Source: a virus
Direction: 5' to 3' (one strand)
IMG/VR virus record: IMGVR_UViG_3300045391_000819
Coordinates: 67,722-131,721 of that record
Length of the DNA: 64,000 bases
Below the pieces are notes generated by a model, which did not search any database, was not told where the DNA came from, and saw only the letters and a program-made list of their open reading frames with translations. Below, one piece after another: positions 1 to 64,000 of this stretch. A program made the translations under genes and the position numbers. Position 1 is the first letter of the stretch; the number at the start of each line of letters is the position of its first letter.

Positions 1-374
1 AGTGGCCCATCAATTGCTATACCATATATCTTAATCCAAGAGCAAGCTGCAAGAGTAAACACATCTAATCCTGCACCAGTATTCGGTGGTACAGGACTAT
101 TTAGATTAAGAACCACTCTACCGCCACTTGAAAAATCTGGTGGATAAGATGAAATGAGAATAGGGTTTGCAGATGTACCATTTTTACCACTAATAACAAC
201 ATATTGACCAGCAGTTGGTGTAGAATTTGTTGCATTATAAGTACCAGCACGGAAATACACAATATCTCCAGCAACTAAAGCTATTGAATTTAGTTTGAGA
301 AAAGTTCCCCAAGGATTAGCTAATGTTCCAGTACCTGATGAATCACTTCCAGATGTTGATATAAAATATGTCAT
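1..374 (-). CDS. Right-handed beta-helix (pectin-lyase-like) tail spike/depolymerase, 5' part only; runs off the window start
   Basis: Not in the ORF track. Manual translation from ATG at 374 (TAATG overlap with the LamG gene) gives MTYFISTSGSDSSGTGTLANPWGTF...GDIVYFRAGTY...G.SANPI, the typical N-terminus of DUF1565/beta-helix proteins. Open to the window edge. Confidence 0.75.
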   Translation of the reverse strand, partial: MTYFISTSGSDSSGTGTLANPWGTFLKLNSIALVAGDIVYFRAGTYNATNSTPTAGQYVVISGKNGTSANPILISSYPPDFSSGGRVVLNLNSPVPPNTGAGLDVFTLAACSWIKIYGIAIDGP

Positions 375-1135
375 TAGAACGGATATTGTTTTCCTGCTCC
401 TGAATTATATAATGTTGTTACTTCTGCTGCTGTTAATGCTCTATTCCATACTCCTACTGCATCCATCCAACCTTCATAACCGAAGTTTGTGTAGTCTACA
501 CCATTAAACCCTCTACCTAAAATAAAATTAAATCCTGTAGAAGTAGCATTATGAGTTTGTGAGACTACTGCTGCTGCATCAGCAGTTCCATTGACATAAC
601 CTCTTATTGTACTTCCGTCCCAAGTAAATACTATATGATAGACATTTCCATCAACCATTGTTGTACCAGTACAAGTGCTACTATTAAAACCTGAAGCATC
701 ACATATTTCAAAAGATGGATGGGCACTTGCTTCAAAAACTCCATAACCATTCCTATCAGAACCAAAATTCATCTTAACAACAAAACCCGGAATAGAAGAT
801 GAAGGTGCTTCCTCTTTTACCCAAACAGAAACTGAGCCTTGTGATGTTAAACGTAAAGCAACAGGATCACCCATATCTATTCTACCTTCAGTAGCAGAAG
901 TAGCTCCGGCTAAATGCACTGATGTACCTGTGCTTGCACCTAAACCCGGTTCTGAATAAGCTGATACTTCTGTACCAGATGTTTGTGTGGGTACACCAGT
1001 ATTTCCATTACCTGATGAATCTGTAAAGTTTCCAGAAGCTTCATCTAAGCTCCACCATCCTACAAGTCCAGTTAATAAAGAAGAACCACCTAATCTTATA
1101 CTACTTGTCATTATCGTCGGAATCGTCCAAAGCAT
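374..1135 (-). CDS. LamG/concanavalin A-like lectin domain protein (receptor-binding)
   Basis: GLVGWWSLDE...D.SGNGNTG, YHIVFTWDGSTIRGYVNG, GWMDAVGVWNRALTAAEVTTLYN are LamG-like signatures. Confidence 0.85.
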   Translation of the reverse strand: MLWTIPTIMTSSIRLGGSSLLTGLVGWWSLDEASGNFTDSSGNGNTGVPTQTSGTEVSAYSEPGLGASTGTSVHLAGATSATEGRIDMGDPVALRLTSQGSVSVWVKEEAPSSSIPGFVVKMNFGSDRNGYGVFEASAHPSFEICDASGFNSSTCTGTTMVDGNVYHIVFTWDGSTIRGYVNGTADAAAVVSQTHNATSTGFNFILGRGFNGVDYTNFGYEGWMDAVGVWNRALTAAEVTTLYNSGAGKQYPF

Positions 1136-1136
1136 A

Positions 1137-4124
1137 TTATGATGTCTTAGTTACAGTCAAAGAAATTGTTAATCTTGTTATTGTTACTGGTGCAGGAGAA
1201 CTCCTAATTTGGAATCTTAATGTATCACCAGCAGCTATTATTTTATTCCATCCTGAAAGCACAAGGTCTTGATATTTCGTAGTTGCTGAGATTGTAGGAA
1301 TAGTACCAGCACCAATTATACTATTGGCTACTGTTGATGGATAAGAAGCATAAGCAATCTTCCATATATCTACAGACACAGTACCATTTACATCTCCTAA
1401 TAACGTAATACCTGTTATGTTAGCAGAGAATGGAATATGTAAATCTCCTTTCACTCCAGATGTAAGTACAGTACCAGCACCATCTACTACATAGATAATA
1501 GCTGCTGTAGATGAACCTGAATAACCAGATACACCGGATAGTCCGCTAAATCCTGAGAAACCTGATAGACCAGCTCCTGAGAATCCGCTATAACCAGAAC
1601 GCCCACTGAATCCTGAGAAACCACTCAATCCTGAGAAACCACTAAGTCCTGAGAATCCACTAAATCCTGATGAAGCAGAAGCACCATTCAAACCGGAGAA
1701 TCCAGAAAATCCTGAAGTTGAATTTCCACTAAATCCAGAAAATCCTGAACGTCCAGAAAATCCAGAGTAGCCACTCACGCCTGAGAAACCACTAAATCCA
1801 GACGAACCACCTCCTGAGAATCCACTAAATCCAGATAAACCGTTTGTTCCATTGGTTCCATTTAATCCTGAGAATCCACTAAAACCAGAACGGCCACTAA
1901 ATCCTGAGAACCCTGAAGATGCAGATGCACCATTCAAACCAGAGAAACCACTAAATCCAGATAAACCTGTATTACCAGCACTACCACTAAATCCAGATGT
2001 TCCGCTAAATCCTGAGTAACCAGAACGTCCGCTAAATCCTGAGTAACCAGAAACACCAGAAAGACCTGAGAATCCACTGAATCCTGAAGATGCAGCCGAT
2101 CCATTTAATCCACTGAATCCAGAGAATCCTGAACTTCCATTTGTTCCGTTCGTACCATTAGCTCCACTGAAACCACTGAAGCCTGACAAACCATTTGTAC
2201 CGTTCGTTCCATTGGCTCCGCTAAATCCTGAGTAACCTGAACGACCTGAGAATCCACTGAAACCAGAAGATGCTGCACCACCGTTAAGACCTGAGAATCC
2301 TGAGAACCCTGAGAAGCCAAATCCACTAAATCCAGAGAATCCAGATTTTCCATCAATACCATTTACACCGTTAAGTCCTGAGAAACCAGAATAACCAGAG
2401 CGTCCAGAAAATCCTGATTGACCATTAACTCCTGAGAAACCTGAATAACCAGAAGCAGAAGCTAATCCATCTTGTCCTGAGAATCCAGAGAAACCTGAGA
2501 ACCCTGTACCACTAAATCCTGAGAATCCTGAACGACCAGAATATCCTGAAATTCCACTGTAACCTGAATAACCAGAACGACCAGAATCACCAGATAGACC
2601 TGATGCACCAGATAGTCCACTGAATCCTGAGAAACCTGAGAACCCAGAAGTAGAATCTCCTGAGAAACCTGAGTAACCAGAGAAGCCTGAACGTCCTGAG
2701 AATCCGCTAAATCCTGATGTACCAAATCCACTAAATCCTGAGAATCCAGAACCACCAGCATCACCGCTAAATCCTGAACGACCAGAGAAACCTGAATTAC
2801 CTGAGAATCCAGAGAAACCTGATGAGGCTGAAGCTCCGTTAAGTCCACTGAATCCAGAGAAACCTGAGAATCCAGCGCCGCTAAAACCAGAGAATCCAGA
2901 GTAACCAGAACGTCCGCTAAAACCAGAGAATCCAGATTGACCTGAATAACCACTGAATCCTGAATCTCCTTTGCTACCTGTTGTAAGTAACCAAGTATCT
3001 GTTGCATATTTAACCAATGCTACAACAGAATATTGTCCGTTCATAACAAAGCTAGGAGCATCTATTGTAACACCAACTGAACCATTTATAGTTACTGCAC
3101 CTATTCCACCTTGTTCAATAACAAATTGACTACCAACAGGAATTGGAACAGCTGCATTAGAAGGTACAACTAAAGTATGAGGTGAAGCAGAAACCATTTT
3201 AACACCTCTACCTATATCACTAAGAGCAAGTGTATAGTTAGTATCTGTTTGAGTGGTAAAGAATAAAGTACTCTGTCCACTAAATCCAGAGTAACCAGAC
3301 CAACCTGAGAAACCAGATGAAGCAGAACCACCATTAAGTCCACTGAATCCTGAGAATCCTGAAAATCCAGCTCCTGAGAATCCGCTATATCCTGATACAC
3401 CAGAACCAGAATATCCGGAGAAACCAGATGTTCCAATACCACTAAATCCACTATAACCTGAACGACCTGAGAAACCTGAGAATCCACTATAACCTGATTG
3501 TCCTGAGAACCCACTGAATCCTGAAGTACTATCTCCAGAGAATCCACTTCTTCCTGAATAACCTGAGAAACCAGAACCACCAGAGCCACCACTGAATCCA
3601 GAACGTCCACTAAAACCAGAATCTCCTGAAAATCCAGAATAACCAGAACGACCTGAGAAACCAGAGAATCCAGATACACCAGCACCACTAAATCCAGAAT
3701 AACCAGACAAACCACTACCAGAGTAACCAGAATAACCAGAACCACCAACTCCGCTATATCCAGAATAACCTGAAGTTCCTATACCTGAGAAACCAGAATA
3801 TCCTGAGAATCCTCTACCAGCAAATATCAATTGAAACTCAGAACCATCATAAACCATTTCAATAATCTGACCTGCAAGAATATCCCCTGCATCCAGTTCT
3901 TGATTAATGTCTTTCCTTATGGCTCTTGTACCCAATCCATTTACGTTTATAATAGAAGGGCCACTATTTGTATTAGAAGCCATCCACATAAACTTCAAAC
4001 CAGTAGTATATGCCTGAATAGGTGGTCTAAAATCTACGACATAGTTATTCCCTGTCCCTGTGTCAACGACATAAGAACCAGTTTCAACTACTTGATTAAA
4101 TTGGGTATTTGCTTTCCCGATCAT
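1137..4124 (-). CDS. Tail fibre-like protein with long (Gly-Phe-Ser)n repeat, 995 aa
   Basis: N-terminal phage fibre-type domain (YTTGLKFMWMASNTNSGPSIINVNGLG), long SGFSG repeats, one TQTDTNYTLALSD domain, globular C-terminus. Confidence 0.75.
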   Translation of the reverse strand: MIGKANTQFNQVVETGSYVVDTGTGNNYVVDFRPPIQAYTTGLKFMWMASNTNSGPSIINVNGLGTRAIRKDINQELDAGDILAGQIIEMVYDGSEFQLIFAGRGFSGYSGFSGIGTSGYSGYSGVGGSGYSGYSGSGLSGYSGFSGAGVSGFSGFSGRSGYSGFSGDSGFSGRSGFSGGSGGSGFSGYSGRSGFSGDSTSGFSGFSGQSGYSGFSGFSGRSGYSGFSGIGTSGFSGYSGSGVSGYSGFSGAGFSGFSGFSGLNGGSASSGFSGWSGYSGFSGQSTLFFTTQTDTNYTLALSDIGRGVKMVSASPHTLVVPSNAAVPIPVGSQFVIEQGGIGAVTINGSVGVTIDAPSFVMNGQYSVVALVKYATDTWLLTTGSKGDSGFSGYSGQSGFSGFSGRSGYSGFSGFSGAGFSGFSGFSGLNGASASSGFSGFSGNSGFSGRSGFSGDAGGSGFSGFSGFGTSGFSGFSGRSGFSGYSGFSGDSTSGFSGFSGFSGLSGASGLSGDSGRSGYSGYSGISGYSGRSGFSGFSGTGFSGFSGFSGQDGLASASGYSGFSGVNGQSGFSGRSGYSGFSGLNGVNGIDGKSGFSGFSGFGFSGFSGFSGLNGGAASSGFSGFSGRSGYSGFSGANGTNGTNGLSGFSGFSGANGTNGTNGSSGFSGFSGLNGSAASSGFSGFSGLSGVSGYSGFSGRSGYSGFSGTSGFSGSAGNTGLSGFSGFSGLNGASASSGFSGFSGRSGFSGFSGLNGTNGTNGLSGFSGFSGGGSSGFSGFSGVSGYSGFSGRSGFSGFSGNSTSGFSGFSGLNGASASSGFSGFSGLSGFSGLSGFSGFSGRSGYSGFSGAGLSGFSGFSGLSGVSGYSGSSTAAIIYVVDGAGTVLTSGVKGDLHIPFSANITGITLLGDVNGTVSVDIWKIAYASYPSTVANSIIGAGTIPTISATTKYQDLVLSGWNKIIAAGDTLRFQIRSSPAPVTITRLTISLTVTKTS

Positions 4125-4133
4125 GTTTTAATA

Positions 4134-5705
4134 TTAAGCGTGTTCATAGCATCCCATATCTGGATTACCAACTATTGGATTACCTAAAATATCTCTTGTT
4201 AAACCTACATTTGTACCTGCATTTATACATGGAGAACCTGCTTGTAAACTCCAATCACTTGCCTGATTTACAAACAATGGATCACCTGTTGCTGAATGAG
4301 CTTCCTGTCCAGTTGATGTTCTCCAGTTTGCTAATGTAGTTGAGTTAGTTGCATTAAAAAACCATCTATAACCAGAAAGTGGCCCTTGGAAATATTGATT
4401 ATAATCCATTGTTGGTGCAACGGAATTTCCAATTGTAATAAGTGTTTTACCATCACTACCCATTCTGCAAATAATATTATTCTTTAATGTGAAGCCATCT
4501 CCAGCAGAGGTATACCAAGTTCCCTGATCTACACCATAACCATCTGCTAGGAATATGGTATTATTATAAAAATGTATTTGCCCTGTATTAGTACTAAAAC
4601 ATTCAAAGGCAGCAGATGCACAATTAACAAATAGATTATAATAAAATTCTACAAGACCTCCTGTTGTTACACTTCCTACTCCTCCACCCGGAGTATTTGG
4701 ACTTCCTGTTTTTGAATTAAATACTTGATTGTATCTTATGATTGCATTAGCAGCAGTACCACCAGCATCCAAATGTATAGAATCATTATCTCTATTAGAA
4801 GTACAACTTTCTACAAGCCAATTACTTGCCTGATAACCACCAAAAGCATGACCGTCAGTTGTTAAAGGCACAGTATATGCAATGTTATCTGAAGATGTAC
4901 ATCTAAGGAATGTTCCATCGTTTGCAACCCAAGAATAAAATCCATTACCGTTAAAGGTAGAGGTACAATCTGTTACTGTGAAACCATCAAATCTATCAAT
5001 ATGACATATTCCAAATGCCATGTTTCCATATGCAGTACAGTTTCTAACTGCTGATGCGCCTGTATAAGCACTACCAGTAGCTTCAAAATATATTCCAGAC
5101 CTTCCTGCAAGTCTAACTTCAATATCATGTATCTCAATATAATTCCTAAGAGCAGAACTTTGAGAACCTATAATACAATAATCCCTATTAGAAACTTCAG
5201 GGTTTAGAGTTCCGGGATCAACTGTTGAATAAACATATAGTCTATCAGGATTTGGAGTTGTATCAATGAAATATTTGTTTGCAGAAGTAAGAGCTGCAAG
5301 AGAAGCTACTGGAGTATATAGAGTACCACTAATATATACAGCTGCTCTAGTAGTAGTAACATTAGGACATACAATCCACCACTGATTTGAACCTGCGTTT
5401 GTCCATCCACCCATTACATTAGCAGCATTAATAATAGGCTGTGCTCCTGCCCCATATGCACCAAATGTAATTGGTCTTCCTGCTTGTCCTGAAGATGGAA
5501 CAGTTAATTGTTCCCTCCATGTATCTCCTCGCTTAAAGAGAATAGTATCTCCGGGCTTAAACGTAGAGGAATTGACCTTAGATATTGTCTGCCAAGAAGT
5601 TCCTGTACTTAGACCATTTGCTGCATCACTTCCAGCATTACTTACGAAATAAGTTTTACCACCAGCAAAGCCAGCAGTCATCATCATTGTAAAAGCGAAT
5701 TTCAT
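4134..5705 (-). CDS. Right-handed parallel beta-helix protein (putative polysaccharide depolymerase/tail spike)
   Basis: TYFVSNAGSDAANGLSTGTSWQTISKV...PGDTILFKRGDTW N-terminus, beta-helix repeats, C-terminal DPLFVN...LQAGSPCINAG...D.LGNP...PDMGCYE motif. Confidence 0.85.
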   Translation of the reverse strand: MKFAFTMMMTAGFAGGKTYFVSNAGSDAANGLSTGTSWQTISKVNSSTFKPGDTILFKRGDTWREQLTVPSSGQAGRPITFGAYGAGAQPIINAANVMGGWTNAGSNQWWIVCPNVTTTRAAVYISGTLYTPVASLAALTSANKYFIDTTPNPDRLYVYSTVDPGTLNPEVSNRDYCIIGSQSSALRNYIEIHDIEVRLAGRSGIYFEATGSAYTGASAVRNCTAYGNMAFGICHIDRFDGFTVTDCTSTFNGNGFYSWVANDGTFLRCTSSDNIAYTVPLTTDGHAFGGYQASNWLVESCTSNRDNDSIHLDAGGTAANAIIRYNQVFNSKTGSPNTPGGGVGSVTTGGLVEFYYNLFVNCASAAFECFSTNTGQIHFYNNTIFLADGYGVDQGTWYTSAGDGFTLKNNIICRMGSDGKTLITIGNSVAPTMDYNQYFQGPLSGYRWFFNATNSTTLANWRTSTGQEAHSATGDPLFVNQASDWSLQAGSPCINAGTNVGLTRDILGNPIVGNPDMGCYEHA

Positions 5706-5791
5706 TGTTTAGTAAGTGTTATATGTAGAGCCTGTAAGACATTAGAATAATGTCTAATAATAAAACTCCTAGTATTTGCTTTACCGATCAT
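5702..5791 (-). CDS. 29-aa ORF MIGKANTRSFIIRHYSNVLQALHITLTKQ, probable remnant of a duplicated fibre-gene start
   Basis: Manual translation. Stop overlaps the next ATG (ATGA). First 7 aa identical to the 1137..4124 protein. Confidence 0.45.
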   Translation of the reverse strand: MIGKANTRSFIIRHYSNVLQALHITLTKQ

Positions 5792-5801
5792 TTATAATAA
5801 T

Positions 5802-6248
5802 TTATGTACCTTTAAGATGATGAACCTCACCATGATAACAAAATTTAAAATCTGTTAATGCCCCAATTCTACCCTCACATTCAATCCATTCACAAGGAGT
5901 ATCAAACAAGTCAAGAGATTTTAATATTAGAGATGCTGAAATTTTAGCACATCCTATATGAGAAGTTCCGCTAGCTCCCTCTACAGAAGAACAATACCCT
6001 GCTACACAAAGAGGCTCTGAACAATTCCACATCTCTTTTAACAATTCAATTCTTGGAACTACATCATGTTCAATATTAATAAAGGTTTGTTTTTCATTCC
6101 ACCTTTCTTTAAAATATTGACCATATCCATAAAACTTATCTACTATAGGACAGAAGGTTGCATCAGGAACAGCCAGCATTACTGGTGCTCTTAAATTAGT
6201 AAAAGGTACAAATATTCTTATGCTACTTTGATTGCTTTTAACCAACAT
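5802..6248 (-). CDS. Hypothetical protein, possible minimal GT-A-fold glycosyltransferase
   Basis: FINIEHDVVP (DxD-like) followed by SHIGCAKIS resembles small phage GT-A proteins. Motif-level evidence only. Confidence 0.4.
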   Translation of the reverse strand: MLVKSNQSSIRIFVPFTNLRAPVMLAVPDATFCPIVDKFYGYGQYFKERWNEKQTFINIEHDVVPRIELLKEMWNCSEPLCVAGYCSSVEGASGTSHIGCAKISASLILKSLDLFDTPCEWIECEGRIGALTDFKFCYHGEVHHLKGT

Positions 6249-9200
6249 GCTGCTCTATATGTTAAAGTTCCACTTGTTACTTTATTTCCTCTGACTACTA
6301 AGTTTCCTGAATCAGATACTACTATTTGTCCAGTTAAATAAGCATAGGATTCTGTATTAGCTGTAGTCCAACAAGTTGTGCTACCTGTATTTACTGCTGT
6401 TATTCTCACAGTTGCTATAAGCCCTGTTCCGCTTGATTGGGCTGACTGGAAAGCATCAATTGATGTTGTAGTTCCAGTATAGTTAATTGCAAATTTTACA
6501 CCAGCTGTACTACTAGATTGACCCAACAGCATAGCTTCAAATTGCCATGTTCCAGCAGTTAAAGCAATAGATAAACCACTTAAATCTGTTAAACTGGTTG
6601 ATGTTGTTGTGTTAGCAGTTGCCAATGCAACAAATGGTGAAATTCCACTATAACCCGAATAACCACTAATTCCAGAATAACCAGAATAACCAGACCATCC
6701 AGAAGAACCTGTTGTTAATAACCATGTATCGGTTGCTGTTTTAACTAAAGCTACAACAGAATACTGACCATTCATTACTAAACTAGGAGCTTCAATAGTT
6801 ACACCACCAGCAGCTACAATTGTAACAGTACCTGCACCAGCTTGTTCTACAACTATCTGTGAACCAACAGGAAATGCTACTGAAGCATTTGTAGGAACTG
6901 TCAAGTTGTGAGCAGAGGCACTACTCATCTTTATTCCAGTTCCAGCATCACCAAGTACTAAAGTATAGTCCGTATCGGTTTGAGTAGTAAACGTAAGAGT
7001 ATTTTGTCCACTAAAACCTGAGTATCCAGATTTACCGCTAAATCCTGAATAACCAGAAATACCGCTAAATCCTGAATAACCTGAGATTCCACTATATCCT
7101 GAATAACCACTAATTCCTGAATATCCACTATACCCACTTCTTCCACTAAATCCTGAGTATCCTGAAATACCTGAAAAACCTGAGAAACCTGAAGCTCCGG
7201 GATTAGCCCCCGAAAATCCAGAATAACCTGAAAGGCCACTGAATCCTGAATAACCTGATTTACCTGAGAACCCAGAATAACCTGAAATTCCAGAATATCC
7301 ACTATAACCACTATAACCCGAATACCCACTATAACCTGAAATTCCACTACTTAGGAGCCAAGTATCTGTAGCTTGCTTGACCAAACATACAGTAGAATAC
7401 TGAGCACCCATTGTTAGCCCTTGGGCATTAATAGTAACTCCTACACCTGCTGCAATTGTAACACCGCCTGTTCCTGCTTGCTCTATTACTATTTCTGTAC
7501 CTACGATAAATGCTACAGAAGAATTAGGAGGAACAGTTAATGTATGCGCAGATGCAGAATCCATCTTGATTCCTGTAAATGCATCTCCTAGAACTAAAGT
7601 ATAATCTGTGTCAGTTTGAGTAGTAAATGTTAAAGTACTAAGTCCACTAAATCCTGAATATCCTGATTTACCTGAGAAACCAGAGTAACCTGAAATACCT
7701 GAGAAACCAGAGTAACCAGAAATACCACTAAAACCAGAGTAACCAGAAATACCAGAACCTGAGTATCCAGAATAACCAGATAATCCTGAGAAACCTGAGT
7801 AACCTGAAAGACCACTATAACCTGAATATCCACTTAACCCACTATAACCTGAGTATCCAGAATAACCAGAATAACCTGTATGAGTAAATGTAATAACTAT
7901 AGGAGTGTTATTAGCAAATACGCCATTATTATTAACTATAGGTGTAACTGATAACTTTCTATATCCTGTACCATCTACAACCGATCCTGTTAATGTGAAT
8001 GATGCAAAGTTCGAAGAATTACTTTGTTGATATACTTTAAGATAACCTCTATTTGAACTAAAAGATGTATCATCAAAAGTATCAAGCCAAGTAGAAACAT
8101 CAGTTCCTGCTACGTTATTGTTATCTACATATATCGTAGTGATAGAAGCAAATGTAGCGTTATTGTATCTCAACAATCCACTTCCCGGATCAGCATCAGC
8201 AGTTGTAGTGCTGAATGTATACGCCTGAGAATCACCACCAAAGCCTCCTGAGAATCCGCTAAATCCAGAGTACCCAGATATACCAGAGTATCCCGAATAT
8301 CCACTAATTCCAGAATAACCAGAATAACCAGATATACCGCTATAACCACTATAACCAGAAAGTCCTGAGAATCCAGAATAACCAGATATACCAGAATAAC
8401 CACTGTAACCTGACCCACCACTAAAACCAGAGTAACCGCTAATTCCAGAGTATCCACTATAACCTGAAAGTCCACTATATCCTGAGTATCCTGACTTACC
8501 TGAGAATCCAGAAAATCCAGAAGCACCATCGCTTCCAATTACACCATCTTGTCCACTATAACCAGAATACCCACTTTTACCAGAGAAACCACTATATCCT
8601 GAAAGACCACTGTAACCAGAGTATCCAGATAAACCTGAGTAACCACTATAACCTGAAATACCACTACTCAATAACCAACTGTCGGTTGCTTGTTTTACCA
8701 AACAAACTACAGAATATTGAGCGCCCATTGTATAACCTTGAGCATCAATTGTTACTCCTAAACCGGGAGTTATTGTAACTGCTCCAGTACCTCCCTGCTC
8801 TATAACTATTTCTGTACCTACAACAAAAGGTACTGATGAATTTGGTGGAACAGTTAAGGTATGTGGAGAAGATGAGGACATCTTAACACCTGTAAAGGCA
8901 TCTCCTAAAACTAAGGTGTAGTCTGTATCAGTTTGAGTATTGAAGAGAAGAGTACTTAATCCACTAAATCCAGAATATCCTGAATAACCTGACTTTCCAC
9001 TAAAACCAGAATAACCAGATATTCCTGAATATCCTGAGTAACCTGAAAGACCACTGAATCCAGAGTAACCAGAGATTCCTGAATAACCAGAGTATCCACT
9101 CAATCCACTGAATCCAGAATATCCAGATATACCAGAATAACCAGATATACCAGAGTAACCTGAATATCCTGAATGACCTGAAGTTCCTGAGAACCCACTA

Positions 9201-10897
9201 TATCCACTTATTCCACTAAAACCTGAATATCCACTAACTCCTGAGTAACCACTATATCCACTTAATCCTGAATAACCACTATAACCACTTCGTCCTGAAT
9301 AACCACTATATCCAGATTCACCTGAATATCCTGAATATCCTGAATAACCACTAATTCCAGAATAACCGCTGTATCCTGATGCTCCCGGATTTGCACCAGA
9401 ATAACCAGAATAACCAGAAGCACCATCGCTTCCAATTACACCATTTGTTCCACTAAATCCTGAATAACCACTAAGACCTGAGAAACCTGACGCTCCCGGA
9501 TTTGCACCAGAGTAACCTGAGTAACCAGAGAAACCTGAATAACCAGAAGCAGCAGAACCGTTAATAACTACGAACCCATCAAATCTTTCATCTTCATCAT
9601 CATCCTGTGGGATTTTGATAGTAAGAATATTGGATGTGGTTTGTTCTATTTCTTCTACCCAAACCTGCGTAGGAAGAATAGGATTAGTTGCATCCCAAAC
9701 TTCTACAACAAGAGCATCAGAACCTAAATTATGTGGGAAAGAAATTTCATATTGTCCAAGACCATTATCAATCCAGTCAGCAATTATAAATGAATCAACA
9801 AAAGCAATGGCAGCATGTCCTGAGAATCCTGAATAACCTGAGAAACCAGACACACCGGGGTTTGTACCAGAGTATCCACTGTAACCTGAATAACCAGAAG
9901 CACCACTTGCACCAGAGCCATTAATAACTATACGACCAGCGAACCTTCCATCAGGTATTTCTGTTGCATATATCTTAACATCGTTGATTGATATTTCTTC
10001 AATGCTGTGTACGAATCTTTGGAAAGGTGTACCAGTCAAATCCCATAATTCTACAATAAGATTGAAACTACTTAAGTTATGGTTGAATGTTATAGAGTAT
10101 AATCCATCAACAGCTGTACCCCAGTCAGTATTGTTATTAAAGATTGCGAAGTATGCAGGAGTTGCAAATCCTGAATATCCAGAGATACCAGAACCACTGA
10201 ATCCTGAATATCCAGAATATCCAGAGTGACCTGAGAAACCACTATAACCTGATGTAGCAGTTCCACTGAATCCTGAATAACCTGATTCACCAGCTCCTGA
10301 ATAACCAGAGAATCCACTATCACCAGAACCTGAATAACCTGAGAAACCACTAAGTCCTGAGAATCCTGAGAGTCCTGAGAATCCTGAATAACCTGAAGTT
10401 GAGTCTCCGCTAAATCCACTGTAACCAGAACGACCAGAGAAACCAGAACGACCAGCTCCACTATATCCTGAGAATCCAGAAACACCTGATCCTGAATAAC
10501 CAGAGAAACCAGATTGTCCAGAGAAACCAGATGTTGAATTACCTGAGAAACCTGAATAACCAGAAATTCCACTGAAACCAGAACGACCTGACCATCCAGA
10601 AAATCCACTTAACCCTAATCCACTAAAACCAGAATAACCTGAGCGTCCAGAGAAACCTGACATTCCTCCATCAGCTACAGAGATTGTATAAACAGGATTA
10701 GACCCAATTGTTTGGGTTGCGGCTTCTCCAATTATAATACCAGCACCAGCATTAATAGTGATGGTCTTGTTTAAAGCAATAGGGTCATTTTCAACAAAAC
10801 AGCCTGAGCGAATTTTATTCAATTCAACCCAAAGCTTTTTTATTTCATTTTCACAACCTTTAAAGCTGTAACGTATATTTAAATCACCAGAACCCAT
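6218..10897 (-). CDS. Tail fibre-like protein with (Gly-Tyr/Phe-Ser)n repeats and repeated globular domains, 1559 aa
   Basis: SGYSG/SGFSG tracts separate three copies of a TQTDTDYTLVLGDA...TVP.N.SV.F..G..IV.EQ.G.G.VTI domain, two FxHNL.S..L.VE.WD domains and a C-terminal tip domain. Confidence 0.75.
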   Translation of the reverse strand: MGSGDLNIRYSFKGCENEIKKLWVELNKIRSGCFVENDPIALNKTITINAGAGIIIGEAATQTIGSNPVYTISVADGGMSGFSGRSGYSGFSGLGLSGFSGWSGRSGFSGISGYSGFSGNSTSGFSGQSGFSGYSGSGVSGFSGYSGAGRSGFSGRSGYSGFSGDSTSGYSGFSGLSGFSGLSGFSGYSGSGDSGFSGYSGAGESGYSGFSGTATSGYSGFSGHSGYSGYSGFSGSGISGYSGFATPAYFAIFNNNTDWGTAVDGLYSITFNHNLSSFNLIVELWDLTGTPFQRFVHSIEEISINDVKIYATEIPDGRFAGRIVINGSGASGASGYSGYSGYSGTNPGVSGFSGYSGFSGHAAIAFVDSFIIADWIDNGLGQYEISFPHNLGSDALVVEVWDATNPILPTQVWVEEIEQTTSNILTIKIPQDDDEDERFDGFVVINGSAASGYSGFSGYSGYSGANPGASGFSGLSGYSGFSGTNGVIGSDGASGYSGYSGANPGASGYSGYSGISGYSGYSGYSGESGYSGYSGRSGYSGYSGLSGYSGYSGVSGYSGFSGISGYSGFSGTSGHSGYSGYSGISGYSGISGYSGFSGLSGYSGYSGISGYSGFSGLSGYSGYSGISGYSGFSGKSGYSGYSGFSGLSTLLFNTQTDTDYTLVLGDAFTGVKMSSSSPHTLTVPPNSSVPFVVGTEIVIEQGGTGAVTITPGLGVTIDAQGYTMGAQYSVVCLVKQATDSWLLSSGISGYSGYSGLSGYSGYSGLSGYSGFSGKSGYSGYSGQDGVIGSDGASGFSGFSGKSGYSGYSGLSGYSGYSGISGYSGFSGGSGYSGYSGISGYSGFSGLSGYSGYSGISGYSGYSGISGYSGYSGISGYSGFSGFSGGFGGDSQAYTFSTTTADADPGSGLLRYNNATFASITTIYVDNNNVAGTDVSTWLDTFDDTSFSSNRGYLKVYQQSNSSNFASFTLTGSVVDGTGYRKLSVTPIVNNNGVFANNTPIVITFTHTGYSGYSGYSGYSGLSGYSGYSGLSGYSGFSGLSGYSGYSGSGISGYSGFSGISGYSGFSGISGYSGFSGKSGYSGFSGLSTLTFTTQTDTDYTLVLGDAFTGIKMDSASAHTLTVPPNSSVAFIVGTEIVIEQAGTGGVTIAAGVGVTINAQGLTMGAQYSTVCLVKQATDTWLLSSGISGYSGYSGYSGYSGYSGISGYSGFSGKSGYSGFSGLSGYSGFSGANPGASGFSGFSGISGYSGFSGRSGYSGYSGISGYSGYSGISGYSGFSGISGYSGFSGKSGYSGFSGQNTLTFTTQTDTDYTLVLGDAGTGIKMSSASAHNLTVPTNASVAFPVGSQIVVEQAGAGTVTIVAAGGVTIEAPSLVMNGQYSVVALVKTATDTWLLTTGSSGWSGYSGYSGISGYSGYSGISPFVALATANTTTSTSLTDLSGLSIALTAGTWQFEAMLLGQSSSTAGVKFAINYTGTTTSIDAFQSAQSSGTGLIATVRITAVNTGSTTCWTTANTESYAYLTGQIVVSDSGNLVVRGNKVTSGTLTYRAACWLKAIKVA

Positions 10898-10900
10898 TTA

Positions 10901-13900
10901 TTAGAAATTCTTGTTTATAAGGGTATAAAATTTCTTCTGTTCAGCAGGCGACATCAAATTAACTACCTGACGTAGAATAGGAATAGCCTTTAGCATCTTT
11001 GCCTGCAATATAGAAGTACCTGATGCAAATGGCCCAGTCTTACGATTATAAGTCGCAAATGGTTGAGTAGTAAGTTGTAAAAAGAAATCACTATATCTAC
11101 TCAGCGCCTGAATCACAGCCGAAGGATTCTTCATTATTCTAAGCATATCAGTTGCTCCAAACAAAGTGTATTGTCCAACATCACCTCTTGCACGAAGCAT
11201 AAGAAGTGTTAAATAATCTCTTCCCCAAGACTTATCATCTTCATTAGATTGATTTGCACCTATAGCTATTCCAAGCATTGTGATACCTGTGAATAAACCT
11301 AATTCGTACATTGTCTTGTTGTAAGCATATTTTTCATCAGCAGTCCAACCGTCACGAGTCAACATTCTCTTAGCTGCTTCAAATTTATACGCTTTAATAT
11401 CTTTACCCAGTTTGTTAAAGAAGGTTCTATAATATCCTTCATAAACATCCTGAAGTTCATAATCAACTCTCTTCTTACCGTAACGAGCACGGAAAGCATT
11501 GTATAAGTATTTACGATATACTAAGGCAAGTTTACCATACCATTTACGTTGTAAGTAAGCCTTATCAAACTTTGAATAGTTACCGTTAAGTATCTTATTC
11601 AAACTATGTAAACGCTTTGTGAAATCATTATTCTGAGCATCTGTCCATTGTGCTCCATCTTTCAATTTCAAATAACCATTTGGAGTTATTTCGTGTGCAT
11701 CATATAATGAAACCTCTGTACCATCAGCCATCTTTACTTTAGTAGAATCCATCAATGCAAGCATACCAGTAAGCTGAATATGATGTTCACCAGCATGATT
11801 GAATATAAATAAAGTGTCAGCACTTGCATACTTCTGCATTACATTACCTACGAAACGTTTACCATACTTATCACGGAATTCACCCTGAATAGCATCGTAC
11901 TTAACCCCAAGTTGGGTAATTTTAGACTTCTTTAGAGAGCTTACATCGTTTGCAAAGTCTGGTACAGCAGACCAATATTGTCCCTGAGCTTTTCTATAAT
12001 TCTCTGGTTTGTAATACTTTCCACCAAGAGCTTCACCAAAAGCCTGAATATCACCAATAATTACGTTTGATACACCAGCAGTAATATTGAATGCCATATT
12101 ATTCAAAGCAGTAAGGAAAGCCATATTGTTTCCCCACTTATTCAAATCAAGTTGACGACCAAGTACTTTAACTGTATCAGTAACCTCAGTATCACCATAA
12201 ACTACATCATCAATGAAAGCTGAGAGCTGTTTGTTAACCAAACTAAGCCTTGCTGCTTTCTTAGAAGACAATACGTTATTTGTAATGGTTTCTGCTTTAT
12301 TACCTTTTGATTTCTTTATTACATCTACAACACCACGAGCCTTCTTAATAAATTGAGAATCACCATCTAACAACGATTTTAAAGTACGTATGTTAGGTTC
12401 GAGTTCACGCATCTTGTTTGAAAGATTAGTCACACCAGCAAACTTAAATACTGTTTCTGGTAATGCTAGGTCGAGATCAGCTTCATCCAATGGACGAATA
12501 TAAGCAGTACGAATCTTCTTATATACAGAACCGTCCATGTTTGTCAAATTCACATCAAACTCATTACCTTCTTCTGCTTTTGGAGCAAAGAAATTTCCTA
12601 ATTGCTTTGCTGCATTGACAGCTCCCATCTTAGACCAGCTAAGATCAGAGAACATATTCTTACCTTTAGATACTTGAGGTACTATTCCGAACTGTAATTG
12701 TTCTTCAGCCTGCAAGTTTTCATTTCCTTCCTTATAAGCATCGTAAAGGATAGTAAACATCTTGTCCTTTTCGTATAAATCAAGGAACTTAGGGTTCAAG
12801 AAACGTTTAGCAGGCTTGTTTATAGTACCATTTTCAGTCTGCCAATCATTAAGCTTAGCAATCCAAGCCTGTTTAGCTATTTTATCTTCAGGTTCAGCAC
12901 CCAAAGACTTAACATATGCCTCATATTCCTCTACCCATTTGTCGTAAAGGTAATCTTGATGGAAAGCCCAACGCTCAACGTACTCATACTTTGGTTCACC
13001 CGCTTCATTTTCGCCAGTCTTTTCTAAAATTCTAGCTTTTCTTAAATAATTATCCTTATAATGTTGAGAAGTTTTGTTCCTGTCATTAGGTAATCCTTTT
13101 TCTTTCAAGAAAGTATCATACCCAGTCTTAATAATGTGAGATAATACAGCATCATATCTGTGTGCATCTTCAACTACATCTTTAATGACGTTACTTACTA
13201 TAGCTGAGACAGGGTCTTTAGAGCTACCAACAGAACCAAGAGCAAAGAATAGTCTATCTACATCACCAGTAGCGTTGTAAAGTTCTTTTCTGAAAGCATC
13301 CTTAGTTAAAACGAAGTCTGGATACTTCTCTCTGATTAATTCATTAGTATGTTCAATAGCAGGATACAACCATTCAACCATTAAATCGACTGAACGAGTT
13401 TGAATCTTGTCTGCCACTACGTTTGCTTCACGAAGAGTCTCTGCATATGTACGATATGTTTCATCGTCCATTTCTTTTCTGTTACCAATTCTCTTAAACA
13501 AATCATTAACATCTTCTCTATAGAAGGCAATCATCTGTTTTACTACATCAAGACTCTTATTAAGTTCCTGAATATCTTTTGCATCAAGTTTGTTTTCAGG
13601 ATTCTTAATCTTACCTGTAATACGGCTGAACTCATCAGTTGCCCAACTAAGTCCTTTGATTCCCTGATATACAAAACTATTTAAACTTTCAGCTTCAGTC
13701 TTTTCTTTAAAGAACTTACGAATAGTTGCTGCTTCTGAACCAAGTTCTTCTGAGTTTAAACGCTTTGCAGTTGTAGAGAACTTATCAAGATTTCTTTTAA
13801 GACGTTCAATTATTTCAGTATTAAATTGGTCAGCATTCTTTTGAAATACATCCATATTATCAACCACATCCATTCTCGAACGTAAATCAAATGCGTAGTC

Positions 13901-16900
13901 AGTTAGAGATATAACGTCAGCCATATCCTGAAGTGTAGCTTCAGTAGGAATGTTCTTTAACTTGCTACCAAATACTTTATCCCACATCTTACCAAGCCAG
14001 TCTGTGAACTTCTTAATAAGGGTGAGCATAGCTCTATTATATTGACTACCAACTTTCTGTCCTTCTGGATTTACATTCTGAGCTGCTATCTTAGATATAT
14101 ATCTAACTAAAGCTTCCTGCTGTTGTTCGGCAGGAGTTGAATCTTTATATAATCTTCTTGTTTCTGATATAGCTTCTGTAGCTGAATCGTCCAATGATTC
14201 TTCAACTAATTTATCAAACTCATCAGACAAATTCTTATAGAGTTCTGGATTATCAACTTCCAATACTTTTAAGAATGGGTGAAGATATTCATGGAAAGGA
14301 GTTGTTCTATCAACATTTGATTTATTGATATAAACAATACCATCCTTGAAACGTCCCTGCCATTTACCACCAGCATCATCTACAACCTGATATTTAATAC
14401 CAAATCTCTTTTGTAGAGTATCAAGTATACCTTTGAGACCTGTATATTCTATAGCGTATGTATGATCTACTTCTTCATCGTGAGGAATAATAGCTTCTTT
14501 AAGAACAGTCTTGGAACTACCTTCATTATCCTGAATAGTCGCCTTTTCCCTGTCAACAGCTAGTACTCTGTACTGTTTATTATTATACCATACTCTGTCG
14601 TTAATTTCTAAGTCTCTTGTTACAGCAGGAGGTAAATCTACAGGATCACCAATAGTTTCATCTATCTTATAAATCTTATCTCCATAAACAGTAGATTCTC
14701 CTTTACCACCATCACTTACAGTAAAGACAGGTTCACCATTTCCAGATTCAGATTTGTCAGTTACAACAACTTCTTTACCATCATAAGATACCTTATCACC
14801 TACTTCTACTTCTTTAGATTTAGCAAGGGCAAGTTCTTTATCCCATTCCTTTTTATAATCAGCAATATCTTCTCTTAAATGTCTAGCTTCGATTTCAGCA
14901 TCTGTATCACCTTCTCTTTCAAGCAGTTGTTCCAGACGAGAGTTCATCTTTCTATACTGTTCACTATACTTAGCATTTACTTCTTCTACAGTTTCAGGTG
15001 CTTTATGAAGACTAGGAACTTCAACTTTAGGAAGAGATGTAACTTGTTGCTGTACAGCTTCTTGCAAAGAAGCCTGTAATCTTTCACGATGTCCTTCTGT
15101 ATCAGCAGCAGATACTTCAGCTTCTTCATTGGCTTGTGTCAACAAATCATGTTCAGGAGCTTTTATTTCAGGAAACATTTCCAAAGCAATATTTGAAAGT
15201 CTTTCTTTGAAAGTACTTCTAGCTACTTTTTCACTACTTGGGTCTTTAAGTTGTTCAGCAAGACTTCTAAGATTACCTTCAACATCTTCTAAGAACGCAT
15301 CACGATACATTAAAGGAAGATCGGTAACAGCAGCCTTAGCTTGTTTAACTAACGATTCTTTGGATTGTACCTCTGGTGCTTGCTTCCCTTCGACTTGTAC
15401 TTGGGGTGTGCTAGGTTCTTCTTTGGCAACTTCCGTAGCCACTTCTTGAGTTTGCTCAATATTTACTTTTTTAGCTTTAACTGGTTTTCTAGCTCTCTTA
15501 GGTTTAACTTCACCAGCTTTAATTTCTATTACAGGGGCAGAACGTTCTAATGTTTTTCCTGTACTATCTTTTAAAGTATCTTCTGCATGATACCCATCAA
15601 TCTTACCGTCAAGTGTTTCTATTTGCAAATTCCACTGACCACCTCTCCAAATTGCTTTACCTGTAAATTTAAATTGATTCTTCCCAACTTCTCTTGGTAA
15701 TAAAAGAATATCTCCTTTCTTAACTTTTCCGGGATATTCATATTGAGAAGCTTTTCTCATGTCTTCAGCGTGTCCTGCTGCAAATGCTTCTACGTCAGAC
15801 ATTGCATTATTAAATGCTTCAGCCTTTTCTATAACAGGGGCAGGTAGAATTTCTTTAGCTCCTTCAGGATCATTTGCTACTACATCAGCGATTGTTTCAG
15901 CAAGTTCCTTTTGGCTATCTACACCAGCATTTAAAACAGTTTCTACATTATCCTTTAGTTCAGGAGTAAGCTGATCTATACTTGCTTGTAAAGTTTCTAC
16001 AAGGCTAGCTTCTTCTGGTTCTAATGTCTTTTCTACATGTGGTACAAACTCACCAGCAGGTTTTGATTTTAAAGGCAGTACATGAAGACTGTAACTATCA
16101 AATATGTCTGGTGGCGCAGCTATAGTTAATTGATTTCTAAGTTCTTTTAAAGGAACTCTTTCGTCATTAGGAATAGAAGTTTTGAAATCTTTTACATCAA
16201 GTTTAAGATTTAGTCCAGCTAATTCTCTATCTTCTACAGACTTACGTTGAATAACTTTATTTATCTGACCAACCAATTCATCTAGGTTCTTTGCAGATTT
16301 TGCATCAGGTAAAAACAATCCTCTCTTATAATCACCATTGACTATATTAAAGTAAACCTTACCGTCCTCATTTACAAACAAGTGCATTCTTGAACCTGCA
16401 CCCTTTCTAGCATTATTATCAGAAATGAATATATTATTTCTTAAATCTTTGTTAATACTAGAGATGTCTTTCTTTTCAGTTGTGCCTGTTACTTGTGCAA
16501 TTCTACTAAGAAGTCCATTAACAGTATCAGCATTTGTTTCAGAAGGACGAGCTGCAATTGCAGAAATCTTCTGATAGCTTTTATCAGGCATCTGAGTCAC
16601 ATATATATAGCGACTATTTATCTTCTGAAGCTGTTCATTATTATCAGCTATAAATTGCCAAGCCTTTTCTGCATCACGAGCTTCAAGTTCGTTCTCATTA
16701 AGAATAGTTGGCTCACCTCTCTTACCTTCATTTAAAGGCATAGAGATTACAAAATCACCATTAGTCTTATGAGTTACATCAGAAAGCTTTGTAGCTGTAG
16801 CTGAACCTTTAGCATATTCTACTCTACCATATTTTACATGGATATTAAACAATTGCTGTACTTCAGCATTGTTGAAAGTCTTCTTACCTGTTTCTTGATA

Positions 16901-19900
16901 ATGCTTAAGTATTGTATCAGTAATTTGCTGATATGCTTTTAAATCATTAATGAATTCATTGTATGTAGCTGGATCATTGCCAGTTACTTTTTGATATTCA
17001 TCTTTACTTACTTCTGTAAGAGGAACATATTCTTCACCTCTCTTAAAGAACAAACTATCTCCGGGTTGCATCTTACCTAGAACATCTCCATCAGATACAA
17101 GATCAATATCATATCCATAACCACTACGATAAATACCAGTCTTAGGAATATGAGAGTATTCACCCTTCTGCTTACCTTTGGTACTCTTAGATACATTTAC
17201 CTGAAGTTTACCGTATAGCTTTTGTGGTGTGTTTGTAAATACAGCCTTGCGAAGGTTGGTATTTTCCTTTGAATCTTCAAAGTCTCTACTATAAACTCTA
17301 TTTACTAATACAAAAGGATCAGAGTTTTTGTAGATAGAATTCTTTACAGTTCCTTGTGCAGGAGCTTTGCTATCTTCGGCAATCTTTTTAACTTCCTGAT
17401 TTTCAGGATTCTCTATTTCAGATATATCAACTTCTTCTTCAGCCTTTGTTGTGCTTAATATAACAGGTACAGTTTTTTCAAGTTCTGATTGCTGAGTATC
17501 ATAGTTCTGATTTATTTCGTTCTTAACTTCTTCAGTTAAAGGTTTACCTGTAGTTTCTTCTGTCTGCTTTAATTCAGCAGTTCTAGCCTTTTCTATTTCA
17601 GCTTTCTTAGCTTCGTAATCTTTTCTTGCAGAGTCTGCCTGTTTCTTTTCTTCGGGAGTTTCCTGAATCTTTTTAACAGTTACTTTAGTTTCAGTCTTAG
17701 GAGCTGCTTTCTTAGTTTCAGTCTTAGGAACTTCCTTTACAGGATTACCGTTATCATCAATAGTTATAGTATCTCCAGCAGCAACAGTTCCTTCTTCCTT
17801 TTGAGGATTTGTTAAAGTATTCACAAGATTATCCATGAACCTTGCATAGTTAGCATTGTTTGATGCTAGTACATCTTGGATGTAATTATCAAATCCCTTC
17901 TTGCCTGTTAATTGCTGATAATGATATAATGCTCTATTGTTTGCATTTTCAAGTTTGAAAGCATCCTGAGCATTTGTTAACATAGGGAGAAGGTCTATAG
18001 GGTGTACATTATTATCAGCTTTTAAACTATCCCCGTTAGAGTAGTAGTTCACTATTTCACCTACAGTATTGTACAAGTCAGGGTGATAATCTGTTGTATT
18101 ACCAGTCTTTAATTCCTGTACCTTTTCCTGTAGGAATGCTTTTTCCTTTTGATCTTCTTTATAAAATTCTGAAGACTTTTCACTAAGCTTGTTTGATTCA
18201 TCAATCTGCTTGATCCTGTCTTCAAATCTCTTGACTGTCTGATCTATACCTATTTCGTGAGTAAGATCAATAAGTTTATTCTTATCAAGAAGTGGAGCTA
18301 CCTTTGATATTTCACCAGTAATAGAACGAATCCTTTCTCTGTTATTATTCATTTCAGAAAGGTCAAGAGCAAGCTGGTTCTTGTATTCTTCAAAAGCTAC
18401 ACGATTCTTTCTGTCAGTTTCTGGGAATGGATTCTTAAATACAGTATCTACTTTATCAATATTTTCCTTAATGTCTTTAGACTTCTTAATTACAGCATCT
18501 ACATAATCAGATACAGTTCTTCTATTAGCATCGCTGTAGTCAAGACCAAACATCTTTTGGAATTCAGGCCCGCTAAGGTCTTTAAGTGTTTCAAGTTGTG
18601 AAAGTCTTAATTCATACTTTCCAGCTTTTGTACCACTACTTATAAAATTGAATAGTTGTTGAAACTTAAGATTCTGATATTCAAATATGTCTCCTGATTC
18701 AGCAGCCTTCTTCATTGACTTAGCAAGGCTATCGGCTGTAACTGCTTCGTTATAAGTGTTTTTAAATACATCACTTACCTTTGCACTATTAAGAAGAGCA
18801 AGCACATTCTTACTAATAACATCACTGTTATTTTCAACACCTCTCTTAGATTCGATTAAGCTCTTTCCACCATGAATCAATGCACCACCAAGAACACCAA
18901 TAAGGATATTTTCTATACCCTGTTCAGTAGTGAATGTATCATAAAGTCCAGTAGCAAGCGATCTGGTAAAGTTATCTGTATCAGATACACTTTCATCATC
19001 AAACTTTCTTCTAGCATAATCTTCAGCCGATCTTCCAACACCATATATACCAGCCATTTCAGCACCAGTAGTTGCAGTTGTTTTAAGTGGGCCACCTATC
19101 TTTCTGAGAATACCAAACTTAGTCTGTGGATTAACTGCTTCAAATACATCTACACTTCCTTTCTGTAGAGCAACTGGAACTTTACTTTCAGCTTCTCTCA
19201 GTACGGCAGAAGTAGGTTTGAATATAGTTCCAAACACACTATCAAATACTTTCATCTGCAAAGCTGTGTTTGCAAACAAATCTACATTACCAGCAGTTCT
19301 AGCGTATTCCTGTATCTTAGCTGCATCTGCTTCTTGAGGATCACGACCATACTTACCGTAATACTCGTCTGTTAAATTTTTCTTAACATCGTTGTATACA
19401 CCATTTGCAAATATAATTGAACCACCTGTAGCTGTAGTGAATAAAGAAAGACCATAACGGAATCTATCTGTGTTTTTAACAGTATTGTATATTCCATTGA
19501 CTGCATCTTCTACAGCCATACCATTCTTCACAGATTCAGCAAGCTTTACAGCTCCACCCGGAGAAGCAAATATCTTACCTATCTTTCCTGTAAAAGCCAT
19601 TAACTGAGGCTCGATCAAAGGAAGTTCACCAACTCCTCCAGTAGCAGCTCCTACTAAAGCGTCCTGTACTACAGCTCCACCTACAGAACCTACTACGAAT
19701 CCTAAAGTCTTTAATACTCCACCCCACTTATCTCCAAGTGTTTTCAAAGATGAGAATCCGGGAATATAAGAAAGGACTGGATGCTGTTCTTCAAAAGCTG
19801 ATTGGTAATTAGGGAGAGTTTGTTCTAATCCTTCAGTCCATTGACTAATAGAATTAGAAAGAGGATTATTGTAAATCTTACTAATATCACCACTACCTAA

Positions 19901-20332
19901 ACCGTTTAATACCTGTGGTATAGCTGTAACGGTTTCAAGAAATGTTCCTCCAGCTTGTGCTCCAAACTTTAATATGTTATTCTTCCAAGCATCAAACCAA
20001 CCCTGACGAGCAGCGTATTGATGTTCAAGTTCAGGATTAAATGGATTGTAACCATATCTTGAACTGTCATATCTTATTGTTTGTTCAAGTGGAGTTTTAA
20101 CAGGAGTGTTAAACTTTGTAGAAGAAATGAAAGGATTTTGCTGAACAGCTGTTTGTCTAAGATTCTGACCGATACTATCAAAAATATCCTTCGCACTAGG
20201 CGTAGGATTCTCACCACCTTCTGCGGGTGTCTGAGGGAATTGTGTCGGTGCTTGACTTGGATTTAGGTTTGCAAACCCTTTATCCAAAAAGTCATTAGCC
20301 CGATTGTAACCGTTATTTATTGTATCTGGCAT
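10901..20332 (-). CDS. Giant virion cargo/ejection (polyvalent) protein, 3143 aa, with HExxH zincin-like motif and SH3/KOW-like repeats
   Basis: Size and position match crAss-like large cargo genes. Hydrophobic Gly/Ala N-terminal segment; TPFHEYLHPF near 14273-14302; VGDKVSYDGKEVVV and INDRVWYNNKQYRV repeats; helical C-terminal domain. Confidence 0.7.
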   Translation of the reverse strand: MPDTINNGYNRANDFLDKGFANLNPSQAPTQFPQTPAEGGENPTPSAKDIFDSIGQNLRQTAVQQNPFISSTKFNTPVKTPLEQTIRYDSSRYGYNPFNPELEHQYAARQGWFDAWKNNILKFGAQAGGTFLETVTAIPQVLNGLGSGDISKIYNNPLSNSISQWTEGLEQTLPNYQSAFEEQHPVLSYIPGFSSLKTLGDKWGGVLKTLGFVVGSVGGAVVQDALVGAATGGVGELPLIEPQLMAFTGKIGKIFASPGGAVKLAESVKNGMAVEDAVNGIYNTVKNTDRFRYGLSLFTTATGGSIIFANGVYNDVKKNLTDEYYGKYGRDPQEADAAKIQEYARTAGNVDLFANTALQMKVFDSVFGTIFKPTSAVLREAESKVPVALQKGSVDVFEAVNPQTKFGILRKIGGPLKTTATTGAEMAGIYGVGRSAEDYARRKFDDESVSDTDNFTRSLATGLYDTFTTEQGIENILIGVLGGALIHGGKSLIESKRGVENNSDVISKNVLALLNSAKVSDVFKNTYNEAVTADSLAKSMKKAAESGDIFEYQNLKFQQLFNFISSGTKAGKYELRLSQLETLKDLSGPEFQKMFGLDYSDANRRTVSDYVDAVIKKSKDIKENIDKVDTVFKNPFPETDRKNRVAFEEYKNQLALDLSEMNNNRERIRSITGEISKVAPLLDKNKLIDLTHEIGIDQTVKRFEDRIKQIDESNKLSEKSSEFYKEDQKEKAFLQEKVQELKTGNTTDYHPDLYNTVGEIVNYYSNGDSLKADNNVHPIDLLPMLTNAQDAFKLENANNRALYHYQQLTGKKGFDNYIQDVLASNNANYARFMDNLVNTLTNPQKEEGTVAAGDTITIDDNGNPVKEVPKTETKKAAPKTETKVTVKKIQETPEEKKQADSARKDYEAKKAEIEKARTAELKQTEETTGKPLTEEVKNEINQNYDTQQSELEKTVPVILSTTKAEEEVDISEIENPENQEVKKIAEDSKAPAQGTVKNSIYKNSDPFVLVNRVYSRDFEDSKENTNLRKAVFTNTPQKLYGKLQVNVSKSTKGKQKGEYSHIPKTGIYRSGYGYDIDLVSDGDVLGKMQPGDSLFFKRGEEYVPLTEVSKDEYQKVTGNDPATYNEFINDLKAYQQITDTILKHYQETGKKTFNNAEVQQLFNIHVKYGRVEYAKGSATATKLSDVTHKTNGDFVISMPLNEGKRGEPTILNENELEARDAEKAWQFIADNNEQLQKINSRYIYVTQMPDKSYQKISAIAARPSETNADTVNGLLSRIAQVTGTTEKKDISSINKDLRNNIFISDNNARKGAGSRMHLFVNEDGKVYFNIVNGDYKRGLFLPDAKSAKNLDELVGQINKVIQRKSVEDRELAGLNLKLDVKDFKTSIPNDERVPLKELRNQLTIAAPPDIFDSYSLHVLPLKSKPAGEFVPHVEKTLEPEEASLVETLQASIDQLTPELKDNVETVLNAGVDSQKELAETIADVVANDPEGAKEILPAPVIEKAEAFNNAMSDVEAFAAGHAEDMRKASQYEYPGKVKKGDILLLPREVGKNQFKFTGKAIWRGGQWNLQIETLDGKIDGYHAEDTLKDSTGKTLERSAPVIEIKAGEVKPKRARKPVKAKKVNIEQTQEVATEVAKEEPSTPQVQVEGKQAPEVQSKESLVKQAKAAVTDLPLMYRDAFLEDVEGNLRSLAEQLKDPSSEKVARSTFKERLSNIALEMFPEIKAPEHDLLTQANEEAEVSAADTEGHRERLQASLQEAVQQQVTSLPKVEVPSLHKAPETVEEVNAKYSEQYRKMNSRLEQLLEREGDTDAEIEARHLREDIADYKKEWDKELALAKSKEVEVGDKVSYDGKEVVVTDKSESGNGEPVFTVSDGGKGESTVYGDKIYKIDETIGDPVDLPPAVTRDLEINDRVWYNNKQYRVLAVDREKATIQDNEGSSKTVLKEAIIPHDEEVDHTYAIEYTGLKGILDTLQKRFGIKYQVVDDAGGKWQGRFKDGIVYINKSNVDRTTPFHEYLHPFLKVLEVDNPELYKNLSDEFDKLVEESLDDSATEAISETRRLYKDSTPAEQQQEALVRYISKIAAQNVNPEGQKVGSQYNRAMLTLIKKFTDWLGKMWDKVFGSKLKNIPTEATLQDMADVISLTDYAFDLRSRMDVVDNMDVFQKNADQFNTEIIERLKRNLDKFSTTAKRLNSEELGSEAATIRKFFKEKTEAESLNSFVYQGIKGLSWATDEFSRITGKIKNPENKLDAKDIQELNKSLDVVKQMIAFYREDVNDLFKRIGNRKEMDDETYRTYAETLREANVVADKIQTRSVDLMVEWLYPAIEHTNELIREKYPDFVLTKDAFRKELYNATGDVDRLFFALGSVGSSKDPVSAIVSNVIKDVVEDAHRYDAVLSHIIKTGYDTFLKEKGLPNDRNKTSQHYKDNYLRKARILEKTGENEAGEPKYEYVERWAFHQDYLYDKWVEEYEAYVKSLGAEPEDKIAKQAWIAKLNDWQTENGTINKPAKRFLNPKFLDLYEKDKMFTILYDAYKEGNENLQAEEQLQFGIVPQVSKGKNMFSDLSWSKMGAVNAAKQLGNFFAPKAEEGNEFDVNLTNMDGSVYKKIRTAYIRPLDEADLDLALPETVFKFAGVTNLSNKMRELEPNIRTLKSLLDGDSQFIKKARGVVDVIKKSKGNKAETITNNVLSSKKAARLSLVNKQLSAFIDDVVYGDTEVTDTVKVLGRQLDLNKWGNNMAFLTALNNMAFNITAGVSNVIIGDIQAFGEALGGKYYKPENYRKAQGQYWSAVPDFANDVSSLKKSKITQLGVKYDAIQGEFRDKYGKRFVGNVMQKYASADTLFIFNHAGEHHIQLTGMLALMDSTKVKMADGTEVSLYDAHEITPNGYLKLKDGAQWTDAQNNDFTKRLHSLNKILNGNYSKFDKAYLQRKWYGKLALVYRKYLYNAFRARYGKKRVDYELQDVYEGYYRTFFNKLGKDIKAYKFEAAKRMLTRDGWTADEKYAYNKTMYELGLFTGITMLGIAIGANQSNEDDKSWGRDYLTLLMLRARGDVGQYTLFGATDMLRIMKNPSAVIQALSRYSDFFLQLTTQPFATYNRKTGPFASGTSILQAKMLKAIPILRQVVNLMSPAEQKKFYTLINKNF

Positions 20333-20335
20333 TCT

Positions 20336-22969
20336 TTATTTTCTTGTTCCGTACAACAGTTCCTGAAATTCCTTGTAAGTTAATTTTCTCAAAGGATTTG
20401 TTGCAGCTTGTTGTATGTAGGTTTTAGCGAGAGTATAAGCTTCTGAAGCACTCATACCTTCTGTATTTGGTATATCTAATAAATCATATTGTCCTGTCTT
20501 CTGACCATTTTTATCAAAGTAATAATATTTAGCTTGTGCTTTATAAGTAGCTCCGTTTAAGGCTTTAGAATTACTCTTGTATATACGTATAGGTAAAGAT
20601 AAATCCTTACTTCCATATACAGGTAAATCATCTGCTTCACCTTTAAGATTTACAGCGTAATTCAAATTTTCATATGGATCACGATTAAGTCCTAATAGCT
20701 TAGCATTTTCATCGCTTACAGGAATTTTGTAGTAAGCTATATCTTCTTTATTTCCACTTCCTGTAACTACTTGGGCACTAATATAATATGGGTTGCCCGG
20801 CTCAGCACTTACTCCAGCAGTTATAGGTTTTATATTTTCAACCTTTACTTCTCCTTTACCAACTTTACTCGAACCTTCAATAGGAGTTCCTACCCCATTC
20901 TGAATCTGATCGAATATGTATTTCTTCATTCCTACATCTTCAGAATCTTTGTCTGTAAAGACATGTGTTTGGAATACATCTCTGGTTGATAATTGATTTA
21001 GATATTTATTGTACTCATCCTTGAAATCAAAACCAGCAGCTTTTATTTTATCCAAAGCACTTCTAATTGCAGGATTATTTACACGATCTCTTTGACCAGT
21101 GAACTTATTTATTTGATAAGAAATAAGATCAAAAGGATCACCCGCCTTTGCGGATTTGTAAGTTTCATCATACTTCTCTGGATGATCTAAATAATCACTA
21201 TAGATACGTTTTTCTGTATCAGTAAGTCCAGCTCTATTAAATAAAGCATTCTTACTTTCTGCAAGCTTATCGTTATTAGCATCAATCCTAAGATCAATCA
21301 TCTTCTTCTTTTCTACCAAATCAGCAAAACCATCTGGTATATCATAGCTGGCTCCAGTTGGGCCTTTCTCTAATATAGTCTGATAGTTCTTATAAACATT
21401 AGCCATGAAAGCTATCTGTTCAGGAGTCATTACATCTCTAACCTTATCAACATAATCTGCTCTACTAAATGCTCCTAAGTCTTCCATCTGAAATCCGGGT
21501 ATGCCGTTGAAATCTTCAATTTGAGCTTGACCTACAAAACCTCTGGTTATTCCAGTAGGACTTGTTTGAGACTGGCTAGTTAATCCTAAATCTTTTCTTT
21601 TGCCTGCAAGTTCATCTATAAATTGCTGATCGAGGTCTGCCTTCTGAGATGTTAACTGAGTGTTAATATCTTGTATAGATTTTTCAGTTACCTTTAAATC
21701 TTTAGGATTTGCATTTACATTTGTATTGTTACTTGTAAATGTTTGATCTAAAGGAAGATATGTAGTCTTGCCTGTACGTGGGTCTGTATATTTTCTAGCA
21801 GCTCCAAAAGCTTTGATTGCATTTGCTTCTTCTTGTATATCTAATTCTCTTTGTTTTAATCTTGTATTTACATCAAACTGATAGTTCTGCTGGTCATAAC
21901 GACGCTGGAACATTTCAGCTTGATTAGGTTGTATAGACCTGTCAGTTCTATTAACTGAGAATCTATTACCTAATCCTCTAAAGTAATCCTGAGAATATAC
22001 TTGATACATAAATTCTTCAGGGTCAGCCGCATATGATTTAGCAGCATTTGCTGTAGCCGTAGGTTGTGCGCTTTTAAGCTGGTCAACGTATTCCTTTTGT
22101 TTCTGAGCAAGTATATTATAATTCAAACGAGCTTTCGGATCGCCTACAGCAGCCTTAGCTTGTTGTTCATACTGAGCCTGCAAAGATTGAGCATCTGCTA
22201 AATTTGAGTTAAATTGATTTACTGCTCTTCCTACCATTTGTTCAGGAGTCTGTGGTGACTGTACATTATACAAATACCACGAGTCACGTTTCATTTGAGA
22301 ACGTTCCTCTGGTGTAAGTAAATCAGCAGCCATTGACATGATTCTCTCTGGACGGATAAATTCATTAGTTGTCTTAGAATAATAGAGTCCATTGTCTTGT
22401 AATTCTACGTTTAAATCGGCCTTGATCTTTTCAAAATTCTTTATATGATTGTCTCTATATGGAACATAAGGAGTGGCTGTGCTTGGGCCATGATAGGTAG
22501 AACCTGTCTGTCCATCATTCAACCAGTCTCCAACTTTTCTCATATCGTATGCTTCGTTGACTTCACTATATTGCTTTGTTAGCTTAGGATTAGTCTTAAA
22601 TGCTTGATATGAGGACATTAGATTTCTAACTCCTTTAGTGGAAGAGACAGCATTCATTATATTATTGTCAGAATAGATATTGCTACCTAATCCTTGGATT
22701 TGTTTAACAACACCTATATCTGACAAATCGACCCCTCCGAGATTATTTATATTGTCTACAATGTTTCCAATTTTAGTGTTCAAATATTCCTTATCCTGAT
22801 CCTTCATCACATCCAGAAGTCCAAACTGGTCAATCTCGTTCTGAATCCTTTCAGCTCCGGCTTCAAACTGTTTTTGTTTAATAGTTCCTACCTTCTCCAG
22901 TAGATTCAAATCTACAGGAAGAACGTAAGGACTATTCCTAAAAACCTGACTTTTATATGAGACTGCCAT
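20336..22969 (-). CDS. Virion cargo/ejection protein, 877 aa
   Basis: N-terminus (PYVLPVDLNLLEKVGTIKQKQFE) and position between cargo genes resemble crAss-like ejection proteins. Confidence 0.6.
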   Translation of the reverse strand: MAVSYKSQVFRNSPYVLPVDLNLLEKVGTIKQKQFEAGAERIQNEIDQFGLLDVMKDQDKEYLNTKIGNIVDNINNLGGVDLSDIGVVKQIQGLGSNIYSDNNIMNAVSSTKGVRNLMSSYQAFKTNPKLTKQYSEVNEAYDMRKVGDWLNDGQTGSTYHGPSTATPYVPYRDNHIKNFEKIKADLNVELQDNGLYYSKTTNEFIRPERIMSMAADLLTPEERSQMKRDSWYLYNVQSPQTPEQMVGRAVNQFNSNLADAQSLQAQYEQQAKAAVGDPKARLNYNILAQKQKEYVDQLKSAQPTATANAAKSYAADPEEFMYQVYSQDYFRGLGNRFSVNRTDRSIQPNQAEMFQRRYDQQNYQFDVNTRLKQRELDIQEEANAIKAFGAARKYTDPRTGKTTYLPLDQTFTSNNTNVNANPKDLKVTEKSIQDINTQLTSQKADLDQQFIDELAGKRKDLGLTSQSQTSPTGITRGFVGQAQIEDFNGIPGFQMEDLGAFSRADYVDKVRDVMTPEQIAFMANVYKNYQTILEKGPTGASYDIPDGFADLVEKKKMIDLRIDANNDKLAESKNALFNRAGLTDTEKRIYSDYLDHPEKYDETYKSAKAGDPFDLISYQINKFTGQRDRVNNPAIRSALDKIKAAGFDFKDEYNKYLNQLSTRDVFQTHVFTDKDSEDVGMKKYIFDQIQNGVGTPIEGSSKVGKGEVKVENIKPITAGVSAEPGNPYYISAQVVTGSGNKEDIAYYKIPVSDENAKLLGLNRDPYENLNYAVNLKGEADDLPVYGSKDLSLPIRIYKSNSKALNGATYKAQAKYYYFDKNGQKTGQYDLLDIPNTEGMSASEAYTLAKTYIQQAATNPLRKLTYKEFQELLYGTRK

Positions 22970-23030
22970 TGAATAACAAATTTAGATTAAAACCATGAAA
23001 TAATAAAATTACTCATTGGTTATGATGATT

Positions 23031-25814
23031 TTATTTGAACTTTATTTCCTTTAAACTTCCATCAGCATTTTTTATAAAGTACTGAGGTTTACCACTTTGA
23101 CTTGTGTTAGTTACGATGCTTGTGTTTGCAGGCAGTCCTTCATCTCCTATTTGATTAGCGAAATTCAAAGGACGACGGAATGGTACTTGATAGCCGTTAT
23201 ATTGAGCGTTCTGATCGAATGCAGGGAACAACTGCATAACAAGATTACCGTTACGATTAAGTGCTCTATTCTGAGCAAGTGTCTGCATTAAACTATCCCA
23301 ATCAGTACGACGCTGTAAACGCTGAGCTTCAAGAGAACCTAATCTCTGATCTTCAAATACGGCTCTAGCTTGCTGGTCAGATTGAGCTTGTCTATCCTTA
23401 ATACCAGCATTATACATTGTTTCCTGATTCTTTATATTAGCATTTATATTCTCGTATTGTCCAAGTACTTGATTATCAATATTATATTTTCTTGAGAACA
23501 AATCAGAAGCGTTTGTATAACCCTGACTGTTCTGAGGAAGTTGTCCTAACACATCATTAAAATCTCTCTGCCCTTGCTGTAAGCTAGGAAGAGGATTCTG
23601 AAGTTTAAGTCTTATCTGATTGAAGTCAGCATTGTTATATCTAACAGGAATTCTACCTTCAGTAAGTCCTGAAAGCGGGCCTGCCACATCATACCAATGC
23701 AAAGGTTCATTGAATTGACTCTTTGGATTATTAGCTATTTTCAACCTATTAGCTTCATTAGTAGTAGTGATTGTAGTATTCTCTGGTATATCAAAACGAG
23801 GAGGAGCGAAATTAGGAGATAGGTCAGCAGGGTTAAGCGTAGGATGATTTACAAATCCTTCTACTGGAGCATCTGTATATCCATAATGAGTAGCTCCTTG
23901 TTGTCTTGCCAACCTTTCGGCTTTATGAGCTGGACTTTCTGATTGTAAAAATCTTGTCCAGTCTGCATTTGACATCTTTGGGCCAGCTACAGAAGTTACA
24001 GTTCCATCCTGTTTTTGGAAATAGTTCTTACCATTTCTACTATAAAGGAATGACCAGCCTTCTGAGCTTGGTTGTCCCGGATGAAGTCTGGAAGCATTAT
24101 CTACACCGTACTGAGCTTTAGGATTTTGAATACCATGAGCAGCCTTAACCATCTCCTGATGCTGGAATAGAGTATCGAAAATCTGACCAGAATCTGGAAC
24201 GTTTCTCATATTCATTAGATTGAAATCCAATGAGTTATTAGCATAAAAATCTTTTGGATTAGATTCCAATGCTTTTACATTCTTATCTATTTTATTATTC
24301 AAAGACTTTTGTTTATTGTGTATTCCTTCCTGAGCCTTATCCATTGCTCCTGAATGACTTACAGAAGATTTAATTTCTGTTCCAGTCAATAAGGAAGCGA
24401 GTTGAGGACTAAGAAGTAATTTTTTAGATTTCTTATCCTTACGAAGGTCTGAAGTATTTTCAAGAACACGTTCAGCATTATTAAGAACCACTCCACCTTG
24501 TTCGTGTGTAGGAGCTGAATCTGGAACTTTGTTAATCTGACCTTGAGGGGTTTGATATACTTCGCCTTCTTCCGCTTCTATTTGCGGTGTATCATTTACA
24601 TCATTTTCATCCATACCATATTGTGATTTAGGCTTACCACCACCTGCTATATAACCGAAATAGCGACGCTGTGCTGGCGTTAATTTTTTACCATGTACTG
24701 TGCCATCCCTAAGTATTTCCTTCGCTCCTTCGGCAGTTAATGGCCCTCCACCGTAAGGATATTTGGCTATCATATCTATTGGGTTAGCAATATTTTTACC
24801 ACTCACAGAATTAAGTATATCAGGATCAACATCAACTGTATCGCCTGTAGTAGGGTCTATATACCAAGCTTTGTTTCCATAACGTTGAATATCAGACTTC
24901 TGTACACCTCTGGGAAGAGTAAGAGGTAAAGCTTTTGTAGGAGGAGCAGTATAAGGATTACCTTGTGGATCAACAAACTTTGGTTTTCCTAAACTGTATG
25001 CACTTCCAGTAATTCCTGTTAGATTATGTCTTTGTGCAAAATCTTGAGCAAAGTAGGGAGAATCAGAACCATATTGAGATTTATGCAAATCACCATGTTT
25101 AAATCTCATGGCTAGATTATACTGAGGAGAACCTTTTGGACATCTTGAATCTCCGGGATGTGAACATCTGCCCGGATGTTTAATAGCTCCTTTAATCCAA
25201 CCACCAGCTTTCATCATTTCATGAATCATATCATGATCTACTTCTCCACAACCATCTTTACATTCTCCACCATATTTAGATTCATGGAAGCCATGATGCT
25301 TTTTAAATGTTTGAGCAAGTCTCCATTGAGGTGAACCTTTAGGACAATCATAGTTTGGAGAACCCGGAGTGCATCTACCTTTCTCAAGGTGTGCTCCCTG
25401 AATCCATTTACTTCCTCCGAATTTCGTATATACAGGAAGATTGTTTAATCCTTGTTCGTTATAATTTTCATAACCAACTGGTTGCAAAGCTTCTAAATAC
25501 TGTTTGTATTCGTTCTGCCCTGATTTAATATCATTCACTCGATTAGCAATTCCTGTAGTCAAATAGGCTGCTGCGTTGAACGCCTGCACAGGCGCAGGTA
25601 TCTTATAATCCCCTGTAGGTCTTGAAGCTGTAACATCATTGTCATTTGCTTTGATGCTATATCCAGCCTTCTCGTATTTATTTACGAGGTCTTGTCCTTG
25701 CTTAGATAGCAAGAATTTTAATATATCCTTATTAGGGACATCACCACTAAAGTCAGCCATCTTAGCTTGTGGATAATTCGGATCACCGAACTGATACTTT
25801 TTACGCTTTGCCAT
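23031..25814 (-). CDS. Virion cargo protein (crAss cargo-1-like), 927 aa
   Basis: EAEEGEV...PTHEQGGV motif and repeated 'KxQYG/KYGG' linkers typical of crAss-like cargo proteins. Confidence 0.65.
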   Translation of the reverse strand: MAKRKKYQFGDPNYPQAKMADFSGDVPNKDILKFLLSKQGQDLVNKYEKAGYSIKANDNDVTASRPTGDYKIPAPVQAFNAAAYLTTGIANRVNDIKSGQNEYKQYLEALQPVGYENYNEQGLNNLPVYTKFGGSKWIQGAHLEKGRCTPGSPNYDCPKGSPQWRLAQTFKKHHGFHESKYGGECKDGCGEVDHDMIHEMMKAGGWIKGAIKHPGRCSHPGDSRCPKGSPQYNLAMRFKHGDLHKSQYGSDSPYFAQDFAQRHNLTGITGSAYSLGKPKFVDPQGNPYTAPPTKALPLTLPRGVQKSDIQRYGNKAWYIDPTTGDTVDVDPDILNSVSGKNIANPIDMIAKYPYGGGPLTAEGAKEILRDGTVHGKKLTPAQRRYFGYIAGGGKPKSQYGMDENDVNDTPQIEAEEGEVYQTPQGQINKVPDSAPTHEQGGVVLNNAERVLENTSDLRKDKKSKKLLLSPQLASLLTGTEIKSSVSHSGAMDKAQEGIHNKQKSLNNKIDKNVKALESNPKDFYANNSLDFNLMNMRNVPDSGQIFDTLFQHQEMVKAAHGIQNPKAQYGVDNASRLHPGQPSSEGWSFLYSRNGKNYFQKQDGTVTSVAGPKMSNADWTRFLQSESPAHKAERLARQQGATHYGYTDAPVEGFVNHPTLNPADLSPNFAPPRFDIPENTTITTTNEANRLKIANNPKSQFNEPLHWYDVAGPLSGLTEGRIPVRYNNADFNQIRLKLQNPLPSLQQGQRDFNDVLGQLPQNSQGYTNASDLFSRKYNIDNQVLGQYENINANIKNQETMYNAGIKDRQAQSDQQARAVFEDQRLGSLEAQRLQRRTDWDSLMQTLAQNRALNRNGNLVMQLFPAFDQNAQYNGYQVPFRRPLNFANQIGDEGLPANTSIVTNTSQSGKPQYFIKNADGSLKEIKFK

Positions 25815-25815
25815 A

Positions 25816-26715
25816 TTAAAGCATTGTTTCTTTTACTTTACCAAAAAAATATTTTTTGTGGTTTTTGCCGTGTAGTACGGCTGATTGTCCTAACTCATCT
25901 TCTACCCTTACTGGAGTTCCATTATCTAGTCCTCTGATTACGTTGTACTGTTGGGGAAGGTTCATTTGTAATTGTCCAAACTGTGCATAGCACGGATCAT
26001 TTAAACCTTCATGTGTAGCTTCTCCACTTATTGTTGGCCCACCATACTGTCTATTAAAGGAAGCATGAACATGATCGGTGTGCGGGTTACTACCTGTATA
26101 TGGTCTCCATTCATCTGATATTGAAGGATTCCATATCTTCTTATTATATATTATATATTTAGTCTTTGGATTCCTCTGTAATTCAGCAACAACATTCTGA
26201 GCTGTCTCTGGATCATTAACACCATAGTCCTGAGCGTCTCCTGTATTATGATCTGAAACTCTAGCCTGATGAGCTTTGTCTCCCCACGCTCCAAGATTAG
26301 TCACATTATACTTTCCAAATATATCCGTGTTTGTATGGAGAAGATTTGGATTTAAACCAGAAGTCTTAGAAGCAGAATATCCTTCAGGAACATCATTTGA
26401 CTCATGTGAGAAATCAAGTGGTCTCTTGTCGTCTGACTCTGAGAACAGGAAATTCAAGAATGAATCATCTTGAAAAGTCTGATTAGTGAAACCATTTATC
26501 TTGCTTGACAGTTCTTCGAACTGATTTTGCAGATTATCGTATCTCTCCTGTAAGTCTTGATAATCGGTATTATCCTCGTCGGTCTGGGGAACGTCCTCGT
26601 ATTGAGGCGTTTGAGGATCAGACTCTTGAGATTGATATTGTTGGGCATATTGATCCACTAATTGATTAAAGAAATCTGTATCTCCACCTACCTGATATTT
26701 CTTACTTCTCTTCAT
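25816..26715 (-). CDS. Virion protein with peptidase M15-like (peptidoglycan hydrolase) domain
   Basis: SDHNTGDAQD ... YIIYNKKIW ... NPHTDHVHASF matches the H-x6-D...HxH Zn ligand pattern of M15-like peptidases. Confidence 0.7.
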   Translation of the reverse strand: MKRSKKYQVGGDTDFFNQLVDQYAQQYQSQESDPQTPQYEDVPQTDEDNTDYQDLQERYDNLQNQFEELSSKINGFTNQTFQDDSFLNFLFSESDDKRPLDFSHESNDVPEGYSASKTSGLNPNLLHTNTDIFGKYNVTNLGAWGDKAHQARVSDHNTGDAQDYGVNDPETAQNVVAELQRNPKTKYIIYNKKIWNPSISDEWRPYTGSNPHTDHVHASFNRQYGGPTISGEATHEGLNDPCYAQFGQLQMNLPQQYNVIRGLDNGTPVRVEDELGQSAVLHGKNHKKYFFGKVKETML

Positions 26716-29700
26716 TTAAAAAGTTCCTTTCTCTTGATTAGACAAATAATAAACAAATTTAAAATTAGAATACTTATCATTTGTTAATTGTAACTTAGTT
26801 TGTCTTCCTCTTATCTTCTGCTTTTGGACATCTGGCTTGAAATAATTGAAGGCATCTGTGTTTAGTACTTTCTCACAGTTATTACAATTATTTAATATGA
26901 ATGGTATATTTCCTGTTTGTAAATTAACTACATCATGAAATTGATTGAAATTCCATATGTTATCCCTATTTGTTACAAGAATATTAATCTTGTTATTTTC
27001 TACTTTAGGATATTGAATAGAACCAGCAAAATCATTTTCATTCTTCACATGCAATTCAAGTGGGCCTGAAGATTGCAATTCATTAAATATCAAAGCTTTA
27101 TTAAACGTTATCTTACGATTATAAGCTGTGTCGTAATTGTTATGATAACGAATCGCATCCTGCATATAGCTTACAGAGTTCAATACACCATTTAACATCA
27201 TAGGAACACTTGTAGTTTCTACTGTAAATGGAGATAGAGTTCCGTAATAAACCTGATATGATTTGTTAGTTACATTGTGTGACCACAAGGTAGATAAATC
27301 ATCATTCAATCCACTTTGAATATAATCCACATTATCAATGTAGAAGTTAGGCTTAAACGAATGATATGATACCCACGTCTTAGTGTTGAAATTGTAAGAA
27401 ATAGTCCAAGACTTATTACAGAAGTAATCTGTATTTGTCAAAAGTATTTCATCAGTTCCATCAAAGAATTTCTTTGATTCGGCATTATAAGTCACCGCTT
27501 TTATCTTTCTATAATCAAGTTTTGTTATGAAAAACCTATTGAAACGTTTATCGAAAGACAAGTGTAAACCTATTCCTTTGAAATTATTGTCTATATCTTC
27601 TAGGGCAAAATTGTTAAAGTCTTTAAGAATCTGGAAAGGTAAGTTTTCCTTAAACCAGTTTCTCATTCCTTCTTTAGCTAGCTCATCTAATCCAGCACCA
27701 CCCGGTTGCAGATTGAATACCTGACCTCTTTTAGCATCTACCCAAATGTGACCGAACTCTGTTTGAAGAATATCAGTATGTTGAGTACCAGCAAATCCAA
27801 GCTTAGCAGTAGAGAACTCTCTTGGTCTTGAACCAAATATAGTTCCTTTACCTATCTGGATATTGCCAGCATCACTCTTTAAAGTATCATATGCAGCAAG
27901 AATCTGAGAACCATTCTCAAATCTCACAAGTATTTTATCGTTCTCAATTCCATCAATACCTATGATTCTACCATTAGAAGCAGGGAAATCAATAATATCA
28001 TTGCCCGGAAATATCAACCAGTTATCAGAAGAACTGCTATTATTTGTAACCTGTTCAATAGAAGCTATTAATAATGAAGGATGATTAACCTTACAATCTT
28101 CTATAACCTGCTTTACCTGTGGTAAAATGAAGGCTTCCTTATTCTGCTTAGAGTATGTCTTATTGTAGAAATAGAAGTTATCTTCGGTAATAGGAACATT
28201 CTTTTCCTGAAGCCAGAAGTCTAAGTCTTGTTGGTGAGGATAAAAATCCTTTTCAAGATTGTTTTCCCCATGTCTATAATCTACATTCACATCCGATTCT
28301 GCAAAGAAATAAGGAATACCGTAGTTATATAAATGGATAAATCCAGACTGATAGAAAGCCTTTTGAGTCTTTGCATCAAGTCTGGTCTGTGCGATTCCTA
28401 GTAAATCTACAATTAAATCAAATATATTATCGCTGACAGTACCACCACTTAATCTTTCCATCAGTGGTTCTTCAGTGTTAAAATAGTAATTAGGGAATCC
28501 TACATTACCCAATTCTGAGTATTTAGAATCCGCCATATCATTAAACTTGAAGCGAGTTTGTAAGAAGAAGGGCATCTTACGTTTTAAAGCAAACCTTGTA
28601 ATAAAGGTATCTCCACCAAAAACCATTGTTTGAGCAATAGTGTAATCTTCGCTAAGTTTAAAAGAACATCCTCCTGTTGGCAGATATTGGATACTGTTTA
28701 TATCTCCATACTGGTCAGGAATAAAGTTTTTAATAGAAGCATAATAAGAAGATACAGGAGCATTAACTCTTTTATTTAAATCGTCTTGATCTAAACCAAA
28801 GGCATCCATAGTAAATCTACTTGTATCTTCTACAGCAGGGCTAGGGAATTGAGTTGCTTCGTCAATCTTTAAATATACACTTCTTTCTCTGTTCCAGTTA
28901 TTTATGTAAATGTTTGTAAACTGAGTAGCAGAAGCATCAATAGCTTCATCTACAAGCTGAACAGAAGGTTCAAGATAAGCTGATCTTTCCAGCTCTCTAA
29001 TCTTACTTCCAGCATTGGCAACGTCCTGATAGTTTACATACTTACCAATAGAGTTATACTGGATAGACAAATTCTTCATAGGAATAAGTGACCTAATCAA
29101 ATCAATGATTATGTTCATTTCCTTAAGTCCCATTAGCAACAAATAGAAGGACTGTTGCAAGAATAAACCTACAGGATTACCAGAAAGAGGACTCAATAAC
29201 TGGAAAGGTTTTCCTCTAACTGTACGTCTTTGAACTTCAGTAACAACCAAAGGATCAATAGGATCAGTTCCTCCAAGTCCTATTGGTTGACCTGTAAAGT
29301 CATCATATAGAAGAGATTGTGGAGGAAGTACAGGAGTATAGTTGATAGGAGGTACACCCGGAAGTGTGATTATAGCACCCGGAACAGTACCACTTACGTT
29401 TTGTTTACTTTGAGTAACTACTACTTTTTCTTCTCTTTCTTTCTCTACAGAAAATGCGATTGCCACACCTGCTGCAAAAGCAAGCGTCATTGAGGCTGTA
29501 GACAAAAACTTCTGTTTTGCCTGTAGCTCACATAAATTAAAATAGCCTTCACTTTCACCATATTCTAATGTCTCAATCTTAATTTCTGACCCGATTGTAG
29601 GATTTACAAAATGAACATCTGGAGAATGAAAAGTATATCGTCCAGTAGGGTCGAAGACATTAGGTATGGGATTTGAATTATTGCCGCCTTGATATGTCGT

Positions 29701-31656
29701 TGGATCATTGCTTATGAAATCGTCGTCTCTTAAATCATTATATGGATAATTAGGATAAAAGTATCTTTTGTCGTTTTTGTCATAGTGCCACATGTCATAG
29801 ATAAGACCTTTAGCTACTATGCTCTTATTACCAACTCTGTTACCTCTTACTATTCTGTATTCTTTAATTCTATCCCTGTCAGCCTGAGTTATGATACCAT
29901 CTGTTACAGCTTGATCCAAAGCTATTATAACACTTTGATGGTCAACTCTTACACCAAGAGGGAATACTATATTCTTGTCTGAAAATCCCTTGCTACCATT
30001 TTTAGAATCGTGTATGTGTGTTACCAGAGAATCTGGAGTTTTGTGGAATCTTATAGGTTCTCCACACAAGTCTCCCCATATCTCACGAATATTAGGATAT
30101 GTTCTTATTGATTCCCAGTACGAAAATTCTCCATACTCCCACACTTTTTCATCATCGCAACTAAGTGTAGTTTCATGTGGAGAGCCAAGAACAGTAGCTA
30201 TGTTATATACCTGCCAACGTTTGTTTCTAGTTAAACCATTACATGAGCTATCTGTAAGCACATCGTTGTTAGAAATTATATCATCTGCTGTTGGGAATAA
30301 ATCTTTAGATGGGCCGGGTATATGATATGTTCCAAGTACTTCACCTTCATCAGCAATAAATTCTACCCCAAAAGGATAGACCTCATCTCTTTGTAATGCT
30401 CTGAATTGGAAAGTATTATGAGGATCATAGTATACAGCTTCTGGAATAGCTACTGTTTGCCAGTATAGTTTTATACCATTTGCTACTCTTTGCAAGTTAG
30501 GTTTTGAGAATTCTGTTAGATTTGAAAAGAATAAAAACCTATTTGCATCAGTTATATTACCAGCCTTTTCGTAGTAAGACTTTCTAAAGAATATATCGTC
30601 AGCTGTTAATTTCTTAAAATTAAGCTCAGCTCCAGTATAAGTAACTGTAGACTGAGTGATTGGGAATGTACCTATTAACTTAAACTCAGTGAAATTATCT
30701 ATAGTTTCAGCTATTACTATGTTATAGTATCCGTATAGAAATGTCTGATCTAGGTTATCTATAGTTATCTTTACAGCCTTATCTGTTTCATAATTAGTCT
30801 CAAAGGTTATGTATTTTGAGAATATAGGAACAGGATTTGTAGCTGGAAAGTACTCAGTCATAGGATGACCATCAGCATCAGAGTAAGCTATAAGTGCCTG
30901 AATAACACCAGCTTTCAACAATCCACCAGTAACTACATCCAAAGATTTAATACAAGGGATTTCAAAAGAAGGGTGATAGTTGATCTTATTACAATCTAAC
31001 TCATCAGAATAAATAGGTTCTTCGCACGCATCCGGGCTTACGCCTGTAACAACTTTAAAGTTCTTATTGATAGCTAATTGACTTCTTGAATTAGCAGGAT
31101 CAGAATAGTCAAAATAAAGGAATCTTCTTTGGTTATTATTATCTGTAAAGTAGATATTTAAACCACAATCAGTTATCTTATACCTTATTCTTACAGGAAA
31201 ATCAATACTGAAGTTCAAACATTCGCTTGTTACGATTGTATGAAAAGTACAGTAAGGAGTCTGATCTATCTCTTCTAAAGGCTTTCTTTCTGTCTCTGTA
31301 GGGAATAAACAATCCTTACATCCGATAGAAAAAGCTGCTATATCATCCTTATTATCATCATAAACACAATCAATTATTTCCCCTATCTGCGAATTACCTT
31401 GTCCATCTAAAAGGGCAAAAATAGTTCTATTCTGTTCATGAATGAACACCTTACCTATAACCTTATAGCCTTGTGGAAAGTTCACAGCCAGTACATTAGA
31501 ACCATCGTTCTGAAGTACACCAGTAAATCCTTCCTGTGAGTTCGCTTCGATTGCGGCATTTAAAGCGTATGTATATTGATTTTCCTTTAACGAAGTACTA
31601 GGAATATCCATCACCATACCTGAAACCGGAGCAGATATATTGTCTTTATTAGCCAT
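26716..31656 (-). CDS. Tail muzzle/stabilisation protein (P22 gp10-like, crAss-type), 1646 aa
   Basis: N-terminal GMVMD...ENQYTYALNA, LNFSIDFP, YFTDNNN..R, QRDEVYPFG, C-terminal SWTISY...WVSYHSF.P. Size and synteny fit. Confidence 0.8.
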   Translation of the reverse strand: MANKDNISAPVSGMVMDIPSTSLKENQYTYALNAAIEANSQEGFTGVLQNDGSNVLAVNFPQGYKVIGKVFIHEQNRTIFALLDGQGNSQIGEIIDCVYDDNKDDIAAFSIGCKDCLFPTETERKPLEEIDQTPYCTFHTIVTSECLNFSIDFPVRIRYKITDCGLNIYFTDNNNQRRFLYFDYSDPANSRSQLAINKNFKVVTGVSPDACEEPIYSDELDCNKINYHPSFEIPCIKSLDVVTGGLLKAGVIQALIAYSDADGHPMTEYFPATNPVPIFSKYITFETNYETDKAVKITIDNLDQTFLYGYYNIVIAETIDNFTEFKLIGTFPITQSTVTYTGAELNFKKLTADDIFFRKSYYEKAGNITDANRFLFFSNLTEFSKPNLQRVANGIKLYWQTVAIPEAVYYDPHNTFQFRALQRDEVYPFGVEFIADEGEVLGTYHIPGPSKDLFPTADDIISNNDVLTDSSCNGLTRNKRWQVYNIATVLGSPHETTLSCDDEKVWEYGEFSYWESIRTYPNIREIWGDLCGEPIRFHKTPDSLVTHIHDSKNGSKGFSDKNIVFPLGVRVDHQSVIIALDQAVTDGIITQADRDRIKEYRIVRGNRVGNKSIVAKGLIYDMWHYDKNDKRYFYPNYPYNDLRDDDFISNDPTTYQGGNNSNPIPNVFDPTGRYTFHSPDVHFVNPTIGSEIKIETLEYGESEGYFNLCELQAKQKFLSTASMTLAFAAGVAIAFSVEKEREEKVVVTQSKQNVSGTVPGAIITLPGVPPINYTPVLPPQSLLYDDFTGQPIGLGGTDPIDPLVVTEVQRRTVRGKPFQLLSPLSGNPVGLFLQQSFYLLLMGLKEMNIIIDLIRSLIPMKNLSIQYNSIGKYVNYQDVANAGSKIRELERSAYLEPSVQLVDEAIDASATQFTNIYINNWNRERSVYLKIDEATQFPSPAVEDTSRFTMDAFGLDQDDLNKRVNAPVSSYYASIKNFIPDQYGDINSIQYLPTGGCSFKLSEDYTIAQTMVFGGDTFITRFALKRKMPFFLQTRFKFNDMADSKYSELGNVGFPNYYFNTEEPLMERLSGGTVSDNIFDLIVDLLGIAQTRLDAKTQKAFYQSGFIHLYNYGIPYFFAESDVNVDYRHGENNLEKDFYPHQQDLDFWLQEKNVPITEDNFYFYNKTYSKQNKEAFILPQVKQVIEDCKVNHPSLLIASIEQVTNNSSSSDNWLIFPGNDIIDFPASNGRIIGIDGIENDKILVRFENGSQILAAYDTLKSDAGNIQIGKGTIFGSRPREFSTAKLGFAGTQHTDILQTEFGHIWVDAKRGQVFNLQPGGAGLDELAKEGMRNWFKENLPFQILKDFNNFALEDIDNNFKGIGLHLSFDKRFNRFFITKLDYRKIKAVTYNAESKKFFDGTDEILLTNTDYFCNKSWTISYNFNTKTWVSYHSFKPNFYIDNVDYIQSGLNDDLSTLWSHNVTNKSYQVYYGTLSPFTVETTSVPMMLNGVLNSVSYMQDAIRYHNNYDTAYNRKITFNKALIFNELQSSGPLELHVKNENDFAGSIQYPKVENNKINILVTNRDNIWNFNQFHDVVNLQTGNIPFILNNCNNCEKVLNTDAFNYFKPDVQKQKIRGRQTKLQLTNDKYSNFKFVYYLSNQEKGTF

Positions 31657-32546
31657 TACATGTAGCGTGGAGTCAAGATATTGATCTTGTTGATCGCACG
31701 ATTTTTACGAATGTTATTTACCATTTGACTAAAATACGGCATCTGAAGTTCTCTTTTAGATTCAGCTAGCCATTTTTCGTATTCAAGTTGAGCCGCCTGC
31801 CATCTGTTCTGTAGATCAGGTACAGAATTATTAAACCACCAATTATATAAAAGGTTGTATTTGATACACCATTCTATTGCTCTTTCTACTCTTTCCACAT
31901 CTGGAATTAAAGGAAGTCCATCTTCATCTAAAGGAAAAGCATAATACTTCATGTATATGCAGTCTTTAGTGAAATTCGTATATAGGAATCCATCAGTAAT
32001 CGTTATTTCATTTATGTTGGTGCAGAGTAAGTTCTTACAATCTTCAGTACATCTTTCACGATTTACATTAGGACTAAGAGCCAAAAGTACTGGATTTTTA
32101 AAGTTAATAACAATAGGAGTTTCCTTTACGAACTGTCTTACTGTTATTTTCTCAATAACCTTTAAATCATCGTTGGCTGTTTCAATAGTACAATTAGAAT
32201 TTCCTTGTAAAAGTTCCCATGTAACATCATTGAAAACAGAAACAGGCTGACCTTGAAGGTGAGCTATATCTCCAGAACCAACGAAAGGAGTACATTTATA
32301 GGCAGCATATAGTTGAGAAAAATCAGTTGGGAGTTTAGCTTTGTAGTTCTTTACCTCCATAACAGCATCACTTTCTCTGTAAATACCAAGACCTAATGTT
32401 TTTAGAACATGTTTAGTGTACTCGGCAAATTCTCCTTCGTCTATAAGACCAGCCGCATCAAAGGAAGAAAAATCCCTTCTTACCTTTGAATATACAAAGG
32501 AAGTGGATTTAAAGTAATTATTTTTCTCAGGAGTTATGACTGCCAT
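31656..32546 (-). CDS. Tail ring/tubular protein
   Basis: EVKNYKAKLPTDF, YMKYYAFPLDEDGLPLIPD are crAss ring-protein-like; immediately upstream of the muzzle gene. Confidence 0.6.
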   Translation of the reverse strand: MAVITPEKNNYFKSTSFVYSKVRRDFSSFDAAGLIDEGEFAEYTKHVLKTLGLGIYRESDAVMEVKNYKAKLPTDFSQLYAAYKCTPFVGSGDIAHLQGQPVSVFNDVTWELLQGNSNCTIETANDDLKVIEKITVRQFVKETPIVINFKNPVLLALSPNVNRERCTEDCKNLLCTNINEITITDGFLYTNFTKDCIYMKYYAFPLDEDGLPLIPDVERVERAIEWCIKYNLLYNWWFNNSVPDLQNRWQAAQLEYEKWLAESKRELQMPYFSQMVNNIRKNRAINKINILTPRYM

Positions 32547-33055
32547 TATTCTTGTTTATAAAATTTTGAGAATCTTCTCTGTAGCTTAGTAGTGCTCCAG
32601 AAGTCTGAATCATCCCATTGGTGAAATCTTTTGCCAGCTTTTACTTTAGCGGCTACAGCTCTTTTGAGTAATCTATAAGGTTCAAATTTGTATATGTTCC
32701 TATTTTTAAAGATACATATCATTTTGAACCACTTGATATGATGGATGAATCCGAACGAGTGTAGGTTTAAAAGAGGGATTTGTTTTCCAAGTCTTCTTGA
32801 ATTAACCCAATCTATAGGGATTTTCTTCTTGCTTCCTTTGTACTTAGTGACTACTACATTACCAAGTCTTTCAGGCATTTCTATTCCAGCTTCTTCTTCA
32901 GCTATACAATCTGCCATAATCTGATTGGAAGTCCAGATAATATTTTTAAAATCCTCAAACGTAATATCTATTTGACGGTCTTTTTTAAAGTGACGCCAAA
33001 GTTTCTTGGTTAAAGGATTATATCTTTTTCCCGAAAGAAGGGTTCTTGAAGGCAT
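32546..33055 (-). CDS. IHF/HU-like DNA-binding protein (crAss-type)
   Basis: Basic protein with IEMPERLGNVVVTK (HU-like beta arm) and IDWVNSRRLGK. Usual crAss position next to the ring genes. Confidence 0.55.
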   Translation of the reverse strand: MPSRTLLSGKRYNPLTKKLWRHFKKDRQIDITFEDFKNIIWTSNQIMADCIAEEEAGIEMPERLGNVVVTKYKGSKKKIPIDWVNSRRLGKQIPLLNLHSFGFIHHIKWFKMICIFKNRNIYKFEPYRLLKRAVAAKVKAGKRFHQWDDSDFWSTTKLQRRFSKFYKQE

Positions 33056-33726
33056 TAATTTTTTTCGTTGGTATTTAAATTGGCTTTTTCGTCTTTAACT
33101 AAAGCTTCATATATTTTGGCAAGTTCTATTTTAGCATCTGATTTTACGGGGTCTAGCAAATAATCTGGGCACGGAAATGGTTCGTCCAAAGGTTTTAAAC
33201 ATTTATTATCGGGATCAACTATCTTGCTGACTTCGAAAGGATGTTTGAACAAACCAAGAACCATGATCTCTTCGACTTGAGAATCTGGTACATATATATG
33301 ATCTTCCAGTATGAAGAAGTACTTTATCTTTTTATCAAAATATTCTCTTCTTCTAATATCTTTGTAGGAAAATAGAGTTGTCTGCTTAAATTCTTTAACT
33401 GTATCTATCGTAAAAACCTTTATAATATTTCCGTAAGTGCTTTGGAAAGCTTCAGGAACAGCTTCCACAGACCTCATCATGAATGTACATTGAGGAATAT
33501 CAAATCCACATTCCTGCATATTCACTTCCTTCATTTGAAGACAAGGAATCCTTTTCCATCCTTCGGACACCTGAAATAGTCTTCTGACGTCGGCATCTTG
33601 TTTTATAAACTTCTTGACTTTATCGGTAAGTATAGACAAAACCAGACGATAGCTTATACGGCTATCTTCACTGGTTGCCTTTAACGTACCAATAACGTCA
33701 GAAATTACTTTTCTAGTAGTATCCAT
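33055..33726 (-). CDS. Tail ring/tubular protein
   Basis: Synteny and motifs (YFFILEDHIYVP, DEPFPCPDYL) resemble crAss ring proteins. Confidence 0.55.
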   Translation of the reverse strand: MDTTRKVISDVIGTLKATSEDSRISYRLVLSILTDKVKKFIKQDADVRRLFQVSEGWKRIPCLQMKEVNMQECGFDIPQCTFMMRSVEAVPEAFQSTYGNIIKVFTIDTVKEFKQTTLFSYKDIRRREYFDKKIKYFFILEDHIYVPDSQVEEIMVLGLFKHPFEVSKIVDPDNKCLKPLDEPFPCPDYLLDPVKSDAKIELAKIYEALVKDEKANLNTNEKN

Positions 33727-33807
33727 TAATGTAATTGAAAATGATTATAAAGATGTGCAATATACGAAAAATCAGGCAGATGTTAAAATGTGTCATTGGA
33801 AATAATG

Positions 33808-33832
33808 AAAAAACCCCTCCGAATGAAGGGGT
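33808..33832 (-). terminator. Intrinsic terminator after the phosphoesterase gene
   Basis: Minus strand ACCCCTTCATTCGGAGGGGT followed by TTTTT. Confidence 0.75.
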
Positions 33833-33865
33833 CTCAGTTAGTCTGGTTAGATATGTAAATAAGGC

Positions 33866-35170
33866 TTATAAACTATATGTGAATTCTGCGAGTTTACCTT
33901 TCGATTTATGGTAGAGAAAAGCCTTAGCTGCCTTGACTGACATGTAGCCTTTCTTCTTGTGCCATAGGTCTGTTCCTGACAAGGATGGAAGTACTTCTAC
34001 TTGGAATCCCTGATGTTCATCCACAGATACGTATGAGAGCTTCTTAGTCTTGTGATAGTGACCTAACTTACAAACTCTGTGGTTAGATGCCCCCCAAATT
34101 TTAGGCTCTTCTGTGGCAAATATAAGCCCTAGATCAGTATGCTTTTCTTCATTACCGTGAGTGTACTGGAAAGCACATTTACCATACTGGTAGTACTTTC
34201 TAGGGGTTGGGGCATTTAAAACAGTGATTTCCTTAGTGTTATGGAAGTAAGCTTCTAGGATTTCCCCGATCATAAACATCGTATGATTGTCATGATTTCC
34301 GGGAACTACAAGCACATCCACAGGAGCTATGGTAGCAAGTCTAGTTATGTTCTTGATTAACAACTCTTTAACAATACGTATGATCTTTGGGAATCTAACG
34401 TCCACATGTTGGGGAGTTCCCGCAGTGGTTGTATTGTTATTATTGTCAATGTTTATCATATCATTCCCTATTGGGAACAATATTTTCTCAATCTTATCAA
34501 GATTAACTCTTGTTAAAAGATCATCAATAGCTTCATTATATCTAGCGCAAGCTATCTTTAGATCAAAATCTTCCCCTGTTTCCTCACGCCAAGCGAGCTT
34601 GCCGAAGTGTATATCAGGTAAAGAAAGTTCATAAAGAGTATCTCTTTCTGTAGATTTGTCTGAAGAATTCCTTATTGGAGTAATTTCCATTTCTGGAGCA
34701 GAATCGAATAACTCTTTGAGAATCAATTCTTTCTGCTTTAAAGGATCAGTATCTGAATCTCTACGCTTCATTTTAGCGTATACAGAATACTTAGGCTGAG
34801 ACTCTATTTCGCCTTCCTTGTTCTTAATCCAAGCATTATAACGTTTACATTCCCAACCAGTTATGCTCCAATCTGAAAGATCAATATTGCATTCTTTAGC
34901 AAGGTCTGTTTCATTTTTAACCTCTGTAGTTGTCTCAAGTTTAATCGTAGAAGTATCTGCTGTGCCTGTAATAACACGTTCACCAGCAGAACCAACATGA
35001 CCAATAAAACCAGAAACATAGTCTTCAGCTAATCCTTTTCTACGTAACTCCCTCCATGCACTTCTGATCTGTTCTTTATCAACTTTAAGAGTTTTTGCTG
35101 CTTCATCATAGGGATTAGGTAAATTCCTATCTATTGGATGCTTCAGCAAATAATTTTGTATTTTACTCAT
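33866..35170 (-). CDS. Calcineurin-like metallophosphoesterase
   Basis: DIHFG, GND, GNHD, HG and GHYH metal-binding motifs in canonical order. Confidence 0.85.
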   Translation of the reverse strand: MSKIQNYLLKHPIDRNLPNPYDEAAKTLKVDKEQIRSAWRELRRKGLAEDYVSGFIGHVGSAGERVITGTADTSTIKLETTTEVKNETDLAKECNIDLSDWSITGWECKRYNAWIKNKEGEIESQPKYSVYAKMKRRDSDTDPLKQKELILKELFDSAPEMEITPIRNSSDKSTERDTLYELSLPDIHFGKLAWREETGEDFDLKIACARYNEAIDDLLTRVNLDKIEKILFPIGNDMINIDNNNNTTTAGTPQHVDVRFPKIIRIVKELLIKNITRLATIAPVDVLVVPGNHDNHTMFMIGEILEAYFHNTKEITVLNAPTPRKYYQYGKCAFQYTHGNEEKHTDLGLIFATEEPKIWGASNHRVCKLGHYHKTKKLSYVSVDEHQGFQVEVLPSLSGTDLWHKKKGYMSVKAAKAFLYHKSKGKLAEFTYSL

Positions 35171-35258
35171 TTAAATAATTTGGTGAGAAAAATTCGACAC
35201 AAAGGTAAAGAAATATTCCGCATATTTCCTAATAAGTATGATTAAATAAATGTTAAAC

Positions 35259-35287
35259 AAAAAAAAGGGGGAGGTCGAAACTCCCCC
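35259..35287 (-). terminator. Intrinsic terminator
   Basis: Minus strand GGGGGAG-TTTCGAC-CTCCCCC followed by an 8-T tract. Confidence 0.85.
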
Positions 35288-35324
35288 GGCTGGATTTAAA
35301 AACCAACAAAACTGTCCAGTAAGT

Positions 35325-37124
35325 TTAAGAGGCGTGAACAACAGTCCACTCTGTAGAACAATCTGCAAAATTAGCCCTAACTCTAAAATCCATGTCATTA
35401 GATGGTAGATTGGAAACTGTTAATGTAACAGGCCCACTTGTAGGATTATCTACAGGACTACCAACCGTTAACGAATATGAAGTTTCAGGATCAGAATCAA
35501 GCTTCTGCTCTACTGTATAATTAAGAGCGGCTGGAATTCTATCCCATTGTAAATTAATAGTATAGCCAGTAAATGCTGTAGTAAATACCTTTCTACATGT
35601 CCAGTTTGATACAGGGTTATTAATTCCCTGACAAGGAGATGTAGGTGTAGTACCTGTTGTAACATCAAGCGTCCATGTATTATCAGGACAGCTTGCTGAA
35701 TTGGCAGTTATAGAACCACCTTGTCTAGCACAACGAGAACTGAATATAAGAGTAAGATTTGAATATGTATTATCTGTAAGAGGGAATGAACCCGGATCAG
35801 AAAGATAAGTTGGGTCTAAAGCAGCAGCCTGAAGCTGAGCTATTGTAGCATCATAAATTTCAATACCGAAACCGAAAGCGATACCTGTATCGTGACCGTT
35901 TACAGCAATGAAGTTTAGACCAGCACTAAGCGTTACAGGATAGATATTCCAGAAATCGAAATTCCAAGTTCCAGAACCTAAATAGTAAGCAGTACCAGCA
36001 GTAGTATCTTGGTCAAGTACAGTTGTTACATTTCCATTAGGAGCTGTAACTGTGATACTACCAACGTTATCAACACCCAAACCAATGTAATAAGTCTTAC
36101 TTGAAGGTACTAATACAGGAATAATGAATGTAGTATCTGCATTATAAGGATCGCTCCATACAGCAGTTCTGTTCATTGGCCCTAAACCAGTAGTATTATT
36201 TCCATCAAAAGGAGATACAGTACCGTTTAACCACACATTTGGAGTAGTTAATTGTACATCATTACCTGCGACAACGTCAGCAGGATATGTAGCACCCGGC
36301 CCAGTACCATCAAGATTGTAACCATTCTTGAAAACCAAAGAACCACCTTTGCTCCATACGACATTAGTAACTTCTTGTAGGTTATATTCCTGTCCACCCG
36401 GAGTAGCTGCTTGAGTTTGAACTTGTTGACAAATACCATTAACCAAGTCATATCCATCTGGACATGCCTGCTCAATTGAAAAACCAAGATTTTGGATAGT
36501 AAGGAAGCAATTACATCCCTGAATAAGATCACAGAATGTATCGTAATGGTCTGTCTGTAGTTTCTGTAAGAAACAATCGAAGTTAATTGTAGGTTTGATA
36601 TATAAGATACCATCTCTTTTCTGCACACTTATAGAAACGCAATCATTGGAATCACCCAATATTTGAGTTTCAAGATAGGCAGGAGCGTCATCTGCATCAA
36701 CCTTTACTTTACCATTATTAGTATTTGGAGTAAATATACCATTAGCGTGAGCAACTGTAATGTTGCCAGCATCAGGGGAAATTATTACATCGGCCTTAAT
36801 ATTATGATTAGCAGGGCCATTTGCTGTAATATCTATAGTAGCTGTATCAGTTGCAGTGATTGAAATATTAGCACTGTTACCGATTAAATCATCAATTTTT
36901 TCGAGAATCTCTTCTAAATTATCGCAGCTATCAGCCCCGATATTTTGAAGATTACTTGGTGCGTTACAATCATCTGAATGATATTTAACACACTTCGCAT
37001 CTATTTCTTCATTGCAAACACTATCATCACCACACTGATCGCAGTATGGTTGCTGAGGATCAGTAATAGTTACTACACTACCCCCATTTAAAGGTTCGCA
37101 ATCAGTACAAGGTTTATTCGACAT
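35325..37124 (-). CDS. Cys-rich virion structural protein with C-terminal FN3-like domain
   Basis: Cys-rich N-terminus, SATIDIT repeat, C-terminal INLQWD...YTVEQK...TLTVSNL...DFRVRA. Confidence 0.55.
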   Translation of the reverse strand: MSNKPCTDCEPLNGGSVVTITDPQQPYCDQCGDDSVCNEEIDAKCVKYHSDDCNAPSNLQNIGADSCDNLEEILEKIDDLIGNSANISITATDTATIDITANGPANHNIKADVIISPDAGNITVAHANGIFTPNTNNGKVKVDADDAPAYLETQILGDSNDCVSISVQKRDGILYIKPTINFDCFLQKLQTDHYDTFCDLIQGCNCFLTIQNLGFSIEQACPDGYDLVNGICQQVQTQAATPGGQEYNLQEVTNVVWSKGGSLVFKNGYNLDGTGPGATYPADVVAGNDVQLTTPNVWLNGTVSPFDGNNTTGLGPMNRTAVWSDPYNADTTFIIPVLVPSSKTYYIGLGVDNVGSITVTAPNGNVTTVLDQDTTAGTAYYLGSGTWNFDFWNIYPVTLSAGLNFIAVNGHDTGIAFGFGIEIYDATIAQLQAAALDPTYLSDPGSFPLTDNTYSNLTLIFSSRCARQGGSITANSASCPDNTWTLDVTTGTTPTSPCQGINNPVSNWTCRKVFTTAFTGYTINLQWDRIPAALNYTVEQKLDSDPETSYSLTVGSPVDNPTSGPVTLTVSNLPSNDMDFRVRANFADCSTEWTVVHAS

Positions 37125-37813
37125 TATGAAGTTGTTATGGTTTTAACCAATCCGTTTACCTTTATTTTCAACACGTTACCTGAAGTATTATACCAGTATT
37201 GACCATCAATTGCAGAAGGATCACTAGCAAGATTACCCAAGAATCCAAGAGTTCCTGACATCAAAGATGCAAAACTCAATGTGTTTCCATCGCTTATACT
37301 AATAGTTTTAGCGTCGTAATCTATACTAATTATCTGACCATCAACGTATATACCGTCAAGTTCTTCAGTTAATCTATTTCCTGATGTTGCAGAAAGTTTA
37401 ACAGAACCAGTTAAAGTATGATCTAAAGTTCCAGATGTAGAAAAATCAATAGTTGCGCTATCAACAGCAGTCAATTCAACACCAACTTCTTCTGACAAAT
37501 CAGTGATACTATCTTTGATAAGACAAAGTTCAGTATCTACAGCTTCGGCAAATTGTTCCATTGTATTGATAACATAACCAACCCTTAAACATGGAAGATT
37601 AAAATCAACCACATTTAAATCCTTGATTTTTTCATCAATTGATTCAATAATTATTTCAAGAGTAGCTCCGTTTGAGAAGTTAAGCCCATCAAGTTCGGTA
37701 AGCTTGTTATTATCTTTGTGATAAAATACACAAGACATATCGAGGTTAACTGGGCATCCGCCACAGCAAGAAGAGCAACCGCAATCGTCACTATGAATAG
37801 GAGTGCAAGACAT
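37124..37813 (-). CDS. Cys-rich hypothetical virion protein
   Basis: Long ORF coupled to its neighbours; shares the DSATID repeat with the 35325..37124 product. Confidence 0.5.
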   Translation of the reverse strand: MSCTPIHSDDCGCSSCCGGCPVNLDMSCVFYHKDNNKLTELDGLNFSNGATLEIIIESIDEKIKDLNVVDFNLPCLRVGYVINTMEQFAEAVDTELCLIKDSITDLSEEVGVELTAVDSATIDFSTSGTLDHTLTGSVKLSATSGNRLTEELDGIYVDGQIISIDYDAKTISISDGNTLSFASLMSGTLGFLGNLASDPSAIDGQYWYNTSGNVLKIKVNGLVKTITTS

Positions 37814-37817
37814 TTTA

Positions 37818-38273
37818 TTATATTTGTTCTTTTAATGAAATTATTTCTGCTACCAACAAGTTCAAGATAGAGATTAGGGTATAAGTCTGGTCAGCAACAG
37901 CACAGGGATCACCTACTGGAGTTAAACTACCAAGGTCTATGTTTATAAGTTTAGAGCTTATATCAAGAGCGTTAAAGTCGTTTCTGAGAGAAATAAAGTC
38001 TGTATTTAATTGACAGAATTTATTAATACTTTCTTGAACAAAATCTTTAACAACATCAGTTGCAGGATCAAAATCAAAACATCCCTTATTTATAGACGTT
38101 AAATCAATAGCGTCATCTATATCATCTATTTTAGCCCCATACTTTTCGAGTAACTCATCTAGGTTCGCATCGCACGTAAAAGAATTGGCATCAATAAAAG
38201 CAGGCAATTCACCAGTGAAGATTGTACATCCACTAGGCCACATTGCTCCACATGTAAACTTTTTATTACTCAT
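37818..38273 (-). CDS. Hypothetical protein (Cys-containing)
   Basis: ORF track; packed in the operon. Confidence 0.55.
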   Translation of the reverse strand: MSNKKFTCGAMWPSGCTIFTGELPAFIDANSFTCDANLDELLEKYGAKIDDIDDAIDLTSINKGCFDFDPATDVVKDFVQESINKFCQLNTDFISLRNDFNALDISSKLINIDLGSLTPVGDPCAVADQTYTLISILNLLVAEIISLKEQI

Positions 38274-38440
38274 TGATTATTTAAAAATTTTCTAAGTTTT
38301 TTCTCTATTGCATCAGCCTTATCGGTACGCAATTTAAAGAATTCAAAAACTGAATATTTGGAATCTATCTCGTATTTGATTGAAGCCATCAATCGTGTAC
38401 CTAGATTTATTATTCTACTATTTATTTGTTTTATTGACAT
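38270..38440 (-). CDS. 56-aa hypothetical protein MSIKQINSRIINLGTRLM...
   Basis: Manual translation; fills the gap and its stop overlaps the next ATG (ATGA). Confidence 0.55.
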   Translation of the reverse strand: MSIKQINSRIINLGTRLMASIKYEIDSKYSVFEFFKLRTDKADAIEKKLRKFLNNQ

Positions 38441-38709
38441 TGACCTGTTGCTATTATTTTATTTATTAAAGGCTCAATCAACCTCAAATAGTTCTGAAAG
38501 TAACACACATTGCCCGGCCTACCTATTGCTGAAACTACAGTTCCTAGTCCAGCATTTATCTCTTTCTCAGGGAAAAGTCTATTTTCCTTTGCACAATCCA
38601 ATAAAACCTTCCAAGAATTCATTTGTTCCAGAGTGTACGTACACGCCTGCGGGACTACATTGGCTACTGGTACATTAATTATCTTCTGATTACAAACAGG
38701 GCACGACAT
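38431..38709 (-). CDS. Hypothetical protein with CxxC
   Basis: ORF track; overlaps its neighbours in operon fashion. Confidence 0.55.
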   Translation of the reverse strand: MSCPVCNQKIINVPVANVVPQACTYTLEQMNSWKVLLDCAKENRLFPEKEINAGLGTVVSAIGRPGNVCYFQNYLRLIEPLINKIIATGQCQ

Positions 38710-39265
38710 TGTTACACCTTCCTTCTAATTTATCAATAAGCTTGTTTACCTTAGTTTGTGCTTTTTGATAAGAATCAGATGCTCTGCTTGGTTTTCCTTC
38801 CTCAGCCTCAGCTTTACCTTTTGCTATCAAAAGCATAATGTCAACAATTTCTTGTCTTAGCTTAGTATCACCTTTAACGTCGCATTCAGCATCGTCTAGG
38901 AAATCATATATTTTTCTCATATTACATTCAAGAATGGTTGTTCTTAAATGATACTTCTGAATATATGCTTTGTCGTAAGGACATACCTTATATTTCAAGG
39001 TATAAACACCGTCTATTAAATCCGTTAATTTAGAGGTCTTCAATGTTACATTTAACCCTATATTTGACGCATTTAAAATATTAACCTTTCTTGCGACGAT
39101 ATTAACAAGAAAGTATTTTGAATATCCCGGAGGAGTAATTTCAAGTAATGGTCTTTCTGGGTGTTCTTCTAAATAGTCAGAAGCGTCCACAAAGAGCATC
39201 GTTTTAGGATTACTGTTTGGAAATATTTCGAAATCTAAAGTATTTTTTCTAAGACCTAAAGACAT
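38690..39265 (-). CDS. Hypothetical structural protein (crAss-type)
   Basis: ORF track; DGVYTLKYKVCP motif is typical of crAss-like structural-module genes. Confidence 0.5.
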   Translation of the reverse strand: MSLGLRKNTLDFEIFPNSNPKTMLFVDASDYLEEHPERPLLEITPPGYSKYFLVNIVARKVNILNASNIGLNVTLKTSKLTDLIDGVYTLKYKVCPYDKAYIQKYHLRTTILECNMRKIYDFLDDAECDVKGDTKLRQEIVDIMLLIAKGKAEAEEGKPSRASDSYQKAQTKVNKLIDKLEGRCNNVVPCL

Positions 39266-39266
39266 A

Positions 39267-39707
39267 TTAATTACAGTATAAAGCGGATTCTCTCTTTCGT
39301 CTTGCTAATAAAATCGGTTGTCCACCAGCATTTTTCCATCTAAGAAATTGTGCTGTTATCTCAGAACAAGGCGCACCAGAGTTAATTTTTTTAAGTAATG
39401 TTGAACTATCGAACGACTGTCCTCCTATATTATAAATGAAGGAACAAAGAGCATCAATCTGATTTTGTTTTAAAGGAATAGTCACTTTTTGAACATGAGG
39501 ATATACTCTTTTCTGTAAATGAAATTCACAAATCTCTTTAGCGTATTCCAGAGTAATCGGAGGATCAGACATTGTCACATGATTCCCATTTGGATAAACA
39601 GTACTACCTATTCCTATGGTTGGTACTCCTGCGCTATCCTTATAAGGATGAAGAACAACACCTTCTTCCTGTATTAAGAAATCCATTCCATCATCTGAGA
39701 TTCTCAT
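39267..39707 (-). CDS. Endolysin, GH24 phage lysozyme
   Basis: EEGVVLHPYKDSAGVPTIGIGST (E-x8-D-x5-T triad), QNQIDALCSFIYNIG, LARRKRESALY. Confidence 0.93.
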   Translation of the reverse strand: MRISDDGMDFLIQEEGVVLHPYKDSAGVPTIGIGSTVYPNGNHVTMSDPPITLEYAKEICEFHLQKRVYPHVQKVTIPLKQNQIDALCSFIYNIGGQSFDSSTLLKKINSGAPCSEITAQFLRWKNAGGQPILLARRKRESALYCN

Positions 39708-40093
39708 GCGTCAGGATTATCTGGTTTTGGCGTTTCTTTAACAACATTCACATTTTCTATCTTCTCAGCCTTCACAGGGGTTGGTGATAGGATGTCTGCA
39801 TTTGCTTTGGCTTTAGCCTTTTCAAGCATTAAAGTGAACAAGTTATCAGACGTAATAAATCCTAAACCAGCAAGTATTATATATGAATCTTTTTCAATTA
39901 TACCATTCAGCAGATTAAGTAACATAGGATCGGTTCTACCTTTTGGTACATAAAATATCATGTAGGATATTAGGTACAGGATTACAAAAGATGTTACAAT
40001 AAAGTGAGCTGAAACTATCAAAGTTACAAGCCTCTTTGCTGAAAGTGCATCTTTAGAATCTACAACCCTTGCCCAAAATTTCTTAGTGCTCAT
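39704..40093 (-). CDS. Putative holin
   Basis: Two hydrophobic segments; overlaps the lysozyme start codon. Confidence 0.55.
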   Translation of the reverse strand: MSTKKFWARVVDSKDALSAKRLVTLIVSAHFIVTSFVILYLISYMIFYVPKGRTDPMLLNLLNGIIEKDSYIILAGLGFITSDNLFTLMLEKAKAKANADILSPTPVKAEKIENVNVVKETPKPDNPDA

Positions 40094-40623
40094 CCTATAT
40101 TATTTCTTAATTTATTTACCGCTATCGTTATTGCCGTTTGCTGAACTGGTGTGTCAAAATCTTGCTCAGGGTTTGTTGTTACAAAAGAAGCAATATATAG
40201 ATTTTTCCTATCTTCCTTTATAAATCTTAATTCGATAAATGTTATATTATCGCCTTCTAAAAATTCCCTTAAAAAATCTGATTTTATCTCCTTTGTGTAG
40301 CTTCTATATACTTTGAATTTGCAGAGTTCTAGCATCATTCTTATAAACTCTTCATCCAATAGTACATTCTGAATATCAGATTTAACGCTGTCCAAAGGAG
40401 TAGTATAATCTTCATACAAAGCACTTATATAAAGGGGTGTGCTCGGTTTTATAAGTCCTCCTCCATTGTGAGTTTTTAAAATGAGCATCCTTTCTACACT
40501 GGTCTCTTCCATCAGTTTGTGCATAGAGTCATATATCCCTACTACTTTCTCGATTTGTTTTCGAGGTAATACGGAAAAGATATTATTTACAAGTTTCAAT
40601 AATTGGGTAACAGCTTGGATCAT
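40090..40623 (-). CDS. Hypothetical protein
   Basis: ORF track; coupled to neighbours. Confidence 0.6.
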   Translation of the reverse strand: MIQAVTQLLKLVNNIFSVLPRKQIEKVVGIYDSMHKLMEETSVERMLILKTHNGGGLIKPSTPLYISALYEDYTTPLDSVKSDIQNVLLDEEFIRMMLELCKFKVYRSYTKEIKSDFLREFLEGDNITFIELRFIKEDRKNLYIASFVTTNPEQDFDTPVQQTAITIAVNKLRNNIG

Positions 40624-40898
40624 CCTCTATAAGCTACTAGGAGTGCTTTCGCTCTCGTTATCGAAGTACGAAATCTATGTTTACTAATATCATTAAGATA
40701 CCCAAGAACAGCATTTGTTAAAATTGCTTTAGACCTAATAGGCAGAATTAACTGAGTAGATTCTGGCTTAGAAAGCTTCAAATCAATCAAGTCGATTGAG
40801 TCTTGTATCTCATGTGTTTCAACAGTACCTCTTCTATGAGTTCTGATAAACGATTTAACAAAAAATTCTAATGGTGATATTTGAGCCATATGATTCAA
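40620..40898 (-). CDS. Hypothetical protein
   Basis: ORF track. Confidence 0.5.
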   Translation of the reverse strand: MNHMAQISPLEFFVKSFIRTHRRGTVETHEIQDSIDLIDLKLSKPESTQLILPIRSKAILTNAVLGYLNDISKHRFRTSITRAKALLVAYRG

Positions 40899-40900
40899 TT

Positions 40901-40941
40901 AAAAAGGCGCAGGCAAGCCTTTGAATGCCCGCTTACGCCTT
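40901..40941 (-). terminator. Intrinsic terminator after the auxiliary structural gene
   Basis: Long GC hairpin AAGGCGTAAGCGGGC/GCTTGCCTGCGCCTT followed by TTT. Confidence 0.65.
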
Positions 40942-40961
40942 ATTTTAAATATTCGAGTTTA

Positions 40962-42836
40962 TTATAATACTACAGGGTCAATGTTTACGCTAACAGAAGA
41001 AAGATAACCATTGATTGCAGCTTCGAAGTTTTTACCTTGTCCTTCTGGGAAGAACACATGCAACTTGTAAGCGTCTGTATATCTATCTGCGAAACCACCT
41101 ACTTTGTAGTCGAAGTCAAATCCTAGGATGTATTCGTCGTAGTATTTGTCAACCTGAGCTTGGAACTGATAGTTCTCGATTTGTCTTACGACAGGGTCGA
41201 ATGAACGTTCTCTCAATTCGTAGCTTAGAGATTCTTTTTCAAATACTCTAACTCCTATACCACTTCCGATTGCTTGTTCAAATCCTTGGATTTTTCTAAT
41301 AACCCAATGAGATACTTCGCTTTCAGGAGCGTTGTTGTAGTTAGGATCGAATTCAGAAGCCTGAATATGAACCGCTTGTTGTTCGTAAGCAGGGAAGTAA
41401 CCGAAGGTTTCGTTATTATCAGTAACGTAAGGAACGAAAGTAGCCTCGATTCTAACACCGACTTTGTACTGAGTACCATCGAACGAACCGGGAACTTCAT
41501 CCCATTCTACACCTTCAAATGCCTGTGGTTTGTTCCACTTAATTTGATCTATCGAACAACCGAGTTGTACACGATTAGACTTAACACTTGTTGAATAAGT
41601 GTGAACACACTCACCGCTTGATTCAGCAACCAATGATACTGACAAGCTTGGGAAAGCTGCCTGAATATCAGTTAATCTGTCATCACCACAATGATCGTCA
41701 GCTATAGTAAGCGTGTAATCCTTAGTGTAAGTAGTGAATGTATCACCTGACTGCCAACCTACAGTTGAAGTGCTTGAAAGTACGCAAGCTGCACGAGCAT
41801 CACCTAAGAAGGTAAGCACGTCTGTTCCTACGGCTGCACTAATTGTAGCATCAGCTACGATAATGTAAGTAGAAACACCGCTTTCGTAAAGTACTCTACT
41901 ACCAAGTTCAGTTGAAGTAGAGATACCATAATCTGACTTTAATGTAGTCAAATTACCAGCAGAACCAGCGTCTGCACGTACAACTTTGTAAGCAAATCCA
42001 TAATCAGTGAAAGTATATCCAGTAGGACATTCATCACAATCAGGGATCAACGTAGTATCTACAGTTGAGAAAGCAGTTGGCAAACTGTTCGTATCACGAA
42101 CGATCTGATAAACTGACTTAGCACCTTCAGTAGAAATACGTTTTACAGTATCATTAGGATACTGTGACTGAACATTACCCAAAGCAGCGTTGTCACGAGT
42201 ATCACAAACTCTTAACAAGAATTCGTAATCTGTGTCAGCTCCACCCGGAGTTGATGAAGGGAAATACAATGCACCAGCCTTAACGAACGTATTAATGTAG
42301 TTGTCTGAATTGATTTGTTTTACCAAATCATCAGCAAGAATACGTGTGTCAATTGGATCGGTGTCATCAATAGTACCAGCAGATACTGAGTACTGACGAG
42401 TTACACCTTGCAAAGAAAATTTCTTGTCAATTGGGCCACCAGTTAATTTAAGGAATAACCACTTAACTTCACCGGGTTCCGCAAAAAGTGTATTCTCATC
42501 AGAAGTGTCACCACTCCATCCAATTGTTACAACTTCTTGTTGACCTCTTTTAGCTTTTACGCCTTTGAAACTTGTAATTGCTTTACCTCTGACAAGTTTA
42601 GAATAATCATTTTGATTAGGTACTCCAGAATTTGTCAAAAGGTAAGAGAGATCAGGAGTCCCCCAAACAAATTTAAGAGCTTTATTTTTCGCATATGTGG
42701 GAGCAGTTGTAGCAACATTAGTGATACCATCTAAGATACCAACTTGAGCTACAGCTATGTTCTCCACGGTTGCTCCAGATGCGAGTAAAGTAGAACTGTT
42801 CGAAACGAACGTCTTCTTATACGATTGAATAGCCAT
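40962..42836 (-). CDS. Virion structural protein (auxiliary capsid/hub-like, crAss-type), 624 aa
   Basis: Beta-rich, Thr/Ser-rich; conserved position downstream of the capsid and ring genes. Confidence 0.55.
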   Translation of the reverse strand: MAIQSYKKTFVSNSSTLLASGATVENIAVAQVGILDGITNVATTAPTYAKNKALKFVWGTPDLSYLLTNSGVPNQNDYSKLVRGKAITSFKGVKAKRGQQEVVTIGWSGDTSDENTLFAEPGEVKWLFLKLTGGPIDKKFSLQGVTRQYSVSAGTIDDTDPIDTRILADDLVKQINSDNYINTFVKAGALYFPSSTPGGADTDYEFLLRVCDTRDNAALGNVQSQYPNDTVKRISTEGAKSVYQIVRDTNSLPTAFSTVDTTLIPDCDECPTGYTFTDYGFAYKVVRADAGSAGNLTTLKSDYGISTSTELGSRVLYESGVSTYIIVADATISAAVGTDVLTFLGDARAACVLSSTSTVGWQSGDTFTTYTKDYTLTIADDHCGDDRLTDIQAAFPSLSVSLVAESSGECVHTYSTSVKSNRVQLGCSIDQIKWNKPQAFEGVEWDEVPGSFDGTQYKVGVRIEATFVPYVTDNNETFGYFPAYEQQAVHIQASEFDPNYNNAPESEVSHWVIRKIQGFEQAIGSGIGVRVFEKESLSYELRERSFDPVVRQIENYQFQAQVDKYYDEYILGFDFDYKVGGFADRYTDAYKLHVFFPEGQGKNFEAAINGYLSSVSVNIDPVVL

Positions 42837-42865
42837 GTTAAAAAATGGGGTTTATTTGTAAAATT

Positions 42866-43534
42866 TTAATTTTCGAAAGGAATTCTGTCTTTTTGTAATT
42901 GTACTCCTTCCGCGTTGAAATTATTTCTCATTATATCTGCGGCACATCTTGTGACAATTTCGTTCACATTAGCCTCAGAAATATCGGGATCAATATTTTT
43001 TGATGGAGTCCCATCGGGTTTTATATATCCCTCTAAGTCAATAGCTGAGGGAACTCGATAGTAAGAAAGGAAGACTTTTTCAATTTTGAAATCAGAAAAA
43101 TATACCTTAGCTCTACCTTGTGTAATAAACATTGGAGTTTCTTCAAAATCAAATGATGGATTACTATTCTCATCATTTAATATCACTCTAATGTCAGGAC
43201 TCTTTAGATTCCAATTTGTTAAAATTCTTTCACAACCATCTCTAGTTGCTATTGAATACGAACTGGAAACTTTATAAAAATTATCTGGAATTGTAAAATA
43301 GTCGTAGTTCCGATTAGAACTTATCTTTTCAAGCTCTATCTCGTCTTCTAAAATATCGTTTAACTCATCTAATTCTTCGCTGCTTAACTTCTTCTGTACT
43401 TTTTCACACGTCCATTTGGCAACTTGTTCATTAAATATTAATACAAACTGGCCTTTTGGAATATTTACGTTAGAATTAGAATCGTTTTTATTGATTTTTA
43501 GCAATAAATTTTGATAGGCTTCTAGCGATGTCAT
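42866..43534 (-). CDS. Tail ring (portal-proximal tubular) protein
   Basis: MT..EAY..LL.KINK.DSNSNVN...FV..FNE N-terminus and YYRVPSAID are crAss ring-protein-like. Confidence 0.65.
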   Translation of the reverse strand: MTSLEAYQNLLLKINKNDSNSNVNIPKGQFVLIFNEQVAKWTCEKVQKKLSSEELDELNDILEDEIELEKISSNRNYDYFTIPDNFYKVSSSYSIATRDGCERILTNWNLKSPDIRVILNDENSNPSFDFEETPMFITQGRAKVYFSDFKIEKVFLSYYRVPSAIDLEGYIKPDGTPSKNIDPDISEANVNEIVTRCAADIMRNNFNAEGVQLQKDRIPFEN

Positions 43535-44418
43535 TAAACTATTTCTTCAATCTGGTCTTGAATCGCTACAAATTCTGAGAAGAATTCAGGCTTTTTCAAG
43601 TTTTCATATACATCAGTTGGAGTTTTACCTAAAGTTACTTCTCCAAGTTGATAGTAGCCAGATTTGTATTTAACTATTTTTTTCTTAATTGCTCTGTCAA
43701 TTGTAATTTTGTACTGCAAATCTTCTACACTCAGTTCCAATGACTTAGCAAATAATCTTATATTATTTGGTTCCTTAGAATTTTCGATAAACGTTGAAAG
43801 CATATTGTACAACGTCTTAGCGCTCATTCCTTTTTTGTACTTATCACCTTCCAAGTAGTTACCTATCAATAACAGCCTTTCGGGTTCATCATACAAAGCA
43901 ACCAATTTTGCTTTAATTCTATCTTTCGCAAGTCTAGCCGTTGCTTCTTCTTCCTGAACTTTATCTGTCACATGACAGTAATATTTAGCAAATCTATATT
44001 CAGGTCTTGAAGCTGCATCTTTATCAGGGGCAGCGTAGCCATTTGCGATCAACATATGATACATTACGACATGTATAGGATTGGTCTTAATCAAAGTCAA
44101 GTCCGAATCACTGCTGATACTCACGGTAAAGGTTTCCCAGAAATCACTCGTAGCACTTAAATCTTTTTGTAAAAGTCTTTCGAGGTCTGTTCTGATTGCG
44201 ATAAGCTCTTTTTTAGTAGCTTCCCTTACTTCAGGGTCTTTAATTGAGTTTACAGAAACAGCTTCATCGTCTAGTCCTGTAATTGCTCTTCCCCCATATT
44301 CAGCAGCTTGTAATCCTTCTACTGTCTGAGGCATCTTGCTTCTCCCGTACTTGTGCAATCCTGTGTAGACTGCGTACTCGTCGGGAATTTGCTTAATGAG
44401 TACTTTGTCGTATTTCAT
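43534..44418 (-). CDS. Conserved crAss-like capsid-region protein of unknown function
   Basis: Synteny directly after the major capsid gene. Confidence 0.55.
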   Translation of the reverse strand: MKYDKVLIKQIPDEYAVYTGLHKYGRSKMPQTVEGLQAAEYGGRAITGLDDEAVSVNSIKDPEVREATKKELIAIRTDLERLLQKDLSATSDFWETFTVSISSDSDLTLIKTNPIHVVMYHMLIANGYAAPDKDAASRPEYRFAKYYCHVTDKVQEEEATARLAKDRIKAKLVALYDEPERLLLIGNYLEGDKYKKGMSAKTLYNMLSTFIENSKEPNNIRLFAKSLELSVEDLQYKITIDRAIKKKIVKYKSGYYQLGEVTLGKTPTDVYENLKKPEFFSEFVAIQDQIEEIV

Positions 44419-44493
44419 TTTGTTTGTTGGTTTAAAATTTGTGCTTATTTACCCTAATGAGGGGAGCTTATTAGTCACCCAAGCTCCTATATA

Positions 44494-46158
44494 TTAGAAC
44501 ACTACACCAGTAAACTGAGGACGTGCCTTTTCTATAATCAACGTACGAGTTACGTCTTTAACCCAGAGATTCGCAAAGCTCTTCATCCAGATTTGATAAC
44601 CATTGAAATGGTTTGCAGAGAACATACCCTTCATTCCTGAAGCACCTGTTGGTGAGTGTGTACCCTGAATGTAACCCCAGTAAAGATCACCATAGTTTTC
44701 TGGTTTAACCATTACTATGTTAGCGTTACTGTTGAATCCGTTTTCTACACGGTACTTAACATTGTCTACACGAGCTGCGGCGTTAGTTGACTTAGCATCT
44801 GTAACGTCCATAATCATGTAAGTGTAAGATTCGATTGGGTATTCACCGATCAAACCATCCTGTACACGGTTGTTGTAAACATTGTCAAGAGCAGGATTGA
44901 TTTCAAATTCAATCATACCTGCAATAGGCGATCTAAGCTGAGTAAATCTGTATCCGAATCCAAGATTCATTTCATCTGAACCGAACAACACCTTACCCGG
45001 AACATCACCTGTATTTGTAAGGAATGGAATAACTTGTTTGTATCTTTCTTCAAGTTCCTTAGAGATTTGGATCATTCCACCTGTACCAGTCATAATCTTA
45101 GTATGACGCTGTTCCAATGGAACTCCTGACTTAGAGTAAAGATTAGCAACGGCTGTTTCGATTAACTTAAGACTGATCTTATTGTAAACGTATCTGTTAC
45201 CGTTACGAAGTTGTTCATAAAGACCAACTCCAACTCTTACTTTTCTACGTCCTGTACCTTCTACGAAACCACCCTTAGCCCACATCAAATCCTTTTCAGT
45301 CATCGTTTCCATTTCTGCACGAAGCAAAAGTTCGATTGTTGGCTGCCAAGAGATTGTCTGAGGAAGAGGATTTCCTTTGCTGTCTTTGTTCATATAGACA
45401 GTAGTAGAACCCATACCTTCAAGACGCTGATTGATAAACGCTAATTGAGGATTCTTAGATTCGTCAATTCTCGCCATATCAGCATATCCTGTAATCCAGT
45501 GAGTTACTGAACGTTCACCAGTACCAAGTTCCCATTCAAGCTGCAAGAAGCCGCTTGTAGTAGTAACACCTGATTTCTGAACGTCGTATTCACCAACTGA
45601 GTTAGCAAGCTTAATGTACTGAGTACCGGGAGCAAGCCAAGCTTTTGGATAGTAAGTACCTTTACGATTGTGCGAAACGATCTGAACAGTGAAAACATCA
45701 CCATCTGATTGTTCGTCAATTTCTTCACCAGAAATGTAAAGTTCGATACCATCACGAAGGTCGGCAACGATACGATCTGTATTTGTGAACCCGCTGTCCT
45801 TAGACATTTTGATCTGGAAGGTTTGACCATCAAGACCGGGTTTTTCAGTTGTACCACTTAAATCTTCTACTATAAACGGAAGACCAACTTCGTAAGGAAC
45901 ACTACAACGGAAGCGTTGTTCAACATTCGGAAGATACATAACGTTGTTTTTAAGCAATGTCATGTTAATCAATGGAGTATTGATTATGCTACGTTGATTC
46001 CATAAAGCTAGTAATCCCTTATAAACTGTAAATGAGTCTTTGCTATACGCATTATACAGAAAGTTCAAGTCGGTAAATCTCTTAGGATCAAACTTAGTTT
46101 GACCAACTATAACCGAGTTATTTAGGGAAAATAAACTTGGAACTTTAAAATCTGTCAT
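44494..46158 (-). CDS. Major capsid protein (crAss-type HK97 fold)
   Basis: 554 aa; GVGLYEQLRNGN, IMTGTGG, INPALDN, YWGYIQG motifs; position after portal and scaffold. Confidence 0.85.
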   Translation of the reverse strand: MTDFKVPSLFSLNNSVIVGQTKFDPKRFTDLNFLYNAYSKDSFTVYKGLLALWNQRSIINTPLINMTLLKNNVMYLPNVEQRFRCSVPYEVGLPFIVEDLSGTTEKPGLDGQTFQIKMSKDSGFTNTDRIVADLRDGIELYISGEEIDEQSDGDVFTVQIVSHNRKGTYYPKAWLAPGTQYIKLANSVGEYDVQKSGVTTTSGFLQLEWELGTGERSVTHWITGYADMARIDESKNPQLAFINQRLEGMGSTTVYMNKDSKGNPLPQTISWQPTIELLLRAEMETMTEKDLMWAKGGFVEGTGRRKVRVGVGLYEQLRNGNRYVYNKISLKLIETAVANLYSKSGVPLEQRHTKIMTGTGGMIQISKELEERYKQVIPFLTNTGDVPGKVLFGSDEMNLGFGYRFTQLRSPIAGMIEFEINPALDNVYNNRVQDGLIGEYPIESYTYMIMDVTDAKSTNAAARVDNVKYRVENGFNSNANIVMVKPENYGDLYWGYIQGTHSPTGASGMKGMFSANHFNGYQIWMKSFANLWVKDVTRTLIIEKARPQFTGVVF

Positions 46159-46172
46159 TTTCTATTGTAAAT

Positions 46173-47387
46173 TTATTGTTTGAATATTACGCTAAAGTTT
46201 GTGCCTTTATACTCTTCGTCATCTTTACGTTCAGTATGTTCACTTCCTTTAGTTTTACTTAAAGTTTGATTACCTTTGAGAAATTTAAAACTTTTTTCAA
46301 CTGCTTTATTTTGAGCTGCGGTTTCTTTACGTTTCAAATAATTTTCATGATCTGTAATGAATTCTGCTAACTCAATGTATTTCTTAGGATCGTTTTGCCA
46401 TTCTGCAAATTTCAAATAAAAGTCATTGACTTTTGTACCATCTGCAAGAGTTCTAACTTTGAATAGAGCAGCATCAAGATTTTGTCTTAACCTGTCGTCT
46501 GCTGTGTAATCCTTAATCGCAGTTCTGATAGAACTTTCGAAAGCTTTTTGTTTTTGAGCTTCTTGCTGCACGTACAATTCTTGTTGTCTTTGCAAGTTAG
46601 CTTTTTGCTGTTCGAAGTATTGGTCATACTTTTCTTTAATGTCTGTAGATTCGTTTTTAACTGCATCTTCCTGAGTAACTAAAAAGTCTAATTGTCTTTT
46701 AATCCTGTCAGGTTTCCAGCCTAAAACTTCTCTATAATATTTTGTAATTAGCTCTTTTTGAGCATCTTCTGTAGATGTATCGAATTGAGCTATTTCTTTC
46801 TTTTCTTTGAAGAGATCAACTATAACGTCGGGGTCTCCACCATTTTCTAGGAAATCAAGTATTGCTTTTCCTTCTTCACCAGCCGAAGACTTTTTCAATT
46901 CATAACGTTCTTCGATTGCTCTATTTACTTGAGCTTCAAGAAGTTCGGCATAAATTTCTTCAGTCATTTCTAATTCTTCACGACCTTCGAAATCCTTGAA
47001 AATACCTTTCTTAACTAAATAGTCAACATTACTTTTCAATAAGGCAGGATCGGCTTTAACTTCATCAGTTTTAGTCTCATCCTTCTTTTCTTCCTCAGCT
47101 TTTGTTGCATCAGGAATGACTACCTTATCTTCTTTTTTCTCTTCTGTTTTTGCTTCTACTTTCTTCTCTTCCTCTTTCTTAACTTCTTCATTCTTAGACT
47201 CTTCGGCAGCTTTATCCATTGCTTCCAAATCTATTTTGTCAAAGTTAGTCTGAGTTTCTACTTTCTTTTCCTCTTTTCCTATTTTCAGATCATCAGCTGA
47301 AGGTGTCCCTTCAGGAGTTCCTTCGAAAAGAGCATCAAGTTGTTCGGGAGAGATAGTAGTAACAGAAGTTGTTAAATCTGTTAACAT
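46173..47387 (-). CDS. Putative scaffold/capsid assembly protein
   Basis: Acidic, Glu/Lys-rich coiled-coil protein between portal and major capsid. Confidence 0.55.
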   Translation of the reverse strand: MLTDLTTSVTTISPEQLDALFEGTPEGTPSADDLKIGKEEKKVETQTNFDKIDLEAMDKAAEESKNEEVKKEEEKKVEAKTEEKKEDKVVIPDATKAEEEKKDETKTDEVKADPALLKSNVDYLVKKGIFKDFEGREELEMTEEIYAELLEAQVNRAIEERYELKKSSAGEEGKAILDFLENGGDPDVIVDLFKEKKEIAQFDTSTEDAQKELITKYYREVLGWKPDRIKRQLDFLVTQEDAVKNESTDIKEKYDQYFEQQKANLQRQQELYVQQEAQKQKAFESSIRTAIKDYTADDRLRQNLDAALFKVRTLADGTKVNDFYLKFAEWQNDPKKYIELAEFITDHENYLKRKETAAQNKAVEKSFKFLKGNQTLSKTKGSEHTERKDDEEYKGTNFSVIFKQ

Positions 47388-47426
47388 ATTATTACGATTG
47401 GTTTTTAGTTACTTGATTTTCAAATG

Positions 47427-47456
47427 CAAACTTATATAATTATTTCCGATTACAAA
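47427..47456 (-). promoter_or_regulatory. Bacteroidota sigma-A promoter for the scaffold/capsid genes
   Basis: TTTG-N18-TAAGTTTG (consensus TTTG...TAnnTTTG). Confidence 0.55.
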
Positions 47457-47490
47457 AATAGTCTAAAAGTTTGCTGCATATATAGCATAA

Positions 47491-50202
47491 TTACTTCGAT
47501 TTCTTTTTCGGTGGCTTGGCCGGAGCCTTATTCTGCTGACCTTTTAGAACTTTCACGCTTTCAAGCTGTTGAGATTCTATTTTAAGATTAGCATCAATTT
47601 TACGTTTGTCAATATCCAGCTTCTTCATATTATACTCATGGTCAGCCACTGCTTTCTGTCTTTCGATGTCATTCTTTTCACGCTGAGCATCTGCTTTATC
47701 AGAATCTGCATTAGCCTGTTGATTGAGTTTTTCATATTCAAGAACATCTGGAACTTGGTCAGCATTATTATCTGCAAGATTATTTTGCTGACGATTGAAC
47801 GTAGTCATGTAAGCAATTCTTTCACGAGTTCCACCTTCACCCCATTCTTCTTCGAATTCCTGATGTTTAAGCTGAAGTTCACCAAGTCTGAATTGTCTTT
47901 CTTCCTCTGCTTTCTTTTCTTCAAGCTGGAATTGTTGAGCAATTTGCTGTTGACGAGTTTCATCAGCTTCCTTCAGATAACGCATAATTTCAGAAGGAGA
48001 GTTGGAAGTTATAGCCTGTGCCAAATCAGCGAACGAAGAGTTCATTGTATTATTTGACATAGCTAACTGGCGAATCATTTCAAGTTGACGTATTTCTTCC
48101 TGAGAATCAGATACGTAAACATGTAAGTCACTTAACAATAAATCAGTTCCAAGCAACTTTATGAAGGCTCTACTCATATCTGACTTAACGTAAGATACAG
48201 TAATATCCCTCTGAGCTGATTGTACGAACTGAGCTATATCCAAATCCATCTTATGACAACGTCTCAGATAATTAGAGAAATTCGTAAAGTAGGACTCTGT
48301 TTGGGCGAATGATCTTTGTTCTCCTTGTTTAATACCTGTTGCTGTTGCGGTTGAAGCTTGCTGTCCAAGACGGTATTCGTTAAATCCGACTTGTTTAAGA
48401 GCGAACGCTTCAAATGTTTCAGCGATTTTAAGACGAGAGATAATACGAGCTGAGGCATCTAAATCTATTTCTTTTGGATATTGACCACCATGCCCCATTT
48501 TGCTAGTAGGGCCATCATCAATTACTGTAACACCTAATTCCTTGGCGATCAACATAAATTTTTCGTAAGCATTTGAACCTCCCCAATCTTTAAGATCAGA
48601 GAACATGCTTTGTCCCATAACTATAAACTTACCAACATCTTTCTGCATTTCTTGATAAGCCTGATTTACAGCAACATTGTAGCCAATCTGGAATGGTTTA
48701 ATCATATCCACAAGGCTCATGCTTTGAGAGTTACGAATCGAGAATACCTGCCCGCATACGGGAAGTTTAGCTTCATATATATTAATGTCACCCTTGAATT
48801 GAAATTCGTTAGGCTTAACGTTTATATAAAGGTCTTTTGATAGGCCGCTGGCACTCTTGGTACATATTTTAATACCTTTCCAAACTTCGTTTACCCAAGT
48901 CCAAACTACGGTATTGGGTTCATCACTATCATCTTCAAAACTGGAATCTAATTGTTTGAAACCTTTTGGTATCACTACATCTTCATCTATATAAGTTTTT
49001 ACTTTCAAGCCAGTTGTAGGATCAATATAAGTTACTTTGCCTATCTTTCTTTGGCTCTTCCAGTAAGCTTCCATAACAAGGAAGATACCTTTTTGTTCAT
49101 TAAAGAATCTACCACTATATAATGATGAGAAGAAATTGCTGTCCAGATAAGGTATATTGCTCGAACCGGGCATTGTGCTGGTCTGTCTAAGCATATCGTA
49201 AGCTGGATAATCCTTGAAAGGCATCAAGTAATTATCAAATACGTAGCTTGTACCAGCAGCATATTTCCATCTCTTATCATCTTTTGGAATATCCTGTTGT
49301 ATAGATTCTATCTGTTCTCTTGTCATTAAGAATCCATATCTATCTATAATAGCTGGAATAGTCAAATAGAACAAACGGCCTACATAATCCCCATCTTCAA
49401 CATATTCAATGTCTGGAGATTTGTGGAAGAATGTATTAACCGGGTTCCAAGTTTCTTGATTATAACCACTGCCTGTAAGATAGAAGTGTCTAAAACATCT
49501 GTCCACAATCAACATGTCTTCAAACTCACGCTTTTCTTTTTCTTTAAATTTAAAGCGATGTCTGTCAAGTTCAAGTTGATGTTGACCCCAGAGTTCTGCG
49601 GCTGTGTACCAATCTGTTTTTAGATATTCCTTAATGGCTGGAGGAGAGAGTTGTTGTTTAGCCTGAGCGATTGTTTGTTGATATTGCTGTTGCTCTTCAG
49701 GAGAATTGAAGTCCTGCTTGTCTGGGTCTAACCCAAGTTCAAGCATCTTCTGAGCTATTTCTGCTTCTATCTGGCTAAATACGTATTTTTGTAGGAGTTC
49801 AGTTTGCTTTCTAACATATTCATTATCAGTCTTTTCATCCATAGCTCTGACATGGAATGTATCTGGACGAGCCTGATATTCTCCACTCATAGTGTTAATG
49901 ATCTGTGAAGCAATGTCGTAATGACGTAGATAAGAAGGTATTTCGAACTCTTTCTGAAGTTGTGTGAGTAAGTCTTGATAACCTTCGCTTTCATAATAAT
50001 GATTAGGAATAAACTTACCCTTAATCATTTCATAATTTTCTATAAAACGAAGATTCTGCTGGAACTGACTTCTGGCCACAGACTCTAATGAGTCCAAATT
50101 AGCTTTCCCCCATTCCTCAGTCTTATCTCTTTTGGAGATCATCTGAGGAGGAAGATTAGCTATTGTCGAAGATGTATAAAAGGCGTTATGAAAAGGATAC
50201 AT
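47491..50202 (-). CDS. Portal protein (crAss-type), 903 aa
   Basis: LPPQMISKRDKTEEW, LRHYDIASQIINTMSGE, ETWNPVNTF, WVNEVWKGIKI motifs; directly after terL. Confidence 0.88.
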   Translation of the reverse strand: MYPFHNAFYTSSTIANLPPQMISKRDKTEEWGKANLDSLESVARSQFQQNLRFIENYEMIKGKFIPNHYYESEGYQDLLTQLQKEFEIPSYLRHYDIASQIINTMSGEYQARPDTFHVRAMDEKTDNEYVRKQTELLQKYVFSQIEAEIAQKMLELGLDPDKQDFNSPEEQQQYQQTIAQAKQQLSPPAIKEYLKTDWYTAAELWGQHQLELDRHRFKFKEKEKREFEDMLIVDRCFRHFYLTGSGYNQETWNPVNTFFHKSPDIEYVEDGDYVGRLFYLTIPAIIDRYGFLMTREQIESIQQDIPKDDKRWKYAAGTSYVFDNYLMPFKDYPAYDMLRQTSTMPGSSNIPYLDSNFFSSLYSGRFFNEQKGIFLVMEAYWKSQRKIGKVTYIDPTTGLKVKTYIDEDVVIPKGFKQLDSSFEDDSDEPNTVVWTWVNEVWKGIKICTKSASGLSKDLYINVKPNEFQFKGDINIYEAKLPVCGQVFSIRNSQSMSLVDMIKPFQIGYNVAVNQAYQEMQKDVGKFIVMGQSMFSDLKDWGGSNAYEKFMLIAKELGVTVIDDGPTSKMGHGGQYPKEIDLDASARIISRLKIAETFEAFALKQVGFNEYRLGQQASTATATGIKQGEQRSFAQTESYFTNFSNYLRRCHKMDLDIAQFVQSAQRDITVSYVKSDMSRAFIKLLGTDLLLSDLHVYVSDSQEEIRQLEMIRQLAMSNNTMNSSFADLAQAITSNSPSEIMRYLKEADETRQQQIAQQFQLEEKKAEEERQFRLGELQLKHQEFEEEWGEGGTRERIAYMTTFNRQQNNLADNNADQVPDVLEYEKLNQQANADSDKADAQREKNDIERQKAVADHEYNMKKLDIDKRKIDANLKIESQQLESVKVLKGQQNKAPAKPPKKKSK

Positions 50203-50272
50203 TAGCGTCTAAATGTAGAAGCACAAATATAATGAAACTTAATGACTTGTGGAAATGAGTAATCGGTTTTAA

Positions 50273-52321
50273 TTAAAAAACTCTCCTGTTTCCTGAGAAT
50301 GGACTTCCGTGCGGGCGGGTAAAAGGTGATCTAACTGATTGTTTCTTAGGTGGTTCGAAGCCTTCTGACTCTTTAACTTTAACTATTGGTGCAGTCTTTA
50401 AAAGGTGTGAATCATACGCTAACACATGTCTAAAAGCTACAATACGGTCAACGTTCTGGTCTTCACTATAGTTTAACATTTCGGTAAGAAGCATCCTATC
50501 TCTAATTCTAGTAACACCAAGCTTCTTAATCTCAACTCCTCTTTCATCAAATCCTATTATCTCTTCCAAACAGTAATCATAAAACAGTCGCATACAGTGA
50601 TTTATGACTCTTGGAACGGCTGGCAAACCTTTTGGACGGACATTGATTCCTGTATTAGGAGCTATTTCTACAAGCAGATTATAACCATCAGCAAGAAGAT
50701 GAGCTTTGTTTTTACCATCTAAATAGTCGATAAAGTTCGTACCCATATTTTCAATCATACAGGTAGCGTTGTAAAGCTCGATTAGCATCTCAGCCTGTCT
50801 ATTCCATTCCTTCATCAGTTGTGGACGGGAAGCGAAAGATGCTACAATCATGTTTTGGAATGTACCTTTAACAGGATCGTACATTCTTTTATAGATATAA
50901 AGAGTTCCTAATGAAGGAGATGTGGCAGAAACGTTCTGGTTATAAGGGTCACATCCAGCTATATAAAGAAAGTGAGGAGGATTTTCTACTGGAGGCTCAT
51001 ATATCATTATAGGAGCATCCTTCATAGTTTCAGGTTTTACTGGAAAATCCAGTATTTCCCTACGCTTAATATCTGTTTTCCAACCAATTGTATTATCTAC
51101 GTTCCTATAAAGTTCAACTGGAATGCCTACAAATCCCTGCTTTTTCTCAAGTTCATCCAGATATAAAAGATGATTTCTGATAGCTTCAATAGGGAAATCA
51201 TTTACTTCATCGCTCAAAAAGCAATCATCTGGATCAAATGGATAATACATTCGACCTTTAAGAGCAGCTCTGGGGTCATTCGCTTTCTCAAGTTTCTTTA
51301 CTTCATCGTCAGTTATCTTCTTGGCTAGTTCTTCATCGCTCTCATAGAATGTCAAACTGTTTAGTTCACTGTCCTCTGGAATCAAAATTCCTGATTCTCT
51401 TTGAATGAAATCACTAAACTTTACTTCCTTTTTAGCTTCCATTCTGTATTTACCAGACAAGAAAACTCCATACTTCTTGGCCTTTCCGGGTATCTCGACA
51501 GCTACAAAGTTATGTGCATCAGGGTTTTTAAATACCTTTTCAGCATCAGAATTAGGTTCAAATAGACCACCTGTACCTGTAAGTATAGGCACGCAACGCC
51601 ATCCTCTGGATGTAGTAAAACCCGGTTTAGCAGCTTCGTAAGCTTCTAGGAACGGTGCTTTACCCACCTCATCTATTACTAATATCTTAGGAGTAGTACC
51701 CGCAATGGCTTCTGTATTCTTACCTTCATCTAAGTTTCTTATCCAAATCTTAGACCATTCTATTCTTCGTCCACCTGTTTTTCTTTCTTTAACACCAAGC
51801 GAAACTTCCTTACGCCAGTCATCCTGAAGACGTCCGAATCTAAAATAGGGATGTAATGAGGCTAATCCTTTATCAAGTTTAGAGGCCAACACTTTAATAT
51901 CGGCTTCATTTGTAGAGCTAATTACGCTTTCTGAACCCTGATATATTGTAGCTCCTCTACCAACCCATGAGGCTTCAAAGTCTGATTTGGCAAACCTACG
52001 AGTACCAAATAGTAGAAGTCCTTTCTTTTCTTCCTCGGCTAATTTGATATATTGAGCTATAAGCCATTCATTATCTCTAAAGTGTGGCTTTCTCCATACA
52101 CGAATTTCATCGTTTGGGTTTCTAGGATCAGGTTCATCAAGATAGATGTTCCAATGGTTTAAATGCCAATACAACCAACCATGAATGTAAACTCCATCAA
52201 TGGTTAAGCCGTATCTAATCTTCTCCAATTCATTTTCAAAAAAGGGAACATACTCCTCAGAATCAGCAGTAGGAACGTCCTTAACATTTAAGAACATCTG
52301 AGGGTTGGTAATTATACTCAT
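50273..52321 (-). CDS. terL: Terminase large subunit
   Basis: Walker A-like GTRRFAKS, Walker B LVIDEVG, nuclease IAGCDPY and DRIVA motifs. Confidence 0.92.
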   Translation of the reverse strand: MSIITNPQMFLNVKDVPTADSEEYVPFFENELEKIRYGLTIDGVYIHGWLYWHLNHWNIYLDEPDPRNPNDEIRVWRKPHFRDNEWLIAQYIKLAEEEKKGLLLFGTRRFAKSDFEASWVGRGATIYQGSESVISSTNEADIKVLASKLDKGLASLHPYFRFGRLQDDWRKEVSLGVKERKTGGRRIEWSKIWIRNLDEGKNTEAIAGTTPKILVIDEVGKAPFLEAYEAAKPGFTTSRGWRCVPILTGTGGLFEPNSDAEKVFKNPDAHNFVAVEIPGKAKKYGVFLSGKYRMEAKKEVKFSDFIQRESGILIPEDSELNSLTFYESDEELAKKITDDEVKKLEKANDPRAALKGRMYYPFDPDDCFLSDEVNDFPIEAIRNHLLYLDELEKKQGFVGIPVELYRNVDNTIGWKTDIKRREILDFPVKPETMKDAPIMIYEPPVENPPHFLYIAGCDPYNQNVSATSPSLGTLYIYKRMYDPVKGTFQNMIVASFASRPQLMKEWNRQAEMLIELYNATCMIENMGTNFIDYLDGKNKAHLLADGYNLLVEIAPNTGINVRPKGLPAVPRVINHCMRLFYDYCLEEIIGFDERGVEIKKLGVTRIRDRMLLTEMLNYSEDQNVDRIVAFRHVLAYDSHLLKTAPIVKVKESEGFEPPKKQSVRSPFTRPHGSPFSGNRRVF

Positions 52322-52323
52322 GC

Positions 52324-52638
52324 TTATCGGTTTTTCATCATGCCCGGAACATCTCCTCCACCACGTATCTCCATCTGGGCATCAGCACGTTCTGCTCTGA
52401 GGCGATTTATCTCAGGCAACCAAGACAGATAATCTTTTAACATTGCTCTTAATTCACGATTTTGAGCTTCAATGTTTGCAGTGATTTTAATAACAGGTGT
52501 ACCTTTTGCGGACATTACAATTTCCGTTCTGTCCACTAAAGTTTCAAAAGGATGGTTATCAACATAAGCTCTCATGTCGTTGAGTTTTGCTTCTAACCAA
52601 TCAAGGTCTTCAAGTATAAAGTTGGTTTGTTTCGCCAT
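52324..52638 (-). CDS. Hypothetical protein, candidate terminase small subunit
   Basis: Helical 104-aa protein directly upstream of terL; assignment by position only. Confidence 0.4.
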   Translation of the reverse strand: MAKQTNFILEDLDWLEAKLNDMRAYVDNHPFETLVDRTEIVMSAKGTPVIKITANIEAQNRELRAMLKDYLSWLPEINRLRAERADAQMEIRGGGDVPGMMKNR

Positions 52639-52853
52639 TAATCTTCGTAATTTTTCATTGTTCTTAATACATCTCTTTCCTTGCTACAGTGAATCTCATA
52701 AATCTCAAAAGCTTCACCATCAGCACCCAATATTTCAAGAGAAAGTAATCCTTTCTGCTCAATAATTATTCTATTGAGCCTATACTCAACCTGTTCAGGA
52801 TCATGCCTGATATAGACTGGTTGCCCTATTTTATAATCAATTTCTATCCGCAT
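52638..52853 (-). CDS. Small SH3-like hypothetical protein
   Basis: YKIGQPVYIR... beta-rich; coupled ORF. Confidence 0.5.
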   Translation of the reverse strand: MRIEIDYKIGQPVYIRHDPEQVEYRLNRIIIEQKGLLSLEILGADGEAFEIYEIHCSKERDVLRTMKNYED

Positions 52854-53232
52854 TCATTAATTCTTGAAGTTTATCAACAATTTCTTGATTCATGTAAGCC
52901 CAATTTTCTTCTGAACCATAATTATATCCATAACCTCTTACAAACATTATATTACCTGTGGTATGCGTTATCTCATGGAACAGGTGTTTATTTTTATCTT
53001 CCACCCACATATAATAGACTTCATCGTGTTTGGGGGGATTATAATTAACATATACAGAGTAACCATCTGTACTGTGCATATCCTTTACATATACTCTTTT
53101 GTCCCAACTCCATAAGGATGGTATACGACCATTGTATCTTTCTCTCAAGAACTTCTTAAAGTCATCAATATGTCCTCCAATGGCAACACACACGCAAGCG
53201 TGATAGTTAACCTCGAACTCATATATCTCCAT
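52837..53232 (-). CDS. Hypothetical protein with HExxH motif
   Basis: LFHEITH, then E.WAYM. Confidence 0.5.
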   Translation of the reverse strand: MEIYEFEVNYHACVCVAIGGHIDDFKKFLRERYNGRIPSLWSWDKRVYVKDMHSTDGYSVYVNYNPPKHDEVYYMWVEDKNKHLFHEITHTTGNIMFVRGYGYNYGSEENWAYMNQEIVDKLQELMNADRN

Positions 53233-53504
53233 TAATTTGTAGTTTCTTCTAATTCCGTTGATGTTAATTCACGGTCAAGCTCATCTTTATAATCTTCAAA
53301 TTTCTTTAGTAGTTTCTCATCAGACCAGAAATACGGGTCTTGTACGTCACCTTTTCTTCTAAAGACATGGAGAATATGTTGAGCAATAGAGTATTGAGGA
53401 TATTCCTGAACAATCTTCATAATGTTATAAAACACTTGTTCCTCAATCTGCTTCTTTCTCTTGTCAATTGGTTTTGTTGTCATTTTGTTCTTTTTTGTAA
53501 ACAT
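53232..53504 (-). CDS. Hypothetical protein
   Basis: ORF track; the true start may be the second Met. Confidence 0.55.
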   Translation of the reverse strand: MFTKKNKMTTKPIDKRKKQIEEQVFYNIMKIVQEYPQYSIAQHILHVFRRKGDVQDPYFWSDEKLLKKFEDYKDELDRELTSTELEETTN

Positions 53505-53847
53505 CCCATTTCAAAGGAATTTGTTCATTGGGGTGTTTTTTATTGTAAATTTCTAGTCCACATTTTTCAGATAATGCTGCTGTTTTTCTATCTAATGTAC
53601 AGCCACAGTGTATGCAATGTTCATCAAATCTATCTGTTTTATAATTTATAGCCGGATTAGCTGCTGCATTACTGCTTGAAAAAGGACAAACGGAACATAT
53701 AACTCTACGTCTAATAATTTCATTCTGTTCATCTTCTGGCAAAGTTCCAAACTTCATCTTCACCAAATTAATCTGACCTTCAACTATTTTATCTCCATCC
53801 TTTACGGCTTTCGGTATAAGTTTCAAGTATTCCAAAAAGGCGCTCAT
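53464..53847 (-). CDS. Cys-rich (Zn-binding) hypothetical protein
   Basis: CxxCP...CxxCGC...C pattern. Confidence 0.6.
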   Translation of the reverse strand: MSAFLEYLKLIPKAVKDGDKIVEGQINLVKMKFGTLPEDEQNEIIRRRVICSVCPFSSSNAAANPAINYKTDRFDEHCIHCGCTLDRKTAALSEKCGLEIYNKKHPNEQIPLKWDVYKKEQNDNKTN

Positions 53848-54209
53848 ATTTTGGCTTTACTCCATTTTCTTTTATGTGTAAAATACGAATTAGCTATCTC
53901 GTTTCTACGTTCTAATAATCTTTTTAATTTTGTATATAATCTTATCCTAGTCTCTTCTCTCACATCTGGTTTGTAAATATTATCTAAAGTCCTTATATTC
54001 TTTATAATTACTTTTATTTCCTTTCTAAGTTTATGTCTACTTACAGCAATCGTTCCAAAGTTTTTTATAAAGATAGCGTTATAATTGGCTTCAGATAGAT
54101 TTCTCTTCACACCATTTTTCCAGAAATAGGCATTAACCTCTTTAACAATCTTCAAGTCCTTGCCTAATTTTTCTGCCGTTGCTTTATTAAAGTAATCAGG
54201 CGTTTTCAT
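53844..54209 (-). CDS. HU/IHF-like DNA-binding protein
   Basis: Basic; IFIKNFGTIAVS resembles the HU/IHF 'I.GFG.F.V' motif. Confidence 0.55.
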   Translation of the reverse strand: MKTPDYFNKATAEKLGKDLKIVKEVNAYFWKNGVKRNLSEANYNAIFIKNFGTIAVSRHKLRKEIKVIIKNIRTLDNIYKPDVREETRIRLYTKLKRLLERRNEIANSYFTHKRKWSKAKI

Positions 54210-54550
54210 TAACTATTATCTATCTGTATCAACATCCCAACTTTTACATCGAGAGTTAGATTTATATTCTCGTTAATCAAATATTCCTTTCTTCTACCTG
54301 CTGACTTCTTTATTAAACCTACTCTACTTAGCTTAGATATTGCATTCTTTAGAGAGTCTTCATTAAATATTTCGCTTTTAATAATGAGGTCTTTGGTCTC
54401 TTGCGTAATCTTATATACTAAAAAATAGGCAAGAACAGTCAACTCCGATTCAGAAAGTTTAATTTCTGATAAAAGGCAAAAAATCTTAAGCAAAGTCTTA
54501 GCCTGCTCGATCTTCGATTTAGTTTTCTTTACAACTTTAACGAGCTGCAT
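54209..54550 (-). CDS. Winged-helix-like hypothetical protein (start corrected to MQLVKVVK)
   Basis: The ORF-track start (54793) runs through tRNA genes. ATG at 54550 follows the 54580-54611 promoter. LKNAISKLSRVGLI is wHTH-like. Confidence 0.6.
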   Translation of the reverse strand: MQLVKVVKKTKSKIEQAKTLLKIFCLLSEIKLSESELTVLAYFLVYKITQETKDLIIKSEIFNEDSLKNAISKLSRVGLIKKSAGRRKEYLINENINLTLDVKVGMLIQIDNS

Positions 54551-54579
54551 TAGTTGGTTTTTATTAATTGATTCTGAAG

Positions 54580-54611
54580 CAAATATAATAAAAAAAGCTG
54601 AACTTACCAAA
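54580..54611 (-). promoter_or_regulatory. Bacteroidota sigma-A promoter (start of the morphogenesis operon)
   Basis: TTTG-N20-TATATTTG. Confidence 0.8.
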
Positions 54612-54656
54612 TCCATAAGGACTTGATAATCAGCTTTAACAATATTATAACGATTG

Positions 54657-54729
54657 CGTGCATGGAAGGAATCGAACCCACAACCTTCGGTTTTGGAGAC
54701 CGCTGCTCTACCAGTTGAGCTACACACAC
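54657..54729 (-). tRNA. trnW: tRNA-Trp(CCA)
   Basis: Cloverleaf; anticodon loop CT-CCA-AA; G73. Confidence 0.92.
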
Positions 54730-54735
54730 GTTTAG

Positions 54736-54811
54736 AACTCCCTGTCTGATTCGAACAGACACACAACTCTGGTTCGTAGCCAGAAGCACTCATCCATTAT
54801 GCTAAGGGAGC
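54736..54811 (-). tRNA. trnR: tRNA-Arg(ACG)
   Basis: Stem TCTGG/CCAGA, loop CT-ACG-AA. Confidence 0.9.
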
Positions 54812-54853
54812 AAGATCACCAGCATTTTCTCCAATTAAATTACCCGTTGGGTT

Positions 54854-54878
54854 AGAACGAGTTAGGATTCGAACCTAA
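54854..54878 (-). pseudogene. Orphan tRNA T-arm plus acceptor 3' strand
   Basis: TTAGG-TTCGAAT-CCTAA-CTCGTTC with no D or anticodon arm upstream. Confidence 0.5.
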
Positions 54879-54890
54879 AAGACTGGCGTG

Positions 54891-54965
54891 GGTGACTAAT
54901 CGGGATCGAACCGATACTCCTCTGCGTCACAGGCAGATACTTTAACCGTTTAAGCTATAGCCACC
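54891..54965 (-). tRNA. trnH: tRNA-His(GTG)
   Basis: Loop CT-GTG-AC; encoded G-1:C73 pair. Confidence 0.93.
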
Positions 54966-54970
54966 ATATG

Positions 54971-55043
54971 TTGCCTTGTTACGATTCGAACGTAAGTCGT
55001 CTGTTTCAGAGACAGAAATGTTTGACCGCTACACTACAAGGCA
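54971..55043 (-). tRNA. trnQ: tRNA-Gln(CTG)
   Basis: Loop CT-CTG-AA; T1:A72. Confidence 0.92.
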
Positions 55044-55046
55044 GTG

Positions 55047-55117
55047 TTCCCCTCGACAGACTCGAACTGCCACTTAGAAGCTTCAAAGGCTTCTGTGCTG
55101 CATTACACTAAAGGGGA
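55047..55117 (-). tRNA. trnQ: tRNA-Gln(TTG)
   Basis: Stem GAAGC/GCTTC, loop CT-TTG-AA; T1:A72. Confidence 0.88.
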
Positions 55118-55120
55118 GTG

Positions 55121-55196
55121 TGTGGATGATAAGAATCGAACTTACTTCAAGTCACGGAGCTTCAATCCGCCGCTATACCATATCAGCTACATCCAC
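55121..55196 (-). tRNA. trnF: tRNA-Phe(GAA)
   Basis: Stem GCGGA/TCCGT, loop TT-GAA-GC. Confidence 0.88.
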
Positions 55197-55532
55197 ATAT
55201 TTTAAAAAGTCTTGCTCATATCTAGTAGTATGTTCTAATCTATGACAATTAGCACATAATAATTCACATTTGTTTATTTCTTCCAACAAGATTTTCCAAG
55301 ACTTATGAGATACATTCCCTATGTTAAAACTTTTTGTAGATTCATCTTTATGATGAAATTCCAAAGCACCGGGATGATTATATCCACATTTTACACATTT
55401 TCCGCCAAGAAGATTTATAGCTTTAATCTTATTTCTATATCTTCTTATTTTGGTATTACATGAATGACAGCGTGTTCTATGACGTAATTGAAGCTGTCTA
55501 AATTCTCTTTTACAAATTTTACATATATCCAT
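55173..55532 (-). CDS. HNH homing endonuclease 1 (stop codon inside tRNA-Phe)
   Basis: CxxC N-terminus, LGGKCVKCGY...LEFHH...KCELLCANCHRLEH. Confidence 0.88.
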   Translation of the reverse strand: MDICKICKREFRQLQLRHRTRCHSCNTKIRRYRNKIKAINLLGGKCVKCGYNHPGALEFHHKDESTKSFNIGNVSHKSWKILLEEINKCELLCANCHRLEHTTRYEQDFLKYVDVADMV

Positions 55533-55536
55533 AATA

Positions 55537-55568
55537 CAAATATACGAAAAATTTTTGGTAATACCAAA
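55537..55568 (-). promoter_or_regulatory. Sigma-A promoter of HNH-1 (probably leaderless mRNA)
   Basis: TTTG-N20-TATATTTG; ATG only 4 nt downstream. Confidence 0.8.
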
Positions 55569-55582
55569 TTTGTTCTACCAAG

Positions 55583-55657
55583 AGCCTCTGGTCAGCCACG
55601 ATCTGACACTCCTCTGTTTACAAGACAGGAGCTTTACCTTCTTAAGCTACATGAGGC
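55583..55657 (-). tRNA. trnT: tRNA-Thr(TGT), atypical (possibly degenerate)
   Basis: Loop CT-TGT-AA; T-loop ATCGTGG instead of TTCRA; bulged A in the acceptor stem. Confidence 0.6.
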
Positions 55658-55695
55658 ATTTGACGGTGTTTATTGAGCTTTTCCGTCAGCTCTCG

Positions 55696-55771
55696 TCGGG
55701 ATGGCTGGATTCGAACCAGCGCATTCATGGCTCCAGACCACGTCGGAACAACCTGACTTCCGTACATCCCG
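55696..55771 (-). tRNA. trnP: tRNA-Pro(TGG)
   Basis: C1:G72, A73; loop TC-TGG-AG; canonical T arm. Confidence 0.9.
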
Positions 55772-55776
55772 ATAAC

Positions 55777-55801
55777 AAAAAACCCTCGAAGAATCGAGGG
55801 C
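55777..55801 (-). terminator. Attenuator C terminator
   Basis: GCCCTCGA-TTCT-TCGAGGGT followed by TTTTT, about 5 nt before tRNA-Pro. Confidence 0.88.
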
Positions 55802-55829
55802 TAACAATTTATGCAGATTTAAAGTTCAC

Positions 55830-55916
55830 TTATCTAAGTGTATCACCATCACGCATAGTTAGCCCTATCCCTGTGGGTTGGGTAAACCAAAAACGTGTAT
55901 GTTGAAACTTTATCAT
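55830..55916 (-). CDS. Leader peptide C, MIKFQHTRFWFTQPTGIGLTMRDGDTLR (28 aa)
   Basis: Manual translation. Codons 4-15 are all F/Q/H/T/R/W/P, the amino acids of the downstream tRNA block. Confidence 0.9.
   Translation of the reverse strand: MIKFQHTRFWFTQPTGIGLTMRDGDTLR
55858..55866 (-). promoter_or_regulatory. Antiterminator strand C
   Basis: AGGGCTAAC is a perfect 9-bp complement of GTTAGCCCT (55797-55805), which overlaps the terminator 5' arm. Confidence 0.82.
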
Positions 55917-55986
55917 TTTAAAAGAGGAATCCTACTTATTTCACCTATCGGCATAACCTGCGATATACGCATTTCAGATTCGAGAA

Positions 55987-56018
55987 CAAACTTACGACAA
56001 TTTTTTGAAATCACCAAA
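55987..56018 (-). promoter_or_regulatory. Sigma-A promoter of tRNA block C
   Basis: TTTG-N20-TAAGTTTG. Confidence 0.85.
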
Positions 56019-56052
56019 TTTATTTTGGGATTTTAACAAAAATTGATTATTG

Positions 56053-56121
56053 TGGGGCAGGAAGTACTCGAAACTTCGGGTTTGCGTTTTACAGACGTTA
56101 CCATTGCCCTGATTCTACCCC
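56053..56121 (-). tRNA. trnY: tRNA-Tyr(GTA), highly atypical
   Basis: Acceptor GGGGTAG/CTGCCCC and a normal T arm. CTGTAA loop has an irregular stem; short D arm; no long variable arm. Confidence 0.55.
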
Positions 56122-56127
56122 ATATAG

Positions 56128-56213
56128 CGGAGAGCATTGGATTCGAACCAATGGGCCGATTTCTCGACCACAGTTTAGCAAACTGCTCTAATTGACCACT
56201 CTAGCAGCTCTCC
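56128..56213 (-). tRNA. trnS: tRNA-Ser(GCT)
   Basis: Loop TT-GCT-AA; long variable arm; G73. Confidence 0.92.
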
Positions 56214-56216
56214 GGT

Positions 56217-56303
56217 TGGCGGTGGGAACAGGATTCGAACCTGCACAGCTGTTACACCTTCATGGTTTTCAAGACCAATAAGCCCTCTCTAATGCGTCCC
56301 ACC
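56217..56303 (-). tRNA. trnS: tRNA-Ser(TGA), CCA encoded
   Basis: Loop CT-TGA-AA; long variable arm; G73-CCA; unusual D arm. Confidence 0.85.
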
Positions 56304-56308
56304 GAATG

Positions 56309-56382
56309 TCCCTCTGACTGGTCTCGAACCAGCACTATACAGATTTTAAGTCTGCTGCGTCTCCCAATTGCGCCACAGAGGG
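56309..56382 (-). tRNA. trnL: tRNA-Leu(TAA), short variable loop
   Basis: Loop CT-TAA-AA; Leu-type D arm GGCGCAATTGGGAGACGC; A73. Confidence 0.9.
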
Positions 56383-56386
56383 TTAG

Positions 56387-56460
56387 TGCCGATGACAGGG
56401 GTCGAACCTGCGCAGTACTGCTTCTAAGGCAGTTGTGTCTCCCAATTGCACCACATCGGC
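56387..56460 (-). tRNA. trnL: tRNA-Leu(TAG), short variable loop
   Basis: Loop CT-TAG-AA; A73. Confidence 0.9.
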
Positions 56461-56463
56461 TTG

Positions 56464-56537
56464 TACCTGTAGAGGGTCTCGAACCCACACCTTATAGTTT
56501 TTGAAACTATTGCGTCTCCCAATTGCGCCATACAGGT
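56464..56537 (-). tRNA. trnL: tRNA-Leu(CAA), short variable loop
   Basis: Loop TT-CAA-AA; A73. Confidence 0.9.
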
Positions 56538-56539
56538 AT

Positions 56540-56573
56540 AAAAAAGAAAACCCCCCAGTTTTTAGCTGGAGGG
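56540..56573 (-). terminator. Attenuator B terminator
   Basis: CCCTCCAG-CTAAAAA-CTGGGGGG followed by TTTTCTTTTTT, abutting tRNA-Leu(CAA). Confidence 0.9.
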
Positions 56574-56603
56574 TCAAGTTAAATCCCGTAGGATAAAACA
56601 TCT

Positions 56604-56672
56604 TTACATACCACTTCCAGCTCTCAGTTCACTGAGATAATACAGACTGGAATATGATAAGCAATTTTTCAT
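56604..56672 (-). CDS. Leader peptide B, MKNCLSYSSLYYLSELRAGSGM (22 aa)
   Basis: Manual translation. Codons 5-14 are all L/S/Y, the amino acids of the downstream tRNA block. Confidence 0.9.
   Translation of the reverse strand: MKNCLSYSSLYYLSELRAGSGM
56616..56622 (-). promoter_or_regulatory. Antiterminator strand B
   Basis: AGCTGGA is the 7-bp complement of TCCAGCT (56564-56570) in the terminator 5' arm and loop. Confidence 0.78.
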
Positions 56673-56782
56673 TTTGATTTCTGGAATAGTTCTTTTACTT
56701 TTGTAAATACCCAAGTCAATGCGTCGATGATGGGTTCTTTAAAGAAAGCACCAATAACAGCACCAATTAATAGGTTAATCAT
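56669..56782 (-). CDS. 37-aa putative membrane peptide MINLLIGAVIGAFFKEPIIDALTWVFTKVKELFQKSK
   Basis: Manual translation; hydrophobic N-terminus; its TGA overlaps the ATG of leader B (ATGA). Confidence 0.7.
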   Translation of the reverse strand: MINLLIGAVIGAFFKEPIIDALTWVFTKVKELFQKSK

Positions 56783-56812
56783 AATTTATAAGGTTTAATT
56801 AAAAAACGAATG

Positions 56813-56844
56813 CAAATATACGGAAAATTTCTGAAATTACCAAA
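56813..56844 (-). promoter_or_regulatory. Sigma-A promoter of tRNA block B
   Basis: TTTG-N20-TATATTTG. Confidence 0.85.
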
Positions 56845-57688
56845 TTCTTCCTCTATTTTTTATTTTTCTATATCTAACTGCTTCATCTGCAAGGTTTCGC
56901 ATCATAGTTGGATTCCTTGTAGCCTTGTGATATTCATTGGCAAGTCTCTCATTTATTCTTGCGTGAGTCTGGCCTTCCCATATTCTAGTCGTATAATCAC
57001 GGCCTACAAATGGATGCCATAGATGGAAGATACAACCTCTTTTAGTCTTGTGTTTACCGTACAAGGTATCAAGTGCTCTAAGCAAAGCTACATCCTCACC
57101 ACCCCATCCTACAAATCTTTCGTCAAAACAGCCAATCGCTTCATAGGCTTCTCTTGGAAATATCATAGCCATAGCTCCATATCTGTGTCCATATCTGCTC
57201 TTATCCCTATGATCGCTTAACATATGATCTTGTGGATGACATATAATGCGTACAGGACATTCAGGTACTGAAGCTAAAATATCCTCAGTTATACATCTAT
57301 TCAAACGATACAAATGACGATAAGGAACGAACCATAAATGCTTGTCAAGATTTTCTAATATCTTATCTGCACATGATTCTACTATGTGACCGGGCAGGTA
57401 AGCATCAGCATCAAGGATAGCTATAACCCTTCCTCTTGATTTTCTAACAGCATCATTAAGGGCTTCACCCTTACAAAATACTCTACCTCTGGAGCGTCCC
57501 ACAACAATTTCTGCTTGTGGAAGTTCAGCTCTCCAGTATCTCATTAGCCACTGAAAGGCTGCTAGTCTCCAAGGATCAGTAGAAGAAAAAGGGATTATAA
57601 TGCTTATTTTCGGTCTTTTTCTAAATATTCTTCTCCTATCTCCTAGTAAAAATTTTCTTAATCTCTTCAAAAACGTCAAAGATTTCAT
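56837..57688 (-). CDS. Glycosyltransferase, GT2/GT7-like
   Basis: ISIIIPF, ILDADAY (DxD), GCFDERFVGWGGEDV. Confidence 0.88.
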   Translation of the reverse strand: MKSLTFLKRLRKFLLGDRRRIFRKRPKISIIIPFSSTDPWRLAAFQWLMRYWRAELPQAEIVVGRSRGRVFCKGEALNDAVRKSRGRVIAILDADAYLPGHIVESCADKILENLDKHLWFVPYRHLYRLNRCITEDILASVPECPVRIICHPQDHMLSDHRDKSRYGHRYGAMAMIFPREAYEAIGCFDERFVGWGGEDVALLRALDTLYGKHKTKRGCIFHLWHPFVGRDYTTRIWEGQTHARINERLANEYHKATRNPTMMRNLADEAVRYRKIKNRGRIW

Positions 57689-58364
57689 GTTGTTTGTCTA
57701 TTATAATGTTTCTATCAATAAGTTGGGTCACGCCAATTTCAAGCTTAACACCTAAGCTTGCGCTATAATCCAACCATTTAAACAATCCACCCTCTTGGTG
57801 GGAGTGACTTAACATTCTTGGTGAGATTTCAATTCGTCTTGGGATATTAAAAGCATCAGCTAAAACAATCCCATGTAAAGACGAACTGACAATTTTCTTA
57901 CATTTTCCTATCTCGCTTATTACCTTCAGCGGATCGTCTGATACCCTAATTATCTTAGGGTTGTATTTTAGAAAGGTAGGATTTTTTTCAAGGGTTTTAT
58001 CTGTCCAATGCGGAACAAGTCCTAGGTCATATTGTTTATCTTCAATTTTGACAAGCTCATCAGCAAGCAGACCGGGATCACCTAATACAAAATTGCCCTT
58101 TAATCCTTTTGCAGTTAATGGCCCACGTAAGGCCAAAATCTTTGCATAAGGTAAGTCCAATTTTGTATTTTCATGCAGTTTACCAGCACCAGCAATTACT
58201 CCATCCCAATATTTTGGCAAATGTTCAAGGATAGAACCGATAACTACTAACTCTGCATAATCTGGATCAGTCCACTGAGAATCCAATCCTGTAAATCGCT
58301 TTATCAGCAAGGAAGAAAGCAAATCGCCAAAATTTCTTTTCGCTTGCCAATAGTATAATCTCAT
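57636..58364 (-). CDS. Polysaccharide pyruvyltransferase family protein
   Basis: NFGDLLS, GSIL, ALRGPLT, GDPGLL, GLVPHW, IVSSSLHGIVLADAFNIP. Confidence 0.88.
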   Translation of the reverse strand: MRLYYWQAKRNFGDLLSSLLIKRFTGLDSQWTDPDYAELVVIGSILEHLPKYWDGVIAGAGKLHENTKLDLPYAKILALRGPLTAKGLKGNFVLGDPGLLADELVKIEDKQYDLGLVPHWTDKTLEKNPTFLKYNPKIIRVSDDPLKVISEIGKCKKIVSSSLHGIVLADAFNIPRRIEISPRMLSHSHQEGGLFKWLDYSASLGVKLEIGVTQLIDRNIIIDKQHEIFDVFEEIKKIFTRR

Positions 58365-58439
58365 CGTCGTTCGTTAAACTTTTAGTAAAGTTACTAATAA
58401 ATGAGATAGGTTCAAAATAGATAATTATTTTTGATGACA

Positions 58440-58895
58440 TTATAAGCGACATAAGTGGTCAGCAGCTTTCGCTGCTATCATGTCGTCTGGCTTTATTCTA
58501 GTCTGGTATCCTAGTGAGTTTGCCCATCCTGTCAAAGCAGGAATCAAGTTAGTAGATTTTGTAATCTTTTTATTGTTATAGTCAAACTCTAATGCTTCGA
58601 TCTTCAATGGAATTTCAGCCACTATCATTTCAGCACACTCAATTGTAAGTTCTCCTTCTTTCCAAAGTCTAGTAAAGATGTCACGGATTCTTGGAATACG
58701 CTGTTTCAAATAGATGTAGTGAGCACCACGCTGTCCGTAACGGAATACAATAGCTGTTACAAATACTGACTTTCCCCCATAATTTTGTGAATCGGTTGCT
58801 ATGTAAATCTTTAGATTGTCCTGTTTGACTTGTTCCTGACAATGTTCTATTACATTTACAAGACCTCCCTCTTCTGTCTTGAAGTACTTTTCCAT
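58440..58895 (-). CDS. RNase H-like protein, YkuK/DUF458 family
   Basis: IYIATDSQ, RLWKE, EFDYN, IKPD..IAAKAADH. Confidence 0.8.
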   Translation of the reverse strand: MEKYFKTEEGGLVNVIEHCQEQVKQDNLKIYIATDSQNYGGKSVFVTAIVFRYGQRGAHYIYLKQRIPRIRDIFTRLWKEGELTIECAEMIVAEIPLKIEALEFDYNNKKITKSTNLIPALTGWANSLGYQTRIKPDDMIAAKAADHLCRL

Positions 58896-58907
58896 TGGTT
58901 TTTATTG

Positions 58908-58981
58908 TGGAGGTGATGGGATTCGAACCCACCCCAAGTTGCTTGCAAAGCATCTTCGCCAACCATAGGCCATGCACCCCC
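58908..58981 (-). tRNA. trnA: tRNA-Ala(TGC)
   Basis: G3:U70; loop TT-TGC-AA; A73; unusual D arm. Confidence 0.88.
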
Positions 58982-58985
58982 GTAG

Positions 58986-59058
58986 TGCTCATACTAAGAC
59001 TCGAACTTAGACTCACCTGAGTATCAGTCAGGTACTTTAACCATTAAGCTATATGAGC
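58986..59058 (-). tRNA. trnI: tRNA-Ile(GAT)
   Basis: Stem CCTGA/TCAGG, loop CT-GAT-AC. Confidence 0.93.
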
Positions 59059-59061
59059 ATG

Positions 59062-59134
59062 TGCTCCTACTCGGACTCGAACCAAGACTCTTGTGGATAT
59101 AAGCCACCTGCTTTCACCGTTAAGCTATAGGAGC
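59062..59134 (-). tRNA. trnI: tRNA-Ile(TAT)
   Basis: Stem GTGG/CCAC, loop CT-TAT-AT; body paralogous to the adjacent Ile(GAT). Confidence 0.88.
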
Positions 59135-59296
59135 GAGATTATGATCTTTAATGGCTTTCTCAAGTCTTTTGTTCGCTTTAATCAATTCCGAGATAGATTT
59201 GAAAGTTCCAAGCTGTCTCAAAACCTCTATGTCATCTACTTCCAAAATCGCCATATAACCTTTAAATTTTCTTTCTTCCGCAGTGATTTGTAGCAT
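59120..59296 (-). CDS. 58-aa hypothetical protein (start corrected; stop inside tRNA-Ile(TAT))
   Basis: The ORF-track start overlaps tRNA-Asp. ATG at 59296 follows the 59320-59350 promoter. Confidence 0.55.
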   Translation of the reverse strand: MLQITAEERKFKGYMAILEVDDIEVLRQLGTFKSISELIKANKRLEKAIKDHNLAPIA

Positions 59297-59319
59297 CTTT
59301 CCCACTTTTACATGATTCT

Positions 59320-59350
59320 CAAATATACATAAGTATACCGTATACCCAAA
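59320..59350 (-). promoter_or_regulatory. Internal sigma-A promoter
   Basis: TTTG-N19-TATATTTG. Confidence 0.7.
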
Positions 59351-59393
59351 TAGGGATACGCCAGCGAATAGTATAAGAAATATCCAAAACAAG

Positions 59394-59470
59394 CCGTGAG
59401 CAAGGGGTTCGAACCCTCCTGATTGTACTCCGTGACAGGGAGACGGCCACTCCAAGCAGCCCCGCCCACG
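59394..59470 (-). tRNA. trnD: tRNA-Asp(GTC)
   Basis: Loop CT-GTC-AC; G73; starts immediately after the stop of the 59471..60838 gene. Confidence 0.9.
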
Positions 59471-60838
59471 TTATTTTATTTTTCTCCAAACTCTATTGTG
59501 AACGATATTAAATAGGTGTTCATATTGATCGTGATTAATTCCGGGTGGTAAAAGTTCATCCACTCCATCACAAACAGATTGAATACCTCTAAAATATCCC
59601 CAAGGCATCGGAAATTTACATGCCGAATCATCTATAACCAGATAGCCTCCAACTTTGAGCAAAGGCCCATAGTTTATAATGTCACTCTGAACGCAGGATT
59701 TCGCATGACAACCATCTATATATAGAATATCCAACAGTAATCCGCTTGCGCTTTCTATAACTTTGGGATCAGTTGAATCTCCTTTCAGTATAATATAATC
59801 AGCCCAGATATTAAACTGGTCATGAATCTTTCTTATATCTGCTTCATAATCACTTTCCCAATTTATTTCAGCAGGCGATAAAGGCGTCACCCCGTATCGC
59901 ATCACTGATTTTCCAGCTAAATTTGCTAGCATACCAATCAGTGAAAGAATTTGACCTCTGAATACTCCGATTTCTAAGAAAACAAAATGTTCAGGCATCT
60001 TATCTACCAATAACTTCCACATCCATTGAAAACTACGTTCTCCAAATCCCCAAGCATTCTGTTCAACCCAATCTCTGTGTGCCTTTAATTCTGGTGAATT
60101 ATTGACCTTCTTTTTAAAAACATCATTGGTTTTAACATTGTATTGCTCAGTAGGCTGCCACAGTTTTATTACTTCATCTATAGAATTATATTCATCATCA
60201 AGTAAATCAATGATCTTAGTCATATCCGTCCTTCCGTTACCATGAATTATAGAAGGTTCGGTTCCAGTATTCTTGTTTATCAATCTACCACTCTTATATT
60301 CAAATTCACCTTCCGCTATAAATGAATAACATTGAAATATCTCGCAGTTATAATCTAAAGTTATATTACCCTTTAGAAATACGTTTGTAAAGAAGAGTTG
60401 GTCATCATCTGCATATCCTACTGAGTATTCTTTAAGTAAATTCAAGAACTTTTCAATAGGAGCCATATAACTACCTGAGTTTAAATACTTATATAAGGAT
60501 TCATTTTCAGGATAACTATTTGCCAAGGTTGGATCAGGCCAGCAATTCTTCTCAGTCGAAAATACTATTTGGTCTTGGAAACGAGCATCATAGATTTTCT
60601 CTATATTCTCCAATCCGTCTAAGAATATTACATCATAAGCATCTACGAAAATAAAGTGAGTGTAGCCTGCAAGTAATTTCAAATATTGTTGTAATAATAT
60701 TATCTTAGTTCCAAATCCCTTCCATCTGCTTTTTTTACCTAAAATTACTAGGTCTATACCTTTGCGTTCTAAACTATATTTTAATCTATCAAGTCCTTCA
60801 TCTTCCTTAGTTGCTACAGTAATTACTACAGTTCTCAT
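59471..60838 (-). CDS. PLOD/LH3-type glycosyltransferase domain fused to a class I SAM methyltransferase
   Basis: N-terminus VITVAT...W.GFG.KI..L...FVDAYDV...FSTEKNCWPD...YLNSG...DDDQLFFT...LD...IFQ...HGNG. C-terminus FLEIGVFRG...ILYIDG.H...D...Y..LLK.GG..V.DD. Confidence 0.88.
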   Translation of the reverse strand: MRTVVITVATKEDEGLDRLKYSLERKGIDLVILGKKSRWKGFGTKIILLQQYLKLLAGYTHFIFVDAYDVIFLDGLENIEKIYDARFQDQIVFSTEKNCWPDPTLANSYPENESLYKYLNSGSYMAPIEKFLNLLKEYSVGYADDDQLFFTNVFLKGNITLDYNCEIFQCYSFIAEGEFEYKSGRLINKNTGTEPSIIHGNGRTDMTKIIDLLDDEYNSIDEVIKLWQPTEQYNVKTNDVFKKKVNNSPELKAHRDWVEQNAWGFGERSFQWMWKLLVDKMPEHFVFLEIGVFRGQILSLIGMLANLAGKSVMRYGVTPLSPAEINWESDYEADIRKIHDQFNIWADYIILKGDSTDPKVIESASGLLLDILYIDGCHAKSCVQSDIINYGPLLKVGGYLVIDDSACKFPMPWGYFRGIQSVCDGVDELLPPGINHDQYEHLFNIVHNRVWRKIK

Positions 60839-61449
60839 GGTTTATATTGATACAGAGCCTTCTTGTCCCTTTTCTCAACTATCTTAAATCCTATATTAAG
60901 TAGGTAATCTTCTATCTTTTGATGGTCATAATATACATCCTGTGTACTTACATCATCAAAACAAAAACAAGCTCCTTCGTTTATTCTAGTCTCGAAAAAT
61001 TGTACTTCCTTAAGAATTGCTTCTACTGAATGTGGCCCATCAAAGTTTACAAACGAATACTTATCAACTAACTTTCTACTAATACTATATACAGGAATCC
61101 CATCTTTATAATAATCAAAAAAATCCAAATCACTCATATTAATGAAAACGAAATGAACGTTCTTATGATTAGCGTATGGATAAAGTAACTGCAAACAATC
61201 AGCCTTCATCGCTTCTGTATAATCCAATCTAACAAAATGATTCTGCTTATGTTCATAAAGCACTGAACCATATGGGTCTATAGCAACTGCTATTTTATTC
61301 GGACAATGACGATGGATAGAATCTATTATCTCTTTGGTTCCACCTCCCATCCTAAGACCTATCTCTAAACAAGCTCCTTCAGTATCTTTGCTTAACTGTA
61401 CTCCTTTATATACTAAGTCGTAATCCCAACTGTCGCCGTGTAGTTTCAT
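60835..61449 (-). CDS. Class I SAM-dependent methyltransferase
   Basis: CLEIGLRMGGGT, AIDPY, FVNFDGPH, FCFDD. Confidence 0.82.
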   Translation of the reverse strand: MKLHGDSWDYDLVYKGVQLSKDTEGACLEIGLRMGGGTKEIIDSIHRHCPNKIAVAIDPYGSVLYEHKQNHFVRLDYTEAMKADCLQLLYPYANHKNVHFVFINMSDLDFFDYYKDGIPVYSISRKLVDKYSFVNFDGPHSVEAILKEVQFFETRINEGACFCFDDVSTQDVYYDHQKIEDYLLNIGFKIVEKRDKKALYQYKP

Positions 61450-62210
61450 TTAAAAGGATTATAGTAAATAGATTGTTTTCCTTCTCTGTAACCTCTTAAA
61501 ACTTTGTGATACTCTTGCCATTGTTCGCCAGCATGATTCTCCTTCCAAGTTTGATATGGTGTACCACCTGCATCTATATGGTCAATATCTATATAAGGTA
61601 GAAACACGTTTATAAAACCAGCGAGCTGACTTCTGACTGATGCAAGTGAATCATCAAATCCGTAAAGTCTAGGTTGATAAAGGTATCCAATTTTGTCAAG
61701 CAATGCTGATGAATACATTTGACATGTTCCCATAACATGATTGACTTTCTCTGCTACCATCCATTTTTCACCCGGTTTATGTGGAAGCATTATGAGTTCT
61801 GATTTGTAAAAATCTGTACGCTCTGGTGATTCCCATAAGTCTTTCCTTTTAAGTCCAACCTGTCCAATTGTAGGCTCTCTTCTAATAGCTTCTTCCATTT
61901 CATCCACCCAATCATAACTATTAACTATTACATCATTATCCATTTTAATACAATTCTCACCTTCTTTACGAAACTTCCAAGCTCTATTTATTGCTTCTGC
62001 TGTTCCAATGTTATGTCCATTTATTAGAATAGTTGCATTAGGAAAATCATGATATAATTGTTTGGTTTCATCACAAGAATTATTATCTATTATAAATATT
62101 CTATGTTTGTGATAATCAATTCTGTCAAAGAGCGATTCTAATGTGCGTCGTGTATATTCCGTCCGTTTATTCTCTTCGGTATCATACACAGCCATTGCAA
62201 TTAATGCCAT
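61446..62210 (-). CDS. Glycosyltransferase family 2
   Basis: IIDNNSCD, NIGTAEAIN, KMDNDV (DxD), YGFDD. Confidence 0.85.
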   Translation of the reverse strand: MALIAMAVYDTEENKRTEYTRRTLESLFDRIDYHKHRIFIIDNNSCDETKQLYHDFPNATILINGHNIGTAEAINRAWKFRKEGENCIKMDNDVIVNSYDWVDEMEEAIRREPTIGQVGLKRKDLWESPERTDFYKSELIMLPHKPGEKWMVAEKVNHVMGTCQMYSSALLDKIGYLYQPRLYGFDDSLASVRSQLAGFINVFLPYIDIDHIDAGGTPYQTWKENHAGEQWQEYHKVLRGYREGKQSIYYNPFK

Positions 62211-62223
62211 TGGTTTTATTTAG

Positions 62224-62296
62224 TACTCCCAACCAGATTCGAACTGGTGTTCTAAGCTTGAAGGGCTTCTGTCCTCGACCACTAGACGATAGGAGC
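62224..62296 (-). tRNA. trnE: tRNA-Glu(TTC), C at position 33
   Basis: Glu-type D arm (GTCTAGTGGTCGAGGAC); stem AAGC/GCTT; loop CC-TTC-AA. Confidence 0.85.
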
Positions 62297-62302
62297 AATT
62301 AG

Positions 62303-62375
62303 AGCGGAAAGAGAGAATCGAACTCTCATGTCCAGTTTGGAAGACTGGTGTAATCAGCCATTATACGACTTCCGC
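62303..62375 (-). tRNA. trnG: tRNA-Gly(TCC)
   Basis: Stem CCAGT/ACTGG, loop CT-TCC-AA; U73. Confidence 0.93.
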
Positions 62376-62452
62376 TGCTTACGGTTTTACACCCACTAGC
62401 AGATGGGTGCTGTGCTGCCACACTCTAGTTGCTAAACCGAAAAAAGCACTCG
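62376..62452 (-). ncRNA. Structured spacer RNA 3' of tRNA-Met with HDV/theta-like helix order
   Basis: GTGCT/AGCAC, CGGTTT/AAACCG and CACCCA/TGGGTG helices; no obvious catalytic C. Confidence 0.35.
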
Positions 62453-62523
62453 TTGCGAGGGATGGAGTTGAACCACCCCAAAACAAAGTTATGAGCCTTG
62501 TCGGGCCACCGGGCCTCCTCACA
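62453..62523 (-). tRNA. trnM: tRNA-Met(CAT), truncated D arm
   Basis: Loop CT-CAT-AA; T1:A72; T-loop TTCAACT. Initiator vs elongator identity is uncertain. Confidence 0.75.
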
Positions 62524-62704
62524 ATATTCTTACACCTGTATCAATAGTCCAAAGGATTATCTTACCTTCTCTTACATTCTCTAAGAGTTTTTTAAGCTCA
62601 TAGACTGAGTCTTTAAGAGGTAGGGATGAAAGCCAGTGTATTAGCTTATCCCTATTTCCTTTGTACTTTACTATACTTGCAACCTTTACTTTAGGTTCTT
62701 TCAT
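62519..62704 (-). CDS. 61-aa hypothetical protein (stop inside tRNA-Met)
   Basis: ORF track; fills the gap between the tRNA-like RNA and tRNA-Met. Confidence 0.55.
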   Translation of the reverse strand: MKEPKVKVASIVKYKGNRDKLIHWLSSLPLKDSVYELKKLLENVREGKIILWTIDTGVRIL

Positions 62705-62705
62705 G

Positions 62706-62857
62706 CTGTAAGGGTAGGATTCGAACCTACATGTGGGGATTCAAATAGATACACAAGATTTTTTACCATTAGTGGTCAACCCGATTATATCTATTCTATT
62801 TCACCATTCCACGCCCCTGAGACAAAGGGGTGCGTCTGCCAGTTTCGCCACCTTACA
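62706..62857 (-). ncRNA. 152-nt tRNA-like RNA with an 83-nt variable-arm insertion
   Basis: Acceptor TGTAAGG/CCTTACA, Leu-like D arm, CCCCT-TTGTCTC-AGGGG arm, perfect T arm GTAGG-TTCGAAT-CCTAC. Confidence 0.75.
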
Positions 62858-62864
62858 ATTTTCG

Positions 62865-62936
62865 CTGGAGTGGAGAATTTCGAAATCTCAACCTAATGCT
62901 TAACAGGCAATTGCTCTCCCTTTGAGCTACACTCCA
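62865..62936 (-). tRNA. trnN: tRNA-Asn(GTT)
   Basis: T1:A72, G73; loop CT-GTT-AA. Confidence 0.9.
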
Positions 62937-63319
62937 TTATGATGTTCTTTTCTATGACAATTTGCACACAAAACTACGCACTTGTCAATTTCTTTTAATA
63001 ATCTTTTTCTTCCCCATGTTGCCATACCGCCCACCTGAAAATCTTTTTTACTTGGATCAACATGATGAAACTCTAAACAAGCAATATGCTTTTCTCCACA
63101 TCTCTCACAGGCTAAATTTCTTTTAAGTTCTCTAAACCATTCTTTTAATCTGTGGTTACTTTCTCTGGCTTTATCTATATACTTTTGTTTATTCTTTTGA
63201 TAATGTTCTCGTATATAAATTTTTCTACACTCTTTGCACATTGATTGGAAACCATTTCCTTTCCTATGGAAATTTGTTTCATTTTTTGGTAGATGACATC
63301 TTATACATATTCTTTCCAT
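62927..63319 (-). CDS. HNH homing endonuclease 2 (start corrected to MERICIRC; stop inside tRNA-Asn)
   Basis: CxxC...CxxC N-terminus, CERCGE..ACLEFHHVDP..K.F...KCVVLCANCHRKEH. The ORF-track start overlaps tRNA-Arg. Confidence 0.88.
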   Translation of the reverse strand: MERICIRCHLPKNETNFHRKGNGFQSMCKECRKIYIREHYQKNKQKYIDKARESNHRLKEWFRELKRNLACERCGEKHIACLEFHHVDPSKKDFQVGGMATWGRKRLLKEIDKCVVLCANCHRKEHHNGV

Positions 63320-63323
63320 AAAA

Positions 63324-63355
63324 CAAATATACATAAAATATTCGAAACTACCAAA
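63324..63355 (-). promoter_or_regulatory. Sigma-A promoter of HNH-2 (probably leaderless mRNA)
   Basis: TTTG-N20-TATATTTG; ATG 4 nt downstream. Confidence 0.8.
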
Positions 63356-63372
63356 TATTTTAGAAACTTTCG

Positions 63373-63445
63373 AAGAGCTGATGTGAGTCGAACACATATT
63401 CTTTGCTTAGAAGGCAAGAGTCCTCATCCATTAAACGACAGCTCC
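63373..63445 (-). tRNA. trnR: tRNA-Arg(TCT)
   Basis: Loop CT-TCT-AA; canonical T arm. Confidence 0.88.
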
Positions 63446-63448
63446 ATG

Positions 63449-63523
63449 TACATCTGAGTAGATTCGAACTACTGGTCTCCCACTTGTAAGGAGGGCGCTT
63501 TCAACCAACTAAGCTACAGATGC
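63449..63523 (-). tRNA. trnV: tRNA-Val(TAC)
   Basis: Loop CT-TAC-AA; T-T mismatch in the anticodon stem. Confidence 0.9.
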
Positions 63524-63585
63524 GTTTGCTGACTTTGACGTACGTACGCAAGTGTTATTCGTCAGCAATATTCCACTCGTCAATG

Positions 63586-63660
63586 AGGACAGGGAGGGAT
63601 TCAAACCCCCGACTTTACTGCTTTGCAGGCAGTTGCATTCAATCACTCTGCCACCTGTCC
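63586..63660 (-). tRNA. trnC: tRNA-Cys(GCA)
   Basis: Loop CT-GCA-AA; U73. Confidence 0.92.
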
Positions 63661-63663
63661 ATG

Positions 63664-63737
63664 TGCTCCGACTCGGACTCGAACCGAGAACCTTCTCCTT
63701 AAGAGGGAGTAGCTCCACGCAATTGAGCTATCGAAGC
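63664..63737 (-). tRNA. trnK: tRNA-Lys(CTT)
   Basis: Loop CT-CTT-AA. Confidence 0.9.
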
Positions 63738-63740
63738 GTG

Positions 63741-63815
63741 TGCACTCGGAGGGCATCGAACCCCCGACCCCAAGATTAAAAGTCAAGTACTCTACCAAAA
63801 CTGAGCTACGAGTGC
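63741..63815 (-). tRNA. trnK: tRNA-Lys(TTT)
   Basis: Loop CT-TTT-AA; stem CTTGA/TCTTG has two T-T mismatches. Confidence 0.88.
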
Positions 63816-63845
63816 AAATAAAAAACCCTGCTTGTTCAGCAGGGC
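63816..63845 (-). terminator. Attenuator A terminator
   Basis: GCCCTGCT-GAACA-AGCAGGGT followed by TTTTTATTT, directly abutting tRNA-Lys(TTT). Confidence 0.9.
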
Positions 63846-63875
63846 TTCAGTATTTTCAGTAAAATGACTATGTTG

Positions 63876-63968
63876 TTATTTGTCACCACTAGACAATACG
63901 ATCCCTGCACCAGCAAGCTCTTTCGCTCTGCCGTTGCCACAAATCATATTATCCACTATTAAATACAT
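63876..63968 (-). CDS. Leader peptide A, MYLIVDNMICGNGRAKELAGAGIVLSSGDK (30 aa)
   Basis: Manual translation. Codons 4-17 use only, and all of, I,V,D,N,M,C,G,R,A,K,E, the 11 amino acids of the downstream tRNA block. Confidence 0.88.
   Translation of the reverse strand: MYLIVDNMICGNGRAKELAGAGIVLSSGDK
63903..63908 (-). promoter_or_regulatory. Antiterminator strand A
   Basis: GCAGGG duplicates the terminator 3' arm and can pair with CCCTGC (63839-63844) in the 5' arm. Confidence 0.7.
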
Positions 63969-64000
63969 TTTCTGCTGTTTTGTAAATTTGGACTGCAAAC

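Follow-up and report, generated by a model that had tools for sequence, protein, structure and literature searches.

To our knowledge, it is largely unexplained when phages make their own tRNAs and in what doses, and tRNA genes are generally thought to be controlled at their promoters and by processing, not by attenuation. The locus described here raises the question of whether a block of phage tRNA genes may be switched by translation of a short leader in front of it. It lies at the end of the window, by which we mean the whole 64,000-nt stretch of DNA that was analysed. A preliminary description, made from the letters of the window, had read positions 63816-64000 as an attenuator. We put at about three in four the probability that this segment, together with some 30 nt past the window edge, is a ribosome-mediated (leader-peptide) transcription attenuator that heads tRNA block A. 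This estimate draws on sequence and on modelled RNA folds, and the earlier reading has gained support from a promoter, from the recurrence of the unit in three blocks and 58 leaders, from codons that track the tRNA genes and from competing helices. The phage would thus probably make its block A tRNAs when the leader codons are read slowly.

Leader A and the tRNA genes behind it

The window belongs to a genome assembled as one contig of 131,721 nt, the first and last 69 nt of which are identical (window 63932-64000 equals contig 1-69). This terminal direct overlap implies that the assembly is circular or circularly permuted, with a length of 131,652 nt, and that the window end continues at contig position 70. 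The open reading frame at 44497-46158 matched the Pfam family Crass_capsid (E = 5e-33), and in relatives P22_portal and Crass_capsid genes stand beside the same tRNA array, in the capsid/portal order of crAss-type phages. Judged by these genes, the phage is crAss-like (Crassvirales-type).

Reading across the circular join gave a full promoter ahead of the leader reading frame, TTTG-N20-TATGTTTG. The letters GTTTG at the window edge (63996-64000, minus strand) had been suspected to be a truncated TAnnTTTG box. They proved to be the last five bases of a -7 box that reaches extended coordinate 64003, and the -33 TTTG, 20 nt upstream, falls at extended coordinates 64027-64024 (minus strand), past the window edge on the wrapped contig start. 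This is the TTTG/TAnnTTTG promoter type known from Bacteroidota. Sites of the form TTTG-N19-21-TAnnTTTG occurred nine times in the window against 1.5 expected, including at the heads of leaders B and C (see below); a scan with the sigma-70 consensus was uninformative (41 sites against 38.5 expected).

Transcription would start near 63990, as deduced from the -7 box, leaving an A-rich 5' untranslated leader of about 22 nt (63969-63990, minus strand) in which no Shine-Dalgarno sequence was found. The sole alternative in-frame start in the window, a TTG at 63998, lies within the -7 box, so that the ATG at 63968 is the first start codon of the predicted transcript. Reading the flank, as the preliminary description had proposed, thereby completed the promoter and placed the ATG behind the expected start site. 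It also removed the worry that the frame might be the 3' end of a longer upstream gene, since a stop codon closes the frame 29 codons upstream of the ATG and the leader has its own promoter; the nearest upstream gene, an open reading frame of 68 codons, ends about 75 nt before the ATG. Just 5' of the ATG, an AGCAG(A) motif (63971-63977, minus strand) is kept in A-type leaders, including those of relatives L006, L008, L010 and L012; in this genome, some bases of the terminator 5' arm are able to pair with it in the ribosome-free state.

The leader reading frame comprises 30 codons and a TAA (63876-63968, minus strand; ATG at 63968-63966, stop at 63878-63876). Behind it lies tRNA block A (58907-63815, minus strand), in which ARAGORN called 13 tRNA genes, in an order that is kept in relatives: Lys (two), Cys, Val, Arg(tct), Asn, Met, Gly(tcc), Glu, Asp, Ile (two) and Ala. 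Inserted among them are reading frames for an HNH endonuclease, a glycosyltransferase-like and a methyltransferase-like protein. Codons 4-17 of the leader (63918-63959, minus strand), which we call the sensor, encode Ile Val Asp Asn Met Ile Cys Gly Asn Gly Arg Ala Lys Glu. These are exactly the 11 specificities of the 13 tRNAs, as had been described, and the ARAGORN set is identical; codons 2-3 (Tyr, Leu), which had been assigned to another block, are indeed both served by the next one.

The match between sensor and tRNA set is far beyond chance. All six frames of the circular genome together contain 122,012 stop-free 14-codon windows, and only one of them, the leader itself, uses this 11-amino-acid set. 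Since the end of block A could be chosen freely, we tested every prefix of the tRNA array; the prefix sets of at least six amino acids were matched by none of the 35,506 30-residue segments of the genome's real open reading frames.

Codon by codon, 12 of the 14 sensor codons have a standard match among the anticodons of the block. The exceptions are the two GGC codons, which, as had been pointed out, have no standard match in Gly(UCC), the phage's only tRNA-Gly. We searched the whole genome for a tRNA-Gly(GCC) that would explain them and found none, and a 76-nt gap beside tRNA-Gly holds no tRNA; tRNA-Gly(GCC) is present in several relatives. AAG, the codon for tRNA-Lys(CUU), is missing from the sensor.

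Directly after the last tRNA gene of the block, a gene for a YkuK/DUF458 RNase H-like protein (58443-58895, minus strand) starts 11 nt downstream of tRNA-Ala and probably belongs to the same transcription unit. A YkuK/DUF458-like gene was found directly 3' of tRNA-Ala (at about 11-15 nt) in every fetched relative of the clade (e.g. L003 9768-10226, L004 5977-6435), and so close an association suggests that the gene's function is connected with the tRNA array, precursor processing being one possibility.

Two sites resembling promoters were seen inside block A, at 63355, ahead of the inserted HNH gene, and at 59350; these could feed distal tRNAs independently of the attenuator. HNH endonuclease-like reading frames with their own TTTG/TAnnTTTG promoters lie between tRNA genes at 62927-63355 and 55190-55568 (both minus strand), and one of the inserted HNH-like frames overlaps the start of tRNA-Asn with its 3' end. 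They look like homing-endonuclease insertions and may partly bypass the attenuators.

Leaders of the other blocks and of related phages

Two further tRNA blocks of the same genome have leaders of their own. Block B carries tRNAs for Leu (three), Ser (two) and Tyr, two of which were called only at a relaxed ARAGORN threshold. Ahead of it stand a promoter at 56844, a 22-codon reading frame containing a run of ten Leu, Ser and Tyr codons, and a terminator at 56575-56549. Block C carries Pro, Thr, Phe, Gln (two), His, Arg(acg) and Trp; its leader has a promoter at 56018, a terminator at 55802-55781 and a 28-codon reading frame in which twelve consecutive codons use exactly the block's seven amino acids. 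Only one of 133,779 windows in the genome has the block C set, and the block B pattern occurs in five of 147,521. Together, sensors A, B and C cover all 20 amino acids.

The two tRNAs missed at default settings are an unusual tRNA-Tyr(gta) of 70 nt, in which the variable arm is short and the D arm weak, and a tRNA-Ser(tga), at 56052-56121 and 56217-56303 (minus strand). A small hydrophobic reading frame of 36-50 codons is often found directly 5' of a leader frame (56669-56780 on the minus strand here; L014 8029-8151, L015 8506-8616 and L007 10532-10684 in relatives). In this genome, it overlaps the start of leader B (ATGA), while in relatives it precedes leaders of other blocks, and from this arrangement it may couple translation into the leader.

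We reached the loci of relatives through 178 homologues of the YkuK/DUF458-like protein, with surroundings taken from Logan, JGI and IMG/VR. A search of IMG/VR with the single YkuK-like protein gave no close relative, and an alignment-based search succeeded; when the leader region served as a DNA query against a phage collection, the only matches were to tRNA genes of unrelated phages. The resulting sample holds 58 distinct leaders from about 27 related phage contigs, which share ancestry, so that leader counts overstate independence. Nearer relatives have the tRNA order seen here, and ahead of each block they carry a promoter, a short ATG reading frame and a terminator abutting the first tRNA. 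An ATG reading frame was present in all 58 distinct leaders, and it ended 15-45 nt before the terminator.

We then compared leader codons with the tRNAs called automatically in the block behind each leader. A window with an amino-acid set identical to that of the leader's own block was found in 33 of the 58 leaders, and 48 reached a Jaccard index of at least 0.85; none of 1,500 control segments from real proteins reached 0.85 for the A or C sets. In every one of 88 comparisons, the leader fitted its own block better than another block of the same phage. With the sensor zone fixed blindly at codons 2-20, block amino acids were represented in 363 of 406 cases (89%) and other amino acids in 341 of 834 (41%), giving an odds ratio of 12. 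In distant relatives, the order of residues was scrambled and their composition kept, a pattern that favours selection for codon content over selection for a peptide.

Leader content also moved with the tRNA genes, although such covariation amounts to few independent events. In a second phage group, tRNA-Cys sits in the Pro-led block; there, Cys codons appear in the Pro-block sensor runs, and the Lys-block runs lack Cys and cover the remaining ten amino acids. The relative L009 has its tRNA-Met gene ahead of leader A, and Met codons are missing from its sensor. A third group, more distantly related, has a single leader of 35-37 codons, and the 15-16 amino acids that it samples are those of the array behind it. 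Two close members of this group differ in a tRNA-Val gene, and their sensors in a Leu-to-Val replacement; this pair is only suggestive of covariation.

The unit was also found in a deposited isolate, the Leptolyngbya phage Lbo-JY46 (PP438436.1, L150), in which the tRNA genes stand in the order seen here, behind three codon-matched leaders and their terminators (L150 1839-2014, 5391-5529 and 6120-6254). The element is conserved across a broad environmental crAss-like clade, and its presence in Lbo-JY46 brings bench work within reach. The Leu-led block of Lbo-JY46 seems to lack Ser and Tyr tRNAs and its leader keeps Ser and Tyr codons. The named host, the cyanobacterium Leptolyngbya boryana, sits oddly with a Bacteroidota-type promoter.

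Across the 1.77 Mb of loci that were fetched, a 14-mer, GATGATAATTGGGG, encoding Asp-Asp-Asn-Trp-Gly before the stop, was found in only three copies, where about 0.01 would be expected. The copies (L004 9661, L007 10762 and L008 8325) lie at the 3' ends of leader frames in different phages, ahead of blocks of different types (C, B and A).

Competing helices and the position of the ribosome

The leader ends in a predicted intrinsic terminator, a hairpin with an 11-bp stem (63848-63822) whose T tract (63816-63825) ends one base before tRNA-Lys(ttt). Its 5' arm (region 3) spans 63838-63848 and its 3' arm (region 4) 63822-63832, with the loop at 63837-63833. The preliminary description had noticed that GCAGGG at 63908-63903 copies the terminator 3' arm, and the 3' arm of this hairpin does contain GCAGGG. 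The copy lies in region 2 (63885-63909), which would pair either with the terminator 5' arm, through GCAGGG and neighbouring bases, or with region 1 (63934-63959), which lies inside the sensor and would act as the 5' strand of an anti-antiterminator helix. All of these elements are on the minus strand.

Folding of the 175-nt leader gave -55.7 kcal/mol, against -35.1 +/- 3.5 for shuffled sequences (z = -5.95), and the minimum-energy fold corresponded to the off state, with the long 1:2 helix and the terminator. The 1:2 helix was predicted at -21.8 kcal/mol (z = -3.9), and none of 200 shuffles of sensor codon order was as good; in 28 of the 58 leaders, it stood out from codon-order shuffles at p <= 0.05. 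This helix had not been seen earlier. It completes a classical four-segment attenuator, and it explains a conserved element downstream of GCAGGG.

The 2:3 duplex, the putative antiterminator, had been described as having a core of only 6 bp. The core is of that size in this genome, but with flanking pairs the duplex extends to -15.0 kcal/mol (z = -1.4; 8% of shuffles equal it), and in relatives it reaches 8-12 bp. It is thus among the weaker ones here, and it beat shuffles in 36 of the 58 leaders. In a swap test, a leader's own terminator arm was the best partner of its region 2 in 25 of the 58 leaders, where 1.1 were expected, which indicates that region 2 covaries with region 3. These tests compared duplex energies computed sequence by sequence with those of shuffles, together with the swap test. 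Alignment-based pair counting was dropped, because a MAFFT alignment of 18 A-type leaders left the terminator arms out of register. On the shuffle and swap tests, the model of three mutually exclusive trp-type helices (1:2, 2:3 and 3:4) is supported.

We also simulated stalled ribosomes by masking the RNA that they would occupy. With the A site at any of codons 2-16, region 2 was free and eight of the 11 bases of the terminator 5' arm paired with it before the 3' arm had been made. From codon 17 on, region 2 was itself masked, and from codon 18 on there was no antiterminator. The productive range of stalls coincides with the sensor, and the same holds for leaders B and C.

In the mechanism that we propose, transcription would start near 63990 and a ribosome would translate the 30-codon leader while RNA polymerase approached the hairpin and its U tract. 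With fast decoding, or with no ribosome, region 1 would pair with region 2, the 3:4 terminator would form and the transcript would end just before tRNA-Lys. Were the ribosome to linger at any of codons 2-16, for want of an aminoacyl-tRNA, it would cover region 1; region 2 would then pair with the terminator 5' arm and the polymerase would pass the terminator site and enter the block of 13 tRNA genes. Each block A amino acid has one or two codons in the sensor, most of them readable by the block's own tRNAs, and the sensor would therefore open the block when any of its tRNAs ran short and let it close again once supply recovered. We infer that the leader is translated, that its translation is coupled to termination at 63816 and that stalling opens rather than closes the block.

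The same parts could obey another logic, in which leader translation promotes read-through when decoding is good, or in which a stalled ribosome acts through Rho, RNase cleavage or processing of tRNA precursors. In leader A, 25 nt separate region 2 from the stop codon downstream, so that region 2 would stay uncovered by a terminating ribosome; the trp-type step in which the ribosome covers region 2 is then absent, and the off state has to come from the 1:2 helix forming again. The weak 2:3 duplex of this genome and the constant linkage of an RNase H-like gene to the array point the same way. We nevertheless consider this reading unlikely, since 1:2, 2:3 and 3:4 are each statistically supported and mutually exclusive, and since the stalls that free region 2 fall within the sensor, as the classical logic predicts.

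Codon choice and the signal that may be sensed

If stalling opens the block, the leader might report either a shortage of particular tRNAs or a lack of amino acids. We therefore asked whether codon choice in the leaders follows the anticodons of the blocks. Ahead of blocks with tRNA-Arg(tct), Arg was encoded by AGA in 16 of 19 cases, and ahead of blocks with tRNA-Arg(acg) by CGT, CGC or CGA in 15 of 18; CGH makes up only 25% of Arg codons in the long reading frames of this genome's 12.9-kb tRNA region. Both ATA and ATT or ATC were present in 12 of the 13 leaders that precede blocks with both Ile tRNAs. Overall, 400 of 486 anticodons had a cognate codon within leader codons 2-20, against 362 +/- 6 when synonymous codons were resampled from phage codon usage; this is an excess of 6 s.d. 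that none of 500 replicates reached.

These results bear on the possibility that leader A is a classical attenuator that senses starvation, that is, a fall in charging for 11 amino acids, and not the abundance of particular tRNAs, with the tRNA genes serving as a general starvation response. What leader-peptide attenuators (trp, his, leu, thr, ilv) respond to is the level of aminoacyl-tRNA, and this would fall in either case; the match of leader A is perfect at the level of amino acids and incomplete at the level of codons (GGC; no AAG). Starvation sensing is, however, quite unlikely in our view: the choice of AGA or CGY tracks the tRNA-Arg of the block, both types of Ile codon occur, anticodon coverage lies 6 s.d. 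above resampling, and extra tRNA would not relieve a lack of amino acids. The reading that leader A is an ordinary small phage gene with its own terminator, matching the array by coincidence or as a side effect of a conserved peptide, is very improbable: short reading frames and terminators are common in phage tRNA regions and the Asp-Asn-Met-Ile-Cys stretch conserved in close relatives could be read as such a peptide, but the match is unique in the genome and recurs in three blocks and 58 leaders, residue order is shuffled with composition kept in distant relatives, content moves with the tRNA genes, and the conserved stretch is accounted for by the 1:2 helix.

Because codon choice follows isoacceptors, the trigger that we favour for the leader-peptide attenuator is a shortage of particular aminoacyl-tRNAs during infection. 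Slightly better than even, in our estimate, are the odds that the leaders form a codon-resolved monitor of decoding capacity, in which one to three leader peptides would sample the amino acids of the array down to isoacceptors, each opening its own tRNA block when any sampled codon is slow. Codons could become slow when host tRNAs are lost, when defence nucleases cleave tRNA or when codon usage shifts to that of the phage.

In structure, the locus has the parts of an attenuator, namely a short reading frame near the transcript start, regulatory codons, a terminator and competing helices. It shares with the thr (Thr, Ile), ilvGMEDA (Ile, Leu, Val), trpL, hisL, leuL and pheL attenuators of enterobacteria a promoter-proximal short reading frame with regulatory codons, an intrinsic terminator before the first regulated gene and helices 1:2, 2:3 and 3:4, and the thr and ilv leaders, like leader A, sense more than one amino acid. 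Enterobacterial leaders regulate biosynthetic enzymes, however, whereas 13 tRNA genes and inserted reading frames lie downstream of leader A. They use runs of codons for one to three amino acids, whereas leader A holds one or two codons for each of 11 and follows the isoacceptors. Leader A differs further in its stop codon well past region 2, its phage setting and its TTTG/TAnnTTTG promoter.

All attenuators of this class that we know of regulate enzymes of amino-acid biosynthesis or a synthetase. The pheST operon of E. coli, with its pheM leader, resembles leader A in that a leader-peptide attenuator adjusts the decoding apparatus and not amino-acid synthesis. It is cellular, makes a synthetase and uses Phe codons only, whereas the products behind leader A are the tRNAs themselves, which would close a direct feedback loop. 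T-box elements likewise report tRNA status by transcription attenuation, with an antiterminator opposed to a terminator, but they bind uncharged tRNA directly, without translation, through a specifier loop and a conserved T-box sequence, whereas leader A would sense through a translated reading frame. An Rfam cmscan of 54000-64000 with E values up to 0.1 returned no T-box, Trp_leader, His_leader, Leu_leader or Thr_leader, only tRNA-type and chance plastid matches over the tRNA genes.

The tRNA clusters of T4, T5 and the human-gut crAss-like phage cr111_1 are similar in being large arrays that are transcribed from promoters upstream and have homing-endonuclease genes inserted in them. Unlike block A, the cr111_1 array has no evident leader/terminator unit ahead of it, which suggests that the element is confined to one clade and does not extend to all crAss-like phages; we know of no leader reading frame and terminator unit for the T4 or T5 clusters. 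In full-text literature searches, we found no account of tRNA genes, phage or cellular, being controlled by a leader peptide.

The locus would therefore represent, as far as sequence can tell, a known attenuation mechanism with a new class of target, tRNA genes, read through an 11-amino-acid sensor with isoacceptor-specific codons. If true, tRNA genes would here be seen for the first time to be governed by leader-peptide attenuation, and phages would have a self-correcting supply of tRNA on demand, in which a textbook mechanism, extended to a new target class, forms a direct feedback loop. As a reporter of how fast particular codons are decoded, the leader would also be both natural and compact, and with it one could test whether phage tRNAs are a response to the depletion of host tRNAs or to defences that target tRNA.

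In part of the clade, a tRNA with a CTA anticodon, of the amber-suppressor type, follows tRNA-Ala (L009 10845-10917; also L010, L100 and L102), and its anticodon hints at stop-codon recoding in these phages. In L009, this tRNA lies behind a terminator-like hairpin of its own.
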